Source: Limnochordia bacterium
GTDB lineage: Bacteria; Bacillota; Limnochordia; DTU080
Assembly: GCA_050951545.1 (NCBI GenBank)
Contig: JBMNJG010000002.1
Span: forward strand, 64,001-128,000
Length of the DNA: 64,000 nt
Reading direction: 5' to 3'
The notes beneath the pieces are model-generated. The model was given only the letters and a program-made list of their open reading frames with translations, did not search any database and was not told where the DNA came from. Positions within the stretch are counted from its first letter, which is position 1. Every line of letters starts with the position of its first letter. Shown here one piece after another: positions 1 through 64,000 of the stretch. Both the position numbers and the translations under genes were made by a program.

Positions 1-1911
1 AACGTCATACGCCATCCTTCGTCAAGGTACAACCGAGGCGCAGTGCTCTTCGCCCAGTGGCGAGGCCATGCCCGAGAACATGTCTCCGGAGGCACCTTCC
101 CTACAGGCCTCTTTGGCACAAATGAGTGGACTCAGATCACCGTGCCCTTTACCTACCGCATTCCGGAGAACGTAGGCTACGTGGAGATACTGCTGGGCAT
201 CGAAGGCTCCGGTACTGCGTGGTTCCGTGACCTTGTTGTCAGTAAGATCACTGAGTGGGATGGCTATGAACTACTGATTCCGGCAGACGATCAGGTCATA
301 AGCAGCGCTCTTCCTACGTTCCTCTGGCGATCGCCCGCCTCGTTTGCCCGATACGAGGTTGAGATCAGTTCCTCGCCCGACTTCCCTGAAGAGCAGACCA
401 CCATACTGCATGCTTCCGGCACAACGGCCCAACCGACTCAGCCGCTATCACCCGGCACGTGGTACTGGCGGGTACGCGGCTTTGCCAGCAATAACCGCAT
501 TGGCCCCCCTAGCAAGACCAGCGCCTTCCGTGTGCCACTCACAGTGCCCCCACAGATCATGCCCGGTTGGGGCCATTCTAGCGAGGCTCGCCCGCACCTA
601 GAGGTATCCATCTTCCCACCCGGCGCCGCTCAGCAGATGACTGCTTCTATTAGCGGTGTCCCAGCTGAGCTGATCATTCTGGAAAAAGGAAAGGCGATCT
701 TTGCCCCTACCGCGGATTTGCCACCTGGGATTCATGAGGTGGAGATAAAGGCCCACGGTTTCGGTGACCAGGTGACGACAACTCGAGATATTCTCGTCAC
801 GAAAAGTCCCGGAAGCCACGTCTCCATGCGCCGCGATGGCCTACTGCTCGTGGATGGCCAGCCCTTCTTCCCGATAGGAGCCTATCGCGATCCGAGTGAT
901 TCGTTAACTGATTTCTCTGGCCTCAAAGAGGCTGGCTTCAACATGGCGCATGCCTACGTATTCGAGGAGCAGTGGACCTCTCCTTCGATGGCTAACGCCT
1001 ACTTGGATGCCGCCTGTCAGAACAACCTGCGCGTCTTCTTAGGACTGAACCGTGAGCAGGTCAAGGGGAATCTGGTCCTCGCCACAAAGCGCTGGGCTGC
1101 GGAACTCATGGACAGGCCAGCACTACTAACTTGGTACCTCTACGACGAACCCGAAATCCGAGACGTATCGCCCGACACCATACGGCAGCACGCCGCGGCT
1201 GTTCGCGCCGCCGATCCGTTCCACCCCACATCCGTTGTCATCTCCAGACCTGTGGCGTACGAACTCTATGCACCGAGCGCAGACATTCTCTGGGTCGATC
1301 CATATCCAGTGCCTACCCGAGCACTCACATTGGTAGAGGAGAATGTGCAGCTGGCACGAACAGCTGCACCAGACCAGCCTGTATGGGCAGTGATACAGGC
1401 GTTTGACAACGAAGTCTGGAGAGACAAGCAGCTTCAACAAGAGGCAAGGCAGGGCCTACGGGCCCCAAGTCGACCGACCCCGGAGGAGATTCGCAACATG
1501 GCTTTCCAAGCATTGGCCGCCGGGGCGAAGGGTATTGTCTTTTACTGGACACCCAACACTGCCTATCACATTCAAAAGCACGCCCCAGTGACTTGGCAAG
1601 GCGTTGTGGATACGGTACAGACCCTCAACCGACTGATGCCCTTCTTGATAGCCGAAGAGACAGAAGCTGATGCCCTCCGTGTGGTTCAGCCCTTGCGCTC
1701 TTGGTCTAGAAACGTGGATGGCCAGCGCGTCGTGGTCCTTATCAACACCACAGAGGACACGATCACCGCACGAGTGGATCTCAATCAGTTTGCGGCGAGT
1801 CGCATCTACGATGACTCTGATGGTTCACCGATCGCCTTAGAAGCAGGGCAGCTACGCACAGAGTTCGCTCCCTATGAAGTGAAAGTGTATCGGCTGGACC
1901 CTGTGCAGTGA
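1..1911 (+). CDS. Multidomain carbohydrate-active protein, 5'-truncated by the window (CBM-like and FN3/Ig-like domains, then a glycoside hydrolase-like TIM barrel)
   Basis: Frame is open from base 1. Motifs GTxEWTQIT (CBM4/9-like), GTWYWRVRG (FN3-like), LLVDGQPFFPIG, WYLYDEP and DPYP are typical of clan-A-like hydrolases. Confidence 0.65.
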   Translation, partial: NVIRHPSSRYNRGAVLFAQWRGHAREHVSGGTFPTGLFGTNEWTQITVPFTYRIPENVGYVEILLGIEGSGTAWFRDLVVSKITEWDGYELLIPADDQVISSALPTFLWRSPASFARYEVEISSSPDFPEEQTTILHASGTTAQPTQPLSPGTWYWRVRGFASNNRIGPPSKTSAFRVPLTVPPQIMPGWGHSSEARPHLEVSIFPPGAAQQMTASISGVPAELIILEKGKAIFAPTADLPPGIHEVEIKAHGFGDQVTTTRDILVTKSPGSHVSMRRDGLLLVDGQPFFPIGAYRDPSDSLTDFSGLKEAGFNMAHAYVFEEQWTSPSMANAYLDAACQNNLRVFLGLNREQVKGNLVLATKRWAAELMDRPALLTWYLYDEPEIRDVSPDTIRQHAAAVRAADPFHPTSVVISRPVAYELYAPSADILWVDPYPVPTRALTLVEENVQLARTAAPDQPVWAVIQAFDNEVWRDKQLQQEARQGLRAPSRPTPEEIRNMAFQALAAGAKGIVFYWTPNTAYHIQKHAPVTWQGVVDTVQTLNRLMPFLIAEETEADALRVVQPLRSWSRNVDGQRVVVLINTTEDTITARVDLNQFAASRIYDDSDGSPIALEAGQLRTEFAPYEVKVYRLDPVQ

Positions 1912-2038
1912 CACTACGCGACCGATCAAACCCTCTAGGCTATAGGAACAGGCTTTCCCTGAAAGCTTTAGCGGTCTATTGGCCGCCGCCAAAGGCGATT
2001 GCTGGCCAGAGTTCATCAAGGAAGACGGTGCAAAAACC

Positions 2039-4036
2039 ATGCCACATGTCTTAGGTTCTTCAGTGGGAACATCCTTTCAGACGTGGCTCCGTGGACACGT
2101 GCGGAACCGCGGTGAAGTACCGAAGTTTCCCGAAACCGAATCCGAAATTGCTACCCACAAGCAGGCGGTCAGAGCAATTCTGCAAAAGGCAGCCGGACCA
2201 ATTCCGACATATGAACCACTGGCCGCTGAGATTCACCAAGTACATAAAAGGGACGGGTACCGCATTGAGGCTGTGAGTTTCCCGACATTTGCCGGATTGC
2301 GCATGACTGCCAACGCCTACGTTCCGGATGTCAATGAACCCGTTCCGGGTATCCTTGCTGTTCACGGGCACTCGGCCCATGCCCGTCGGGATACGCAGAC
2401 GCAACAACGGTGCACTGCACTTGCGAAATTAGGCTACTTCGTGTTAGCAGTGGACGCCATAGGAAACGGTGAACGAAGTACTGAGTTACCCGGCTCCTAC
2501 CATGGCGGCAATGAAGCTGCCGCTCTCCTCCTGACCGGTTACTCCGTCTTTGGAATTCAGCTGTACGAAAACTATCGGGCATGCGATTATTTGATATCCC
2601 GACCGGAAGTGGATGCGAGTCGCTTGGCCATCTCAGGCGCATCGGGCGGGGGAAATCAGAGTTTCTATTCCGGAGCTTGGGACGATCGCTTTACCGCAGT
2701 TGTCCCTGTCTGTTCCACGGGCGCTTACCGTAAGATGATCGGCACGCACAACTGCATGTGCGAAACGCCATTTGGGGTTGCCGGTAACCTTGAGCAATAT
2801 GACATCATGGCCACGATTGCCCCGCGAGCACTATTGGTGATTAGCGCCCGGGTTGACAACTTCAGCTTCCGCTTTGAGGATGCTCAGGCCACCATGACTC
2901 AAGCGGCAAGAGTGTGGGGTCTTATCGGATGTCCCGAAAAGGTAGCATTTGAGGGCCTCCCGATACAACACGGCTATCCGCCCGTCGCTAGGGAAGTGGC
3001 TTTGGGCTGGTTCAGCCGTTGGCTTAAAGGCGCCGAAGACGCCACGCCCGTTATTGAGCCTGCTGTTCAGATTGAGGATTATGCAACAATCTCATGTTAC
3101 CCTTTGGCGACCTCGCCTCAGGTGATGACACTTCCTACACTCTTTACCCAGAAACGAAAAGCGGTTACGCCAGAAGGCTCGGAGCCAGGAATAGACGATG
3201 TGCGAGAGCTTTTCGGCACGCCCTCTGTGACAACACTTGAGGTCGAGCCAATCACCCGGCTACCCGGACTGACCCCTGGCTCCACAGGCGTAAGTTACGT
3301 ATTTCAAGCTGACAACGGGATGGTCATCCCATCCATCACCTACTGGCCAGACTACTCACATTCCGCCCAAAGTACCCTCTTGATGGTCGGAGACTCTAAG
3401 GATGACCTCACGAAGAACCCTTTGGCCAGGCAAGCCTTGCTGGCTGGCAGTTCGGTCTGGATCGTTGATCTTCCAGGATTGGGAGAAAGTAGGCTACCAG
3501 GGGAAATAGGGGAGTACATTCAACGAGTCCTCAGCATACGCGGCTCGGTAAGCGCCTTTCGCGCCTGCCACCTTCTGGGTCTGAGCTTAGGCGGCCTGTG
3601 GATCGGGACCGTGCAGTCGTTGTTCGCCCAGTTATCCAAGACGACGCCGACGGTCTCTCTTGCCGTAGCCGGAGGACCCGCTACTATCTTCCTCGCAGGG
3701 GCTGGACTTTTTGACGGATTTGAGCGATTGACGATCTTCAATCCGTTGGGCTCGTACCGCCTCGGGGAGCGGTTTTTCGATCTCCCCTACGAATCGTTCA
3801 TTCCCAGGCTCCTTAGAGTCGGGGACATCCCGGACCTAGCGGCGCTGGCAGCCCCCAACCCTCTTACCGTTGTGGCACCTGTCGCCCAGGACGGCACGCC
3901 TTTGGCAGTCGATGAAGCCGCGCGGGTTTTCACACCCGTCAGGAAGCGATATGAAGCCTACGGCAAACCACAGGCGTTCCATCTTGTCGGTGCAGCAGAA
4001 GCGACCTCACTTGTGCTGTCGGAGTTGACCACTTAG
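2039..4036 (+). CDS. Alpha/beta hydrolase (acetylxylan esterase/dienelactone hydrolase-like) with a duplicated fold
   Basis: VHGH motif, nucleophile elbow GASGGG, CMCE motif; degenerate second hydrolase half. ATG 2039 is preferred over TTG 1979. Confidence 0.75.
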   Translation: MPHVLGSSVGTSFQTWLRGHVRNRGEVPKFPETESEIATHKQAVRAILQKAAGPIPTYEPLAAEIHQVHKRDGYRIEAVSFPTFAGLRMTANAYVPDVNEPVPGILAVHGHSAHARRDTQTQQRCTALAKLGYFVLAVDAIGNGERSTELPGSYHGGNEAAALLLTGYSVFGIQLYENYRACDYLISRPEVDASRLAISGASGGGNQSFYSGAWDDRFTAVVPVCSTGAYRKMIGTHNCMCETPFGVAGNLEQYDIMATIAPRALLVISARVDNFSFRFEDAQATMTQAARVWGLIGCPEKVAFEGLPIQHGYPPVAREVALGWFSRWLKGAEDATPVIEPAVQIEDYATISCYPLATSPQVMTLPTLFTQKRKAVTPEGSEPGIDDVRELFGTPSVTTLEVEPITRLPGLTPGSTGVSYVFQADNGMVIPSITYWPDYSHSAQSTLLMVGDSKDDLTKNPLARQALLAGSSVWIVDLPGLGESRLPGEIGEYIQRVLSIRGSVSAFRACHLLGLSLGGLWIGTVQSLFAQLSKTTPTVSLAVAGGPATIFLAGAGLFDGFERLTIFNPLGSYRLGERFFDLPYESFIPRLLRVGDIPDLAALAAPNPLTVVAPVAQDGTPLAVDEAARVFTPVRKRYEAYGKPQAFHLVGAAEATSLVLSELTT

Positions 4037-4080
4037 CGAAGGAAGAGCAAGTCGGCAAGAGAAAAGCCTTCCGCTCACGG

Positions 4081-4122
4081 CCACCCCCTATATGAGCGCT
4101 CAGACGCTCATATAGGGGGTGG
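4081..4122. terminator. Perfect 18-bp hairpin, probable terminator or element boundary
   Basis: ccaccccctatatgagcg-ctcaga-cgctcatatagggggtgg just after the hydrolase stop; no U-tract. Confidence 0.5.
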
Positions 4123-4349
4123 AGTGCGCAAACCAGTTGTTAGCGTACTCGAAACTTGCAGAAGCCCTCTTTCTACACGCTCGAACTCAATCGCCTGTCG
4201 CAATGAAGCTCGACAGATCTCCGGGTCAACCAACTCGATTTTGAACTCTCCGCTCACATCAGAACCGCAGCCACGGCGCGGCAGAACCGACGCGGGGGAA
4301 CTCCCCAGACAGCAATATCGATTTCTGACCATTGAGTAAGGCGATGCGA

Positions 4350-4464
4350 ACCCACCAAAGACCCAAACGCTAACGAGGGTGAATTGGTGCCAGGGCGCCG
4401 TTATCCGTCTGCTGTTGGCGAGAACGATGTCAAAGTAGCCCCACACTCGCTTGCCTTGACCCGT
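4350..4464 (-). pseudogene. Possible C-terminal fragment of IscB
   Basis: GKRVWGYFDIVLANSRRITAPWHQFTLVS resembles IscB C-termini (GRRxxGYFDI) and abuts the omegaRNA-like sequence. Confidence 0.45.
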
Positions 4465-4657
4465 ACTGTCTAACCACGAGCCGCAGAGCCTGGGGCTGGA
4501 GAAGCACCCCAGGGTGCCTATATACTTGCGGGTAACGTAGCCGAGCACAGCCCAGCCAAGTCTGGTTGAGCTGGCCGTAGCCCGCAGGCTACAGCCTGTG
4601 GCGCAATCCCGCAAGCCACGGAGGGCTGAGGAGAGTGCGTCAAGTCAAGCGCTCAAC
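4465..4657 (-). ncRNA. HEARO/IscB omegaRNA-like scaffold, 5' part
   Basis: Minus strand reads gctcaaccagact...ctacgttacccgcaagtatataggcaccctggggtgcttctccagccccaggctctgcgg...gttagacag, the motif order of IscB omegaRNAs. Confidence 0.7.
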
Positions 4658-4757
4658 AAGATCCCTCAACCATGGAGAACGCCCCATCGACGTTGCCTAA
4701 AGGACTGCTTCGATACTCTTCGGCGGAGCCTGGGAATTATGAAAGGCGCCAGTCGGA

Positions 4758-4778
4758 GGGTGCACACAGGAAATCGCG
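4758..4778 (-). mobile_element. ISKra4/ISLre2-like terminal inverted-repeat remnant
   Basis: gggtgcacacaggaaatcgcg matches the reverse complement of 60410-60430 (gggtgcacacgcgaaattgcg) at 18/21 positions. Confidence 0.5.
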
Positions 4779-4871
4779 ATGAGCAGTAGGGCACAGATGA
4801 GGCCCTCTAGGGCCGCTCATTATTCAAGAAAGAGTGTGTGATAGAGAGAGCCATTGCCTGGCCCAAGGCCA

Positions 4872-5936
4872 TTACGTGTTCTGTGTGTCGGCCAGCTCAG
4901 GTGTGGATTCCTTGGTGGGCGCCCAGCCACGCTCTGCCCTCTCACGATAGCTCTCGCAGCGTCTCTCCAGGTAGTTGATCAACACGCGATTGCAGCGTAC
5001 GCCGCGCCGCAGCGGTAGCCGTTTGCCGATCTCTTGCAGCAAGGTCTGCCAGCCCAGTTCCTCGCCCCGGACTTCTATCAGCGTGACCCCTTTTTCCTTA
5101 GACATCTCTCGCTTCATTTGGTCACGCTCCTTTTGCGCAGCCACTACCTCTTCATCAAACCAGTTCGTGACGCTGTAGTGCTGCTGCCCATTGAACTCAA
5201 AGGCCACCCAGTGGTGGTAATAGAAGCGGTCGTACTCGAGTGACTCGTCCGTAAGGGGGTTTGTCAAGATGTCCGGTGTCGAACCATCGTGATAGGATCT
5301 GGAAGCCACAAGGGCTGATAGCATGGCCTGCATCAAGGCCTCCCCATAGTAGGGCACCCCCATGAGGCGATCTCGCACTTTCAGCACTTCGGTGATGTGC
5401 TTGGCTTTGACGGGATTGCGGAGGTGAAAACGAATCGGGGCATGCTTGTTCGCTTGCTCTAGCTCTAGCCAACGCAATTCCGCCAAGTGACAGACAGCAC
5501 GCTTGACCGTCTTGGCGTTGAGATTCATCATCTCAGCCAGCGAGGCGTATGTGAAAGTGCATTCCGAAGTACTGTCCTTGGGGAGCGACCCCAATACACC
5601 ATAGACTATCTTGGCCTGAGCTTTTACGTTGGTTGACATGATCAGCTCAGCAGGTATGACTGCCGTTTGACCGGATAGCTGCCAGCGCACACGCTTCCTC
5701 TTCGCTTTCGGTGGGGTATACCAGCCGTCGGCAATGAGTTTCGCTCTCGCTCTGCGGATGGTGGGGCGAGACAACCCGGTGCGCCTGGCCAGGCGAGTAG
5801 GCGAGAATAGGAACTTCCGATTCAAATGGGCATCTAGCTGTAGGGCCAGCCAAATCACCTTATCGGTCGCCTGTAGCTCACTGGAGGTCAACAGAGAAAC
5901 AGGCACGTACACCTTTTCAGCCGCTTCCATATACAA
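4872..5936 (-). CDS. Tandem HTH protein with C-terminal PD-(D/E)XK (Vsr/DUF559-like) nuclease domain, paralog 1
   Basis: Two HTH repeats (SPTRLARRTGLSRPTIRRARAKL; TYASLAEMMNLNAKTVKRAVCHL) and LEYDRFY...AFEFNGQQHY. RBS GGAGGTG and the TTG start are conserved with the 59073 paralog; the ORF-finder extension to 6404 is not supported. Confidence 0.75.
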   Translation of the reverse strand: MYMEAAEKVYVPVSLLTSSELQATDKVIWLALQLDAHLNRKFLFSPTRLARRTGLSRPTIRRARAKLIADGWYTPPKAKRKRVRWQLSGQTAVIPAELIMSTNVKAQAKIVYGVLGSLPKDSTSECTFTYASLAEMMNLNAKTVKRAVCHLAELRWLELEQANKHAPIRFHLRNPVKAKHITEVLKVRDRLMGVPYYGEALMQAMLSALVASRSYHDGSTPDILTNPLTDESLEYDRFYYHHWVAFEFNGQQHYSVTNWFDEEVVAAQKERDQMKREMSKEKGVTLIEVRGEELGWQTLLQEIGKRLPLRRGVRCNRVLINYLERRCESYRERAERGWAPTKESTPELADTQNT

Positions 5937-5956
5937 GAGGCCCACCTCCCATAGCC

Positions 5957-6010
5957 GGAATGTCTGTTCCCAGGAACTAGTGTTCGACTCGCTGCAGCGG
6001 AATCCTTCCA
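5957..6010 (-). promoter_or_regulatory. SigH-like promoter overlapping Gram-positive LexA (SOS) boxes
   Basis: GAAC-TAGT-GTTC at 5974-5985, degenerate GAAT-GTCT-GTTC at 5958-5969; minus strand AGGA-N17-GAAC. Confidence 0.6.
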
Positions 6011-6062
6011 GGTAATAGACAGACCGCTGCAAGAGCCGCCTCGCACAAGGCATGCCGCCTGA

Positions 6063-6377
6063 ACGCGACAAACCGTGTCGGATTCGGTCCATTTCTGTTG
6101 CCCCAGACGGGCAATCAAACGGGCCAGCAGGGTTTTTCGCGGTTTTTGACTGTACAAGTGAGCTCTTGGGAGCGTTTACAGACGGAAACGAAAACCGAAA
6201 CCGACCTCTTTTGCCAGCCCTCCAGCCTGCCCCAAGCACTTGAGACGGATACCAGCGAACGCCTCCGCGCCGGGGGGATACCCAGGCAGACCCCATTGGC
6301 AAGATACAGGAGTGAGGAATAATGGATGTTTCTGGTAGGGGCTGTGGAGTCTGTGGGCATCTCGCAGAGTTGTCCAT
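6063..6377. repeat. Long dispersed repeat, copy A
   Basis: Aligns to 6708-7038 (gtgtcgg.ttcggtcc, caagtgagctct, cgacctcttttgccagccct, ctcgcagagttgtccat). Confidence 0.85.
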
Positions 6378-6510
6378 GGAAACGCTACGTTCTGAGTCAG
6401 CCAAAATGGCCTAGTATCCTCATCAGAAAGTAAGCCAGCCGGAAGACGAGATGCTCTCGAAAAACCAGCCGCGCCATTGCTGGTTCCTTTTTTTCCCGTG
6501 GAAAGGATGT

Positions 6511-6567
6511 GGGCTGTGGATTCTGATGGGTAACCCTCTGGGTTACCGACAGACTCCACCGCCCCTA
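6511..6567. repeat. Inverted copy of the 57-nt hairpin unit at 6997-7053
   Basis: gggctgtggattctgatgg is the exact reverse complement of 7035-7053; the inner hairpin shows compensatory changes. Confidence 0.75.
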
Positions 6568-6705
6568 GAATCGATCGATCTATGCTAGAGGGGTACAGCC
6601 GGTCATTCGCGATGCCCACACAGGCCCAGAAAATGCGATTGGGGCAGCGATGTCGGGTGCACCTCATGCGCAGTGTTCTCACGCATGTCCCCGCCTCAGC
6701 ACAGG

Positions 6706-7053
6706 TGACACGGCAAACGGTGTCGGTTTCGGTCCGTTTGTGTTACTCTAGAAGGCCAATCGGACGGGCCGGTGCCACCTTTTCGTGGTTTCTGGGTGTG
6801 CAAGTGAGCTCTGGCGGCGGTTATGGACCGAAGCAAAGACCGAAGACGACCTCTTTTGCCAGCCCTTCAGCCTACCTCAGCCTGCCGCAAACGCAGCATC
6901 TGCAATGCAGGCCGCCGCGTCCCTCTCCGGGGGGCGCGGCCGAGAGTGACCCCATAGGGGCAAGACACAGGAATAGGGGATAATCGATGTTCTTGGTAGG
7001 GGCTGTGGGGTCTGTGGGCAACTCGCAGAGTTGTCCATCAGAATCCACAGCCC
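6706..7053. repeat. Long dispersed repeat, copy B
   Basis: First ~50 nt identical to copy C; remainder similar to copy A. Confidence 0.85.
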
Positions 7054-7146
7054 TTTTTCTTGAGGTAGCGTCAAGAGCGTAGCCAGAGCGGGAGCCTGCG
7101 CTCGTCGACGCCGCGATCAGAAGAGACTCAGTGGTGGAATGCCGCT

Positions 7147-7302
7147 TGACACGGCAAACGGTGTCGGTTTCGGTCCGTTTGTGTTACTCTAGAAGGCAGA
7201 TCGGACGAGCCAGTGGAGTTTTCGCGGCTTCTGAGTGTGCAAGTGAGCTCTGGCGGCGGTTACAGAGGGTAGCAACAACCAGAGCCGACCTCTTTTGCCA
7301 GC
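7147..7302. repeat. Long dispersed repeat, copy C (core only)
   Basis: tgacacggcaaacggtgtcggtttcggtccgtttgtgttactctagaagg is identical to 6706 onward; ends at cgacctcttttgccagc. Confidence 0.85.
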
Positions 7303-7587
7303 GATCTGTACCTCAATCGTGAACTCGCCGACCGATAGGGATCGGTCGGCGCTCAGACTGCTATGAGTAGTCGAGGAGAGAACGGGGAACCTAGACTGGA
7401 ACGCAGGGTAACTGTGGTTGTTCTGTGTGCGGTCCCCGGCCAACCGCTTGCCTTTCGTATCTACCTGGAGGATACCTGTGCTGGCTAGCGAATCAATTGT
7501 AGTTGCACCATCAGACTTTCTAGCCCACTACGTATGCGCAGAGGGCTGTTCGTCTACGATATTGTGCAGATACGTAGAGGTGATCGG

Positions 7588-8082
7588 ATGCTTAAGAGTA
7601 AGCAGGCCCACATAGTACGCTCAGTGGGGCTGGTGCTGGCATGTGTGCTTGTCGGTTACGGGTTTGCTCGTGTGCTGCCTTTTCCCGGGCGACGCTCAGC
7701 ACCCCCGCCCGCTGCCGAGGCAAATGTCGTTGCCGAGCTGATATTAGAGCCCCGGACGCCAACCGAAGCTGGCACCGTGCATGGCGCATTCTCTGTGACG
7801 GCGCGTCTGGTCAATAGTGGGCAAGAGGACTTGCGCGACCTCGTGGTCATTGCGGATCAAGTTCACGCCCTGGCTGGCTACTCCGGTGTACTACCTAAGA
7901 GTGAACGCAAGATGCAGTATATCGCCTTGTTACCAGCTGGCAAACAGGTGTCGTTGCGGTTCACGGGATTTGAGACATTTCACCCAGAGGAAAAGCAAGA
8001 GGTCATCGTCAGTGTCCTTGGGCATCCCGGGGTGCGCAAGACCGTCTACCGAGCTGTCTTTGCGCCAGGCAGCAACGACTGA
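7588..8082 (+). CDS. Membrane-anchored hypothetical protein with a possible Ig-like domain
   Basis: RBS gaggtg before ATG 7588; N-terminal TM helix and beta-rich C-terminal part. Confidence 0.6.
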   Translation: MLKSKQAHIVRSVGLVLACVLVGYGFARVLPFPGRRSAPPPAAEANVVAELILEPRTPTEAGTVHGAFSVTARLVNSGQEDLRDLVVIADQVHALAGYSGVLPKSERKMQYIALLPAGKQVSLRFTGFETFHPEEKQEVIVSVLGHPGVRKTVYRAVFAPGSND

Positions 8083-8097
8083 CTATCGTGTGCTTGC

Positions 8098-9210
8098 TCA
8101 GACATTGAAGCGAAACAGCACAACGTCCCCATCCTGGATCAGGTAGTCACGCCCCTCAACGCGGACGCGGCCTTGCTCACGGGCACGAACGAAAGAGCCG
8201 ATGCTTACCAGCTCCTCCCAGTGGACGACCTCTGCGCGGATGAAGCCGCGCTCCATGTCGCTATGGATCATTCCCGCTGCCTGCGGCGCTGCCGTCCCAG
8301 CCACCAAGGGCCAAGCGCGAGTCTGGGGTCCCTTTACCGTGTAGAACGTGATCAGCCCCAACTGAGTGTACATCGCTCGAGCTAGTCGAAATAGACCGAG
8401 TTCGGAAAGCCCCAACTCCTCCAGGAAGGCTTCGGCTTCATCGCGAGATAACTCAGCGAGCTCGGCCTCCAACTGAGCGGACATCGCGACGTAGCCCGCC
8501 TCCTGTTGCGCCGCAAACTCTTCGACTTGGCGAGCAGCAGGACCCTCGCCAGTTAGGTCATCCTCGGCGACATTCGCACAATAGACTACAGGTTTGGCAG
8601 TGAGCAGCCCGAGTTCGCGCCACAGCCATTCCTCTTCGCTGGACGCTACGTTGGGTAGGCGGCCCACCAGTGAGCGGGCCGCCTTTCCCCGCTGCAACCC
8701 ATCCTTGATGAACTGCAGCGCCTCCATCTCTTCTTTGAACCGTGCCTCGCCAGTTTTGAGGTCCCGTGCCAGACGCTCGACTCTCTTAGTCACGGTCTGC
8801 AGATCGGCGAGCATCAGCTCGGTCTCCACGATCTCGATGTCTGCCAGGGGATCAACAGCCCCCGTCACGTGTGCCACGTTATCGTCTTCAAAGCAGCGCA
8901 CCACATGCGCCACGGCATCGACTTGCCGTATGTGCCCGAGAAACTGATTGCCCAGCCCTTCGCCCTGGCTGGCGCCTCGGACCAGTCCTGCTATGTCCAC
9001 GAATTGGAGAGCCGCCCCCACCACCTCTTCAGGTCCAATTACGCGCACAATAGCGTCGAGGCGAGGATCCGACAAGACAGCGACCCCTACGTTAGGCTCA
9101 ATTGTGCAGAACGGATAGTTCGCCACATTGGCGCCCGCAGCAGTGAGAGCGTTAAACAACGTCGACTTGCCCACGTTAGGTAGGCCTACAAGTCCCGCTT
9201 GTACAGACAT
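8098..9210 (-). CDS. ychF: Redox-regulated ATPase YchF
   Basis: GLPNVGKST, NYPFCTIEPN, DIAGLV, C-terminal DGDVVLFRFNV. Confidence 0.97.
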   Translation of the reverse strand: MSVQAGLVGLPNVGKSTLFNALTAAGANVANYPFCTIEPNVGVAVLSDPRLDAIVRVIGPEEVVGAALQFVDIAGLVRGASQGEGLGNQFLGHIRQVDAVAHVVRCFEDDNVAHVTGAVDPLADIEIVETELMLADLQTVTKRVERLARDLKTGEARFKEEMEALQFIKDGLQRGKAARSLVGRLPNVASSEEEWLWRELGLLTAKPVVYCANVAEDDLTGEGPAARQVEEFAAQQEAGYVAMSAQLEAELAELSRDEAEAFLEELGLSELGLFRLARAMYTQLGLITFYTVKGPQTRAWPLVAGTAAPQAAGMIHSDMERGFIRAEVVHWEELVSIGSFVRAREQGRVRVEGRDYLIQDGDVVLFRFNV

Positions 9211-9234
9211 CAGCGCATCACCTTCTTGGCCCTT

Positions 9235-10371
9235 TTACCAAGCGATGGGGGGTATATCGACAGGCATGCCTCCGTTGCGCAGCGAGTCAGTCGCAGCACA
9301 TCCTACGGCCACGCTCATCCTTCCTGCCTCAGGCGTGGCTAGCGGCTGCTTGCCGTCAAGGATCATCTCTACGAAGTCGGCACAGATCAGCGGATCGGCA
9401 CCACCGTGTCCGCCTGAAGTACCCTTGACCTGATAGACGCGATTGGCGTACTCACGCCACGTATTGGAGCGACGCGTCTTGACCTCCACAGTGCCGTTGT
9501 CTAGGCACTCCATACGCCCCTCTGTACCAATAAAGACGTAGTTACGGTAGTAATCGGGCGTATAGTGACACTGCAAGTAGGTCGCCTTGATGCCGCCTTC
9601 CATATCCATTAGGACCATGCTATGGTCTTCAACGTCGATCTCTTGGCGGAAAGCGCACTGCTTTCTGCGACTGTGAGGCTGTGCTTCAACGCACGTGTCC
9701 ACTTCTGGACATGCATCGCAGGTGAGATCATTTGGTTTGTCTCCGCCGAAGTAATCAAGGCTGCCAATGGCGACAACACGCTTCGTGTACTGCCCTGCAA
9801 TCCAGTGCATCATGTCCAGGTCGTGCGAACCTTTCTGCAGGAGCAGTCCGGTCGCGTTTTCGCGGGTGCCGTGCCAATCATGGTAGTAGAAATCTCCACC
9901 AGACCCTACGAAATGGCGGACCCAGACGGCCTTCAGTTCCCCGAGCGTGCCGGAATCCACGATCTCTTTCATCACCCGAAATACGGGCATGTAGCGCATG
10001 TTGAAGCCTACCATCAGCTGCTTGCCGGAGGACTTCCAGGTCCGCAAGATGCGGTCGCAGCCCTCAATGGTAATGGCCAACGGCTTTTCACAGAAAACGT
10101 GTTTGCCGGCCTCCAGAGCTGCCACTGCATGCTCTTCATGCACGAAATCTGGTGAGGTCACTGCCACGGCATCTATGTCAGCGCGCTCCAGCATCTGACG
10201 ATAATCCGTAGTGACGAAAGCATCCGCGTTGATATCGTCAAGAAAAGCCTTTAGGTTAGCTTCGCTTACATCAGCCCCGGCTACAACAGTGGCTCGCTTT
10301 GACGCTTGCCAGTGCCGAGCGATGGCCCCTCGTCCCCTGACACCGATCATGCCAATTCGCAGCTTATCCAT
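9235..10371 (-). CDS. Gfo/Idh/MocA family oxidoreductase
   Basis: Rossmann N-terminus, CEKP, VGFNMRY, KGSHDLD, GGHGGAD. Confidence 0.9.
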   Translation of the reverse strand: MDKLRIGMIGVRGRGAIARHWQASKRATVVAGADVSEANLKAFLDDINADAFVTTDYRQMLERADIDAVAVTSPDFVHEEHAVAALEAGKHVFCEKPLAITIEGCDRILRTWKSSGKQLMVGFNMRYMPVFRVMKEIVDSGTLGELKAVWVRHFVGSGGDFYYHDWHGTRENATGLLLQKGSHDLDMMHWIAGQYTKRVVAIGSLDYFGGDKPNDLTCDACPEVDTCVEAQPHSRRKQCAFRQEIDVEDHSMVLMDMEGGIKATYLQCHYTPDYYRNYVFIGTEGRMECLDNGTVEVKTRRSNTWREYANRVYQVKGTSGGHGGADPLICADFVEMILDGKQPLATPEAGRMSVAVGCAATDSLRNGGMPVDIPPIAW

Positions 10372-10526
10372 GGGTGTCTCCCTTCACTTGCGCCGTTTGT
10401 ACTGCGCTCTACGCCATATCTCTTTAGACCGTAGAGCTCAAACTCCTGCATAGCACGAAGCGGCGCTTCACCTATGCGCCGCTTTGTTGGGAGTCCTTAG
10501 ATATCCCTTACCGTCGCTTGTCGTCC

Positions 10527-11927
10527 CTAGGGAGTCTTTTTTCGCTGTAACACTGCTGAAAGGCTGCCGTTGCCGAAATACTCCGGTAGGTACCGCTCAG
10601 CAGCTGCTAACATCTCCTCTTCGGATAGGCTAGTAGTTCGACCATCCTTAAACTGCTCTTGCACCCACCGGGCCATCAACGCCACTCCATCGTGACGCTT
10701 ATCGATGCGCTCATCACCATGCAGATCTAGCATCCTGTTCAGCCAGAAGGCTACGCCCGATGCACCAGCCTTATCCGTCACGTTCACGCCCAGAGGGCGA
10801 TTCAGCAGTGTAGCCGTATCGAAGATGTTATAGATCTCCTCGTTCTTGATCAGTCCGTCCGCATGCACGCCTGCAGAGGTCACGTTGAACTGACAACCTA
10901 TCAATGGCGTCATAGGCGGGATCTCGTAGTTGAGCTTATCTCGGAAGTAGTCGGCAATCTCTGTGATGACCAGCGTGTCGACTGAATCGTCACCAGTGAG
11001 ACTCATGTACTCAACCACCAGCGCCTCTATCGGCGTGTTACCCGTCCTCTCGCCAAAGCCCAACAGCGTGCCGTTGATCGCTGCACACCCGTAGAGCCAG
11101 GCTGTGGTCGCATTGATTAGACCCTTGTGGAAGTCGTTATGGCCGTGCCACTCAAGTCTGTCTCCCGGGACCCCGGCCTCATGGATCAGAGCGTGAACCA
11201 GGCGAGGTACGCTGCGGGGCAGCGTGGCGCCCGGATATGTGACTCCATAGCCCATGGTATCGCAGAGACGAATCTTGATCGGAATACCGCTCTCCTGACT
11301 CATGGCCATTACTGTCTGAGCAAAGGGAATGACAAAGCCATAGATATCCGCGCGCGTGACATCCTCTAGGTGACAACGAGGCCGAATACCAGCCTCCAAA
11401 CTGGCTGCAACCACATCGACGTACTGCATCATCGCTCGCTGACGGTCTAGCCCCAGCTTCGTGTAAATGTGGTAGTCAGAACACGAGGCAAGAATCCCGG
11501 TTTCCGCGATCCCCATTTCCTTGACCAGCTGAAAATCCTTCCTCGTCGCCCGAATCCAGGCAGTGATCTCTGGAAACTCATAACCGCGTTCTTGACAACG
11601 TCTGACGGCCTCTCGGTCCTTCTCGCTATAGACGAAGAACTCCGACTGCCGAATAAGACCTCGTGGACCACTCAAACGATGGAGGAGATCGAAAACCTCC
11701 ACAATCTGCTCCACCGTGTACGGCGTACGCGCCTGCTGACCGTCACGGAAAGTCGTATCAGTAATTACCATCTCGGCAGCCGGATTGAGGGGGACCTGCA
11801 CACCGTCAAACGTGATGCGCGGCGGAGCGGAATACGGAAATTGCTCACGCATCAGATCTGGTTCGATGCGATTGACCAGGGTGTAAGGCCGTGCCGAAAG
11901 CTGAAGCATCCAGTCTTTCTTCTTCAA
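10527..11927 (-). CDS. Re-type citrate synthase (isopropylmalate synthase-like DRE-TIM family)
   Basis: DTTFRDGQQ, QSEFF, HLEDVTRAD, HGHNDF, GERTGN as in clostridial Re-citrate synthase; TTG start after GGAGG. Confidence 0.8.
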   Translation of the reverse strand: MKKKDWMLQLSARPYTLVNRIEPDLMREQFPYSAPPRITFDGVQVPLNPAAEMVITDTTFRDGQQARTPYTVEQIVEVFDLLHRLSGPRGLIRQSEFFVYSEKDREAVRRCQERGYEFPEITAWIRATRKDFQLVKEMGIAETGILASCSDYHIYTKLGLDRQRAMMQYVDVVAASLEAGIRPRCHLEDVTRADIYGFVIPFAQTVMAMSQESGIPIKIRLCDTMGYGVTYPGATLPRSVPRLVHALIHEAGVPGDRLEWHGHNDFHKGLINATTAWLYGCAAINGTLLGFGERTGNTPIEALVVEYMSLTGDDSVDTLVITEIADYFRDKLNYEIPPMTPLIGCQFNVTSAGVHADGLIKNEEIYNIFDTATLLNRPLGVNVTDKAGASGVAFWLNRMLDLHGDERIDKRHDGVALMARWVQEQFKDGRTTSLSEEEMLAAAERYLPEYFGNGSLSAVLQRKKTP

Positions 11928-12061
11928 AGTGTTCCCCTCCAAAATCCGCCTGATCGCCATGGAGCCACAGAATGACAGATACACGCAATCGCTCCATAGC
12001 GGATAGTCATATCCTAGCATGGCTTAACACAAAAGGGAAGTTGGTTCATACCGTTGAATCA

Positions 12062-12076
12062 ATCAGTAAATCTAAT
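12062..12076. promoter_or_regulatory. Putative LysR box (T-N11-A)
   Basis: atcagtaaatctaat between the divergent citrate synthase and LysR genes. Confidence 0.35.
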
Positions 12077-12132
12077 GGATCGCCCTATGGCATGCAATAG
12101 GTCCCATGAGGGCCTGTGAAGGAGGCATTACA

Positions 12133-13056
12133 TTGGACCTCAGGTTACTGCGCACCTTTCAAGTGGCGGCACGCCACCTCAACTTTAGCCAGACCGCTGA
12201 AGCCCTGTATCTGTCGCAACCTACAGTAAGCAACCACATTAAGCAGCTCGAAAACGAACTAGGATGCGAGTTGTTCGAGCGTTCGGGCCGCACCTTACGT
12301 CTGACACCCGCTGGCGAGCATTTTACCGTCTACGCCAGCCGCCTCCTCGAACATGCTGATACAGCCATGCAGGAGTTCACCGCCTGGGTCGCGGGTCGAG
12401 AGCAACGCTTGAACGTAGCCGCCTCACCTATGGTGGCTCGCTCTGTCCTGCCATGGATCATGCGCACCTACAGAGAGCGCATGCCCACTGTCGAGACTGT
12501 CATCTCGGTTCTCGTTTCCGAAGAGATTCCAGCCGTCGTGGCCAGCGGTGAAGCGGAGATCGGCTTCTCCCGCATCGAACCCGACGATCCCCGACTCAGC
12601 GGTGAGATGCTCTACCCAGACCCTGTGATCTTCGTCGCTCCTCCTCACGCGTACAACGAGAACGCCGCGCCGTATAACGACTGGCAGGAAGCGGTACAGC
12701 GCTTCCCACTGATTACGCACAATCATCCCGGCTACTGGGACGATCTGCTGCTGGCCGTACGCCAGACCCTACCACGCATCTTCACGATGGTCGTCACCCA
12801 GGTAGATATCACCAAGCGGTTGGTCGAGGAGGGCCTGGGAACCTCGTTCTTGCCACGATCGGCTGTGCACCCAGAGATCCAGGCAGGACGCATGGTAGAG
12901 CTTCCTGTGCCGGAACTCGTCCTACCGGTTTCCGCTTCCTGGCTAGTCTGGAGAGCTGACAAACCTATGACAGCAGGGGCGAAATCGTTCGTGGAGCTGG
13001 CCAGGAATCTGCGCGACGAGCTGGTCTCCAAGGATTTCGATGAGATCCTCGGGTAG
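12133..13056 (+). CDS. citR: LysR family regulator, CitR-like
   Basis: LysR HTH (NFSQTAEALYLSQPTVS); THNHPGYWDDLL and VTQVDITKR recall B. subtilis CitR; divergent from a citrate synthase. Confidence 0.75.
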   Translation: MDLRLLRTFQVAARHLNFSQTAEALYLSQPTVSNHIKQLENELGCELFERSGRTLRLTPAGEHFTVYASRLLEHADTAMQEFTAWVAGREQRLNVAASPMVARSVLPWIMRTYRERMPTVETVISVLVSEEIPAVVASGEAEIGFSRIEPDDPRLSGEMLYPDPVIFVAPPHAYNENAAPYNDWQEAVQRFPLITHNHPGYWDDLLLAVRQTLPRIFTMVVTQVDITKRLVEEGLGTSFLPRSAVHPEIQAGRMVELPVPELVLPVSASWLVWRADKPMTAGAKSFVELARNLRDELVSKDFDEILG

Positions 13057-13096
13057 CGGGGTACACTATAGGCAAATCGTTCTGGGAGGTAGTAGC

Positions 13097-13282
13097 GTGG
13101 CCGATCGATTCCCTCGCCAACCACTGTGGACAGCAGAACGGCACAATCGACTGATAGAGATGCTCCGAGCCAGGCACACAATGGAAGAGATAGCCCGAGA
13201 GCTGAGCCTACCCCTCGACGAAATCGAGGCCCAGATCGAGCGTCTCACCCAAGAGGAGCACTCGCCACACCCCTACGATTGA
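13097..13282 (+). CDS. Small HTH protein (GcrA/Myb-like pattern)
   Basis: GGGAGG then GTG; WTAERHNRLIEMLRARHTMEEIARELS. Confidence 0.6.
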   Translation: MADRFPRQPLWTAERHNRLIEMLRARHTMEEIARELSLPLDEIEAQIERLTQEEHSPHPYD

Positions 13283-13497
13283 TCGTCCTCGGCTGTGCGG
13301 GGTGGTTCATTTCGACGGACGAACCCCTTCATGCCCCGTTCGACTTGCGGGCGGGGCAGCATCACCACCCTGCCACAGCCCTGGCATTTGAGGCGGATGT
13401 CCATACCAGTACGCAGAATCTCCCACTGATCTGACCCGCACGGATGCGCCTTGCGCAGTTGGATTACATCGCCCAGCTCAAAACGAATAGGCATCAA
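13273..13497 (-). CDS. DUF951 (YyzM-like) protein
   Basis: GDVIQLRKAHPCGSDQWEILRTGMDIRLKCQGCGR. Confidence 0.9.
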   Translation of the reverse strand: MMPIRFELGDVIQLRKAHPCGSDQWEILRTGMDIRLKCQGCGRVVMLPRPQVERGMKGFVRRNEPPRTAEDDQS

Positions 13498-13682
13498 TTA
13501 GGCTCACCCCCCTCTGTCTATCCCGCTCTCGCTCCAATGGCCCATGCACCGACTCCCTTTATTGTACCCGTAATGATGGGTGGACAGGAAGAGCTGAAGA
13601 GCCAATGTCCAGAAGGAGATCACTCCCATAGTGCTGAAGACTAGAAATTCAGACATTGTGCCTGATCTGAGGGGGTCAACTA

Positions 13683-14900
13683 ATGTACAGCACAGCTGGG
13701 AACAAGCACTCGCGCGTCGCGTTGGGTGTCTGGCTGGGCATCATGATTATCGCCTTTGTGGCAGCAACACTGGCACCTGATTTTCTCAAGTTACCTTCGG
13801 GGATCGCCACCTTCACTGTCTTGGGGCTGATCGCTGGTGTGGTAGCTGGGTCTGAGCTGTTCAGCCTGATCACGGACTGGCTGTTGGTACGGCGGAAGAA
13901 GCCGGCCAGTGAGAGCGCCATGATCAGTCGACTCTACCGCCTGGCGGCCTTCTTGGCCGTCGTCATGATCGTGGCCTATGGCTTTGGAGCGCTAGCCTCA
14001 TTTACGTCCTTCTTTACACTCTTCGGGGGTATGCTTCTGGGCTGGTCGCTGCAAGCGCCTGTCAGCGGTTTTGCAGCCTTTTTGCTCGTCTTGCTTAAGC
14101 GGCCTTTCCGTCCGGGTGATCGTATACAGTTCCCCAACCTGGGCCTTACCGGAGACGTGCACGAAGTCGGTCCCATGTATACCGTGCTTAACCAGGTCGG
14201 CGGCAGCATCGGCAGTGAGGAAGCGGTCGGTCGCTACATCTTGGTTCCTAACGCCATGCTCTTTAGTCAGGTGCTCATCAACTACACCGTGACCCAAGAA
14301 GCAGCCTTCATCCTCGATGAAGTGACTATCAGGATCACCTACGACTCCGATTGGGGTCTGGCAGAACGCTTGCTCTTGGCCGCTGCCAATGATGTCACCC
14401 CCGACATTATTGCCGCCACCGGAGTGAAACCCTATATTCGCTCTGACCTCTACGATTATGGTGTCTACCTGCGCCTGCGGTACATGACGCGGGTCAAAGA
14501 CCGCCCCGCCATTGCCTATGAGATCACCAAGCGGGTTTTTGATTCTTTTCAGCATGAGACCTCTGTGGACTTTGCCATTCCCTACGTCTACTCTTATCGC
14601 GCGGGTGCTGGCCGAAAAGACGATGAGCTGCTTCATGACGCAGAGTCACGCCATGTGCGCCAGATCGAAGTGAGACTTATCGAGCCAACCTACCAACCAC
14701 GGGTTGACGAACATGACATTGAAATGCTTATGGACAGCATCGCTGAGCGGGGGCTTCTGCAGCCCATCGTCGTCGTCAAGGATCCGCACAGTGACCTCTA
14801 CGACATTGTAGCCGGGCACATGCGCTTTGAAGCGGTCAAGCGACTGGGTTGGAAAACCATTCCGGCCGTCGTCCGTGGCGAGCACACACAAACAGCGTAG
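13683..14900 (+). CDS. MscS-family mechanosensitive channel with C-terminal ParB/Srx-like domain
   Basis: TM helices, RPFRPGDRI, VPNAML (MscS); C-terminus QPR...LMDSIAERGLLQPIVV...IVAGHMRFEAVKRLGWKTIPAVV (ParB N-domain). Confidence 0.85.
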   Translation: MYSTAGNKHSRVALGVWLGIMIIAFVAATLAPDFLKLPSGIATFTVLGLIAGVVAGSELFSLITDWLLVRRKKPASESAMISRLYRLAAFLAVVMIVAYGFGALASFTSFFTLFGGMLLGWSLQAPVSGFAAFLLVLLKRPFRPGDRIQFPNLGLTGDVHEVGPMYTVLNQVGGSIGSEEAVGRYILVPNAMLFSQVLINYTVTQEAAFILDEVTIRITYDSDWGLAERLLLAAANDVTPDIIAATGVKPYIRSDLYDYGVYLRLRYMTRVKDRPAIAYEITKRVFDSFQHETSVDFAIPYVYSYRAGAGRKDDELLHDAESRHVRQIEVRLIEPTYQPRVDEHDIEMLMDSIAERGLLQPIVVVKDPHSDLYDIVAGHMRFEAVKRLGWKTIPAVVRGEHTQTA

Positions 14901-14981
14901 GTCCAGCGTCGATTATTGCTCCCAACGGGTACGCTACCGTTGTGCAAATAGCGTGCCACGGCATTATCTGGGAGTCAAGCT

Positions 14982-17144
14982 GTGAAGCTATGGCGATTCG
15001 TATCTGTCAGCGCGATCCTGACTGCTATCACGACCTGTGCCGCGGTAAGCTTGGCTACTGTCGGTCTTGCAGCACCTCGTCTTTGTCTGGTGGTCACAGA
15101 CAGCCTGGACCTCATGGAGATAGCGACGGATGCCAGTTGGCAGCAACTGGTTAGTCAGGGCAGCATTGGTCTGATTAACACCCGTACCGCTGGGCGGGTC
15201 CATGCCGCAGCCACACATCTAAGCATCGGTGCCAGCTTTCGCGCCGATGCGCCCACTGGTGCCGTCCTTGCTCTGGACGCGAGCGAACTATTTCAGGGTC
15301 TGGAGGCTGGTGCGGCCTTCACTGCACTCACTCAACAGGCACCTGTGCAGGATGGGGTAATGGTACTCAGCCTGCCTCAACTGCAGCGGGCCAACACCTT
15401 CGCTACTTCCGAAGCAGGGGTGGGTTGGCTCGGCCGTCAGTTACGGGAAAAGGGTCTCTCGGTTGCTCTTGTGGGCAACTCTGACACGCTAGACAACACG
15501 CGCCGCCCCTCCGCTCTCATCGCTATGGACGAGGAAGGACGAATACCTCTGGGCAACGTCAGCAAGGAGCTTTTCCGCACAGACCCGGAGTGGCCATTTG
15601 GCAGACGTACCGACTACGAAGCGCTGTCTGAAACACTTTCGCGCTACCGTCATGTGGATCTGCTCGCCATCGAGCTCGGCGATCTGGCTCGCCTGGATGC
15701 CTATCGGGATCGCATCAGTGAGCAGCAGTGGCAGCGTTGGCGCAGACGAGCGGTACAAGAGATGGGGGAGTTCATCACCAAACTGCTGCAGAAGTGGAAA
15801 ACCCCACTTCTGGTCGTTGCCCCGACCCCACGCGCTGACCGACTTACTGCCGGACATTGGCTGGCACCTGCGCTGCTTGTTGAACCAAGGACCCAGCCAG
15901 GCCTTCTCAGTTCCCGCAACACCCGACGAGCGGGCATCGCAGTCAATATAGAACTGGCTGCCGTGGTGCTAGCCCTTGTCGAGGGTAACCCCCCGGAGCC
16001 GTGGTTTTCGCAGCCCCACCCCAACGCCATGGCCATACTGGCTAGCGACTACCAACACATCACAAGTACCCATGACCAGCGAAAACCCGTGCTGCAGAGC
16101 TATGTGATCTTGTGCATCATCGTCTTTTCCGTCTCGATGTTGATCATCTGGGCTACGACTTATGGCGGGCTGCGGCGTCCCGCAGTATGGCATATCACCT
16201 TGCTAAGCATTGCCGCCTTTCCATTGGCCCTGCTTATCTTGCCGCTAGTCGTTCCGTCTTCCGCTACCGAGGCGCTGGTAGTCGCTGGCGCGATCGCCAT
16301 TGCGCTGGCGTTGGGCGGGTGGTATCTAGGAAGACGCTCACTACACAGCTATCTCATCGTGCTCAGCACCACGAGTGCTGCTCTGTGCCTCGATCTTATG
16401 TGTCGCACGAACTTGATTCAACGGTCGATTCTAGGATACGATTGCATTGGCGGTGCGCGCTATTACGGCATCGGCAACGAATACGTGGGTGTGCTTCTCA
16501 CGTCAAGCGTGATGGTTGCTGGCATGCTGCTACAGACCTATGCGCACCGCCTTGCGCGCCCCATAGCCATTTTGTTTCTAGGGTTGGTCGCATTAGTAGT
16601 TGGTGCCCCCTGGTGGGGGGCCAATAACGGCGGTGCCCTAGCCGCCTTTGTCGGCTTCTCGCTAACCATACTTCTGATCACAGAGGCGCCTATCACCTGG
16701 CGCCAGCTCTTGCGCATAGCCCTCGGCATTGCTGTGGCAGCTGGTGCCGCGATCGCTGTTGACCTGTTCATGTGGCCGCAAAGCCCCTCGCATCTGGGCC
16801 TCCTAGCCCGCAGGGTCGCTACAGAAGGCTTGGAGCCCCTGGTGACTACGGCAAGCCGCAAGATCGCCATGAATCTGCGTTTATTCAGGTACACGATCTG
16901 GACAAGAGTTCTGGTTGTTTCCCTGGCAATCACCCTGTGGCTGCTTCACAGGCCAGCGGCCTGGGTGCGGCAGCTCTTGAAACGTTTCCCCGTGGTCTTG
17001 GCCGCCACAAAAGGGGCCCTTATCACAGCGGTCGTGGCGCTGTTAGTCAATGACTCTGGAGTGGTAGCGGCAGCCACTGCCATGATTCCAGTGACGACAG
17101 TCCTTCTTTTTCTTGCCATAGCACCCGTCTCGCAACAGGAGTAG
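14982..17144 (+). CDS. Conserved Firmicutes membrane protein (extracellular phosphatase-like region plus multi-TM C-terminus)
   Basis: Signal-like N-terminus, GARYYGIGNEY, GANxGG, SHLG, RKIAMN, NDSGVVAAA motifs. Confidence 0.7.
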   Translation: MKLWRFVSVSAILTAITTCAAVSLATVGLAAPRLCLVVTDSLDLMEIATDASWQQLVSQGSIGLINTRTAGRVHAAATHLSIGASFRADAPTGAVLALDASELFQGLEAGAAFTALTQQAPVQDGVMVLSLPQLQRANTFATSEAGVGWLGRQLREKGLSVALVGNSDTLDNTRRPSALIAMDEEGRIPLGNVSKELFRTDPEWPFGRRTDYEALSETLSRYRHVDLLAIELGDLARLDAYRDRISEQQWQRWRRRAVQEMGEFITKLLQKWKTPLLVVAPTPRADRLTAGHWLAPALLVEPRTQPGLLSSRNTRRAGIAVNIELAAVVLALVEGNPPEPWFSQPHPNAMAILASDYQHITSTHDQRKPVLQSYVILCIIVFSVSMLIIWATTYGGLRRPAVWHITLLSIAAFPLALLILPLVVPSSATEALVVAGAIAIALALGGWYLGRRSLHSYLIVLSTTSAALCLDLMCRTNLIQRSILGYDCIGGARYYGIGNEYVGVLLTSSVMVAGMLLQTYAHRLARPIAILFLGLVALVVGAPWWGANNGGALAAFVGFSLTILLITEAPITWRQLLRIALGIAVAAGAAIAVDLFMWPQSPSHLGLLARRVATEGLEPLVTTASRKIAMNLRLFRYTIWTRVLVVSLAITLWLLHRPAAWVRQLLKRFPVVLAATKGALITAVVALLVNDSGVVAAATAMIPVTTVLLFLAIAPVSQQE

Positions 17145-17204
17145 TGCGCTTTGTGGGAAATAAGACAAAGGCGGTTCGTAATTTGCACGGGGGTGTTGTA
17201 AAGC

Positions 17205-18875
17205 ATGCTATCAGATGTTGAAATCGCACAGTCGACCATCTTGCGTCCCATTGCGGGCATTGCACAGGATCTCGGGTTACACGAAGATGAACTTGAACTC
17301 TACGGCACACACAAAGCGAAGCTCTCTTTGTCCATCTTGCAGCGTCTGAAGAACGCTCCAGACGGCAAACTGATCTACACCACAGCCATTACCGCCACCC
17401 CAGCCGGAGAGGGAAAGACTACTACAGCCATTGGACTTACCCAGGGACTTGCCAGCCTTGACAAACGGGCTATGGTCGCATTGCGAGAGCCTTCACTGGG
17501 CCCGGTCTTTGGCATCAAAGGGGGTGCCACTGGCGGAGGCTATGCCCAGGTAGTGCCTATGGAAGATATCAACCTGCACTTCACGGGCGACATCCATGCC
17601 GTAGGAGCGGCTCACAACCTGCTCGCCGCTGCCATCGATAACCATATCTACCAGGGCAATCGCCTCAACATCAATCCCCGCCGTGTGCTGTGGCGTCGCG
17701 TCATGGATATGAACGATCGACAGTTACGCAACATCGTGGTGGGACTAGGCGGCCCGCTCAGCGGAGTACCCCGCGAGACTGGTTTCGATATCACTGTCGC
17801 CTCTGAGGTCATGGCCATTCTCTGCTTAGCCTCCAGCCCTGCTGACCTGAAAGAGCGACTGAAACGTATGCTCGTCGGTTTCACCATGGACAACCAACCC
17901 GTCTACGCTGCCGATTTGGGCGTCGCGGGTTCCATGGCCGTCTTGCTCAAGGATGCGCTCAAGCCCAACCTGGTACAGACCCTAGAAGGCCAGCCCGCCT
18001 TGATTCATGGAGGCCCCTTTGCCAACATCGCTCACGGCAACAACTCCATCTTGGCTACACGCATGGCCCTCAAACTGGTGGACTACGTGATCACAGAGGG
18101 TGGATTTGCCGCAGATCTGGGCGCTGAGAAGTTCTTTGATATTGTCCATGGCTACTCCGGCCTGACGCCGGATCTGGCTGTATTGGTGGCTTCTGTCAGG
18201 GCGTTGAACATGCATGGTGGAGTGGAGCGCGACCGCGTGGCCGAAGAGAACCTGCCAGCACTAGAAGCGGGTCTTGCCAATTTAGGGCGACACATTGAAA
18301 GCTTGGGCAAGTTTGGGTTGCCAGTTGTGGTAGCCATCAATCGCTTTCCGACAGACACCGATGCCGAGTTACAGCTAGTCCAAGAGTATTGCTCGAAGAG
18401 GGGCATCCGCTCAGCTATCTCCGATGTAGTCGCCAAAGGCGGTGAGGGCGGTCGAGAACTCGCTCAGGTTGTACTAGAGACACTAGAGAGTCAGCCAGCG
18501 AGCTTCCGTTCCTTGTACGATTGGTCTTTGCCCATTAAAGAGAAGCTAGAGACAGTAGCCCAGGAGGTCTACGGTGCTGACGGCGTCGTCTACACAGCAA
18601 ACGCGGAGAAAGACATCGCCCTGTGCACGCAACTAGGACTGACCGACCTACCTGTCTGCATAGCCAAAACACAACACTCTATTACAGATGACCCTGCCAT
18701 CAAGGGTGCCCCCACGGGCTTTTCGATCACCGTAAGAGAGGTGCGTCCAGCACCAGGGGCCGGGTTCTTGGTCTGCCTAACCGGTGACGTCATGACCATG
18801 CCCGGGCTGCCCAGGCAGCCAGCCGCTGAGATTATTGATTTGACTGAGGATGGCGTGATTACTGGCTTGCGCTAG
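17205..18875 (+). CDS. fhs: Formate--tetrahydrofolate ligase
   Basis: TPAGEGKTT, GIKGGATGGGY, HGGPFANIAHG, TMPGLP. Confidence 0.97.
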   Translation: MLSDVEIAQSTILRPIAGIAQDLGLHEDELELYGTHKAKLSLSILQRLKNAPDGKLIYTTAITATPAGEGKTTTAIGLTQGLASLDKRAMVALREPSLGPVFGIKGGATGGGYAQVVPMEDINLHFTGDIHAVGAAHNLLAAAIDNHIYQGNRLNINPRRVLWRRVMDMNDRQLRNIVVGLGGPLSGVPRETGFDITVASEVMAILCLASSPADLKERLKRMLVGFTMDNQPVYAADLGVAGSMAVLLKDALKPNLVQTLEGQPALIHGGPFANIAHGNNSILATRMALKLVDYVITEGGFAADLGAEKFFDIVHGYSGLTPDLAVLVASVRALNMHGGVERDRVAEENLPALEAGLANLGRHIESLGKFGLPVVVAINRFPTDTDAELQLVQEYCSKRGIRSAISDVVAKGGEGGRELAQVVLETLESQPASFRSLYDWSLPIKEKLETVAQEVYGADGVVYTANAEKDIALCTQLGLTDLPVCIAKTQHSITDDPAIKGAPTGFSITVREVRPAPGAGFLVCLTGDVMTMPGLPRQPAAEIIDLTEDGVITGLR

Positions 18876-19713
18876 AAGCATCCCTGGGGTACGAGCCCAA
18901 CACACGTACGAACGAGCAATGGTGGCGCAGGCCCTCGAGGGCCTGCGCCACGCCCGTATCATCGACATGCCCCTCCATGTCCACCAGGAAGATGTACTCG
19001 CCCAGGTGGCGCCGAGCGGGCCGTGACTCTAGCTTACTCAAGTTGATGTCCCGACAAGCGAACTCGTACAGAGCCCGATAAAGATGGCCGGGTCGGTCAT
19101 CTGGAAAAGCAAAGGAAATGGAGGTTCTGTCATACCCAGTCGCTTCAGGTAGCGCATCAGCGACTACAAAAAAGCGGGTGGCATTGCCCTCTTCATCCTG
19201 CAGATCGCGAGCCATTACCTCCAGGCTGTAGAGCTCGGCGGCCAGCTCCGTGCCCACTGCTGCCAAACGCAGGTCGGCCTTGTCACGCACGATCTTCGCC
19301 GCCTCAGCCGTACTACTGGAGGGACACAGCTCGGCCCCAGGTAGCATCTCACTCAGATGGCGCCTGCATTGTGCTAACGCGTGCGGATGCGAGTACACAG
19401 CGACGACCGCTGTGGGATCAGCGCCTGGCAGCGCCAATAGGCTATGGCGTACAGTGATGATCACCTCTCCAACGATGGGCACCTCTACCTCGTGCACGAG
19501 ATAGTCTAGGGTGAGCACTACAGACCCCTCGATGGAATTCTCGGCAGGTACTACACCCAGCTGCAGTTCACCAGCCTCAACCGCCAACAAGACATCGGCT
19601 ATTGTCCGGTGGGCCACCAATACCGGATTGACAATGCCCTGTCTGGCGACATACGCCCGTACGGCTTGCTCCGTGAAGGTACCGCGGGGTCCCAAATAGC
19701 CTATTCGTGTCAC
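18859..19713 (-). CDS. pheA: Prephenate dehydratase
   Basis: YLGPRGTF, PAENSIEG, SHPHALAQC, NATRF, ACT domain INLSKLESRP. Confidence 0.95.
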   Translation of the reverse strand: MTRIGYLGPRGTFTEQAVRAYVARQGIVNPVLVAHRTIADVLLAVEAGELQLGVVPAENSIEGSVVLTLDYLVHEVEVPIVGEVIITVRHSLLALPGADPTAVVAVYSHPHALAQCRRHLSEMLPGAELCPSSSTAEAAKIVRDKADLRLAAVGTELAAELYSLEVMARDLQDEEGNATRFFVVADALPEATGYDRTSISFAFPDDRPGHLYRALYEFACRDINLSKLESRPARRHLGEYIFLVDMEGHVDDTGVAQALEGLRHHCSFVRVLGSYPRDASSASQ

Positions 19714-20558
19714 GGGCGCGTGCTCCCCTCATGTCGCCTGGCAATCCAGGCCTGACTGCGGTGCTTAACCTCAAGGGCTTGCGTCATCTTATGCTCATCC
19801 GGGGAAAGAGAGCTAACAGATGTTTTCACCCTCAGCGCCTCTTCGAAACCGCTTATCAGCGCTGAGACCCCCTCGTCGAAACTGACGGAACGGCCGATCA
19901 GTTGAGCCAACCCCGCCGCACTCGTACCGAGCTTTTTAGCGGCTCGTTCGCGATTTTGCTCGCTACGAAACCGAAGCACTCCGTACAGACGCTCCGGCTC
20001 CAACCACAAAGGTACAGAACCGTGCTGCAAGAGCGCACCCTTGCGGCGGACCTGAGCACTGCCTACCACCTTGTGACCAGCCACCACAAGCTCATACCAT
20101 GAAGGGGCATCAAAACAGGCAGCTGCCACGCCAGCCTCACTGCGGTGAGCATGCGCGCGCCCCTGGCTTGAAACGGGTTTCTTCGCCAGCTCAGCGCGCA
20201 GTCCCAACAAAGCCAGGCCTCGCAGCAAACCACGACTCAAATAGCGATAGGACTCCGCAACACCGACGTCGGTTAGCGGGTGTTGCGGAGGTAGGGCAAT
20301 CGAGTAGGTGACCTCTTGAGCATGCAGGATCGCCCGGCCACCTGTTGGGCGACGCACCACGTCTATGCCTTCGCTAGCACAGACGGCGAAGTCAACTGTT
20401 TGCGCATCCTGAAAGTAACCCAAAGATAGTGCATAGGGTTGCCAGCTGTAGAAGCGCAGAGTCGGCTGCTGAACAGAATCCAGCAAGGCTTCATCCACAG
20501 CCATGTTATGCGCACCAGTGGCTGCGCCGTCTAGTAGCAGTCTCCACTCTTCAGTCAC
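19710..20558 (-). CDS. lipM: Octanoyltransferase LipM / lipoate-protein ligase family
   Basis: [37 protein letters not shown]; downstream of the gcv genes. Confidence 0.8.
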
Positions 20559-22023
20559 GAGCAGGCGGACGCCAGGCCAGATCCGGCTGTCGGGCAGCTC
20601 GAGTCTCGTCCAAGCGACCGACGACAGTGTTATGTGGCGCCCCCTTCACCACCTCAGGATCACTGATGGCTTCATCAGCAATGGAGATCATCGCTTCCGC
20701 GAATGCATCCAGAACCTCTAACGGCTCTGTCTCCGTTGGTTCGATCATGATGGCCTCATCAACAATGAGTGGGAAGTAGACAGTCGGCGCATGAATCCCA
20801 TGGTCGAGAAGACGCTTGGCCATGTCGATCGTACGCACGCCATGCTCCTTCTGCCGATTCCCCGACAGTACAAACTCATGTTTGCACGCCCGCTGATAGG
20901 GAACGTCAAAGTATGGTGCCAGCCTATGCATGAGATAGTTCGCATGCAGTACCGCGATCTCACTGACCCGCCGCAACCCATCGGGACCCATGGCCCGAAT
21001 ATAGGCGTACGCCTTGACTAGAACACCGAAACTGCCATAGAACGAGCGCACTCGCCCGATCGAATCGGGGCGATCGTAATCAAGTGCATAGCGCTCATCT
21101 TTCTTGACGACGACAGGGCGTGGCAAAAACGGAGCCAGCGCCTCTGTGACCGCCACCGGACCAGCGCCTGGCCCCCCACCACCATGTGGTGTAGAGAAGG
21201 TCTTGTGCAGGTTGTAGTGAACCACGTCAAAGCCCATGTCGCCAGCCCGAGAGATCCCTAAGATGGCATTGGCGTTAGCCCCATCGTAGTAGAGCAGGCC
21301 TCCTGCGGCATGCACAATGTCGCAAATCTCCTTGATATTCTCATCGAAAAGCCCTAACGTATTGGGGTTAGTAAGCATCAGTGCCGCCGTCTTGGCGCTG
21401 ACGTGCTCGCGCAACGCCGCTACATCCATACCCCCACGGGCATCCGAAGGCACAGTGACCACGTGGCAACCGCACATGGCAGCTGAAGCTGGGTTGGTGC
21501 CGTGACCAGCATCGGGTATCAGAACCTCAGTACGCTGTTCCCCTTCTCCGCGCGCCTTATGGTACGCCCTGATCATCATAAGGCCAGTCAGCTCACCGTG
21601 AGCACCGGCTGCAGGCTGCAAACTAGCGTACGGCAGCCCGGAGATCTCGCACAGGTACTGCTGTAGTAACCACATCATCTCTAAAGCGCCCTGAACACAC
21701 GACTCAGGTTGGTACGGATGGATGCGGGCGAAACCAGGCAAACGTGCAGCCAACTCATTGACCTTTGGATTATACTTCATCGTACACGAACCCAATGGAT
21801 AGAAGCCCACATCGACCGCATGGTTGCGTCTACTTAAGTTCACGTAGTGACGCACTACCTCAAGCTCAGACATCTCCGGTAGAGTCGGATCCTCCTGACG
21901 CAAGAGATCAGCCGGAACGAGACTCTCTATCGGCTCTGCGGGCACATCCAGCGGAGGTAACGTGTATCCTGGCCTCCCAGGTGCGCCTTTCTCGAACAGG
22001 AGCGGTACTCCTTGCTGCATCAT
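20551..22023 (-). CDS. gcvPB: Glycine dehydrogenase subunit 2
   Basis: [37 protein letters not shown]. Confidence 0.97.
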
Positions 22024-23375
22024 CTGAGTTCCCCCCTCCGCAAACGCCGTAGGGTGGCTGCCAGTGTGTCGATCTCTTCCCGTGTGCGGGCTTCGGTAAC
22101 GCAGAACAACGCCCAGTTTGCGTAGCGGGAGTCAAAGCGACCCAGAGGTAGTCCACCGATGATCTTCTCTTCCAGCAAGAGCTCATTCAGCTTTTCTACA
22201 TCGTGGTCTACAGCCAATGTGAACTCCTGAAAAAACGGAGCATCAAACGCTGGCTCAAAGCCCGGCAGTTCGCATAGACGCGCCCGTGCATAGTGCGCTT
22301 TCTGCAGACTCTGAGTGGCGATGTCTTTCAGCCCCTGACGCCCTACCAGCGCCAAATAAACAGCGGCCGTTAAGGCGTTTAGAGCCTGGTTACTACAGAT
22401 GTTGGAGGTGGCGCGTTCACGGCGAATGTGTTGCTCACGGGCCTGTAGAGTGAGCACAAAGCCGCGGCGGCCCGCCTGATCTACAGTAGCCCCGACGATG
22501 CGCCCTGGCAGACGACGTATCAACTCTTGCTTAGTCGCCATAAAGCCAACGTATGGCCCACCAAAGCTGACAGCATTGCCGAGTGGTTGGCCCTCACCAA
22601 CGGCAATGTCGGCACCATACTCGCCCGGTGATTTGAGGACGGCCAAAGAGACTGGGTCTACACACGCAACGTAGAGGCCCCCGGCTTCATGTACCGCCTG
22701 ACCTATCTCATCAACGGCCTCCAAGCAGCCAAAGAAGTTCGGTTGCTGGACCACCAAGCCAGCTGTGTCATTTCCCAATAGGTCGCGTAGAGCCTCCATA
22801 TCTATCAGGCCCTCGCGCATAGCTACCATCACCGTGGCCAGCCCTTGCTGCCTCAGATAGGTCTCCATCACCTGTCGATACTCTGGATGAAGCCCCTCTG
22901 CCACCAAGACCGTATTCCTCTTTGTGTGTGCACAGGCCATGATAGCAGCTTCGGCACAGGCGGTCGCTCCATCGTAGACAGAGGCATTCGCCACATCGAG
23001 CCCTGTTAAGAGACAGATGAGACTCTGGAACTCGTAGATACTCTGCAGCACACCCTGGCTCACTTCTGCCTGATAGGGCGTGTAGGTGGTCACAAACTCT
23101 GCACGGCCGACGAGCTCAGCGAGTGCGGCTGGTACCAGCCGGTCATAGACGCCACCGCCCATGAAGCAGGTGTAGGTATCTAAGTCGGCGTTGCGATCAG
23201 CCAACTCCCTCAGATGCGCCACTAGCTGAGCCTCGCTTAAGGCCTCTGGAAGCTGTAGCCTACCCTGGAAACGCACATCCTCAGATATGTCCTCGAACAG
23301 CTCCGCCACGGAGCCGATACCTATCTCTGCCAGCATCTTGGCTTCTTCTTCGCGTGTAGTCGGGATGAAGTTCAA
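22020..23375 (-). CDS. gcvPA: Glycine dehydrogenase subunit 1
   Basis: [28 protein letters not shown]; TTG start after GAGGAGG. Confidence 0.95.
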
Positions 23376-23419
23376 GCAGCTGCACCTCCTCACGACGGGT
23401 AAGTCGTAGCTACCCAAAT

Positions 23420-23800
23420 CTACTCTCCAATGAGCTCCTCGTACTGCGTCGCTGTGAGAAGAGCATCGGCTTCTGCCGCATCCGTCACTTCAATGATGGC
23501 AATCCAGCCCTCACCGTACGGATCCTCATTGATAAGCTCAGGCCTGTCGGCCAGTGCGTCGTTCACTTCGGCCACCTTGCCCGACACCGGTGCGTAGATA
23601 TCCGAGACAGCCTTTACCGACTCCACTACCGCAAAATCGTCGCCAGCGGCCACTGTAGCTCCTACTTCGGGTAGCTCAACGAATACGACGTCACCGAGTT
23701 CTTTTTGGGCAAATTCGGTAATGCCGATCTTGGCTCGATTGCCCTCTTCCAGCTTCAGCCATTCATGTTCCTCGCTGTATTTCAGATCCGCTGGATACAT
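23420..23800 (-). CDS. gcvH: Glycine cleavage system H protein
   Basis: YSEEHEW, lipoyl motif [14 protein letters not shown]. Confidence 0.96.
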
Positions 23801-23831
23801 TAGAACCACCCTTTCTTCTACGTTTTCGGGG

Positions 23832-24935
23832 TTACGACGGGCGTCGCCGAGTATGCCCCTGCACAAACCGACCCTTGATGATCTCAGCCGGGCGAGCCTT
23901 CCCTCGCACATCGATGAAGATGCGAGAGCCCGCTTTCGCCAGACTCGTTTCCACATAGCCCATGCCAATATCCTTCTCCATTGTGGGAGAGAATGAGCCA
24001 CTGGTCACGGTGCCAATCGGTGTCCCCTGCTCATCACAGATGGAGTACCCATGCCTGGGAATTCCTCGACCTTCAACTACGAAGGCCACCAAACGCCTTG
24101 ACACCCCTGCTTCCTTCTGGGCAAGCAGAGCCTCGCGTCCTATGAAATCAGGCTTATCGAGCTTGACGAAGAAGCCAAGCCCCGCCTCAAGCGGCGTAGT
24201 CTCTTCATCGATGTCGTTGCCATAGAGCGTCAGCCTGGCCTCCAGACGCAAGGTGTCCCTGGCACCCAATCCGACAGGCACCATGCCCAAAGGTGTCCCC
24301 ACACTCATCAGCGCTTCCCAAACGCCTGCGGCCTCGTCTGCAGGGAAGTACAGCTCAAAGCCGTCTTCACCAGTGTAGCCCGTGCGTGAGATGATGCTGG
24401 GAACACTGGCTACGCTTCCATTCATCCATTCGAAGCTGTACAACTCACTCAGACTGGCAGATGTAACTGATTGCAGGATCTGCTCTGCCAATGGGCCTTG
24501 AAGCGCGATCAGTGCAGTCTGTTCACTGCGGTCTTCCAGACGTACCTCGCCCTTCAGATGCTCCTGCAGCCAAGCAATGTCCTTCTCAGTGTTGGCCGCA
24601 TTGACCACCAACAGGTAACCCTCCGCCACTCGATAGACGAGGATGTCGTCAAGAATGCCACCGCTGGGCACGCAAAGCATGGTATACTGCGCCTGCCCAG
24701 CCCCCAGGGTTGACAAATCGTTTGTGGTAACTGTCTGCAACGCGTGAAGTGCATCGGGGCCGCTAACAAGAAGCTCTCCCATGTGCGACAGGTCGAACAT
24801 ACCAGCCTTCGTGCGCACCGTGCGATGTTCGGCTAGAACACCGCTGTACTGCACTGGCATGTCCCATCCCCCGAACTCAACCATCCTTGCTCCAGCCGCC
24901 CTATGGATTTCGTTCAGTGGTGTGCGCCTGAGCAT
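23832..24935 (-). CDS. gcvT: Aminomethyltransferase
   Basis: [38 protein letters not shown]. Confidence 0.97.
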
Positions 24936-25052
24936 AGTCCGCCCCCTTTTTTCTATTGCCGCTTCCTACCCGTACCCTTAGGCCTATTGGCTCATATAAT
25001 GCAGGGCTAAGGCACGCCAAGAAACCGCTTTCGGGCGGGCAGGAGGCTGACA

Positions 25053-25154
25053 ATGCTGATACGATTGCTGGCTACCATTCTGACGCCAATTCTTAACCCA
25101 ATCTTGCGCCGCAGCAAACATACGATGGTACTGGTGATTCGTCGCAAAGCCTAG
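25053..25154 (+). CDS. Putative 33-aa small protein (MLIRLLATILTPILNPILRRSKHTMVLVIRRKA)
   Basis: AGGAGG 6 nt before ATG, upstream CATATAAT, downstream hairpin; below the ORF-track size cutoff. Confidence 0.5.
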   Translation: MLIRLLATILTPILNPILRRSKHTMVLVIRRKA

Positions 25155-25214
25155 ACTTGGATGAGACGCCCCGCCTGCCGGGCGTCTGCATCCGCGTCTT
25201 GGCCCCGTCTGTCA

Positions 25215-26129
25215 CTACTTGAAGACTGGCGTGCACCATTTGCGAAATTCGGGGTGCTTTCCTCGGACAACATCAAAGTAGAGTGTCTGAATTTGCTTCA
25301 CCACAGGACCGATCTGGCCATCGCCTACGGGTCGATGGTCGATCTCCGTAATCGGGGAGACCTGCGCTCCGGTACCGACCACGAAAAGCTCGTCGGCTAT
25401 GTAGAGCTCCGTACGGTCGATGGGGCGTTCCACTGTTTCTATGCCCACATGGGCGGCCACCTGCAGAAGGCTGTCTCGGGTGATTCCTTCGAGAATATCA
25501 GCGGTAGTGGGCGGAGTGATTAGTTTCCCTCCACGCACCATAAAGACGTTCTCGGCGCTGCCCTCAGACACATGCCCATCGTTCGTGAGAAAGATGGCCT
25601 CATCGTAGCCGTCATCTAGTGCTTCCGTCTTGGCCAACGCGGCATTTACGTAGGCTCCGTTTACCTTGGCCCGCATGGGAATCGCGTTGTCATCAAGGTG
25701 ACGCCATGAAGAAACCCGGGCCCGCAAGCCGCGCGACATGTCTAGGTAATCGCCAAAGGGCAGAGCAAACAGTAAAAATGCATCGTCAAGCCCAGTCAGC
25801 TTCACACCGATGGCTTCCGTAGACTTATAGAAGACAGGCCTAATGTAGACGTCGGTTCGATCGCCGTTCTTGCTCAGCAGCGTCTTGGTGATGTCACAGA
25901 GATCATCCGCAGTATATTCTGACTCCATGCGCAAGATCCTGCAGGAATTCAGCAGGCGTTCGTAGTGCTCTTTTGCCCGAAAGATAAGTAGATCCTGCTC
26001 ATCCTCGGCCCAGTAGGCCCGAATGCCTTCAAAACAGGCTGTCCCATACAGGAAGGCGTGGGTGCGAATGCCGATTTTGGCCTCATCCAGAGGCACGTAA
26101 CGACCCTCAAAGAACGCATACCTCGTCAT
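25215..26129 (-). CDS. ilvE: Branched-chain amino acid aminotransferase
   Basis: YGTACFEGIRAY, AKVNGAY, EGSAENVF, ILEGITR. Confidence 0.93.
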   Translation of the reverse strand: MTRYAFFEGRYVPLDEAKIGIRTHAFLYGTACFEGIRAYWAEDEQDLLIFRAKEHYERLLNSCRILRMESEYTADDLCDITKTLLSKNGDRTDVYIRPVFYKSTEAIGVKLTGLDDAFLLFALPFGDYLDMSRGLRARVSSWRHLDDNAIPMRAKVNGAYVNAALAKTEALDDGYDEAIFLTNDGHVSEGSAENVFMVRGGKLITPPTTADILEGITRDSLLQVAAHVGIETVERPIDRTELYIADELFVVGTGAQVSPITEIDHRPVGDGQIGPVVKQIQTLYFDVVRGKHPEFRKWCTPVFK

Positions 26130-26222
26130 AGTTCTCTCCTCACTTGTCTTTTGAAGTGGCTTCCCTGCTGCAGGAGGTATTCCTCCCACGGTGGGCTGCA
26201 AAACGCTCGAAGGATGCGCCAG

Positions 26223-27650
26223 CTACCCCTGTGAGTTGCCGCCTGGCGCGTCGACTGTCCGTGCGGCTGCTTCCTGAGCTGTATCAGCCCCAACTGCCGC
26301 GCCCGTGCCGACACGTGTGATCTGCTCGCGCGCCTTGTATGTGGACCGCGAGACCAACTCCCATTTCTCTCCACTGGCTGCATTGCGCACTCGCCATACG
26401 GAGACGGTGTAGCCCTTGCTTCCCTTTTGGGCAACAACGGTCTTGCCTGCGGGCAGAGCAGGATCACGAATCTGCTGGACAGGCATCGACTTGACGCTCT
26501 CCACTTTGGAGACGAGACGCGCCAAATCTGCCGGCGCAGCGCCCAAGAGCGCTACGATAAGCCTGTTACCGGATGTTGTGGCATGGACGTACAGATGATT
26601 CTCGGTGTTATTGATGAAGCGGAAATCGATGTAGTCATAGGCTACCGCAGCATCGAGTCCGAGCGGCACGTATGTTGAAGGAATGGAGTGCGGGCTGCGA
26701 GATCGAATCCTCAGACCACCAAGAAGCACTGCATTGTACAGGGTGCTCGATACCTGGCAGACACCACCACCGATGTCAGGGACAAGCTCGCCACCGACAA
26801 CCACTGGCGCCTCTTTGTAGCCGTTTTTCGACAAACGTGGACCTACTCGCTGATTGAAGGAGAAGACCTCATGCGGTGCCAACACCGCCCCGTCAAGGGC
26901 CTCAGCGGCCAGCCTAAGATTATGGGCACGGTTAGAGTCTCCGGTGTTGAAGCGCGTTTCGGCACGGGCCACCACATGCTTGATTCCCCAGGTACGAGCC
27001 TGAGCCGTGGCATATACAGGCTGTGTAACTTGCATGGGAGCGACAACCTCTCTGTCAAGCTCAAGCAAGGTAGCAAGCACCGCTTTGCGTAGTGCTGGTA
27101 GATCAATCTCAAGGCCATCCCGACTAGGCATGAGCTTGATGGTGCCATCCGAGAGAAGAGAGAAGCCTGCGTCTTTGGCCGGGCGGTTTATACTTCGCCC
27201 CAGATCCTCCAGAAGGCGATCGAAACGGGAACTTGCCGTCACTTGCAGCGGAATATCCACACCCTTTATTGCTGCCCTGTAACGATCCCGGCTACGATGC
27301 AGCACGTTGCCAGAACGCCCCACAGCTAGCGCCTCTTTGACCATCGCTTCGAGATCGGCAGTGATACCATCTTCGGCAGGATAGATGAAGTGCTCTCCCC
27401 CATTCCACACAATGTGAATGGGACGCTCGACTTTCGCCTGGAGCCCCTTTCTTACGAATGCAACGGCCTCGCTGGAACGCAAGCCCCCTACTGGGATGCC
27501 CGCAATTGAGACCCTAGGTATGATGAGGTCTGCTTTCTCCGAGGAGCCAAAGGCCAGGTACATGCCTAGAAGCCATGAGAAGAAGGCTACCAAGACTAGG
27601 CCCGTCAGACGGACCCGAGTGCGTTGGTGTGTTGAGGCCATGGCTATCAC
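26223..27650 (-). CDS. VanW family protein (PG-binding, VanW and G5 domains)
   Basis: FSFNQRVGPR, GGGVCQVSSTLYNA; N-terminal TM. Confidence 0.9.
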   Translation of the reverse strand: MIAMASTHQRTRVRLTGLVLVAFFSWLLGMYLAFGSSEKADLIIPRVSIAGIPVGGLRSSEAVAFVRKGLQAKVERPIHIVWNGGEHFIYPAEDGITADLEAMVKEALAVGRSGNVLHRSRDRYRAAIKGVDIPLQVTASSRFDRLLEDLGRSINRPAKDAGFSLLSDGTIKLMPSRDGLEIDLPALRKAVLATLLELDREVVAPMQVTQPVYATAQARTWGIKHVVARAETRFNTGDSNRAHNLRLAAEALDGAVLAPHEVFSFNQRVGPRLSKNGYKEAPVVVGGELVPDIGGGVCQVSSTLYNAVLLGGLRIRSRSPHSIPSTYVPLGLDAAVAYDYIDFRFINNTENHLYVHATTSGNRLIVALLGAAPADLARLVSKVESVKSMPVQQIRDPALPAGKTVVAQKGSKGYTVSVWRVRNAASGEKWELVSRSTYKAREQITRVGTGAAVGADTAQEAAARTVDAPGGNSQG

Positions 27651-27798
27651 GCTCCCGTGTTGCTGTAGTTCGAGTTATTTCCACGCGTTTCGAGGATGCT
27701 CCTCTTTCCTATTCTACATATTAGGCCGATAGCCTGGCAGCAGAGATGGTATAGGCAGGGCTGAGTGCGTCATATACTGATGTGGGCTTGTATCTCTT

Positions 27799-28476
27799 GT
27801 GTCCGAGGTGGTCTCTTTGTGGCAAGCGCTTACATCGCCTCTGGTTGCCGATCTTGAACTGAACCATCCTAACCGGGTACACATGGAGCACGAGTCAGCA
27901 GCCAAGACTCTGGCGCTATCCTTGAACGAGCATCTGGCGCTTGTCGCCACACCAGGCACTCCTCCCGTGGTGGTCTGCGTTGGCACAGATCGCTCAACGG
28001 GCGATTCACTGGGGCCTCTCATCGGCACTGCTCTACAAGAGCGCATGCTACCAGCCCCAGTCTATGGTACGCTCGAGGACCCCGTGCATGCCGCCAACCT
28101 AGCTGACGCCTTGGAGAACATCCAAGGCAACCAACCCGAGCAACCCGTTTTGGCCGTCGATGCCTGTTTGGGGCGAGCAGAGAACGTCGGATTTGTGTCT
28201 GTGAGACGAGGAGCTCTGCGCCCGGGAACCGGGGTGAACAAGCGATTGCCTGCTGTGGGGCACCTTCATGTGGTAGGTGTCGTTAACGTCGGCGGATTCA
28301 TGGAGTACCTCGTGCTGCAAAACACGCGGCTTAGTCTGGTCATACGCATGGCCAGTCTTATTGCTGAGGCGATCGAAGTCTGTCTGTGTGAGCTCTGGCT
28401 CTCACAGGCAACTGCATCTCTAAGCGAGGCGAAGCGGATCCCGCGCAGTCGGGTGGCACTGCCTCTTCGACAGTGA
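27799..28476 (+). CDS. yyaC: Spore protease YyaC
   Basis: CVGTDRSTGDSLGP, YGTLEDPVHA, DACLG, LQNTRL; start position uncertain. Confidence 0.92.
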   Translation: MSEVVSLWQALTSPLVADLELNHPNRVHMEHESAAKTLALSLNEHLALVATPGTPPVVVCVGTDRSTGDSLGPLIGTALQERMLPAPVYGTLEDPVHAANLADALENIQGNQPEQPVLAVDACLGRAENVGFVSVRRGALRPGTGVNKRLPAVGHLHVVGVVNVGGFMEYLVLQNTRLSLVIRMASLIAEAIEVCLCELWLSQATASLSEAKRIPRSRVALPLRQ

Positions 28477-28498
28477 GCAGGCACCACAAAAGGGGGTC

Positions 28499-29716
28499 TC
28501 AGGGAGTCTGCAATCGGGCATAGGCTGCAACCTTTGCCCGATCATACACTAGTTTGAGTGGTAGATCGGTGGCTTGGGCTGTGCGCTGGCAATCGTCGTA
28601 CTCAGGGGCGACGTTGACCACCTCCTGATGCCACCGCCCAAGCTTCACTCGGACCGGGTTTCCTTCTACCTGCACATCCATCCAGTCCCGACGGAGCTTG
28701 TGCCGACGAGCTCCAAGACACCGTACGCCCAGTGTCGTCGTTTCACGCAGAGTTGTCGCTACGCAGGCCTCAACCCCGGTAGGGGCCGATAGCACAGTGA
28801 GCTTGAGGGCTGGCCGACCTTTTTTCATCACGATCGGAGTGAAGTAAGCATCTAGGGCCCCGGCAGACAACAGCTGGTCAATCACATGTTGGCTACACTC
28901 AGGGTTCATATCATCGATATCAGCTTCGAGAACCTCTACATGGTCTTCGTCAAGCCCATCGATCTCGTGCTCGTGACTATGGGCGTCCCTGTGATCGTCA
29001 GCTACGGTGCCGATGGCCAAACGCAGAACGTTGGGAATGGGGAAATGCTTGGTGCCGAGGCCATAGCCTATGGTCTCGACAGTCATTGCGGGCCAAGGAC
29101 CGTAGCCAGTTGCCACGGTGCGCAAGATAGCTGCCCCGGTTGGCGTCGTCAGCTCACCGCGAATTCCAGTGGAATAGACGGGTACTCCACGCAGAATCTC
29201 TAGAGTAGCCGGAGCTGGAACGGGAATCCTGCCGTGAGCGGCCTTCACAAAGCCGCTTCCTAGATGGATTGGCGACACATAGATGGCATCAAGATCGAGA
29301 TGGGCCAGACCCGAGATCGCGCCAACGACATCCACAATGGCGTCGATGGCCCCAACCTCGTGGAAATGTACTTCGGTAGCGGGCACTCCATGGATATGGC
29401 CTTCTGCTTTGGCGATGATCTCAAAAACACGCATCGCTGTCTTCTGCGTCTTCTCAGACAGACTAGACGCCGTGACAATGCTCTCGATATCTTGTATCGA
29501 GCGGTGGACATGCTCACTCGTGGTCTGAGCAACTTCAACGTGCGTACCCGTGATAGCCTCACGGCTTTCCTTCGTTACCTTCAGCTGCCAGCCAGGGAGG
29601 TTAAGGCGATGAAGGTCTTCCTCGAGCGCAGCCACAGGAACTCCGGCATCGACCAGCGCTCCAAGGATCATGTTTCCACTGGCACCAGAAAAGCAATCAA
29701 AGTAGGCGATGCGCAT
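28499..29716 (-). CDS. larC: Nickel-pincer cofactor biosynthesis protein LarC
   Basis: YFDCFSGASGNM, HFHEVGAIDAIVD, IDDMNPE, MKKGRP, His-rich linker. Confidence 0.93.
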   Translation of the reverse strand: MRIAYFDCFSGASGNMILGALVDAGVPVAALEEDLHRLNLPGWQLKVTKESREAITGTHVEVAQTTSEHVHRSIQDIESIVTASSLSEKTQKTAMRVFEIIAKAEGHIHGVPATEVHFHEVGAIDAIVDVVGAISGLAHLDLDAIYVSPIHLGSGFVKAAHGRIPVPAPATLEILRGVPVYSTGIRGELTTPTGAAILRTVATGYGPWPAMTVETIGYGLGTKHFPIPNVLRLAIGTVADDHRDAHSHEHEIDGLDEDHVEVLEADIDDMNPECSQHVIDQLLSAGALDAYFTPIVMKKGRPALKLTVLSAPTGVEACVATTLRETTTLGVRCLGARRHKLRRDWMDVQVEGNPVRVKLGRWHQEVVNVAPEYDDCQRTAQATDLPLKLVYDRAKVAAYARLQTP

Positions 29717-29790
29717 TTGGGGTGTACTCCTCTCTGAACTAGCTGCATCATTTGCATAGGCACCGTGCAAGCTGGCCACCTGCGCGCCGC

Positions 29791-30567
29791 TTACAGTGAC
29801 TGGGGACAACAGGTAGCGATAAGCCGGTTGATGGTGGCGGCCGCGTAGCCTGCGCCAAAGCCGTTGTCTATGTTGACCACGCTTACACCGCTGGCGCAGG
29901 AATTAAGCATTGTAAGCAAAGGCGCGAGGCCAGCGAAATTAGCGCCATAGCCTGTGCTGGTCGGAACAGCGATAACAGGGCGGTCAGTAAGCCCGGCCAC
30001 GACACTTGCCAAGGCTCCCTCCATGCCCGCTACAGCGATGATGACATGAGAATGATCAATGATCGCCTGTTGAGCGAGCAGGCGATGAATGCCAGCCACC
30101 CCCACATCATACACCCGTTCGACCACATGACCCATGGCAAGGAGCGTAACCGCCGCCTCCTCGGCGACTGGAACATCCGATGTGCCTCCAGTCAGAATGG
30201 CTATGTAGCCTGGATAGAGTGGATCTAGTGGGCCCCGACTGATGGTGATCGCTCTGGCGAGTTCGTGATATTGAGCCTCAGGCAAAACCGCTTGTACAGC
30301 CGCAAACGTCCCCGTATCAGCGCGAGTCGCCAAGACTCGGTCATTGCGGGCAAACAGACGGGAGGCTATCTGTTGCACCTGCACTGGCGTCTTCCCAGCA
30401 CAGTAGATGACTTCGGGAAAGCCCTGGCGCTTGGCGCGGTGATGATCGACCTTGGCAAAGCCCAACTCTTCATATGCAGCTCCCGATAGTACGTCTAGTG
30501 CTGCCTCAATATCCGTGCGTCCTGCTTGCAGGTCTTCAAGAAGTCTGCGAATAGCACGCTGATCCAA
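29791..30567 (-). CDS. larB: Nickel-pincer cofactor biosynthesis protein LarB (PurE-like)
   Basis: DHHRAKRQGFPEV, DVGVAGIHRL, AGMEGAL, VNIDNGFGA; TTG start after GGGAGG. Confidence 0.93.
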   Translation of the reverse strand: MDQRAIRRLLEDLQAGRTDIEAALDVLSGAAYEELGFAKVDHHRAKRQGFPEVIYCAGKTPVQVQQIASRLFARNDRVLATRADTGTFAAVQAVLPEAQYHELARAITISRGPLDPLYPGYIAILTGGTSDVPVAEEAAVTLLAMGHVVERVYDVGVAGIHRLLAQQAIIDHSHVIIAVAGMEGALASVVAGLTDRPVIAVPTSTGYGANFAGLAPLLTMLNSCASGVSVVNIDNGFGAGYAAATINRLIATCCPQSL

Positions 30568-30647
30568 TACAAGTCCTCCCTGGAATCGTGTTCCGCGGTG
30601 CGGGCATGTCGGCGGCCAGCCACGCGTACTCCCCGGCTGCTCAGAAG

Positions 30648-30663
30648 TGTTCCACGTGGAACA
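30648..30663. promoter_or_regulatory. parS site
   Basis: Perfect palindrome TGTTCCACGTGGAACA. Confidence 0.95.
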
Positions 30664-30704
30664 CTTTCTCGTCGAGAGCCACATAGCGATCCAGCGGCAT
30701 CCAA

Positions 30705-30720
30705 TGTTCCACGTGGAACA
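30705..30720. promoter_or_regulatory. parS site
   Basis: Second perfect TGTTCCACGTGGAACA, 57 bp from the first. Confidence 0.95.
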
Positions 30721-30758
30721 TTCCTGCACTGGCTTAACCGCTGCCCCTTTCAGTCTTG

Positions 30759-31901
30759 CTACCCAGACAGTGACCGTAGACGGCGCAAGAAACCACGCGC
30801 CCCTCCCTCTTCCTCCGGAACAGGACGCTGATGCTCAAGCCCCAATAGCCGACTAGCTATTTCCCGAAAATCCTGTGATGCCTGCGCCCTTGGATACTGC
30901 AAGACCACGGCTACCTGTTCGCGCACCGCTCGCCCCACATGCTCATCCTCGCTAATGTACCCAAGCGCCTGTAGCTCGTACTGTAGAAACCGTCTGGCCG
31001 CGAAAACCATCTTATCCGCCACGTCTATACCCTCTTGTGGGGATTGTACCCGATTGACCACAAGCTTGATTGGCAGAACGTAGCCAGCTCGAGAAAGCAC
31101 TTTCACCAATGCGTAGGCATCGGTGATGGCTGGTGGCTCTGGAGTAGTGATCAAAACCGCTTCGTTTGCGGCCACAATGAAGTTCGTGACACTGCGTGAA
31201 AGCCCGCTGGCCGTGTCGATAAGTATCAGGTCAGTGTAGCGTTCCAGGACCCGGAACTGGCGAATCAGATTGGCGAAACTCTCCTCATCAAGCTCGGTCA
31301 GCTCCTGCAATCCCGAGCCTCCAGGCAACACGATAACGCCCCGCGGTCCCTCAACGAGGACTTCAAGAATGTGCCGTCGCCCACTGATGACGTCGGTCAG
31401 AGTGTAATGAGGGGCTAGGTTCAACACCACATCGATATTGGCAGTGCCCAAGTCGCCATCGATAATGCAAACACGCCTGCCGAGATCCGATAGGGCAATG
31501 GCCAAGTTAACAACCGCTGTCGTCTTCCCTACGCCGCCCTTGCCACTAGTCACAGCCCATACCGGAACCTGCAGTTCCTCGCTGCCAATCTTAGGGTCCT
31601 CCGCAAGTGTCTCCAAGACAAGGTAGCGTGCCGACCCAGTCCGCCGCTCACATACCCTGGTGCGAAAATGACGTTCTCCTTCCACGGTGAGAGCCTCTAG
31701 CACCACTGGGGTGCCAACTGGCAGCAGAATCAGCTTGCCCTGCTCCATAGGAACCGCTACTCGAATACCCGCTTCTTCCTCGCCAAGCACAGTGCTCTCA
31801 TAGGGACCGCGGTAGATCGGCGACCCTGGACGAAGAAGCACATTTTGACCCGGTTCGAGGCGCCGCAACCCCTTCGGTCCGCTCGCTTGCACGATGGCCA
31901 T
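30759..31901 (-). CDS. FlhG/MinD-like ATPase with N-terminal YcgR-N-like domain
   Basis: VTSGKGGVGKTT, DGDLGTANID, LPGGSG, TTPEPPAITDAY; N-terminus YESTV...VAVPMEQGKLILLPVGT resembles the YcgR/MotI N-domain. Confidence 0.8.
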   Translation of the reverse strand: MAIVQASGPKGLRRLEPGQNVLLRPGSPIYRGPYESTVLGEEEAGIRVAVPMEQGKLILLPVGTPVVLEALTVEGERHFRTRVCERRTGSARYLVLETLAEDPKIGSEELQVPVWAVTSGKGGVGKTTAVVNLAIALSDLGRRVCIIDGDLGTANIDVVLNLAPHYTLTDVISGRRHILEVLVEGPRGVIVLPGGSGLQELTELDEESFANLIRQFRVLERYTDLILIDTASGLSRSVTNFIVAANEAVLITTPEPPAITDAYALVKVLSRAGYVLPIKLVVNRVQSPQEGIDVADKMVFAARRFLQYELQALGYISEDEHVGRAVREQVAVVLQYPRAQASQDFREIASRLLGLEHQRPVPEEEGGARGFLRRLRSLSG

Positions 31902-31956
31902 GCCCTCCATTCCATGAAACCGTATCCGCGCAGGCCGAACCCGATACGCGCACCTG

Positions 31957-32814
31957 CTACTGGCCGACAATCAGCTCATAGATCCGGGTAATGTCTTCTT
32001 CGCTGTAGAACTCGATTTCGATCTGCCCACGGCCTTCTCGGCGCACGATGCGCACCCGTGTCCCCAGAGTCTGCTGTAGCTCTTCCTCCAGGGCGGCCAA
32101 CTCAGGCGCTTGCGGCAAGCCTGCCTTACGCTTGCGCGCTGGCCGCGTCTTGGAGGCTTTCCGAGCTAGCTGCTCCACCGCTCGCACCGAGAGCCCTTCG
32201 GCCATGATGCGCTCAGCCAGTTCGAGCCGCTCTTCGCTGCTCGGAACCGCTAACATTGCGCGAGCGTGCCCTGCAGAGAGCTTTCCCTGGCGTACCCCCT
32301 GCTGCAGACTCTCCTCCAGCTCGAGAAGACGCATGCGATTCGCCACAGTAGAACGCTGCTTGCCCACACGGGCGGCTATCTGTTCCTGAGTCAGCCCAAA
32401 CTCCTCACCCAGCCGCCGAAAAGCTTCGGCTTCCTCCATAGGGTTGAGATCCTCGCGCTGAAGGTTCTCTACCAACGCCATCTCCAGCACCTGGCGATCC
32501 TCAAGATCGCGAACCAACGCTGGAATAGCCTTGAGACCCGCCAGCTGAGCCGCCCGCCAACGACGTTCACCCACTACCAACTCGTAACCTGTGCCCTTCG
32601 GCCGCACAATCACTGGCTCCAAAACACCGTGCTCCCGTAAAGAGGCCGCCAGTTCTGCAAGTTGCTCCCGGGCATACTCTCGTCGCGGCTGGTCAGGATT
32701 AGGAGAAATACGCGTAACCGCGATCTCGTGGACTGCCGTCTGTCCGCTATCAGCCTCAGCCGCTTGCGGGATAATCGCCGCCAGGCCACGCCCTAGTGCT
32801 TTGCGTCCACTCAT
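31957..32814 (-). CDS. parB: Chromosome partitioning protein ParB/Spo0J
   Basis: ALGRGL, NPDQPR, GERRWRAA, ENLQREDL. Confidence 0.96.
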   Translation of the reverse strand: MSGRKALGRGLAAIIPQAAEADSGQTAVHEIAVTRISPNPDQPRREYAREQLAELAASLREHGVLEPVIVRPKGTGYELVVGERRWRAAQLAGLKAIPALVRDLEDRQVLEMALVENLQREDLNPMEEAEAFRRLGEEFGLTQEQIAARVGKQRSTVANRMRLLELEESLQQGVRQGKLSAGHARAMLAVPSSEERLELAERIMAEGLSVRAVEQLARKASKTRPARKRKAGLPQAPELAALEEELQQTLGTRVRIVRREGRGQIEIEFYSEEDITRIYELIVGQ

Positions 32815-33575
32815 GCGCCTAACACCTCCGCCGCCAGTTCTTGATAGGCGAGCGCTCCTCGACACCTGTCATCGTACACATTGATGGGCTGTCCATAGCT
32901 GGGCGCTTCGCTAAGGCGCACATTGCGCGGAATCACGCTTTCGAACACTCGAACCCGGCCCTCAAAGAACCCTCGCACATCATCTGCCACCTGCTGCGAC
33001 AGATTCGTACGACCATCAAACATGGTTAGCACCACGCCTTCCACCTCAAGCCCTGCGTTCACGTGCGTGCGCACCATCTCAATAGTTTGCATGAGTTGCC
33101 CCAAACCTTCTAAGGCGTAGTACTCGCACTGAATGGGAATAAGCACGCTATCTGCCGCGGCTAACCCGTTGAGGGTAAGCAAGCCCAACGACGGCGGGCA
33201 ATCCACGAGAATGTAGTCGTAGAGATCCACAACCTCCCGCATTCGCTCCCTCAATCGAAATTCCCGCGAAATGGCGCTTACCAGCTCTATTTCGGCGCCA
33301 GCAAGGGCGATTGTCGCCGGAGCTACATGCAAACCCTCTAGCAAGGTTGGCTGGATTATCTCCGACATCGCCGCGCGTTCGATAAGTACATCGTACATCG
33401 AGGCCTTAAGAGTGGCCTTCTGAATGCCGATGCCACTAGTGGCGTTGCCTTGTGGATCAAGATCGACCACGAGCACGCGCTTGCCCGCTACGCTCATGTA
33501 AGCACCCAGATTGACCGCAGTGGTGCTCTTGCCCACCCCGCCCTTCTGATTGACGACAGTAATTGTTCTACCCAT
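32811..33575 (-). CDS. parA: ParA/Soj ATPase
   Basis: NQKGGVGKSTT, DLDPQGNAT, DCPPSLG, PRNVRLSEAPSYG. Confidence 0.96.
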   Translation of the reverse strand: MGRTITVVNQKGGVGKSTTAVNLGAYMSVAGKRVLVVDLDPQGNATSGIGIQKATLKASMYDVLIERAAMSEIIQPTLLEGLHVAPATIALAGAEIELVSAISREFRLRERMREVVDLYDYILVDCPPSLGLLTLNGLAAADSVLIPIQCEYYALEGLGQLMQTIEMVRTHVNAGLEVEGVVLTMFDGRTNLSQQVADDVRGFFEGRVRVFESVIPRNVRLSEAPSYGQPINVYDDRCRGALAYQELAAEVLGA

Positions 33576-33699
33576 TGCCCAACACCTGACCCTTTTTGGG
33601 CGACCCAACCCATGCATTCCAAGCACACTTCGTGCCAGGGGAGTTTCATTCCTTCCCTTTGTCGCCGACAGCAACTCAGTCGCCAACCTAATCTACCTA

Positions 33700-34431
33700 C
33701 TAGAGGGGACGCTTCTGCGCAAGCCCCGCTCGGCGCGGGTAGGCAGGCGGTGTAGGACGGCTCTTGCGGTACCACACGAGCGTTCTACCCCCACTGCCTC
33801 CAGGCAGTTCCAGCGACGTCAGCACTGCTGGGTCAACTCCCAGCTTCCTCGCTGCCACGCGGGCTTCAGCAACCTCATCTTCCACGTCAGGGCCCTTCAT
33901 GGCTATGACACCACCACCTATCTTGACCAAGGGCACACAATACTCTAACACGACCGGAAGGCGTGACACCGCTCTGGCCACGGCTACATCGAAACTCTCA
34001 CGCGCATCAGCATCACGACCCAGATCTTCAGCCCGCAAATGCAGACAACGCACTCCTTTAAGCTGCAGCTCAGCAAGCACTTCTTCCACGAAACTGACCC
34101 GCTTACGCAATGCATCCGCCAGTACCCATCTGACATCGGGACGCAAAATGGCCAGGGGCACCCCTGGAAAACCAGCACCAGTGCCCACATCCACAGCGCG
34201 ACAACCGGAGGGCCATGAACCTACGCCCAGACAGGTAAAGGAGTCCGTGAAGTGCTTCAGTGCTATCTCCTCAGGCTGCACGAGAGTCGTCAGATTCAGC
34301 TCTTTGTTCCGATTCACCAACATGTCGGCAAAGTGCGCACACTGCTCCATCTGCCGCCCAGACAGCTCTATCTCCATCTGTCTTGCTGCCTGCGTCAAGG
34401 TCTCCACAAAGATACTCTGCATACTCGTCAC
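33700..34431 (-). CDS. rsmG: 16S rRNA m7G527 methyltransferase
   Basis: NLT, KHFTDS, DVGTGAGFPG, RAE, ARAV. Confidence 0.95.
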   Translation of the reverse strand: MTSMQSIFVETLTQAARQMEIELSGRQMEQCAHFADMLVNRNKELNLTTLVQPEEIALKHFTDSFTCLGVGSWPSGCRAVDVGTGAGFPGVPLAILRPDVRWVLADALRKRVSFVEEVLAELQLKGVRCLHLRAEDLGRDADARESFDVAVARAVSRLPVVLEYCVPLVKIGGGVIAMKGPDVEDEVAEARVAARKLGVDPAVLTSLELPGGSGGRTLVWYRKSRPTPPAYPRRAGLAQKRPL

Positions 34432-36320
34432 TCCACTACCTTTCGCCCTTGCCGACGTCTACTCTCCAAATGAACCAAGAGCACCGCAACGTCTGCAGGT
34501 GAGACGCCCGGAATGCGAGCAGCTTGCCCGAGCGTTTGGGGTCGCACTCGCTCCAGTTTCTCACGCGCCTCACGGGCCAGCCCACCGATCTCGCTGTAGG
34601 TGATGCTGTCTGGAAGATGCCTGTCCTCCATACGTTTTTGAGCCGCGACCTGCCGCTCTTGCCGCCCGATATAGCCCGCATAGCGCAGATCATTCTCGAC
34701 CCCAGCCACGATCTGCTCGTCCAAAGGTGTGCGCTGCGGATCGAACACTGCCACTTTTTCATAGGAAAGCTCCGGACGACGCAGCAGTTCCTTAAGGTTG
34801 CTCGGCCGCGCTAGAGGAACCGACCCTAAAGTCTGTAGCTGGGCCTTAGTCGTTTCGTTCGCTGGCACCTCTACGGCCTCCAGTCGATCCTTCTCCGCCT
34901 TGATCTCTTCTAGTTTTCTCTCGAAGGAAGCAAAGCGCTCGGCACTGATCAAGCCTAAGGCATGCCCCAGCGGAGTCAGCCTGCGGTCTGCGGTATCCTC
35001 CCGCAAGAGCAATCGGTACTCAGCGCGCGAGGTCATCATCCGATAGGGCTCGCCTGTACCCTTAGAAACCAAGTCATCAATCAGCACGCCGATATACGCT
35101 TGCGAGCGATCCAAGATCACAGGCTCCTCATTCCGGACATGACGAGCCGCGTTGATACCAGCTATCAGTCCCTGCGCCGCCGCCTCTTCGTAGCCTGTAG
35201 TGCCATTGATCTGCCCCGCAGCGAAAAGACCGCCTACCTTCTTCAGTTGAAGTGACCGCTCAAGCTCGAGTGGATCGAGGCAGTCATACTCGATAGCGTA
35301 GCCGCAGCGAGTAAACTCCACATGCTCCAACCCAAAAATCGTTCGCACAAACTCTATCTGCACAGCCTCCGGCAGACTGGTCGACAGCCCTGCCAGATAC
35401 GCCTCATGCGTGTGTACACCCTCAGGCTCTATGAAGACCAGATGCCGATCCCTCTGAGGAAACATGACCAGTTTGGCTTCGATAGACGGGCAGTAGCGAG
35501 GTCCGGGACCCTGAATGGCACCACTGTACATCGCCGACTGATGTAGGTGAGCTCTTATGACCGCGTGCGTCCGGGCATTGGTGTGCGTCACCCAGCAAGG
35601 AAATTGGGGACGCTCAGAAGGTCCCGTTTCAAAGGAGAAACCGTAGCGTAGCTGTTCTCCCTCCAAACGCTCAAGACGCGACTTATCGAGCGAACGAACG
35701 TGCACCCGCGGTGGCGTGCCAGTCTTGAAACGCATCACCCGAAGACCAAGTCGGCGCATAGTCTGCCCCAACTCGTCCGCCCCTCGTTGCCCACGAGGCC
35801 CTGCGGCGAAACTGCGATCGCCCACATGCACGCGACTAGCCAGATAAGGTCCCATACACCAGATGACCGCAGACGCCCCATAACGCCGCCCCAACTGAGT
35901 CTCCACACCCCGTACGCACCCCTCGTCCACGACGACATCGACCACTGATGCCTCGACAAGGCGCAATCGCTCCTGATTCGCCAGCGTACGCAGCATACGC
36001 ATGTGATACAGGCTGCGATCCACCTGAGCCCGCAAGCTCTGCACCGCTGGACCTTTGCTCGTATTCAGCAACCGCACCTGAATGGCCGTTGCATCAATGC
36101 AGCGTGCCATCTCCCCACCCAAAGCGTCAATCTCTCGTACAAGATGACCTTTGCCGGGTCCGCCAATGGAAGGGTTGCATGGCATCAGGGCCACGTTCTC
36201 TAGACTCAGGCTAAACATGACGACATGCATCCCCAGGCGTGCCGCGGCTAGCGCTGCTTCACACCCCGCATGGCCCGCTCCTACGACGATCACGTCACAT
36301 GTCTCATCAAAGATCATCAC
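34428..36320 (-). CDS. mnmG: tRNA modification enzyme MnmG (GidA)
   Basis: VGAGHAGCEAA, CNPSIGG, GPRYCPSIE, GQINGTTGYEEAA. Confidence 0.97.
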   Translation of the reverse strand: MMIFDETCDVIVVGAGHAGCEAALAAARLGMHVVMFSLSLENVALMPCNPSIGGPGKGHLVREIDALGGEMARCIDATAIQVRLLNTSKGPAVQSLRAQVDRSLYHMRMLRTLANQERLRLVEASVVDVVVDEGCVRGVETQLGRRYGASAVIWCMGPYLASRVHVGDRSFAAGPRGQRGADELGQTMRRLGLRVMRFKTGTPPRVHVRSLDKSRLERLEGEQLRYGFSFETGPSERPQFPCWVTHTNARTHAVIRAHLHQSAMYSGAIQGPGPRYCPSIEAKLVMFPQRDRHLVFIEPEGVHTHEAYLAGLSTSLPEAVQIEFVRTIFGLEHVEFTRCGYAIEYDCLDPLELERSLQLKKVGGLFAAGQINGTTGYEEAAAQGLIAGINAARHVRNEEPVILDRSQAYIGVLIDDLVSKGTGEPYRMMTSRAEYRLLLREDTADRRLTPLGHALGLISAERFASFERKLEEIKAEKDRLEAVEVPANETTKAQLQTLGSVPLARPSNLKELLRRPELSYEKVAVFDPQRTPLDEQIVAGVENDLRYAGYIGRQERQVAAQKRMEDRHLPDSITYSEIGGLAREAREKLERVRPQTLGQAARIPGVSPADVAVLLVHLESRRRQGRKVVE

Positions 36321-36351
36321 GTCACTTTCACCACCACTGGCAGACTGCTGC

Positions 36352-37716
36352 TCACTTGCCTACGCAAAACTGCCGAAAGATCTCGCTGACTACCTCTTCG
36401 GGCGTCGTCTCTCCGGTCAGCTCCCCCAAATGCCACAGTGCATCCTCCAGGTCCACGCCCAGGCAATCCGCTGTGACACCCTCAGCAACCCCAGACACAA
36501 TGCGCTGCAAGGCATCAGCCGTCGCCTGTAACGCACCGACCTGGCGTGCACGCGTCAGCAGCGACTCTTTGTTCTCGCTGACATCCGCTGCCTCTACCAT
36601 GGCTTCTTCCAGAGCGCCTAGCCCGCTGCCAGTAAGGGCACTAACCGCTACCACGCGTCGCCCTCCGAATGGCTCTAGCTCGACTCGCTGGGGGCGATCA
36701 CTTTTGTTCAAGACGACGAGACTGTCCCGCTTTCCTAACATGCGCAAGACGTGCTGATCCTCGCCCCGCAGGGATTCGGAGCTGTCGAAAACACCCAGCA
36801 AAAGGTCCGCCTCAGCTGCTCTACGCATGGTGCGCTTGATTCCTTCTTTTTCCACAGGATCCGAAGTCTGGCCCACGCCCGCCGTGTCACTCAAGCGGAA
36901 GGCCACCCCAGCGATTTCACAACTCTCTTCAATCACATCTCTTGTGGTACCCGCCACCGCTGTCACAATGGCCCGGGGAGTGCGCAGCAACGCATTCATC
37001 AGACTCGACTTCCCTACATTAGTACGTCCAATAAGAACCGTGTCTACGCCTTCACGCACGCGTATCCCTAGCCGAGCTTCAGCCAGTAGGCTGCGGATCT
37101 CCTCCAGAATATCCCTCAACTGCTCCATCCACGCAGTTGGTGCCACCTCGGGCACTTCGTCAGGATAGTCAATCGACGCGTGTACATGAGCTAGAAAGCT
37201 GAGCAAACCCTGACGCATAGCCATGACTCTCTGCGACAACGCTCCCTCAACCTGTCGCGCGGCGAGAGCTCCTGCTCTTTCAGAGCGAGCATACAAAAGA
37301 TCGGACACCGCCTCTACCTGGACCAGATCGAGCTTGCCGTTGACGAACGCCCGCTTCGTGAACTCCCCGGGCCCCGCAGCCCGGGCCCCGGCAGTGATCA
37401 GGGCCCCGAGCACCGCCCGCAAGACCACAGGGCTCCCATGACAATGGAACTCCACGACGTCGTCCCCCGTATAGCTGCGTGGACCTCGCATCACCACCAC
37501 GAGAGCGTGGTCAAGAATGCGGTTTGGCGAATCCACGAGCATGCCATAGAGCATTTTGTGCGATTCTGCCTCGCATAAACGCACACCGCTCCGACTGCGA
37601 AAGAGGCGATCGGCGATCTCGACGGCATCAGGACCACTAAGACGTACTACACCCACCGCTGCCACCCCCGCACCTGTGGCAATCGCCGCGATCGTATCTG
37701 CCAGCATCTCCTTCAC
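36352..37716 (-). CDS. mnmE: tRNA modification GTPase MnmE
   Basis: DTIAAIAT, GRTNVGKSSL, GTTRD, C-terminal FCVGK. Confidence 0.97.
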   Translation of the reverse strand: MKEMLADTIAAIATGAGVAAVGVVRLSGPDAVEIADRLFRSRSGVRLCEAESHKMLYGMLVDSPNRILDHALVVVMRGPRSYTGDDVVEFHCHGSPVVLRAVLGALITAGARAAGPGEFTKRAFVNGKLDLVQVEAVSDLLYARSERAGALAARQVEGALSQRVMAMRQGLLSFLAHVHASIDYPDEVPEVAPTAWMEQLRDILEEIRSLLAEARLGIRVREGVDTVLIGRTNVGKSSLMNALLRTPRAIVTAVAGTTRDVIEESCEIAGVAFRLSDTAGVGQTSDPVEKEGIKRTMRRAAEADLLLGVFDSSESLRGEDQHVLRMLGKRDSLVVLNKSDRPQRVELEPFGGRRVVAVSALTGSGLGALEEAMVEAADVSENKESLLTRARQVGALQATADALQRIVSGVAEGVTADCLGVDLEDALWHLGELTGETTPEEVVSEIFRQFCVGK

Positions 37717-37729
37717 GCCCCTCTATGTG

Positions 37730-37757
37730 AAAAGACCCCGGGTTGCGGGGTCTTTCT
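37730..37757 (-). terminator. Intrinsic terminator after jag
   Basis: aaaagaccccg-ggttg-cggggtcttt hairpin with T-run. Confidence 0.6.
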
Positions 37758-37780
37758 CTCGCGTGATATATCCTTCTCAA

Positions 37781-38422
37781 CTACGAACGCCGCTTTGGCA
37801 CAATGACCACACGGCGGTACGGATCATCACCTTCACTATGCGTATCGATCTCCTCATCGTCGGCCAGCGCCATGTGAACGATACGTCTTTCCATGGCGTT
37901 CATAGGCTCAAGCGCAGTTCGCCGACGCTGCGCCTTAGCTCGCCCAGCCATCCGCAGAGCCAGCTCCTGCAAGGTGTTCTCTCTCCGTTGACGGTATCCA
38001 GCAGCATCCAGGACGAAGCGCACCCACTCGCCTTCGCCCTGCCTGTTGACAACGGAATTCACGAGACTCTGCAGAGCATCTAGCATCTGGCCTCTTCGAC
38101 CGATAATCAGACCGAGGTTTTCGCCACTGAACTCGACATACACAGTCTCCTCCGAACCCATAGAGTACTCCACGGAAGCCTGATTGCCGAGAAGCTCAAG
38201 CAGCCCCTTCAGAAAGGCTAACGCTGCCTCGGTTTTCTCCTGTCGCACATCCTTGACACTCACTCGGACTCGCGCCTGTTTGTTACCGATGATTCCCAGA
38301 AAACCCTTACTACCTTCGTCGAGTATCTCTATCTCAACCTGATCCCTATCTACGCCAAGCTCATCTACTGCCGCCTCAACCGCCTCTTCAACGGTCCGAC
38401 CGCCTTTTTCCACCCACTTCAT
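37781..38422 (-). CDS. jag: Jag/EloR (KhpB) RNA-binding protein
   Basis: GRTVEEAV, KH motif IIGRRG, R3H motif ERRIVH. Confidence 0.93.
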   Translation of the reverse strand: MKWVEKGGRTVEEAVEAAVDELGVDRDQVEIEILDEGSKGFLGIIGNKQARVRVSVKDVRQEKTEAALAFLKGLLELLGNQASVEYSMGSEETVYVEFSGENLGLIIGRRGQMLDALQSLVNSVVNRQGEGEWVRFVLDAAGYRQRRENTLQELALRMAGRAKAQRRRTALEPMNAMERRIVHMALADDEEIDTHSEGDDPYRRVVIVPKRRS

Positions 38423-39081
38423 TTGACCTCGCTTCCTCCTTGTCCCAGGCCAGGCTGCCGTGAAATCCACGTCTGCTGGGCGATAGTCCACAGATTACTG
38501 ACTATCCAATAAAGCACCAAGCCCGCTGGGAACGACAAGCTTATCCAGGTGATGAATATGGGCATGAACACCAGCATGCTTTTCTGAGACGGGTCCGTGG
38601 CCGTCGTCGCCATCTGCCAATAGGTGGTAAGACCCGACAGGATCGGCAACACATACATCGGGTCTTTCACCGCTAGGTCCCAGAACAGGAAAAGGGACAC
38701 AAACGGACGCGTAAAAGCCTCTGGGGCAATGCCATTCGGAAAATCACGTAACACGCCAAACAAGGCCCACAGAAAAGGCAACTGCACCAGAAGTGGCAGA
38801 CACCCGGATAGCGGATTCACTCCATGCTCTTTGTACAGCTCCATCATTCGGCGCTGGTATTCCTCCGGCTTGTCTTTGTACTTCTCTTCAAGCGCCTTCA
38901 CTTTGGGCTGCAGTTCCTTCATCGCCGCCATGGATCGTGTTTGGCTTAGGGTGAGTGGAAGCAGCACCAAACGGATTAGCACCGTCAGAATAATGATGGC
39001 GATGCCATGATTTCCGGTCAGGTTATACAGCATGACCAGCGTTTGCCTCATGACATTGCCTATTAAGCCCATTACCGCCAA
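38419..39081 (-). CDS. yidC: Membrane protein insertase YidC/SpoIIIJ
   Basis: IRLVLLPL, GVNPLSGCLPLLVQLP, PAGLVLYW. Confidence 0.95.
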   Translation of the reverse strand: MAVMGLIGNVMRQTLVMLYNLTGNHGIAIIILTVLIRLVLLPLTLSQTRSMAAMKELQPKVKALEEKYKDKPEEYQRRMMELYKEHGVNPLSGCLPLLVQLPFLWALFGVLRDFPNGIAPEAFTRPFVSLFLFWDLAVKDPMYVLPILSGLTTYWQMATTATDPSQKSMLVFMPIFITWISLSFPAGLVLYWIVSNLWTIAQQTWISRQPGLGQGGSEVK

Positions 39082-39135
39082 ACAACCCGCCTCCTATTCC
39101 TGACCCCGCCATGACTCTGCCGGAACCCAGCTATT

Positions 39136-39348
39136 TCAACTGACAGGATCATACCCACCGGGGTGCCATGGGTGACAGCGCAACACCCTCCGCATAGCCA
39201 TGTAGGATCCCTGGCGAGCGCCATACTTCCGTATGGCCTCCGCGGCATATGCGGAACACGTAGGATAGTATCTGCATGATCGCGGCAACGCGGGTGAGAG
39301 CACCTTTTGGTACAGGCCTATCAACACAAGCAGTAACCGACCCACCAT
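39136..39348 (-). CDS. yidD: Membrane protein insertion efficiency factor
   Basis: CRYYPTCSAY, RCHPWHPGGYDPV. Confidence 0.95.
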   Translation of the reverse strand: MVGRLLLVLIGLYQKVLSPALPRSCRYYPTCSAYAAEAIRKYGARQGSYMAMRRVLRCHPWHPGGYDPVS

Positions 39349-39388
39349 GTCCGCTCTCCCCTCGCACTGCTGTCACCGATAACGACTA

Positions 39389-39736
39389 TCATCTTTTCTG
39401 ACTGGTCGCTAACACACCGACCCGCGCCAACACATTTTCCAAGCCCTGCGACAGATCTCGAAACTCAGCGTCCCTAGCCACCACCCGGGCGGTAATCACC
39501 ACATCATAGCCGCTAAGCAATCTCTCGCTGAGGCTCCGCGTGACCTCGCGCAACCGACGCTTCACGCGATTGCGTGTCACCGCATTGCCAACCTTCTTGC
39601 TCACAGAGAACCCCAAGCGAGTTTCCCGACAACCGTTCGACCGGGCATGTACCACCGTGTACTGACCTCTGGCCACTCGACCATGTCTGTAGCACATCGC
39701 AAAGTCTTGCGGCCTACGCAGCCGTTGTATCGCCAC
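39389..39736 (-). CDS. rnpA: RNase P protein component
   Basis: GFSVSKKVGNAVTRNRVKRRLRE. Confidence 0.95.
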   Translation of the reverse strand: MAIQRLRRPQDFAMCYRHGRVARGQYTVVHARSNGCRETRLGFSVSKKVGNAVTRNRVKRRLREVTRSLSERLLSGYDVVITARVVARDAEFRDLSQGLENVLARVGVLATSQKR

Positions 39737-39819
39737 TACATATCCCCCAGAAACCGGTCAAGGGCCGCACCGCCTGGCGCCGACCCCAACTTACACCGTC
39801 CACCAAGGTCTTTGGACCG

Positions 39820-39960
39820 CTACGCAGAGACACTGATGCGCTTGCGACCCTTGACCCGCCGACGTGCCAATACCGCCCGGCCGCCTGGTGTCATCATCCG
39901 TGTTCGAAAACCGTGCCTCCGCAGCCTTCTGCGTCTGCTAGGTTGAAAAGTGCGCTTCAC
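39820..39960 (-). CDS. rpmH: 50S ribosomal protein L34
   Basis: Manual translation [46 protein letters not shown]; absent from the ORF track. Confidence 0.96.
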
Positions 39961-40083
39961 TCGCTTACCCCCCCAAAAAGATCGATCATCCGACTCAACA
40001 CGCTTAGTCTTCGGCGCGTCCTTCCGATTATAGCTTAGTCACTGGGGCTCAGGCAACAACACTCTCTCTTGACCACCGCACTA

Positions 40084-41532
40084 TCAGTAAGCCCGAGCGT
40101 ACCAGACCGAATGCTTGGCCTCCTCGCCGCATACCGCGCAACGCTCCATTTTCTCAGGAGGCGCAAACGGGATATTGCGCGCCGTAGCCTTAGTCTTCTC
40201 TTTGATGGCTTGCTCGCACTCTAGTTGACCACACCAGCCTGCCAGAACGAACCCTCCGGGTCCGGAAATGGTCTCCGCCAAGGCGGGCAGCGTCGCGGCC
40301 ACATGGGAATGATCATGCAGGAATTGAGAAGCCGCCGACAGCATCTGTGCTTGCACCTTGCCGAGCAAGTCCTCAATACTCGACACCAACCCATCCTGAG
40401 AGAGCACAGACTTCTCGCCAGTATCGCGCCGAACAACCACCACTTGATTGTTCTCCACGTCACGTGGGCCCAGCTCCACACGAAGTGGCACGCCTCGCAA
40501 TTCGTACTCGTTAAACTTCCAGCCTGGGCTGAACTCCTCACGCGTGTCAGCCTGCACGCGCAATCCGGCTTTTTTCAGCATCGCGAACAGATTGTCAAAA
40601 CGCTCGAGCACCATGGCTCGCGTCTTCAGCGGACCGACAGGTATGCAGACCACTTGGACTGGTGCCAGGCGTGGAGGTAGCTTCAAACCCCGATCATCAC
40701 CATGCGCCATCACCACTGCACCAATAAGGCGAGTAGAAACCCCCCATGAAGTGGTGTGGACATACTTCAGCGTGTTATCGCTGTCCAGAAACTGGATATC
40801 AAAGCCCCGAGCAAAATTCTCGCCTAGATAATGCGAAGTCCCCGCCTGCAATGCCCAGCCATCCTTCATCATGGCCTCAATGGAGAAGGTATCGACGGCC
40901 CCGGCGAATTTCTCGCTCGGCGTCTTCTGTCCTTTGATGACTGGTAGCGCCAGCTCATTCCGCACAAACTCGTCATAGACGTCTAGCATGCGCATGGTCT
41001 CTGCTCGCGCCTCTTCTTCCGTGGCATGAGCAGTATGTCCTTCCTGCCAGAGAAACTCAGAGGTACGCAAAAAGGGCAACGTGCGCTTCTCCCAACGTAC
41101 CACATTGGCCCACTGGTTGATGAGCACGGGCAGGTCGCGGTAACTTTGGATCCAACGCTGATACATGTGTCCGATAATAGTCTCTGACGTAGGCCTGATA
41201 GCCAAACGCTCTTCTAGCTTTTCCCCTCCAACTTCAGTTACCCATGGAAGCTCCGGATTGAAGCCTTCTACGTGCTCTTTCTCTTTCTGAAAGAAGCTCT
41301 CCGGGATAAAAAGCGGAAAGTAGGCATTGCGATGGCCTGTCTCTTTGAAACGCTTATCTAGGCCCTGCTGCATCCTCTCCCAGAGCTCGTAACCGTCAGG
41401 GCGAAACACAATGCAACCCCGCACAGGAGAGTAATCCATCAGTTCTGCTCGGCGGATGGTATCAATATACCAACGAGAGAAATCCACGCTTTGCGGCGTG
41501 ATCTCCTGAGAGTACTCCTTTTCAGAAGGCAC
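40084..41532 (-). CDS. proS: Proline--tRNA ligase (archaeal/eukaryote-like type)
   Basis: KEHVEGF, RPTSET, QWANVVRWE, EFLWQEGHT, C-terminal ARAY; GTG start after AAGGAGG. Confidence 0.95.
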   Translation of the reverse strand: MPSEKEYSQEITPQSVDFSRWYIDTIRRAELMDYSPVRGCIVFRPDGYELWERMQQGLDKRFKETGHRNAYFPLFIPESFFQKEKEHVEGFNPELPWVTEVGGEKLEERLAIRPTSETIIGHMYQRWIQSYRDLPVLINQWANVVRWEKRTLPFLRTSEFLWQEGHTAHATEEEARAETMRMLDVYDEFVRNELALPVIKGQKTPSEKFAGAVDTFSIEAMMKDGWALQAGTSHYLGENFARGFDIQFLDSDNTLKYVHTTSWGVSTRLIGAVVMAHGDDRGLKLPPRLAPVQVVCIPVGPLKTRAMVLERFDNLFAMLKKAGLRVQADTREEFSPGWKFNEYELRGVPLRVELGPRDVENNQVVVVRRDTGEKSVLSQDGLVSSIEDLLGKVQAQMLSAASQFLHDHSHVAATLPALAETISGPGGFVLAGWCGQLECEQAIKEKTKATARNIPFAPPEKMERCAVCGEEAKHSVWYARAY

Positions 41533-41577
41533 TAAGCCTTCCTCCTTCACTGGGCGCGGGTACTGCAGGAGTCCAAG

Positions 41578-41975
41578 CTATCCACACCGCTCCCCACGCT
41601 TTTTGGCCCCTCTAAGGGCTGGTATGGCAATTGCAGGTTAGCAGACATCTCGGGGATCTGTCAACCAGGCGATCGGCCTATCCAATCAACAGTATCCACA
41701 GCCTGTGTATAACCTTGTGCATAAGCTGCGAGAAAAAAACACCCAGTCTGGCATATTAGGCAGTCGGCCTGGATAAAATGTGGATAAACCGTGGAAAGCT
41801 GAGGAAGGCTGTTTCACTCCCCCGCAAAGAAACCCTCAATGATGGGCTCTTTCGCTGTGAATAGTATCCACAGGGGGCTGTGGAGATCTAATCATGTCTC
41901 ACATCCTCTTTTCGCCTACACAGCGGTCAACCCGCTGGACAATCCCTGTGGATAACTTGTGGATTGTGTGCATAC
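41578..41975. promoter_or_regulatory. oriC part 1: DnaA-box cluster upstream of dnaA
   Basis: TGTGGATAA at 41779 and 41947; GTATCCACA at 41692 and 41864; TGTGTATAA at 41704; TGTGCATAA at 41716; CTATCCACA at 41578. Confidence 0.9.
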
Positions 41976-42114
41976 TCCTGAGGTCAAGCCGCTGAACCCG
42001 GGGCAGGAGATGCAGAAAACCCTGTAGAATACGAGCCTGCTGCTGGACTACCGAGCGCGTTCACTTTCCGGACGAACATGCTCCGGATGTCCAGTTTCCT
42101 ATCAAGAAGGGAGG

Positions 42115-43572
42115 ATGGCCATCCTCTTGGCTGGCCAATTCTCTATGGTTACTCGCAATGCCGTTGACATATGGTCTCAAGTGCGTGATCGAGTCCGTGA
42201 TGAACTGGACAACCCGAATTACGACTATCTTCTCGAAGGCACACGACCAATCGAGGCCGCTGAGGATTCCCTCACTGTCGGCGTTCCCTCTCAGTTTGCA
42301 CGGGATTGGCTAGACGCTCGTCTCCTGCCCGAACTGGAGCAGTTTCTCCATGCGGTCACAGGCAGGACGTTGCGGCTTACACTTGCAGTTGCTGGCGGTA
42401 GTGCTGAGAACAAGCCCAGCAATGGCTCCGCCAAGGAGGGCCGTTCGCAACAAGCGAAAGAACGAGAGATACCGGGGCAGCAAAGGCTTTCATTTCACTC
42501 TCAGGCATCAGAGGTGGGCAAAGGCAGCCGAACGACCACCCTTGCCGGGGGCCTCCTGCATCCACGCTACACCTTTGACAGTTTTGTGGTGGGAGCCAGC
42601 AATCGTTTCGCACACGCCGGAGCACGTGCCGTGGCCGAGGAGCCCGGTGCTGGCTACAATCCCCTTTTCCTCTACGGCGGCGTAGGCCTAGGTAAGACAC
42701 ACTTGATGCATGCCATCGCCCACTACGCAGCCGAACGCCATCCCAAGCTGCACGTGGTATACGTGACGTCTGAGCGCTTTACCAACGAACTCATTAACTC
42801 CATCATGACAAAATCAACGGCGCAGTTTCGTAGTCTGTATCGTCAAGCTGACATACTGCTCATCGACGATATTCAGTTTGTGGCTGGCAAGGAGCAGACA
42901 CAAGAGGAGATCTTCCATACCTTTAACGCTCTCTATGAGGCTGGAAGACAACTCGTGATCTCAAGCGACCGCCCTCCAAGAGAAATTCCTACGCTTGAAG
43001 ATCGCCTGCGCTCACGCTTCGAATGGGGACTCACTGCAGACATTCAAGCTCCCGATCTGGAGACTCGTATTGCCATTCTACGCCAAAAGGCGCTCACAGA
43101 AGAGTACTCACCCCCAAGTGAGGTACTCACCTACATTGCCAAGCACATACGGTCGAACATTAGAGAACTCGAGGGTGCCCTGATCCGCGTCATGGCCTTT
43201 TCGGCACTCCACGATAATTCGCTGACTGTTGATTTGGCCCAAGAGGCACTCAAAGACGTTGTCACCGCTACCCCACCGCAGATGATCACCATCCCTCTGA
43301 TCCAGGAGACCGTGGCTGATCACTTCAACCTCAAAATAACCGATATGCGTTCGAAAAAGCGCAGTCGTCATGTCGCCTTTCCTCGACAGATTGCTATGTA
43401 TCTGTCTCGAGAACTCACCGATTCCTCACTGCCACGCATAGGTGAGGAGTTCGGTGGTCGCGATCACACCACAGTGATGCATGCTTGCGACAAGATAAAG
43501 AGCGAAAGTGCCACCGATGCGAATCTCGCCGCTACCTTGCAAGAGCTACGTGTGCGACTAGAGGCAGAGTAG
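42115..43572 (+). CDS. dnaA: Chromosomal replication initiator DnaA
   Basis: YNPLFLYGGVGLGKTHL, LLIDDIQF, GGRDHTTV; exact start uncertain. Confidence 0.98.
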   Translation: MAILLAGQFSMVTRNAVDIWSQVRDRVRDELDNPNYDYLLEGTRPIEAAEDSLTVGVPSQFARDWLDARLLPELEQFLHAVTGRTLRLTLAVAGGSAENKPSNGSAKEGRSQQAKEREIPGQQRLSFHSQASEVGKGSRTTTLAGGLLHPRYTFDSFVVGASNRFAHAGARAVAEEPGAGYNPLFLYGGVGLGKTHLMHAIAHYAAERHPKLHVVYVTSERFTNELINSIMTKSTAQFRSLYRQADILLIDDIQFVAGKEQTQEEIFHTFNALYEAGRQLVISSDRPPREIPTLEDRLRSRFEWGLTADIQAPDLETRIAILRQKALTEEYSPPSEVLTYIAKHIRSNIRELEGALIRVMAFSALHDNSLTVDLAQEALKDVVTATPPQMITIPLIQETVADHFNLKITDMRSKKRSRHVAFPRQIAMYLSRELTDSSLPRIGEEFGGRDHTTVMHACDKIKSESATDANLAATLQELRVRLEAE

Positions 43573-43576
43573 ACCC

Positions 43577-43830
43577 TGTGGATAACTATGCCCTGAAATG
43601 GGGATAGTCCTGTTTTTATGCTGTGATATGCCTGTTGATTAGTTGTGGATAACCTAAACTTTAAAGCGCCATCCGCAGGATCCTGGGGATGATGAGGATA
43701 AGAAAAACAAGACACCCACACCTAGTCTACAGGTGCAAAACAGCCAAGAGGGCTCGTTTGGAGCGGATATCCACACGGCCCACAGCCTTTACTACTACTA
43801 CGGCTAATGTCTATCTATAAAAAGAGATTG
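43577..43830. promoter_or_regulatory. oriC part 2 (dnaA-dnaN): DnaA boxes, DnaA-trios and unwinding region
   Basis: TGTGGATAA at 43577 and 43644; ATATCCACA at 43767 followed by a GC spacer, TACTACTACTAC trios and an AT-rich tract, as in the B. subtilis basal unwinding system. Confidence 0.88.
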
Positions 43831-43910
43831 ATCTTACTAGGAGCAGTAGATCAAGCAAACAACGACCCCGGAGAGGGGTAGAATGGATAAGCGAGGAGGT
43901 TTTCAACAAC

Positions 43911-45080
43911 ATGCAGTTCGCATGCCAGCACCAGGCACTCATGAGAGCGATAGGCACTGTAGAGCGCGCGGTTTCGACGCGCGACGTAATGCCTGTGCTA
44001 AAAGGTATTCTGCTGGAGGCTGAAGACGATCACGTGCGTTTGGTGGCAACGGACCTCGAACTAGGAGTGGAATGTCTCATTCCGGCGCAAGTGACCACTA
44101 CTGGCGTAATGGTTCTTGATGGCAAAGTATTCACCCAAATCGTACGGAAGCTTGATTGTGAGCAGGTGTCCTTTTCCACAGGCGAAGCATCTATGGTATC
44201 CTTAGAGGGCGGCTTAGCTCGTTTTAACTTGCATACCCTACCTCACGAGGAGTTTCCAAGTTTCCCCAGTGTTGGAGAAGAAGCGTTCTGGCGCATGCCG
44301 CAAAGAGACCTAAAGCGGATGATTCGTGAGACGATCTTTGCAGCCGCTAGCGACGAATCTAGGCCAGCCCTGACGGGTGCTATGCTTGAGATCAGTGGCG
44401 ATGAGGTCAGAATGATTTCTACCGACGTCAGTCGTCTTGCCTATCGGTCGTGCCAAGTGCTTGCGTCTGGAGAAAATACCCAGGCTGTCGCTTTGCCTGA
44501 AGGGGAACAACCAGTCGACCAAGCGATTTCGACGAAGACACAGAGCGCTATCGTACCAGCCCGAGCTATGCAAGAGATCATGCGCATGTTAGGCACTGAC
44601 GAAAAAAGCGAAGTTGAGTTTACCATTGCTGATAACCAAGCAGTGTTTCGTGTCCCGGGCGTGACCGTTGTCTCACGAATCATCGAGGGAGAGTTCCCAG
44701 ACTATCGCAGGGCTTTTCCAGGTGAGCAACCTACGCGATTGCGGTTACCACGAGCGGCTTTTTTGGCAGCAGTTGAACGTGCAGCGCTCATTGCTCGTCA
44801 CAGCATGCCACCAATCGTTACCCTGACCGCCTCAGAGGAGTATCTGGCCATCAGCTCAAGAGAGCCCGATGTGGGCCAGGTCTACGAAGAGCTACCAGCC
44901 AAGCTGGAGGGCGTGCCTGCAGAGGCGTCCTATCAAGCCTACTTCTTGACTGAGGTCTTACGCGCTCTCAGTGGAGATGATGTGTTGATGGAGCTGGGCG
45001 AAGGGCTAAAACAGGGCAGTATCCGAAGTGTCGATGACAAAGACTTCCTGTACATACTCATGCCCATACGTGTGGGGTGA
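43911..45080 (+). CDS. dnaN: DNA polymerase III beta clamp
   Basis: ATDLE, SRIIEGEFPDY, C-terminal LMPIR; follows dnaA. Confidence 0.96.
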   Translation: MQFACQHQALMRAIGTVERAVSTRDVMPVLKGILLEAEDDHVRLVATDLELGVECLIPAQVTTTGVMVLDGKVFTQIVRKLDCEQVSFSTGEASMVSLEGGLARFNLHTLPHEEFPSFPSVGEEAFWRMPQRDLKRMIRETIFAAASDESRPALTGAMLEISGDEVRMISTDVSRLAYRSCQVLASGENTQAVALPEGEQPVDQAISTKTQSAIVPARAMQEIMRMLGTDEKSEVEFTIADNQAVFRVPGVTVVSRIIEGEFPDYRRAFPGEQPTRLRLPRAAFLAAVERAALIARHSMPPIVTLTASEEYLAISSREPDVGQVYEELPAKLEGVPAEASYQAYFLTEVLRALSGDDVLMELGEGLKQGSIRSVDDKDFLYILMPIRVG

Positions 45081-45310
45081 AGGTCATCAGAGATGTGAAA
45101 GTAGAGCAAGCTCCTCTTACCTTGGGTCAGTTTCTGAAGATGGCCACCGCTTGGTCCGGGGGAGAAGCGAAGATGATGATTCAAGAGGGAAACGTACAAG
45201 TCAATGGGGTTATAGAGAGGCGGCGGGGACGAAAGCTTGTGGAAGGTGATGTGGTGCACTTGGTCGGATACGAAACCTACCGCCTGGTTAAGGAGCATAG
45301 AGGTGAGTAG
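45077..45310 (+). CDS. yaaA: S4-domain RNA-binding protein YaaA
   Basis: LGQFLK...SGGEAK...VNG...RRGRKL. Confidence 0.9.
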   Translation: MKVIRDVKVEQAPLTLGQFLKMATAWSGGEAKMMIQEGNVQVNGVIERRRGRKLVEGDVVHLVGYETYRLVKEHRGE

Positions 45311-45313
45311 CCT

Positions 45314-46441
45314 TTGCGCGTAAAGCGCCTGCTTCTGAGCTCATACCGAAATTACGATCATCTCGACCTTGAGGTGACGGCGCAACTTTGCATTTTCGTC
45401 GGGGCCAATGCCCAAGGAAAGACGAATCTCTTGGAGGCGCTCTACTACCTAGCTACCACGCGTTCGTTTCGAGCCACCAGAGATGATGAGCTGATCAAAT
45501 GGGGTGCTGATGAAGCGGTTATGGCGTGCGAAGTGGAGCGAGAGGTGGGCCAGTCTGAGATACGAGTTCGCTTGGCCCGAGGCAAGGCCAAGCTGATTGC
45601 AGTGAACGGCCAGACACTGCGTCGGCAATTGGACTTGTTTGGACACCTGAATGTTGTCACCTTTTCGCCTGATGACCTGCAACTGGTCAAAGGTGGACCA
45701 TCAGAACGTCGGAGATTCCTGGACATGGAGCTGGCTCAGATCAGTCCCGCCTACCGGCACGACATGACGACCTATCAGCGGATCCTTCGGCAGCGCAACA
45801 ATCTGCTGAAAGAGATCGCTGAGTGGCGAGCTCAGCCTGACTTACTCGAGGCGTGGGATCTACAGCTAGCCGACACGGGTAGTCGAATCATGGCCAGAAG
45901 AGCTGCAGCCGTAACCCATCTGGCTAGTCTCGCGCATACGGTGCATCAGGAAATCACCCAAGGCAGTGAGCGGCTTACCATTCGGTACCGTCCGTTTTTT
46001 GGCCAAGCTGGTGAAGTGAGCAACTGGCAAAGCCTAGAGATGGTGCGTGAACGTTTTGCTGGCGAGATAAAGCGCCTGCGAGCCGTAGAGATGCGACGAG
46101 GCCAGACTCTCGTGGGACCCCAACGTGATGATTTGGAGTTTCTGATCAACGATAAGGACGTGCGCTCCTATGGTTCACAAGGTCAGCAACGCACCTGCGT
46201 GTTGGCCAGTAAGCTTGCAGAGATTGAGTTCATGCACGCGCAGACCGACACGTATCCGGTTCTACTTCTAGACGATGTGATGTCAGAGCTTGATCAGAGT
46301 AGGCGGCACTACTTCCTAGGTACCGTCAGCGGCCGTGTGCAAACGTTCATCACCACCACAGGTCTGCAGACTTTTCCAGAGGAGTTTCTTTCACAAGCAC
46401 AGGTGACTCGTATTGCAGCGGGGAGGCTCAATCCGCGCTAG
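45314..46441 (+). CDS. recF: DNA replication/repair protein RecF
   Basis: GANAQGKTNLLEA, GSQGQQRT, LLLDDVMSELD. Confidence 0.97.
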   Translation: MRVKRLLLSSYRNYDHLDLEVTAQLCIFVGANAQGKTNLLEALYYLATTRSFRATRDDELIKWGADEAVMACEVEREVGQSEIRVRLARGKAKLIAVNGQTLRRQLDLFGHLNVVTFSPDDLQLVKGGPSERRRFLDMELAQISPAYRHDMTTYQRILRQRNNLLKEIAEWRAQPDLLEAWDLQLADTGSRIMARRAAAVTHLASLAHTVHQEITQGSERLTIRYRPFFGQAGEVSNWQSLEMVRERFAGEIKRLRAVEMRRGQTLVGPQRDDLEFLINDKDVRSYGSQGQQRTCVLASKLAEIEFMHAQTDTYPVLLLDDVMSELDQSRRHYFLGTVSGRVQTFITTTGLQTFPEEFLSQAQVTRIAAGRLNPR

Positions 46442-46482
46442 GCGCATGTCCGCTTTCAAGTGATGTGCAAAGGGGTAGGCTC

Positions 46483-46743
46483 GTGTTTGTTCACATAGGC
46501 GGCGAAGTAGTTGTTGCTCTGCGGGATCTGGTGGCCATCATCGACGTGGCTAGTATGGAGAAGAGTCCCCTCAATGCGCAGTCCATTCAGTTGTGGAGTG
46601 AGCGAGGATCCTTGCAGAGAGTCATGGACGGTCAAGTGAATTCGTGGGTGATTACGACGAACAAGGTCTACGCATCTCCGATTTCAGCAACCACATTACG
46701 CAAGCGCGCCGATGATTTCGTCAAGACTCTCACTAGTCTGTAG
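46483..46743 (+). CDS. remB: DUF370/RemB-like protein
   Basis: FVHIGG...YASPISATTLRKR, between recF and gyrB. Confidence 0.85.
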   Translation: MFVHIGGEVVVALRDLVAIIDVASMEKSPLNAQSIQLWSERGSLQRVMDGQVNSWVITTNKVYASPISATTLRKRADDFVKTLTSL

Positions 46744-46805
46744 GGTACATGCGATTTGGGCGGGGGAAGCGGATGATCGGCGTCACGACGGGGGTTCCAG
46801 TCTGG

Positions 46806-46834
46806 TAGACGGAATCGGCTAAAGAGGGTATACT
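46806..46834 (+). promoter_or_regulatory. SigA-like promoter for gyrB
   Basis: TAGACG-N17-TATACT. Confidence 0.6.
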
Positions 46835-46989
46835 GAGTTGATGGACCTCATGCGGCATGCATAGGTAGCAATCCCGTTTGCTGCAGTTTTACCAGCCAGT
46901 GCCGTGCCGTTTCTCATGTTTGGCGAATGGGCTGAACGCAGCCATTCATGGTAATGCTATGCAAAAGGACTGCCAATGCAGTACCGTAG

Positions 46990-48948
<1,959 letters not shown>

Positions 48949-48992
48949 CGACCGCCAATATCGCAAAAAACGCTGACGGGCGGGTGCAGTAG

Positions 48993-50342
48993 TTGTCGGG
49001 AGAGTGTGCGCAAACCCCAGCTTTTGTCCGCCTCGGGCGCTTCTACGTACCCTTGGCATGCACAGCGATGATGATAGCTACCAGCCACTGGATCATCAGT
49101 ATCGGGCTGGCTCATACGACACAACCCGATGTGGCTCTTGCCAGCTATGCAGTAGGCATGTCTACTCTGGCTCTGTTTGAGACGGCCGCGTCTATGCTTC
49201 GAGTTACGGCCGTGACTCTGGTGCGTGTCAAGGAAGACGTAAGAGTGGTACTTCGAGCTGGTTTTGCTGCGGTAGTGGCTTTCGTAGCGATTGCTGGCGT
49301 TTTTTGCCAGACTCCCGCTCTGCCCTGGGTCTTTCGGCACGTATTGGGCGTGGCACCTGAACTCATACCCTTGGCTGTGACTGTGTTTCGGATCATGCTC
49401 ATTCTGCCAATGGGTTCGGGATTACGTTCGTTTTTCCAGGGACTGATCGTGCGGCAACAGCGGACTGGTTTCGTGATGTTCGCGACGATAGTTCGCCTTG
49501 GCGTCATGACGGCTACCATAGTGACGCTCGTTAAGCTCAGACCCCACTGGGGTGGAGCTATCGGGGCGGTCACCTTCTTGTTGGGTGTGTGGACCGAGGC
49601 CACCTTGTCTTTCTTGGTGTTTCGGCAAGGAAGACACGAAATGGCAAGTCGTGCCACACCGAGTCTGGTAACGAATCGCACAGTGCTGAGTTTTCTGCTC
49701 CCACTTATGGTGTCGGGTATGGTGTCTAACTCTGGGCGCATGTTTCTGAACGCGGGGCTTGCCGGCGAAGGAGTACCAGCGGAGGTACTGGCCGCCTTTG
49801 CTATAGCTTGGAGCGTAGTGTGGGTTATCGCTTCCGCCGTAAGTGGAGTCCATCAGATGCTTCTGGTGTTTGCAGATGATAGGAATCCTGAGATGTTGTC
49901 CGCTATACGCCGCTTCTTCGTCGTGCTTGCTGTGGTGTGTGTGGCGTTGATCGCGGTACTCTCGTTCACGCCCTTGACGAAGCTGGTGTTGCAGAAGGTC
50001 ATGGGCACTCCGGAGGAGCTCATGGCAGGTACTACTCGGGCCATGCGTTGGCTGGTGTTGCTGCCCCTGGCTTTGGCTTGGGAAGAGTGGTTGTTGGGCC
50101 GAATATACCAGCGGCGTCGGACGGACGTCGTCCTTTGGGGTAAGCTAATGAAGGTTGCAGTTATGGGCTTGACAGCAGGACCGGGTTACCGGGTGCTAGC
50201 TTCGCTCGGGTCTGCAGTAGGATCTGTGGCCATGGTGCTTGGACATATTGCCGAGGGAATTGTGTTGGCTGTAGTGTGCCAAAGGCATCGCCAGCAAGCA
50301 CGGACTAGTGCTCTTTATTTGAGAGCAGACCAAGGCCACTGA
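48993..50342 (+). CDS. MATE-like multi-TM transporter
   Basis: About 12 hydrophobic segments with two-repeat MATE-like organisation. Confidence 0.65.
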   Translation: MSGECAQTPAFVRLGRFYVPLACTAMMIATSHWIISIGLAHTTQPDVALASYAVGMSTLALFETAASMLRVTAVTLVRVKEDVRVVLRAGFAAVVAFVAIAGVFCQTPALPWVFRHVLGVAPELIPLAVTVFRIMLILPMGSGLRSFFQGLIVRQQRTGFVMFATIVRLGVMTATIVTLVKLRPHWGGAIGAVTFLLGVWTEATLSFLVFRQGRHEMASRATPSLVTNRTVLSFLLPLMVSGMVSNSGRMFLNAGLAGEGVPAEVLAAFAIAWSVVWVIASAVSGVHQMLLVFADDRNPEMLSAIRRFFVVLAVVCVALIAVLSFTPLTKLVLQKVMGTPEELMAGTTRAMRWLVLLPLALAWEEWLLGRIYQRRRTDVVLWGKLMKVAVMGLTAGPGYRVLASLGSAVGSVAMVLGHIAEGIVLAVVCQRHRQQARTSALYLRADQGH

Positions 50343-50358
50343 GAAGGGTATGTTGGCG

Positions 50359-51411
50359 CTATCGAGATGCCTTCGAGGTAGCGACCGAGTGTGATCGCGT
50401 GGCAGTGTTCGCCTCCGGCCCACTGCTCTCTAAGATGAAGTCTATGGGCATGTTTGAGCCTGATTGGGGCATTGTTGCTAAGTCAAAGACCATCTCACTG
50501 CGCGCGGGAACAGTCTTTTGGGCCAGGAGCCGTTTTTCGTAGGTGGCCGAGGTGGGCATGGGTAGCAGGGTTTCGTCTACCCGCACGAACGCTCGCGATA
50601 CACCGCCTGCTTGCCGAGTGTAGATGCTCAAGCACTGCGGTTGTTCGGTAGGATTGGCAGCAATGATGCGGTAGTGGTGTATGACGCCATAGTTTCCGCG
50701 CAAGACGTGGCTAGTGTTGTTGAGGTAGTTGGCTCGACCCACGGAGAGGACTAGTGGGTCACGCGGCAGGCTATAGGGGACCTCCTCAAAAAGATCAGTG
50801 AGAGGAAAGGCAGCGCTAGATAACGGTTCTGCTGGACAGGGCATTGCCCCTGTGGTTGGAAGAGCAAGCACGCGCACTAAGGCAGGTTCAGGAAGGTTGA
50901 GCACCGCTAAGCCACTGGTGGTGACACCATGAGGCCACGTTACGCTTAGCAGCGTTTCGTCTGCCAAGGCGCCAACGGCGGGTGAGGGTAGCAGCGGTCG
51001 GTCTTCGAGCCAGAATTGCTGGGTCGCGTAATGACCCGCCTGTGTGGGGTCGATATGTTGCGCAGTATAGATACGGGACATGAAAGCTGAAGCGTGCTCT
51101 GCCAGATTGATGACATGCACTTCCAGCACCATGGGCTGTTGGCTTGCGTTAAGATGATGAAAAAGCAAGCGGCAGGAGCCTTGGGCCACGTTCTGGTACA
51201 ATACAGCTGGCCCGGAAACGCGTTCTGGCGAGTTGCTGTAAAGCATGAGGGCGTGGCCACCCTGTTGGGCTGACACGGGGAGTGCCATGAGAGATAGGAA
51301 GAAGAGCAAAGTGAGTGTTTGAAGCCTCCAGCGGACGCAATGGGGCATGCAATGATCCTCCTGCAGCATAGGTGAGGGTTTACCCGTGATTATTCGATTC
51401 GCCCTAAGCAA
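50359..51411 (-). CDS. Secreted hypothetical protein
   Basis: Signal-peptide-like segment ([16 protein letters not shown]); YSNSPE and GNYGV motifs; start uncertain. Confidence 0.6.
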
Positions 51412-51476
51412 ATCCCCCTCGCTGCAGATCTTTATGGGGATACTCGCTGGGCAATGTCAGTATGGAGCGTGATGAC

Positions 51477-53918
51477 ATGGCAGTTGAATTCCCGGTCGGC
51501 AGGGTTCTACCTGTGGTCTTGGAAGAGGAGATGCGCCAGTCCTATTTGGATTACGCCATGAACGTGATCGTTGATCGCGCTCTTCCGGATGTTCGCGACG
51601 GACTCAAGCCTGTTCAACGGCGCATCTTGTATTCTATGTATGAGCTAGGTCTGCGTCCCGACCGTCCCCACAAGAAAGCGGCTCGTGTCGTCGGCGAAGT
51701 GATCGGTAAGTACCATCCCCATAGCGACACTGCGATCTACGATGCCATGGTGCGCATGGGTCAAGACTTTTCGTACCGCTACTTGCTGGTGGATGGCCAT
51801 GGAAACTATGGTAGCATCGACGGTGACCCGCCGGCTGCTATGCGTTACACTGAGTGTCGGATGTCCAAGCTAGCTTTGGAGATGCTCAGAGACATTGATA
51901 AGGATACGGTTGACTTCTACCCAAACTTCGATGAGACTCTCGAGCAACCCACTGTACTACCGAGCCGTTTTCCAAACCTCTTGGTTAACGGAGCAATGGG
52001 CATTGCCGTTGGCATGTCAACCAATATACCACCGCATAACCTCGGAGAGGTCATCGATGCTCTGATATTGCTTATCGATCAACCCGATGTGGGTATTGAG
52101 GATCTCATGAAGAAGATCAAGGGCCCGGATTTTCCCACAGGTGGGGTCATCGTCGGGCACGATGGTATTCGCGAGGCCTACACTACGGGACGAGGCCGCA
52201 TTCAGATGCGAGGACGCATCAACATCGAAACTGAGCGCAGTGGTAAACAGCGCTTGGTGATCACAGAGATCCCCTACATGGTCAACAAGTCTGTGCTGGT
52301 TGAGAAGATCGCGACCTTACACCGTGACAAGAAGGTCGAGGGCATCTCGGCCTTGCGCGACGAGTCGGATCGCCAGGGCATGCGCGTCGTCATCGAGTTA
52401 CGGCGCGACGCAAACCCTCACGTGGCAATAAACCAACTGTACAAGCATTCACCTTTGCAGGAGACCTTTGGAGTTATCTCATTAGCTCTTGTGGACAACG
52501 AACCCAAGGTGCTCAATCTGCGGCAGCTACTGGTCGAGTACTTGTCACATCAGAGGGATGTCGTGACGCGGCGTACCCGTTTTGAACTGCGAAAAGCCGA
52601 AGAACGGGCGCACATTCTTGAGGGATACCGCATAGCGCTAGATCATATCGATGAGATCATCGCCATCATTCGGGCCGCCAGTAACGATCAGCAGGCGAAG
52701 TCGCGGCTAATGCAGCGCTTTGGTTTCAGTGAGCGGCAAGTGGTCGCCATTTTGGATATGCAGCTACGTCGGCTGACCGGGTTAGAGCGCGAGAAGATCG
52801 AGCAGGAGTACAGTGAGTTGCTAAAGACGATCGCCCGTCTGCGGGCGATACTGGCTGATGAAAGCCAGTTGATGGGCGTCATTCGTGGGGAGCTTCTCGA
52901 GGTACGCCTGGCCTATGCTGACGAACGTCGCACGGAGATCGTGGCTGGCAGCGACGACATTGATATTGAGGACCTCATTGCTGAGGAAGATGTGGTGATC
53001 ACTCTAACTCATGCTGGCTATATCAAGCGTCAACCCCTGAGTTCATGGCGGAATCAGAAGCGGGGTGGGCGAGGGCTAATAGCGCTTAACACCAGGGAAG
53101 ATGACTTTGTGGAGCATCTGTTCGTGTCGTCGACCCATACGAACGTGCTCTTTTTCACCAATCGCGGCCAAGTGCACAGACTGCGCGGGCATGAGATTCC
53201 CGAATCAGGCCGCGGCGCCCGGGGTTCCGCTATCATAAACCTGATCGAGATCGATAGGGGCGAGAAGATACAGGCTACGGTACTGGTAGACGCATACGAT
53301 GACGACCGTTACCTGTTCATGGCTACTCGCCAAGGTATAGTCAAGAAAACAGTCCTTTCTGAGTACGATAGTACCTTCAAGGGCCTGATCGCCGTTAACC
53401 TTGCTGATGATGATGAACTTGTGGGTGTGGCGCTCACTGACGGCAACTGTGAGGTCATTCTGGTTACGCTGAAGGGCCAGGCCATTCGCTTCAGTGAGAA
53501 CGATGTGCGGCCGACGGGTCGGGCGACTCGTGGTGTGAAGGGTATTACGCTTGAAGAGGGCGACCACGTGGTGGGCTTTGACGTCGTCGTTCCCGATAGG
53601 GATCTGTTAGTAGCGACGACAATGGGCTACGGCAAGCGAACACCGCTCAGCGAGTATCGGGCCATCAATCGTGGTGGCAAGGGAGTACGCACCCTTCAAG
53701 TCACCCCCAAGAACGGAGGGATTGCTGGGGTAAGTGTGGTAGATGCTGCGGATGAGATCATGTTCATCACTATCGAGGGGATCATGATCCGCATGAACGT
53801 CTCTGGCATTTCTCAGACGGGGCGCTCCACGCAGGGAGTACGCCTGATGAAGCTCGAAGAGAACGATAGCTTGGTGGCCTTAGCCCACGTGATTGGGCAT
53901 GACGAGGAAGACGACTAA
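51477..53918 (+). CDS. gyrA: DNA gyrase subunit A
   Basis: [16 protein letters not shown], GyrA-box QKRGGRG, acidic tail. Confidence 0.97.
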
Positions 53919-53939
53919 GCAGAGTTTCTTGTGAGAAGC

Positions 53940-53970
53940 GAGAGGCGCTCCATAGGGGGCGCCTCTTTGT
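53940..53970 (+). terminator. Terminator after gyrA (convergent pair)
   Basis: agaggcgctcc-ata-gggggcgcctct followed by ttgt. Confidence 0.6.
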
Positions 53971-53987
53971 GCTAGGCTAGGGCCCTT

Positions 53988-55049
53988 TCATAGCGTTGCA
54001 GTGTAACATCCTTCTACCTGTCGGATCTTGACGATCTCATTCAGCCTGTCGGATTCCCGGATGGCGTCCAGAACAATCGACAGCTGCAGGGCATCTGAGG
54101 TGGCGACAGGAAAGGGCTGCTCTTCCCTGAGGGCCTTGGCGACTGCAGCGTACACCTCGTTTTCGTTGCCGTAAATACTACCAGGCACGTGTTCTTGCAT
54201 CGTCCTCGAGGGTACCTGGGCCATTGTGGAATACTGAGTGGGGTCGTCAGGTGTGGTCGGAGTGCCCTGATGCACCATCAGCCTGTTGCCTTTGACAACA
54301 ATGGTGCCGCGATCGCCCTGGATGATCCAATCGGGCAGCGGCTCAGTGGTTATGGTGTACTCTGCTTGGATGAGGCAGCCATTTGCCAGGTTGAGGACGG
54401 CAAAGAAGAGGTCTTCTGCATCACCAGGATTGATGGTCTGTTTTAGACGGCCGTAGACACTGTCTACAGGGCTTTGCATAAGAACAACCGGGGGATCGAC
54501 GATATGTGGTCCCCAGTTAAGCAGGTATCCACCACCGTAGGCCCGGCGGGTCTGCCAGTCGGAGCGGGTGCCGAAACCACCGACGATACGTCTGATGAGG
54601 AATACTTGACCCACGGTACGGCGTTGGACAAGCTGCCGGAGGCGGCGCAAGATGCATCCCCAGCGAGCGGGTAGCCATGGTAACAGTTGCTTTCCGGAGG
54701 CCTTGGCTGTAGCGATCATGAGGCGACCTTCGTCGGCATTGGTGGCCCAGGGCTTGGTGACCAAGACATTGGTCCCTGCCTGTAGGCAATCACAAGCCAT
54801 CTGACAGTGCTGATCGCTGCGCGTAATGATACATACCAGGTCCAATGCCTCGCTAGCGAGCATCTCATGGTGGTTCTCGTAGACGGAACAGCCAAAGCGA
54901 TCGGAAGCTGCTTGGCGTTGATGTGGGCTAGTGTCACATACTGCAATCAGGCGGAATCTGCTATCGCGTCCAATAGCACCCGCATGCATAGTACTCCCGC
55001 TGCGGCCATATCCTACAATGGCTGTACGAATGGGGTTATGCATGGCCAA
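53988..55049 (-). CDS. Gfo/Idh/MocA family oxidoreductase
   Basis: VGYGRSG, TKP, GGGYLLNWGPH. Confidence 0.88.
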   Translation of the reverse strand: MAMHNPIRTAIVGYGRSGSTMHAGAIGRDSRFRLIAVCDTSPHQRQAASDRFGCSVYENHHEMLASEALDLVCIITRSDQHCQMACDCLQAGTNVLVTKPWATNADEGRLMIATAKASGKQLLPWLPARWGCILRRLRQLVQRRTVGQVFLIRRIVGGFGTRSDWQTRRAYGGGYLLNWGPHIVDPPVVLMQSPVDSVYGRLKQTINPGDAEDLFFAVLNLANGCLIQAEYTITTEPLPDWIIQGDRGTIVVKGNRLMVHQGTPTTPDDPTQYSTMAQVPSRTMQEHVPGSIYGNENEVYAAVAKALREEQPFPVATSDALQLSIVLDAIRESDRLNEIVKIRQVEGCYTATL

Positions 55050-55189
55050 TCCCTGACACTCCCTACTCGTGGCGGGTCGCCGACACGCGCACGCTTCAAG
55101 TGATCGTGATAGAAGCCTTCGTCTCTGTGGGGCAGCTTCCTTCGGACAAAGGCTAGCGATTTGCGCCTCATGCTACCTGACGTACAGCC

Positions 55190-55219
55190 TTGACATTTCA
55201 GCTACCTTCGGCGTACACT
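55190..55219 (+). promoter_or_regulatory. SigA-like promoter for the CDF gene
   Basis: TTGACA-N18-TACACT. Confidence 0.6.
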
Positions 55220-55271
55220 GATGGCGATTGAGACTGCGCATGTTAGCGCATCCCCATCAGTGCAACACGAT

Positions 55272-55391
55272 GAGATCTACGAAGAACAGGCGCGCCTGCC
55301 ACAAAGACCCTATGGATAGGCGTAGCCGGGCCCTGTCTAAGGGCAGTAAGTGCTCATAGCGGCGCTTGCGGGACTGCTGATCGAATGTCTC
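55272..55391 (+). ncRNA. NiCo (czcD) metal-sensing riboswitch
   Basis: GAACAGGC...GCCGGGCC-hairpin-GGCAGTAAG...CTTGCGGGAC four-way-junction pattern upstream of a CDF exporter. Confidence 0.75.
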
Positions 55392-55431
55392 GTAAGCGCC
55401 GTTTGCGTTGTGTTCGAAAGGAGAATCTGCT

Positions 55432-56394
55432 GTGTCGGAGGAGAGCAAGCGGGTTGATCGGTTCGGTATCGGGGAGCGAGCGTCATGGGGCGCTGCGCTT
55501 GGTAACCTGGGCTTGGTCATTTTCAAGCTCGTTGCGGGCTTGCTTGGCCACAGCGCGGCAATGGTCGCTGACGCCATGCACTCTACGTCCGACATATTGG
55601 CCAGCCTAGGGGTGATTGCCAGCCTTCGTATCTCAAAGCGACCTGCGGATGAGGGTCATCCCTACGGACATGGTAAGGCCGAATCGGTAGCAGCGAAGTT
55701 GGTTGGGATAACCTTGCTTGTGGCCGGGTTCTCTATCGGGTTCTCAGCCATCAAGAGCATCCTCGCTGGGACGTATGTGAAACCAGGGATGATCGCTCTT
55801 GTGGCCGCCATTGTTTCCGTCGTGACGAAGGAGGCAATGTACCAGGTGGTCGCGGCCACTGCCCGACGCATACACAGCAGCGCCTTGCTGGCCGAAGCAT
55901 GGCATCATCGCTCCGATGCGTATTCATCGATCGGCACGGGAATCGGCATCTTCGCTGCTCGGCATGGGTGGCCTATTCTAGACCCTATCGCAGGTCTCGT
56001 CGTCGCGCTGCTTATAGCGTCCATTGGCTGGAAGACCCTTCGGAGTTCGGCACAGGAGTTGATGGATGCTCAGGTCGATGAGGAGATTCTATGCGCGCTT
56101 AGGCAGACGACTCTCGATGTGGAAGGTGTTCACGATATTCACACCATAGCGGCGCGCCGCTATGGTGGCTCATACTATGTTGACCTGCGCATCGGAGCCG
56201 ATTCACATCTGAGCCTGGAAGAAGGGCATGAGATCGCGATGCAGGTGGAGATCGCTATCAAGCGCCAGTGCGAGCGTGTTGTCGGTGTACTGGTGCATGT
56301 GGACCCTGAGAGCGTGCACCGAAATGATCCCGCGGGCGACGGCCACGCTATGTTGGGAAAACATGGCTCGAGTAGGTGTGGCACGGTGGGCTAG
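55432..56394 (+). CDS. Cation diffusion facilitator (FieF/CzcD-like)
   Basis: ADAMHSTSD, HPYGHGKAE, WHHRSD, VLVHVDP. Confidence 0.93.
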   Translation: MSEESKRVDRFGIGERASWGAALGNLGLVIFKLVAGLLGHSAAMVADAMHSTSDILASLGVIASLRISKRPADEGHPYGHGKAESVAAKLVGITLLVAGFSIGFSAIKSILAGTYVKPGMIALVAAIVSVVTKEAMYQVVAATARRIHSSALLAEAWHHRSDAYSSIGTGIGIFAARHGWPILDPIAGLVVALLIASIGWKTLRSSAQELMDAQVDEEILCALRQTTLDVEGVHDIHTIAARRYGGSYYVDLRIGADSHLSLEEGHEIAMQVEIAIKRQCERVVGVLVHVDPESVHRNDPAGDGHAMLGKHGSSRCGTVG

Positions 56395-56482
56395 AGAGGA
56401 AGAGGTATGTCACCAGGCGGCCTCGAATTTGTTCGGTGCGATTCGCTAGCGGATCGACTTTGATATCGGGGAGTCTGAACAT

Positions 56483-57745
56483 ATGCGGCGCAATTCACGA
56501 GTTGCTTTCTTGTGTCTGGTTGTGGTTGCGTGCTCCAGCTTCCTGGCCAGTGTAACCACTATGGCAGCAGGCCAGGAGATTACGCACTTCATGTACGCTA
56601 GCCACGGTGAGGCATGGAAAGAGTACCTGCACACGATGGCGGAGCGCTTTGCAAAGCAGACCGGTACCCAAGTTACAGTTATTATGAGCGATGGGGACTA
56701 TCGGTCTAAGCTGCTGGCGATGATCGCCGGGGGTACGCCACCTGATGTGACAGATGCGCACCCCGTGCTGGGCGCTCCCTTTATTCGAGACCACCTGTTT
56801 GAGGATCTGTTGCCCTACGTGAAGCGTGATAGGGTCCCCATCGACAGAATGCCGCCAGTAGGCGTGCAAGGCACCACGGCGCCAGGTGGCTATATGTGGG
56901 GCATCCCGGTCAGCATCATGCCGGTCATCACCGTCTTCAATGTTGATCTGTTTGCACAACGGGGGCTGTCTAACCCGAGGCAGTTGGGCGAGAACTGGAC
57001 GTGGGAGACCTTGCGCTCAAGTGCCCGTAGCCTGACCCGTGATACCAACGGCGATGGCGTAGCCGACAACTTCGGTACGAGCCGTATTCACTATCGCTGG
57101 GAAGCTCAGGTACACCAGGCCGGGGGTATGCTCTACGATCGGCTCGTTGATCCCAGCAAGAGCCGTTGGAATAGCCCAGAGGTACTGGCGGGGTTTGAGT
57201 TCCTCAATACACTGATGAACATTGATCGCGTGGTTTCTCCGGACTATCGTCAGAACGACATGCCCCAAGAGACGGTGGGCTTTACGGTCGTTGACGGCCC
57301 AGGTACGCCTTTCCTTTCGTCATCATGGGATGTAGCGGTGCCACCGAAGGGGCCTGGCTCGAGATCCAGCCGTGTTAACCCTGACGGGTTCCAGATCGTG
57401 GCTGCTAGTCAGAATAAAGAAGCGGCCTGGCAATGGGTTAAGTTCCTCGTAGGCACGGCGGACAATCAGCTCGAGATGAGCCGGATCACCCGGCGCATGC
57501 CTTCCCTCAAGGAAGCGATGCTACGCTACCCCAAGGTGGTTGCCGATCTTCCGGATAACTGGATGGCCTATATTGATACGGCCTTTAACCCAGATGGCTA
57601 CGCTGGCTATGTGCTGTACAATGCGAGCAGCATAGACCCCATTGTCAACGGCGCAGTAGGCAAGATATGGAATGGTCAGCAAGCACCAGCGACGGTGCTG
57701 CAGCAGATCCACGACCAGGTTTCTGCAGTGATGGCTGGTAAGTAG
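56483..57745 (+). CDS. Sugar ABC transporter substrate-binding protein (orphan)
   Basis: Signal peptide, AGGTPPDV, FNVDLF, WTWE, DTNGDG, AAWQWVKFL. Confidence 0.85.
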   Translation: MRRNSRVAFLCLVVVACSSFLASVTTMAAGQEITHFMYASHGEAWKEYLHTMAERFAKQTGTQVTVIMSDGDYRSKLLAMIAGGTPPDVTDAHPVLGAPFIRDHLFEDLLPYVKRDRVPIDRMPPVGVQGTTAPGGYMWGIPVSIMPVITVFNVDLFAQRGLSNPRQLGENWTWETLRSSARSLTRDTNGDGVADNFGTSRIHYRWEAQVHQAGGMLYDRLVDPSKSRWNSPEVLAGFEFLNTLMNIDRVVSPDYRQNDMPQETVGFTVVDGPGTPFLSSSWDVAVPPKGPGSRSSRVNPDGFQIVAASQNKEAAWQWVKFLVGTADNQLEMSRITRRMPSLKEAMLRYPKVVADLPDNWMAYIDTAFNPDGYAGYVLYNASSIDPIVNGAVGKIWNGQQAPATVLQQIHDQVSAVMAGK

Positions 57746-57781
57746 GAGTCAGATCAGCAATCTGGCTTGAGGTGTGACGCG

Positions 57782-57820
57782 CACAGAGTCCGGGGGCCTC
57801 ATAGGCCCCCGGACTCTGTG
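57782..57820. terminator. Perfect 18-bp hairpin
   Basis: cacagagtccgggggcct-cat-aggcccccggactctgtg. Confidence 0.55.
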
Positions 57821-57948
57821 GAAATGACCACAAAGCGCAGGTGATTTCGAGGACGAAACTAACCATCCAAGAGGTCGTGTTCCACTGGGGCCACGCAAAA
57901 AACTGCGGTAATCTCCCTGCGTTCGCTTGGGTTGGTGGTAAGAACCTT

Positions 57949-58916
57949 GCGATGCGGTCTTCGCGAAGCCCTTTTTGCTCATTTTGACCGCCTGAAGGGC
58001 TCATTTCTCCCCAAAAGGGCACACTTTCCCGCCTTGATTTCGCTTCTGGGGCTACCGGGCAGCACATAACCGAACGGTGGTGGTACCTTTTTCCCACTCA
58101 GTCGATTGGGTCAGCTCTCCAGTGCGCGATCACCGCGGGCTCACTCGGGTCCCTCTGCGAACCGACCCTTCGGTGTTGCCCCGGTCGGTGCATTTGGCAA
58201 ATAATGGACAGGTGCAATGGACGCGCTCGCGAAACAGGCTCGGTAGTCGGACACCAGCCGGATTGGTATGTGAGGCCGGGCGAAGGATGTGGCCGCGATG
58301 GCAAGAGAGCCGCCCCATTCACCCCCGGAGCCAGTGTACGTGGTAAAAGTGCAGCGATGCGGCCTTCGCGGAGCCCTTTTTGCTCATTTTGACCGCCCGA
58401 AGGGCTCTTTTCACCGCCTAAGGGCACACTTTCCCGCCTTGATTTCGCTTCTGGGGCTATCGGGCGGCACATAACCGAACGGTGGTGATACCTTTTTCCC
58501 ACTCAGTCGATTGGGTCAGCTCTCCAGTGCGCGATCACCGCGGGCTCACTCGGGTCCCTCTGCGAACCGACCCTTCAGTGTTAACCCGGTCGGTGTGTTT
58601 CGAAAAGGGTGGACAGATGCAATGGACGCGCTCGCGAAACAGGCCCTGCAGTCAGACACCAGCCGGATTGGTACGTGAGTCGGGGCCAAAAATCCGACCG
58701 TGATGGCAAAAGAGCCGCCTCATTAACCCCCGGGCCCAATGTACGTGGTAAAAGTGCAGCGATGCGGCCTTCGCGGAGCCCTTTTTGCTCATTTTGACCG
58801 CCCGAAGGGCTCATTTCCCCCCAAAAGAGCACGCTTTCTCGCCCTGGTGGCCCTTCTGGAGCTACTGAGCAGTACATAACCGAACAGTGGCGATAGCCTT
58901 TTCCCACTCAGCCGAT
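57949..58916. repeat. 405-bp tandem repeat, about 2.4 copies
   Basis: gcgatgcgg.cttcgcg.agccctttttgctcattttgaccgcc recurs at 57949, 58354 and 58759; no indels seen between copies. Confidence 0.92.
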
Positions 58917-58995
58917 GATCCGAGGGTGAAATGCTGTCGACTCCCAGTGGCCACCGGGTCTTAGCTGGCAATGCGCGCGCTGTCAGCGAAAGCTG

Positions 58996-59054
58996 TGGAA
59001 GGATTCTGGCCTCACGTACCGAACATCGCATCGAGACAATCGAACACATGATCG
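58996..59054 (+). promoter_or_regulatory. SigH-like promoter and degenerate LexA box
   Basis: ggaAGGAtt-N15-GAAC with the same spacing as upstream of paralog 1; CGAAC-ACAT-GATCG at 59041-59054. Confidence 0.5.
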
Positions 59055-59072
59055 TTGTGTGAGGTGAGGCCC

Positions 59073-60134
59073 TTGTACTCTCTCTATGTAGATGAGGTGA
59101 ACGTGCCGCTCTCACTGCTACTGACTCGCGAGCTAAAAGCCAGCGAGAAGATCGTTTGGATGGCCTTAACGATGGATGATCAGCTGGAGGAAAGCTTCCT
59201 TTTCTCGCCCAGCCGCCTGGGGCGGCGCACGGGTATGTCCCGGCCTACCGTTCGCAGGGCGACAGCCAAGTTAACCACCGAGGGCTGGTTTGCTCCACCG
59301 GCTAGGCGGGGACCTAGCCAGACCGCGGCACAGAAGCCATCCCCGGACAGGGTCTCCGTGCCTGTGGAGCTAGTCATGGCTACTGAAATCCATGCACAGG
59401 CCAAATTGGTTTATGCCGTACTGCTGTCCAAACCTACGGACCCACCTCGCAAAAGGCAGTTCACATACGCTGAGTTAGCCGGCCGGATGAGTCTGAGCCC
59501 CCAAACCATCAAACACGCGGCTCGTCAGTTGGCCAAGCATGGTTGGCTGGAGATGGAGCAGGCGCACAAGCGGGCACCGATTCGCTTCACTCTCCACAAC
59601 CCGGTTGATAAGCGAAATGTAAAAGAAATACTAGACGTGCAGGATGAGCTCCACCGCGCTACGCACCTCGGAGAGGCTCTCATGCAGGCTATCTTCTTGG
59701 CGCTTGTCGATTGCCTTGACTTCGACGACGGAATGCGCCCAGGTTTCATGAGGAACCCAGCAACTGGCAAGCGTCTGGAGGTCGATCTCTTCTATTACTT
59801 GCACAATACGGCCATGGAGTTCAATGGGGCGCAACACTACCGCGTCACGGAGCGGAATTCGGCTGAGCAGGTCCATAAGCAGCAATGCCGTGACCAGACC
59901 AAACAGCAGATCTGCGCTAAGAAGAAGATCAAGCTGATCGTGATTCAGACTCACGAGCTGTCCTGCAAGATCATCAAGCGCAAGATTCACAGGCGGCTGC
60001 CATTCCGGCGCGGTCAGGACTTCAACCGGAGGCTCATCAACTATCTCGAGTGTAGATGCGGTGAGTACCAGCAAAGAATAGATGAACGTGGCTGGGGAAC
60101 CGCCAGCCAATCTGAGAGAAAGCAAGACGAGTAA
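59073..60134 (+). CDS. Tandem HTH protein with C-terminal PD-(D/E)XK-like nuclease domain, paralog 2
   Basis: Collinear with 4872-5936 (FLFSPSRLGRRTGMSRPT, FTYAELA, GEALMQA, LEVDLFYY...EFNGAQHY, LINYLE); TTG start after gaggtgag. Confidence 0.78.
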   Translation: MYSLYVDEVNVPLSLLLTRELKASEKIVWMALTMDDQLEESFLFSPSRLGRRTGMSRPTVRRATAKLTTEGWFAPPARRGPSQTAAQKPSPDRVSVPVELVMATEIHAQAKLVYAVLLSKPTDPPRKRQFTYAELAGRMSLSPQTIKHAARQLAKHGWLEMEQAHKRAPIRFTLHNPVDKRNVKEILDVQDELHRATHLGEALMQAIFLALVDCLDFDDGMRPGFMRNPATGKRLEVDLFYYLHNTAMEFNGAQHYRVTERNSAEQVHKQQCRDQTKQQICAKKKIKLIVIQTHELSCKIIKRKIHRRLPFRRGQDFNRRLINYLECRCGEYQQRIDERGWGTASQSERKQDE

Positions 60135-60211
60135 TCACCCTGGGTCACCTCGTCCGTTTCATTAGGGCTCGCATCAGCCGTGCAGCCAATGTTAGTGCGC
60201 GTCCACCCGCC

Positions 60212-60430
60212 GCTGGCTACCCCATTGGCAGCGGATGCGTAGAAAGCGCCTGTAAGCAGGTTGTTGTTAGGCGCCACAAGCAATCTGGAATGCGTTGGAG
60301 CCAACTTAGGGCACAGCAGATGCCAAACGTTGCAGCATACTCCCACGGTGAACAGTGGGACGATTTCTGGGAGAGGCGGGAGGCAGCATGATTAGGAACG
60401 GGTGTTCGCCGCAATTTCGCGTGTGCACCC
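60212..60430 (+). mobile_element. ISKra4/ISLre2-family transposase 3' remnant with terminal IR
   Basis: Frame from 60212 reads AGYPIGSGCVESACKQVVVRRHKQSGMRWS...WDDFW (stop 60389-60391); ends in ...gtgtgcaccc at 60430. Confidence 0.8.
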
Positions 60431-60446
60431 GCACCCACCTCACCGG

Positions 60447-60475
60447 TTGACGACCCACGGCTGACGTGATAAACT
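60447..60475 (+). promoter_or_regulatory. SigA promoter for tRNA-Ala
   Basis: TTGACG-N17-TAAACT. Confidence 0.65.
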
Positions 60476-60488
60476 TGTGCTGTTCTGT

Positions 60489-60564
<76 letters not shown>

Positions 60565-60659
60565 CATCCGAGGCCTTGCACCACATTGCAGGGCCTCTTT
60601 CGCATTGGCTAGACCATGTTGTCTGGTGACGCCGACTCGCCAAGCCAGGCCATCGGCGC

Positions 60660-60688
60660 TTGACGCTGGTCGGTGCAGGTGCTAAAAT
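60660..60688 (+). promoter_or_regulatory. SigA promoter for tRNA-Ile/tRNA-Ala
   Basis: TTGACG-N17-TAAAAT. Confidence 0.7.
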
Positions 60689-60701
60689 AATCACATGTTG
60701 T

Positions 60702-60778
60702 GGGCTTATAGCTCAGGTGGCTAGAGCGCACCCCTGATAAGGGTGAGGTCGGTGGTTCGAATCCACCTAAGCCCACCA
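60702..60778 (+). tRNA. tRNA-Ile(GAT)
   Basis: Cloverleaf, anticodon loop ctgataa, CCA. Confidence 0.96.
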
Positions 60779-60786
60779 CAGCATAT

Positions 60787-60861
60787 GGGGATGTAGCTCA
60801 GTGGGAGAGCGCCGCCCTTGCATGGCGGAGGTCAGTGGTTCGAACCCTCTCATCTCCACCA
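60787..60861 (+). tRNA. tRNA-Ala(TGC), second divergent copy
   Basis: Cloverleaf, loop cttgcat, one T-stem mismatch, CCA. Confidence 0.92.
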
Positions 60862-60862
60862 C

Positions 60863-60897
60863 AAAAGACCCTGTGTGTGCGACAGGGTCTTTTTTTC
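60863..60897 (+). terminator. Intrinsic (probably bidirectional) terminator
   Basis: aaaagaccctgt...acagggtcttttttt. Confidence 0.8.
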
Positions 60898-60932
60898 GCG
60901 GTAGGAATAGGCAAAGCGGTCGGCCATCCTTC

Positions 60933-61670
60933 TCAACTAGCGTTTGTGCTTGATGCCATGAGTGACCGCAGGCGCGCGGCTACTCTATCGCCACCTGGCA
61001 CACAGGCGTCTGTGCCTGCTCTTCCAGAGGCCACTGCCTGGGCATACTCGGAGCAGCTGGAAAAGCCGCAGGCCTTGCAGCTGAACCCGGGAAGTGCTTG
61101 TGTGAGCAGCTCTTGGAGCGGCTGACTCTGATCGGTCTCAGCGCGCGGGATATCTGCTAAGGCGATCACTCGGTTACTGATGGCGCCGATCAATAGGATG
61201 CTGGGCACTGTCCACAGGTAGCGTAGCATCGTAAAGCGAGCCCCCAAGAAGCGAGCTTCAACCGCCAACATAGGAATCTTGATGACGGCCCAGGAGCTGA
61301 TAATAATGACCACATTGCCGATGCTTGCTCCCTTGTGCATCAGCGTCTGGGCGATGGGAAAGGCGGCGTAGATCGGTCCTGCGGAAACCGATCCGATTAC
61401 GATGGATGCTAGTTTGCCGCGCAGGCCCGAATGTACGCCGAGATTCGCGGAGATGATCTTCCGCGGTACCCATGTGGTGATAAGCGCGGTCAAAATCAAG
61501 ACTGCTGGCATCACCTGTAGCATCTCGAGCAAGTAGCTTCCAGTGAGTTTCAGCGCCTCGAGAGTGAGCTGGCTGCCCTGGGTAGTGTCGTAGACAACGG
61601 TTGCCAGGTATGCGGCGAGGGCCACAACGACAAGTCGGTTCTTTCGTTTGGCTTCCTGTTGCTTTTTCAT
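60933..61670 (-). CDS. DUF318-like permease with C-terminal RnfB-type Fe-S domain
   Basis: SAGPIYAAFP, WAVIKIPM; C-terminus LPGFSCKACGFSSCSEYA...ACVPGG. Confidence 0.75.
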   Translation of the reverse strand: MKKQQEAKRKNRLVVVALAAYLATVVYDTTQGSQLTLEALKLTGSYLLEMLQVMPAVLILTALITTWVPRKIISANLGVHSGLRGKLASIVIGSVSAGPIYAAFPIAQTLMHKGASIGNVVIIISSWAVIKIPMLAVEARFLGARFTMLRYLWTVPSILLIGAISNRVIALADIPRAETDQSQPLQELLTQALPGFSCKACGFSSCSEYAQAVASGRAGTDACVPGGDRVAARLRSLMASSTNAS

Positions 61671-62155
61671 ATGAGTATAGCCACTCCCATCGCGATGAGA
61701 AGAGCAAAGCCGAGGCTGAGGGCGTTGCGCACAAAGGCGAATTTCCGACCGAAGTGCTTGATCTCAATGGGCAGGGTTACGAGTCCCACCATGGTCAGCG
61801 AGGTGATAAAGGCTGCGACGGCCACCAGATGAGCGCCTTTTTCCACTAGCGAGGAGGCCAAAGGAAAGGCGACAAATGCTGGCAACAGGGTGATAGCTCC
61901 AATCAGAGCTCCCCACAGAGCACTCAACCAGGCGCTTGGTTGCCCCAGCAGGGATTTGATGGTACTGGCTGGGACCAGGGTCAGTAGCAGCCCAACCAGA
62001 GCCAAAATGACAGTGATCTCACCTGCCAAGTTCAGAAACATGCCCTTGGCCATACCCAAGCTCTGCACGGTCTTTCGTCGATCTCGGGCCAATGAGACTA
62101 CAAGAGCGATCAGCGTCAACGCTAAGAGAATCACGGTGCTTATCACGGCTGTCAC
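61667..62155 (-). CDS. DUF318-like permease subunit
   Basis: GAITLLPAFVAFPLA, LTMVG, EIKHFG...RN; GTG start after GAGGAG. Confidence 0.75.
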   Translation of the reverse strand: MTAVISTVILLALTLIALVVSLARDRRKTVQSLGMAKGMFLNLAGEITVILALVGLLLTLVPASTIKSLLGQPSAWLSALWGALIGAITLLPAFVAFPLASSLVEKGAHLVAVAAFITSLTMVGLVTLPIEIKHFGRKFAFVRNALSLGFALLIAMGVAILI

Positions 62156-62233
62156 GATCTCTCCTCTGAAAATGATGTGATGCTGTGCGGGCATGTTGGC
62201 GGCTGCTCTCAGTGTTCGCTCCGCAGTGAGAAG

Positions 62234-62251
62234 TGAATGAACGTTCACTCA
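62234..62251. promoter_or_regulatory. TetR-type operator
   Basis: TGAATGA-ACGT-TCACTCA; related site at 62909. Confidence 0.6.
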
Positions 62252-62799
62252 ATCCGGTGACTAGGCAAACGCTGGCTGACGAAGAGGGTGCACATAAGCT
62301 GCACTGCAGCTTCGACGTCAATATCCCTGGACAGCAGAAAGCGCATCGACAGTGCCTGAAGGGCCCCAAAGGCAATGGTCCCTATGAGGCCGCTGTCGCC
62401 ATCGGGCCTCAGTAGCTCGCCGATGAGCCCAGGTATCTGAGAGGCGTACTCTTCCATGGGGGCAAACTCATGTTTTAGGGGAAAGCGATACTCTTGAATC
62501 ATCAGCTTCGCCAATGATGGGTTCTGGCGTAATTCCGCGAAATGCAGGCGAAGGAAGGTCTCAAACCGCTGATTGATAGGCCTGTTTTGTGCGAGCAGTG
62601 TCTGCAGCAGCTGTGCCCTGTGGTGGCATTCCACTTCAAAGATGTAGCCCAAGATCTCCTCTTTGCTCCGAAAATAGTTGTAGATTGTTCCTACGGAAAC
62701 CTCCGCAGTGTCAGCAATCTCTTGGATGGTGGTCTCATAGAAGCCCCCCTTGGCAATGACATCCACGGCAGCCAATCTGATCTGCTCTCGCCGGGTCAA
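62245..62799 (-). CDS. TetR/AcrR family regulator
   Basis: TTIQEIADTAEVSVGTIYNYFRSKEEI. Confidence 0.92.
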   Translation of the reverse strand: MTRREQIRLAAVDVIAKGGFYETTIQEIADTAEVSVGTIYNYFRSKEEILGYIFEVECHHRAQLLQTLLAQNRPINQRFETFLRLHFAELRQNPSLAKLMIQEYRFPLKHEFAPMEEYASQIPGLIGELLRPDGDSGLIGTIAFGALQALSMRFLLSRDIDVEAAVQLMCTLFVSQRLPSHRIE

Positions 62800-62908
62800 T
62801 CTCGCTTGCCTCCTCTGAAAATCCGTCTACGTTGCGGTGAACACCTGCCGCAGCCGCCTCGACTTCCGCGCGTGGCTGGCCGTCGACACGTGTACTCCTT
62901 CGTGCGAC

Positions 62909-62926
62909 TGACTGAACGGTCACTCA
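62909..62926. promoter_or_regulatory. TetR-type operator (autoregulatory)
   Basis: TGACTGA-ACGG-TCACTCA, just downstream of a minus-strand TTGACA-N18-TATCCT promoter. Confidence 0.6.
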
Positions 62927-63102
62927 TTTGCTAGGATACCCTAGCAAATGAGGCATTGTCAAGGGGCAAGGTCTGGTTGGCGCTCGGTTGACGAGGGCGC
63001 GCCAGTAGGTCTGACCCCTGTTTCTCAGTCTCTTCGGTCATCCAGTCATAAGCGAACCTCAGGTTCTCGTACTAATGAGGGAGTCGGAGGTGACGCGCTC
63101 TT

Positions 63103-64000
63103 ATGACTCTAGCGAAGAGGAAGCTGTCTTGGAGCGACCGGGTCGGTGCCATACTCACCGTGGCTGCTTGTTTGTTGCTCCTGTGGCATCCGCAAGATGC
63201 TATCAAGGGAGGGCTGCAGGGACTCAGGATTTTCGGTGAGATCGTGCTCCCGTCACTGCTTCCCTTTTTTGTGGCCTCTGAGATCCTGATCGGTCTAGGG
63301 TTAGTCCATTTTCTTGGTGCTCTCGTGGAGCCACTCATGAGGCCTCTGTTCAACGTGCCAGGCGTAGGCTCGTTTGTCTGGAGCATGGGATTGGCTGCGG
63401 GTTATCCGATGGATGCTGTGATCACTGCGAAGCTGCGTCATGCTGGCGATTGCACTCGCGTGGAGGGTGAACGGCTCCTTGCCTTCACTAACACCGCCGA
63501 CCCTCTGTTTTTGCTGGGAGCGGTTGCAGTCGGGATGCTTGGTATGCCGGCGGTCGGCTTTCATCTCGCTACGGCTCATTATGCCTCAGCGATAGCCGTA
63601 GGGTTGCTCTTTCGCTTCTACGGGAGGAAAGAGCCTGATGGATCGGCGGTTCCCAGGGAGAACAGGATTAGGGACGGGTACCTGCAGCACGCTTGGCATG
63701 AGTTGTATCGGGCGCGTGAACAAGACGGCCGGCCTTTGGGTAGACTGTTGGCGGATGCCATGGCAGATTCCACACAGACCCTGATCCGCATCGGCGGATT
63801 CATCATGTTTTTCGCCGCCCTTATCAGGTTGTTGGATACTACAGGGGCACTGCAGTGGATTTGCGCTCCGTTGAGTTGGCCTTTGGCCGTTCTTGGCTGG
63901 GAGAAGGAGCTGAGTATGGGGTTGGCAGCTGGTCTTATGGAGCTCGATGTGGGATCGGCTATGGTGGCAACTGCACCAGCACCTCTTATGCAGCGGCTGG
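63103..64000 (+). CDS. ylbJ: Sporulation integral membrane protein YlbJ (3'-truncated by the window)
   Basis: Manual translation VLPSLLPFFVASEIL...EPLMRPLFNVPGVG...GYPMDA; RBS GGAGGTG. Confidence 0.88.
   Translation, partial: MTLAKRKLSWSDRVGAILTVAACLLLLWHPQDAIKGGLQGLRIFGEIVLPSLLPFFVASEILIGLGLVHFLGALVEPLMRPLFNVPGVGSFVWSMGLAAGYPMDAVITAKLRHAGDCTRVEGERLLAFTNTADPLFLLGAVAVGMLGMPAVGFHLATAHYASAIAVGLLFRFYGRKEPDGSAVPRENRIRDGYLQHAWHELYRAREQDGRPLGRLLADAMADSTQTLIRIGGFIMFFAALIRLLDTTGALQWICAPLSWPLAVLGWEKELSMGLAAGLMELDVGSAMVATAPAPLMQRL

Follow-up and report, generated by a model that had tools for sequence, protein, structure and literature searches.

The closest described counterparts of the element analyzed here are the EDxHD homing endonucleases, represented by I-Bth0305I and ORF194 of Bacillus phage 0305phi8-36. 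The active-site residues are given as D196/N208/H213/D222 for I-Bth0305I and D51/H64/H69/D97 for Vsr, and I-Bth0305I is described as leaving 2-nt 5′ overhangs upon cleavage (PMC3239194). The element resembles these enzymes in combining an N-terminal HTH-type region with a putative C-terminal Vsr-like nuclease, in direct sequence matches and in equal spacing of the active-site residues. It differs from them in lying outside introns, inteins and phage DNA and in having no single cognate site. It is, moreover, present in multiple copies in one chromosome, with 9-bp target duplications, long tandem arrays and defined ends. The DUF559/Vsr domain of the PD-(D/E)XK superfamily is a second point of reference, its motifs falling in register with those of the element protein in profile-profile comparison. 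However, the Pfam model misses the copies of this genome, a Vsr-type mismatch-repair context is lacking and the domain occurs here in a fusion with two wHTH domains.

With classical insertion sequences and transposons, such as Tn7, the element shares defined ends, a 9-bp duplication, near-identical copies and internal-deletion derivatives, but it has no transposase of a known class, its ends are barely inverted and it carries long tandem units instead of short sites. TnsA of Tn7 is a PD-(D/E)XK nuclease, and classical elements of this kind possess multiple subterminal binding sites. Phage and plasmid initiators acting on iterons (lambda O-like, DnaD-like) are similar in their paired winged helices and in tandem repeats next to the gene, whereas the units of the element exceed iterons in length by a factor of 5 to 30, a nuclease domain replaces the initiator C-terminus, and the copies are numerous, lie in the chromosome and show target duplications. 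Literature searches at the level of listings and abstracts returned no description of such an element, and at that level no described transposon family resembles it.

Two Copies of the Element in the Window

The window, i.e., the whole stretch of 64,000 nucleotides that was analyzed, contains two copies of the element. Copy 1, a member of subfamily D, spans 2680 bp on the reverse strand (4758..7437), with its right end at 4758 and its left end at 7437. The element thus continues past position 7302, at which the preliminary description had ended it. The right end, ...CGCGATTTCCTGTGTGCACCC (4758..4784, reverse strand), includes the gggtgcacac sequence reported earlier (4758-4767), and the 27-nt right-end pattern of subfamily A is matched at window position 4758 within 5 mismatches. 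On the gene strand the left end reads GGGGACCGCACACAGAAC...CCCTGCGTTC and is similar to that of subfamily A. The gene (P0003; 4872..5930, reverse strand) encodes two wHTH domains (HTH_36) and a putative Vsr/DUF559-like nuclease, and its product has 352 aa from an ATG start or 354 aa from a TTG two codons upstream. The perfect GAAC-N4-GTTC box that had been placed before the gene was found as the LexA-type palindrome GAACTAGTGTTC (CGAACACTAGTTCC on the gene strand; 5974..5985), 44 nt before the ATG. A sigma-70 scan of the gene strand upstream of the gene gave no promoter-like site.

The three non-coding repeats said to precede the gene were also recovered, all on the reverse strand, namely unit 1 nearest the gene (6061..6377), unit 2 (6706..7038) and the partial unit 3 nearest the left end (7147..7318), with a mutual identity of 66-94%. 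Extra DNA stretches the spacing between units 1 and 2 to 645 bp and contains a 57-nt hairpin-like module in inverted orientation (6511..6567), its partner arm lying at 6997-7053. The genome has 12 matches to this module, nine of which are no farther than 3.5 kb from a family gene. No position of a 9-bp target duplication (0/9) agreed in the flanks of copy 1. The second member of subfamily D lies on contig C9, and its gene shares 98.5% DNA identity with that of copy 1; the sequences part 14 nt past the stop codon, and the C9 copy does not have the right end of copy 1.

Copy 2, a member of subfamily A, occupies 2544 bp on the forward strand (57887..60430). It comprises three tandem 405-bp units (57935..59044, forward strand; matching the reference unit at 100%, 91%, and 61% identity), a paralogous gene with a TTG start (P0002; 59055..60134, forward strand; 359 aa) and a right end (60396..60430, forward strand) in which the box GAACGGGTGTTC (60396-60407) is followed by ...TTTCGCGTGTGCACCC. 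The 9-mers flanking it agree at only 4/9 positions. The architecture of copy 1 had been said to recur about 54 kb away, and this stands for the paralog, with 47% protein identity, and for the three repeat units. The GAAC box of copy 2, however, is downstream of the gene, beside the right end, and the two repeat families have no sequence relation.

A Genome-Wide Family and the Ends and Target Duplications of Subfamily A

In silico analysis of the 3.64-Mb genome of this uncultured Limnochordia bacterium revealed 28 copies of the gene, plus fragments; the copies fall into subfamilies A (15 copies), B (7), C (4), and D (2) with a DNA identity of 96.5-99.7% within each. At roughly 2-4 kb apiece, the 28 copies are estimated to make up about 2% of the genome, an abundance sufficient to shape it. 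The ends of subfamily A are defined by shared end patterns, and perfect 9/9 target duplications were found in five of the seven gene-bearing copies with both ends located (C11_346100, C3_132495, C4_116010, C5_130664, and C7_456483), each with a different sequence. A gene-less relic of the same subfamily on C12 showed an 8/9 duplication. Copies with identical ends occupy different, unrelated chromosomal sites. Insertion takes place at mutually unrelated targets and gives rise to a 9-bp target duplication. Internal-deletion derivatives are also present in the genome; together with the copy number, the defined ends and the duplications, they strongly support the earlier proposal of a mobile or selfish unit.

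The ends appear to be specific to the family. Of the 11 genomic occurrences of the right-end motif TTTCNNGTGTGCAC, 10 are no more than 5 kb from a family gene. With as many as 5 mismatches allowed, the 27-nt patterns matched the genome at 10 sites for the left end and 16 for the right, mostly by family genes, arrays or relics. The end sequences of the subfamilies differ where compared, and every subfamily has its own diverged version of the same gene. Left and right ends have only GGGGCCAC/GGGTGCAC in common (6/8), and local alignment of the left end with the inverted right end scored no better than shuffles. No second plausible ORF was found inside the elements, and helicase and primase genes were absent from them; the ORFs within the arrays are of low complexity and do not keep their frame between copies. 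Among copies the protein is held under purifying selection (dN/dS of 0.13 in A, 0.17 in B, 0.21 in C, and 0.07 in D). An apparent in-frame TAG in subfamily B was rejected, as it is the natural stop codon and the alignment extends beyond it.

The Encoded Protein

As the preliminary description had it, the copy 1 protein carries two HTH repeats (two HTH_36 stretches in Pfam, E 5.2e-15) and the C-terminal motif, which reads VAFEFNGQQHY. Pfam gave no match for its C-terminus. Searches with Pfam and NCBIfam returned HTH domains only, so that none of the known transposase classes was recognized; DDE, serine, tyrosine and HUH enzymes were not found in the elements, the sole ORF being that of the nuclease. 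The N-terminal domains match PHROGs of phage replication-initiator, O-like and DnaD-like proteins (E 3.5e-10 to 1e-6).

Across the 28 aligned family members D234, E245, G248, and H251 are invariant; of the candidate catalytic residues, D234, H251, and D270 show little or no variation, and position 247 is N or H. Residues D234/N247/H251/D270, at offsets of 13, 17 and 36, are spaced like the active-site residues of Vsr and I-Bth0305I (PMC3239194). PHROG comparison yielded phrog_9084, annotated as "homing endonuclease" (E 3e-9), and phrog_559 (E 1.2e-11), while tblastn matched the "homing nuclease" ORF194 of phage 0305phi8-36 (E 4e-6) and also a "VSR endonuclease" of an Enterococcus phage. With hhalign, the DUF559 alignment was matched at E 1.1e-4 and a probability of 56%, with the motifs E.D ... 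E.[DN]G..H ... RD..K ... G in register. In a scan of the genome, no element copy matched Pfam DUF559 (PF04480) at E ≤ 1 and none matched DUF2726, the latter being weakly matched by 4 of 28 relatives. Protein-atlas matches were all below 0.9 and serve as leads only, and PDB profile searches with whole-protein and C-terminal alignments retrieved wHTH regulators or nothing, and no nuclease. The proposed Vsr/DUF559-like nuclease is thus supported at the sequence-profile level by PHROG, tblastn and hhalign, and in sequence the C-terminal domain is related to phage EDxHD-type homing endonucleases.

The LexA-Type Box

The window contains two GAAC-N4-GTTC sites; as 15 of 100 shuffles also reach two or more, this count is not significant by itself. 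The copy 1 box has the form CGAAC-N4-GTTCC, the same as two boxes upstream of the genome's own lexA. Relative to the gene start, it is found at -55 in the two members of subfamily D and at -64 in each of the four subfamily C copies, and a box within 300 nt upstream was found in 8 of 72 relatives, compared with about 0.4 expected. The idea that the element is damage-inducible fits the recurrence of the lexA-form box in C and D, but not subfamily A, in which the box is at the right end, or subfamily B, in which it is absent. It is plausible, on sequence grounds, that the box makes the element damage-inducible in subfamilies D and C.

How the Element May Move

On balance, we believe that this is probably a recently active, single-gene transposon-like element in which the nuclease would serve as its own mobility enzyme and the repeats would act as DNA. 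We favor autonomy because there is no other internal gene, the ends are unique to the family, target duplications are present and dN/dS is low. The anatomy would consist of a left end, long tandem repeats specific to the subfamily, one wHTH-nuclease gene and a short right arm that terminates in ...GTGTGCACCC. The winged helices may bind element DNA at the ends, the repeat units or both, the nuclease would cut the target about 9 bp apart, and host repair or end-joining would finish the insertion. The arrays would provide a multi-site DNA binding platform, being neither RNA nor protein, and in subfamilies D and C expression would be coupled to DNA damage through a LexA-type operator ahead of the gene. 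More tentatively, the element could represent a new class of prokaryotic transposon, with a Vsr-like wHTH nuclease as the sole and self-sufficient mobility protein, cuts 9 bp apart at targets of no specific sequence, a repeat platform and an SOS switch in some lineages.

If the nuclease does move the element, this transposon class would use a new type of enzyme, and its transposition chemistry would belong to none of the DDE, HUH, serine, tyrosine and Cas1 classes. Homing endonucleases would then be joined to transposons, two kinds of selfish DNA that are usually held separate. There could be practical interest, too, in a sequence-tolerant nuclease able to insert DNA with a fixed stagger.

Several points count against the autonomous reading. 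To our knowledge, no PD-(D/E)XK or Vsr-like nuclease transposes alone. Target duplications are classically products of DDE transposases, for which 9 bp is typical. In addition, the ends are barely inverted repeats, the window copies have no target duplication and the subfamily D copy on C9 lacks the right end. The size of the duplications would fit a non-autonomous cargo element, the ends of which would be recognized by a transposase from another locus; the wHTH-nuclease would then be a passenger (for example in homing, addiction or defense) or a regulator. The nuclease family is otherwise known from homing endonucleases, which make no target duplications (PMC3239194), and a partner transposase could be missing because the assembly is 93.9% complete. 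However, no other locus of the genome has these ends, the end motif being next to family genes in all occurrences but one, and each subfamily keeps its own version of the gene despite differing in repeats and in the ends compared. Furthermore, strong purifying selection fits a mobility protein needed in cis better than a passenger. We thus regard a cargo element as unlikely.

An integrated replicon-like element, in which a wHTH initiator would act on an iteron-type repeat origin and an excised circle would amplify and then reinsert, is quite improbable. It would account for HTH_36 and the initiator, O-like and DnaD-like matches of the N-terminal domains, and the repeats adjoin the gene as iterons do. 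Yet the units measure 94-650 bp, whereas iterons are about 20 bp long, and a short internal motif was not found in them. Neither a circle junction nor a plasmid relative was detected, the plasmid search giving only two matches of 16% coverage, and the element is without the helicase or primase gene mentioned above. Whatever the mode of movement, the long, fast-changing tandem arrays are puzzling in their own right, as nothing like them is known to have been described for bacterial transposons.

The Repeat Arrays

The repeat units measure about 405 bp in subfamily A, about 94 bp in B, about 262 bp in C, and 320-650 bp in D. Repeats and genes are linked, as had been supposed, since each repeat family adjoins its own gene subfamily. 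The 405-bp family forms 25 clusters, 15 of which adjoin the 15 subfamily A genes; all eight clusters of the 94-bp family adjoin subfamily B genes and four of the five clusters of the 262-bp family adjoin subfamily C genes. Variable sites in 50 distinct units showed no codon periodicity, nor are the periods of the 405-bp unit (403-409 bp) divisible by three. The alignment of the 50 units folded at E -190.9 on one strand and -196.8 on the other, compared with -179 to -196 for column shuffles, with 14 pairs showing compensatory changes against 9-18 in shuffles, and Rfam gave no match at the gathering threshold.

Low-depth metatranscriptome contigs lie over the gene in 4/4 runs, with DNA carry-over possible and strand and transcript ends not given. 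Contigs over the first half of the units, again at low depth, in 2/4 runs would be in line with the structured RNAs for the nuclease that the preliminary description also suggested, whether as guides or as cofactors. This reading is nevertheless most improbable, because those contigs may be DNA carry-over and reach into flanking DNA, Rfam is silent, fold and compensatory pairs stay within the shuffle range and the units are entirely different between subfamilies. As the repeats have neither coding periodicity nor a conserved RNA fold, our best guess is a role at the DNA level, such as a protein-binding array. The ends and the stretch just before the gene showed no significant similarity to the 405-bp unit, and comparison of 8-mers across subfamilies gave no clear common motif; a binding-site role is therefore without direct support.

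Relatives in Other Genomes

Other genomes with relatives belong to Limnochordia, Symbiobacteriaceae and further Bacillota from digesters and bioreactors. The gene is absent from both same-genus genomes examined, in which the flanking DNA is about 72-75% identical, a different gene occupies the copy 1 site, the flanks of copy 2 are not syntenic and no clean empty site was found. The preliminary description had asked whether upstream repeats, boxes and ends co-occur in homologs. The end motif GTGTGCAC was not enriched beside relatives in other genera and most MAG relatives have no detectable repeats; boxes, as already mentioned, and upstream repeats are found in some. Direct repeats of at least 50 nt within 1.5 kb were present upstream in 12/62 relatives and downstream in 5/65, compared with 0/50 and 1/56 control segments, respectively. 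Finally, one subfamily in a Limnochordia MAG has upstream repeated units in common.

Element structure, ends and transposition

The element family is multicopy. In the window's genome (3.64 Mb, 16 contigs) matches to its protein were found at 35 places, which tblastn resolved into 28 whole or split genes and one fragment. Four subfamilies were distinguished by DNA identity, namely A (15 copies, 97.1-99.7% identical), B (seven), C (four) and D (two). Of the window's two elements, copy 1 (minus strand) belongs to D and copy 2 (plus strand) to A.

The gene of copy 1 (4872-5930, minus strand) encodes 352 aa from an ATG, or 354 aa if the TTG two codons upstream is taken as start, with two HTH_36 winged-helix stretches (Pfam, E 5.2e-15). 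The 354-aa double-HTH protein of the preliminary description was thus recovered, as were the GAAC-N4-GTTC box upstream in the gene's direction (GAACTAGTGTTC, 5974-5985), the three upstream non-coding repeats (6061-6377, 6706-7038 and, partial, 7147-7318) and the downstream gggtgcacac starting at 4758. That position stands as one bound, but the other, placed at 7302, does not, since the element extends to 7437. The 645-bp spacing of the first two units is due to extra DNA between them, in which a 57-nt hairpin-like module is present in inverted orientation. The same layout had been claimed for copy 2. A paralogue (59055-60134, plus strand, 47% identical to the copy 1 protein) is indeed preceded by three 405-bp units, but its GAAC box (60396-60407) lies downstream, near the right end, and the two repeat families have no sequence in common.

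The proposal of a mobile unit was strongly supported in subfamily A, and the element transposes. Homology between A copies breaks off at fixed sequences on both sides, GGGGCCACGCAAAAAACTGCGG... on the left and ...CGATTTCGCGTGTGCACCC on the right. Both ends were located in seven gene-bearing A copies, and at five of these a 9-bp sequence is directly repeated on both sides without mismatch, a different one each time (AGCTGCTTG, CTTCGCGAA, CACGCCCGA, ACCTTCCCT and ACCATACGG); on contig C12, a relic lacking the gene has a flanking repeat matching at 8/9 positions. No duplication was found at copy 2 (4/9) or at one further A copy (2/9), as expected if copies occasionally recombine together. Elements range from 2544 to 4070 bp. 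The right end of copy 1 fits the A pattern and its left end is similar to that of A; no flanking duplication was found there, and the second D copy departs from the copy 1 sequence 14 nt past the stop codon. Left and right ends have 6/8 first bases in common, a non-significant similarity, and we therefore do not term them inverted repeats. Some A right arms carry a tandem pair of right-end-like modules, of which the inner reads ...TCTCGTGTGCACTC and the outer is terminal. An example is the pair at C7:457692 and C7:458150 (+190 and +645 past the C7_456483 gene, gene orientation), where the 9-bp duplication is associated with the outer module.

The protein and its proposed role

Whole-protein matches were confined to 29 clusters among 5.8 billion, "hypothetical" where named. 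When one genome per species was scanned, 216 relatives were found; the best 80 are mostly labelled as Limnochordia, Symbiobacteriaceae, Thermaerobacter and other Bacillota MAGs, a few records being labelled otherwise; several of the relatives' genomes carry many copies. Among 31 related genomes sampled, the protein is present in 11, the window's own included, and was not found in the two of the same genus.

The C-terminal 170 residues of copy 1 had no Pfam match, and NCBIfam gave no further domain. The suggested Vsr/DUF559-like nuclease nevertheless appears probable from profile matches to phrog_559 (1.2e-11), phrog_9084 "homing endonuclease" (3e-9) and phrog_7140 "intron encoded nuclease" (5.4e-6), and from matches to ORF194 "homing nuclease" of Bacillus phage 0305phi8-36 (E 4e-6) and Enterococcus phage "VSR endonuclease" genes. 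Profile-profile comparison with a DUF559-domain alignment gave E 1.1e-4 and 56% probability, motifs in register. Two results speak against membership: neither the DUF559 nor the DUF2726 model of Pfam matched the genome's copies, and PDB sequence searches returned no nuclease. In 28 aligned members D215, P219, D234, E245, G248, H251, R269 and K273 are invariant. The study of the phage homing endonuclease I-Bth0305I gives active sites D51/H64/H69/D97 for Vsr and D196/N208/H213/D222 for I-Bth0305I (PMC3239194); D234/N247/H251/D270 of the family follow the same order with similar spacing. The nuclease-domain profile retrieved 23,845 representative proteins at E <= 0.001 (300 at E <= 1e-30), which makes the domain one branch within a large superfamily.

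Between same-subfamily copies dN/dS is 0.13 (A), 0.17 (B), 0.21 (C) and 0.07 (D), with variable sites concentrated at third codon positions, and no further credible ORF was found inside the elements. This is consistent with a protein that each successful copy needs functional. The family is best read as an autonomous element: its winged-helix nuclease would bind element DNA and cut donor and target, with target cuts 9 bp apart and the host filling the gaps. End-joining is conceivable, given that the genome has a Ku gene. That the nuclease serves as transposase is our inference; we know of no precedent for a nuclease of this type in that role. The main rival, mobilisation by an unlinked transposase, seems unlikely, because no partner element type with the same ends was found in the genome and every subfamily keeps the gene; of the 11 genomic occurrences of the right-end motif, 10 are next to family genes. 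The N-terminal domains match winged helices of phage replication-initiator, O-like and DnaD-like type; a replicon with iterons has little in its favour and is quite improbable. The genome's only Ku match (C3:133863-134384) and the left end of an A element (near C3:133716) are about 150 nt apart, probably by coincidence.

Repeat arrays

Subfamily A carries 403-409-bp units (2.1-5.7 copies) upstream of the gene, B 93-104-bp units (2.1-4.6 copies) and C a 262-bp unit downstream, and D the units of copy 1; in B, a 94-bp unit was found on both sides. An A array adjoins each of the 15 A genes, while 8/8 B-repeat and 4/5 C-repeat clusters lie by genes of their subfamily, which argues against a repeat family unlinked to the genes. 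Ten A-repeat clusters are gene-less, several being relics or internal-deletion derivatives of A elements. Internal-deletion derivatives lie at C14:234-1053, C5:366189-366544 and C6:159457-159832. The C14 deletion junction, joining 59481 to 60393 on the window scale, recurs in contigs of two metatranscriptome runs.

The 50 distinct 405-bp units have a mean likeness of 86%, and their variable sites display no codon periodicity. For 33 units the closest relative is in another array, for 17 in the same one; A arrays are therefore part inherited and part reshaped locally. The idea of structured RNAs was not borne out and is highly improbable: on either strand, stability and compensatory pairs of the consensus fold did not exceed those of column-shuffled alignments, and Rfam gave no match. 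A reading of the units as multiplied end sequence fits B, with its unit on both sides of the gene, but comparison of ends with units did not support it in A. Since no short motif common to units and ends was found, we infer a role as binding platform from where the arrays sit, their linkage to the genes and the absence of any coding or RNA signal.

In other genera, direct repeats of at least 50 nt within 1.5 kb of the gene occur upstream at 12/62 and downstream at 5/65 loci, against 0/50 and 1/56 control segments 3-4.6 kb away; at most relatives in MAGs no repeats were found. Many MAG contigs end immediately upstream of a family gene, which fits a tandem array, where an assembler would stop. 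One Limnochordia MAG holds a subfamily of seven diverged copies with common upstream repeated units of 150-290 bp. The 57-nt module (GGGCTGTGG ... CCACAGCCC) occurs at window 6997-7053 and 11 other places, in D, A and C arrays and in either orientation, 9/12 matches being no more than 3.5 kb away from a family gene; the module acts like a small insertion inside arrays.

LexA-type boxes

GAAC-N4-GTTC occurs 63 times in the genome (0.017 per kb). It lies upstream of the gene at -55 in both D copies and at -64 in all four C copies, and about 30 nt from the right tip in 8/15 A copies; none was found inside B elements. Among relatives, 8/72 have it within 300 nt upstream, vs about 0.4 expected. The genome's own lexA gene is preceded by CGAACAGGCGTTCC and CGAACTTTTGTTCG, identical in form to the element boxes. 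Box position and form thus make SOS control by a candidate LexA box plausible for D and C. Instead of LexA, or besides it, the element's own protein could bind the box.

Surroundings of the window copies

Just beyond the right end of copy 1, the stretch at 4451-4657 has a core of about 90 nt matching many contigs of the two same-genus genomes (72-89% identity). In the own genome just three further matches were found, all partial. The stretch may represent a small dispersed repeat common in the sister species. An ordinary-looking NiCo (nickel/cobalt) riboswitch (55272-55378; 38.4 bits, cut-off 37) directly precedes a 328-aa ORF (55408-56394). Three tRNA genes occupy 60489-60858, the first 59 nt past the right end of copy 2, and a promoter-like site (TTGACG, 17 nt, TAAACT) lies between that end and the first tRNA gene.
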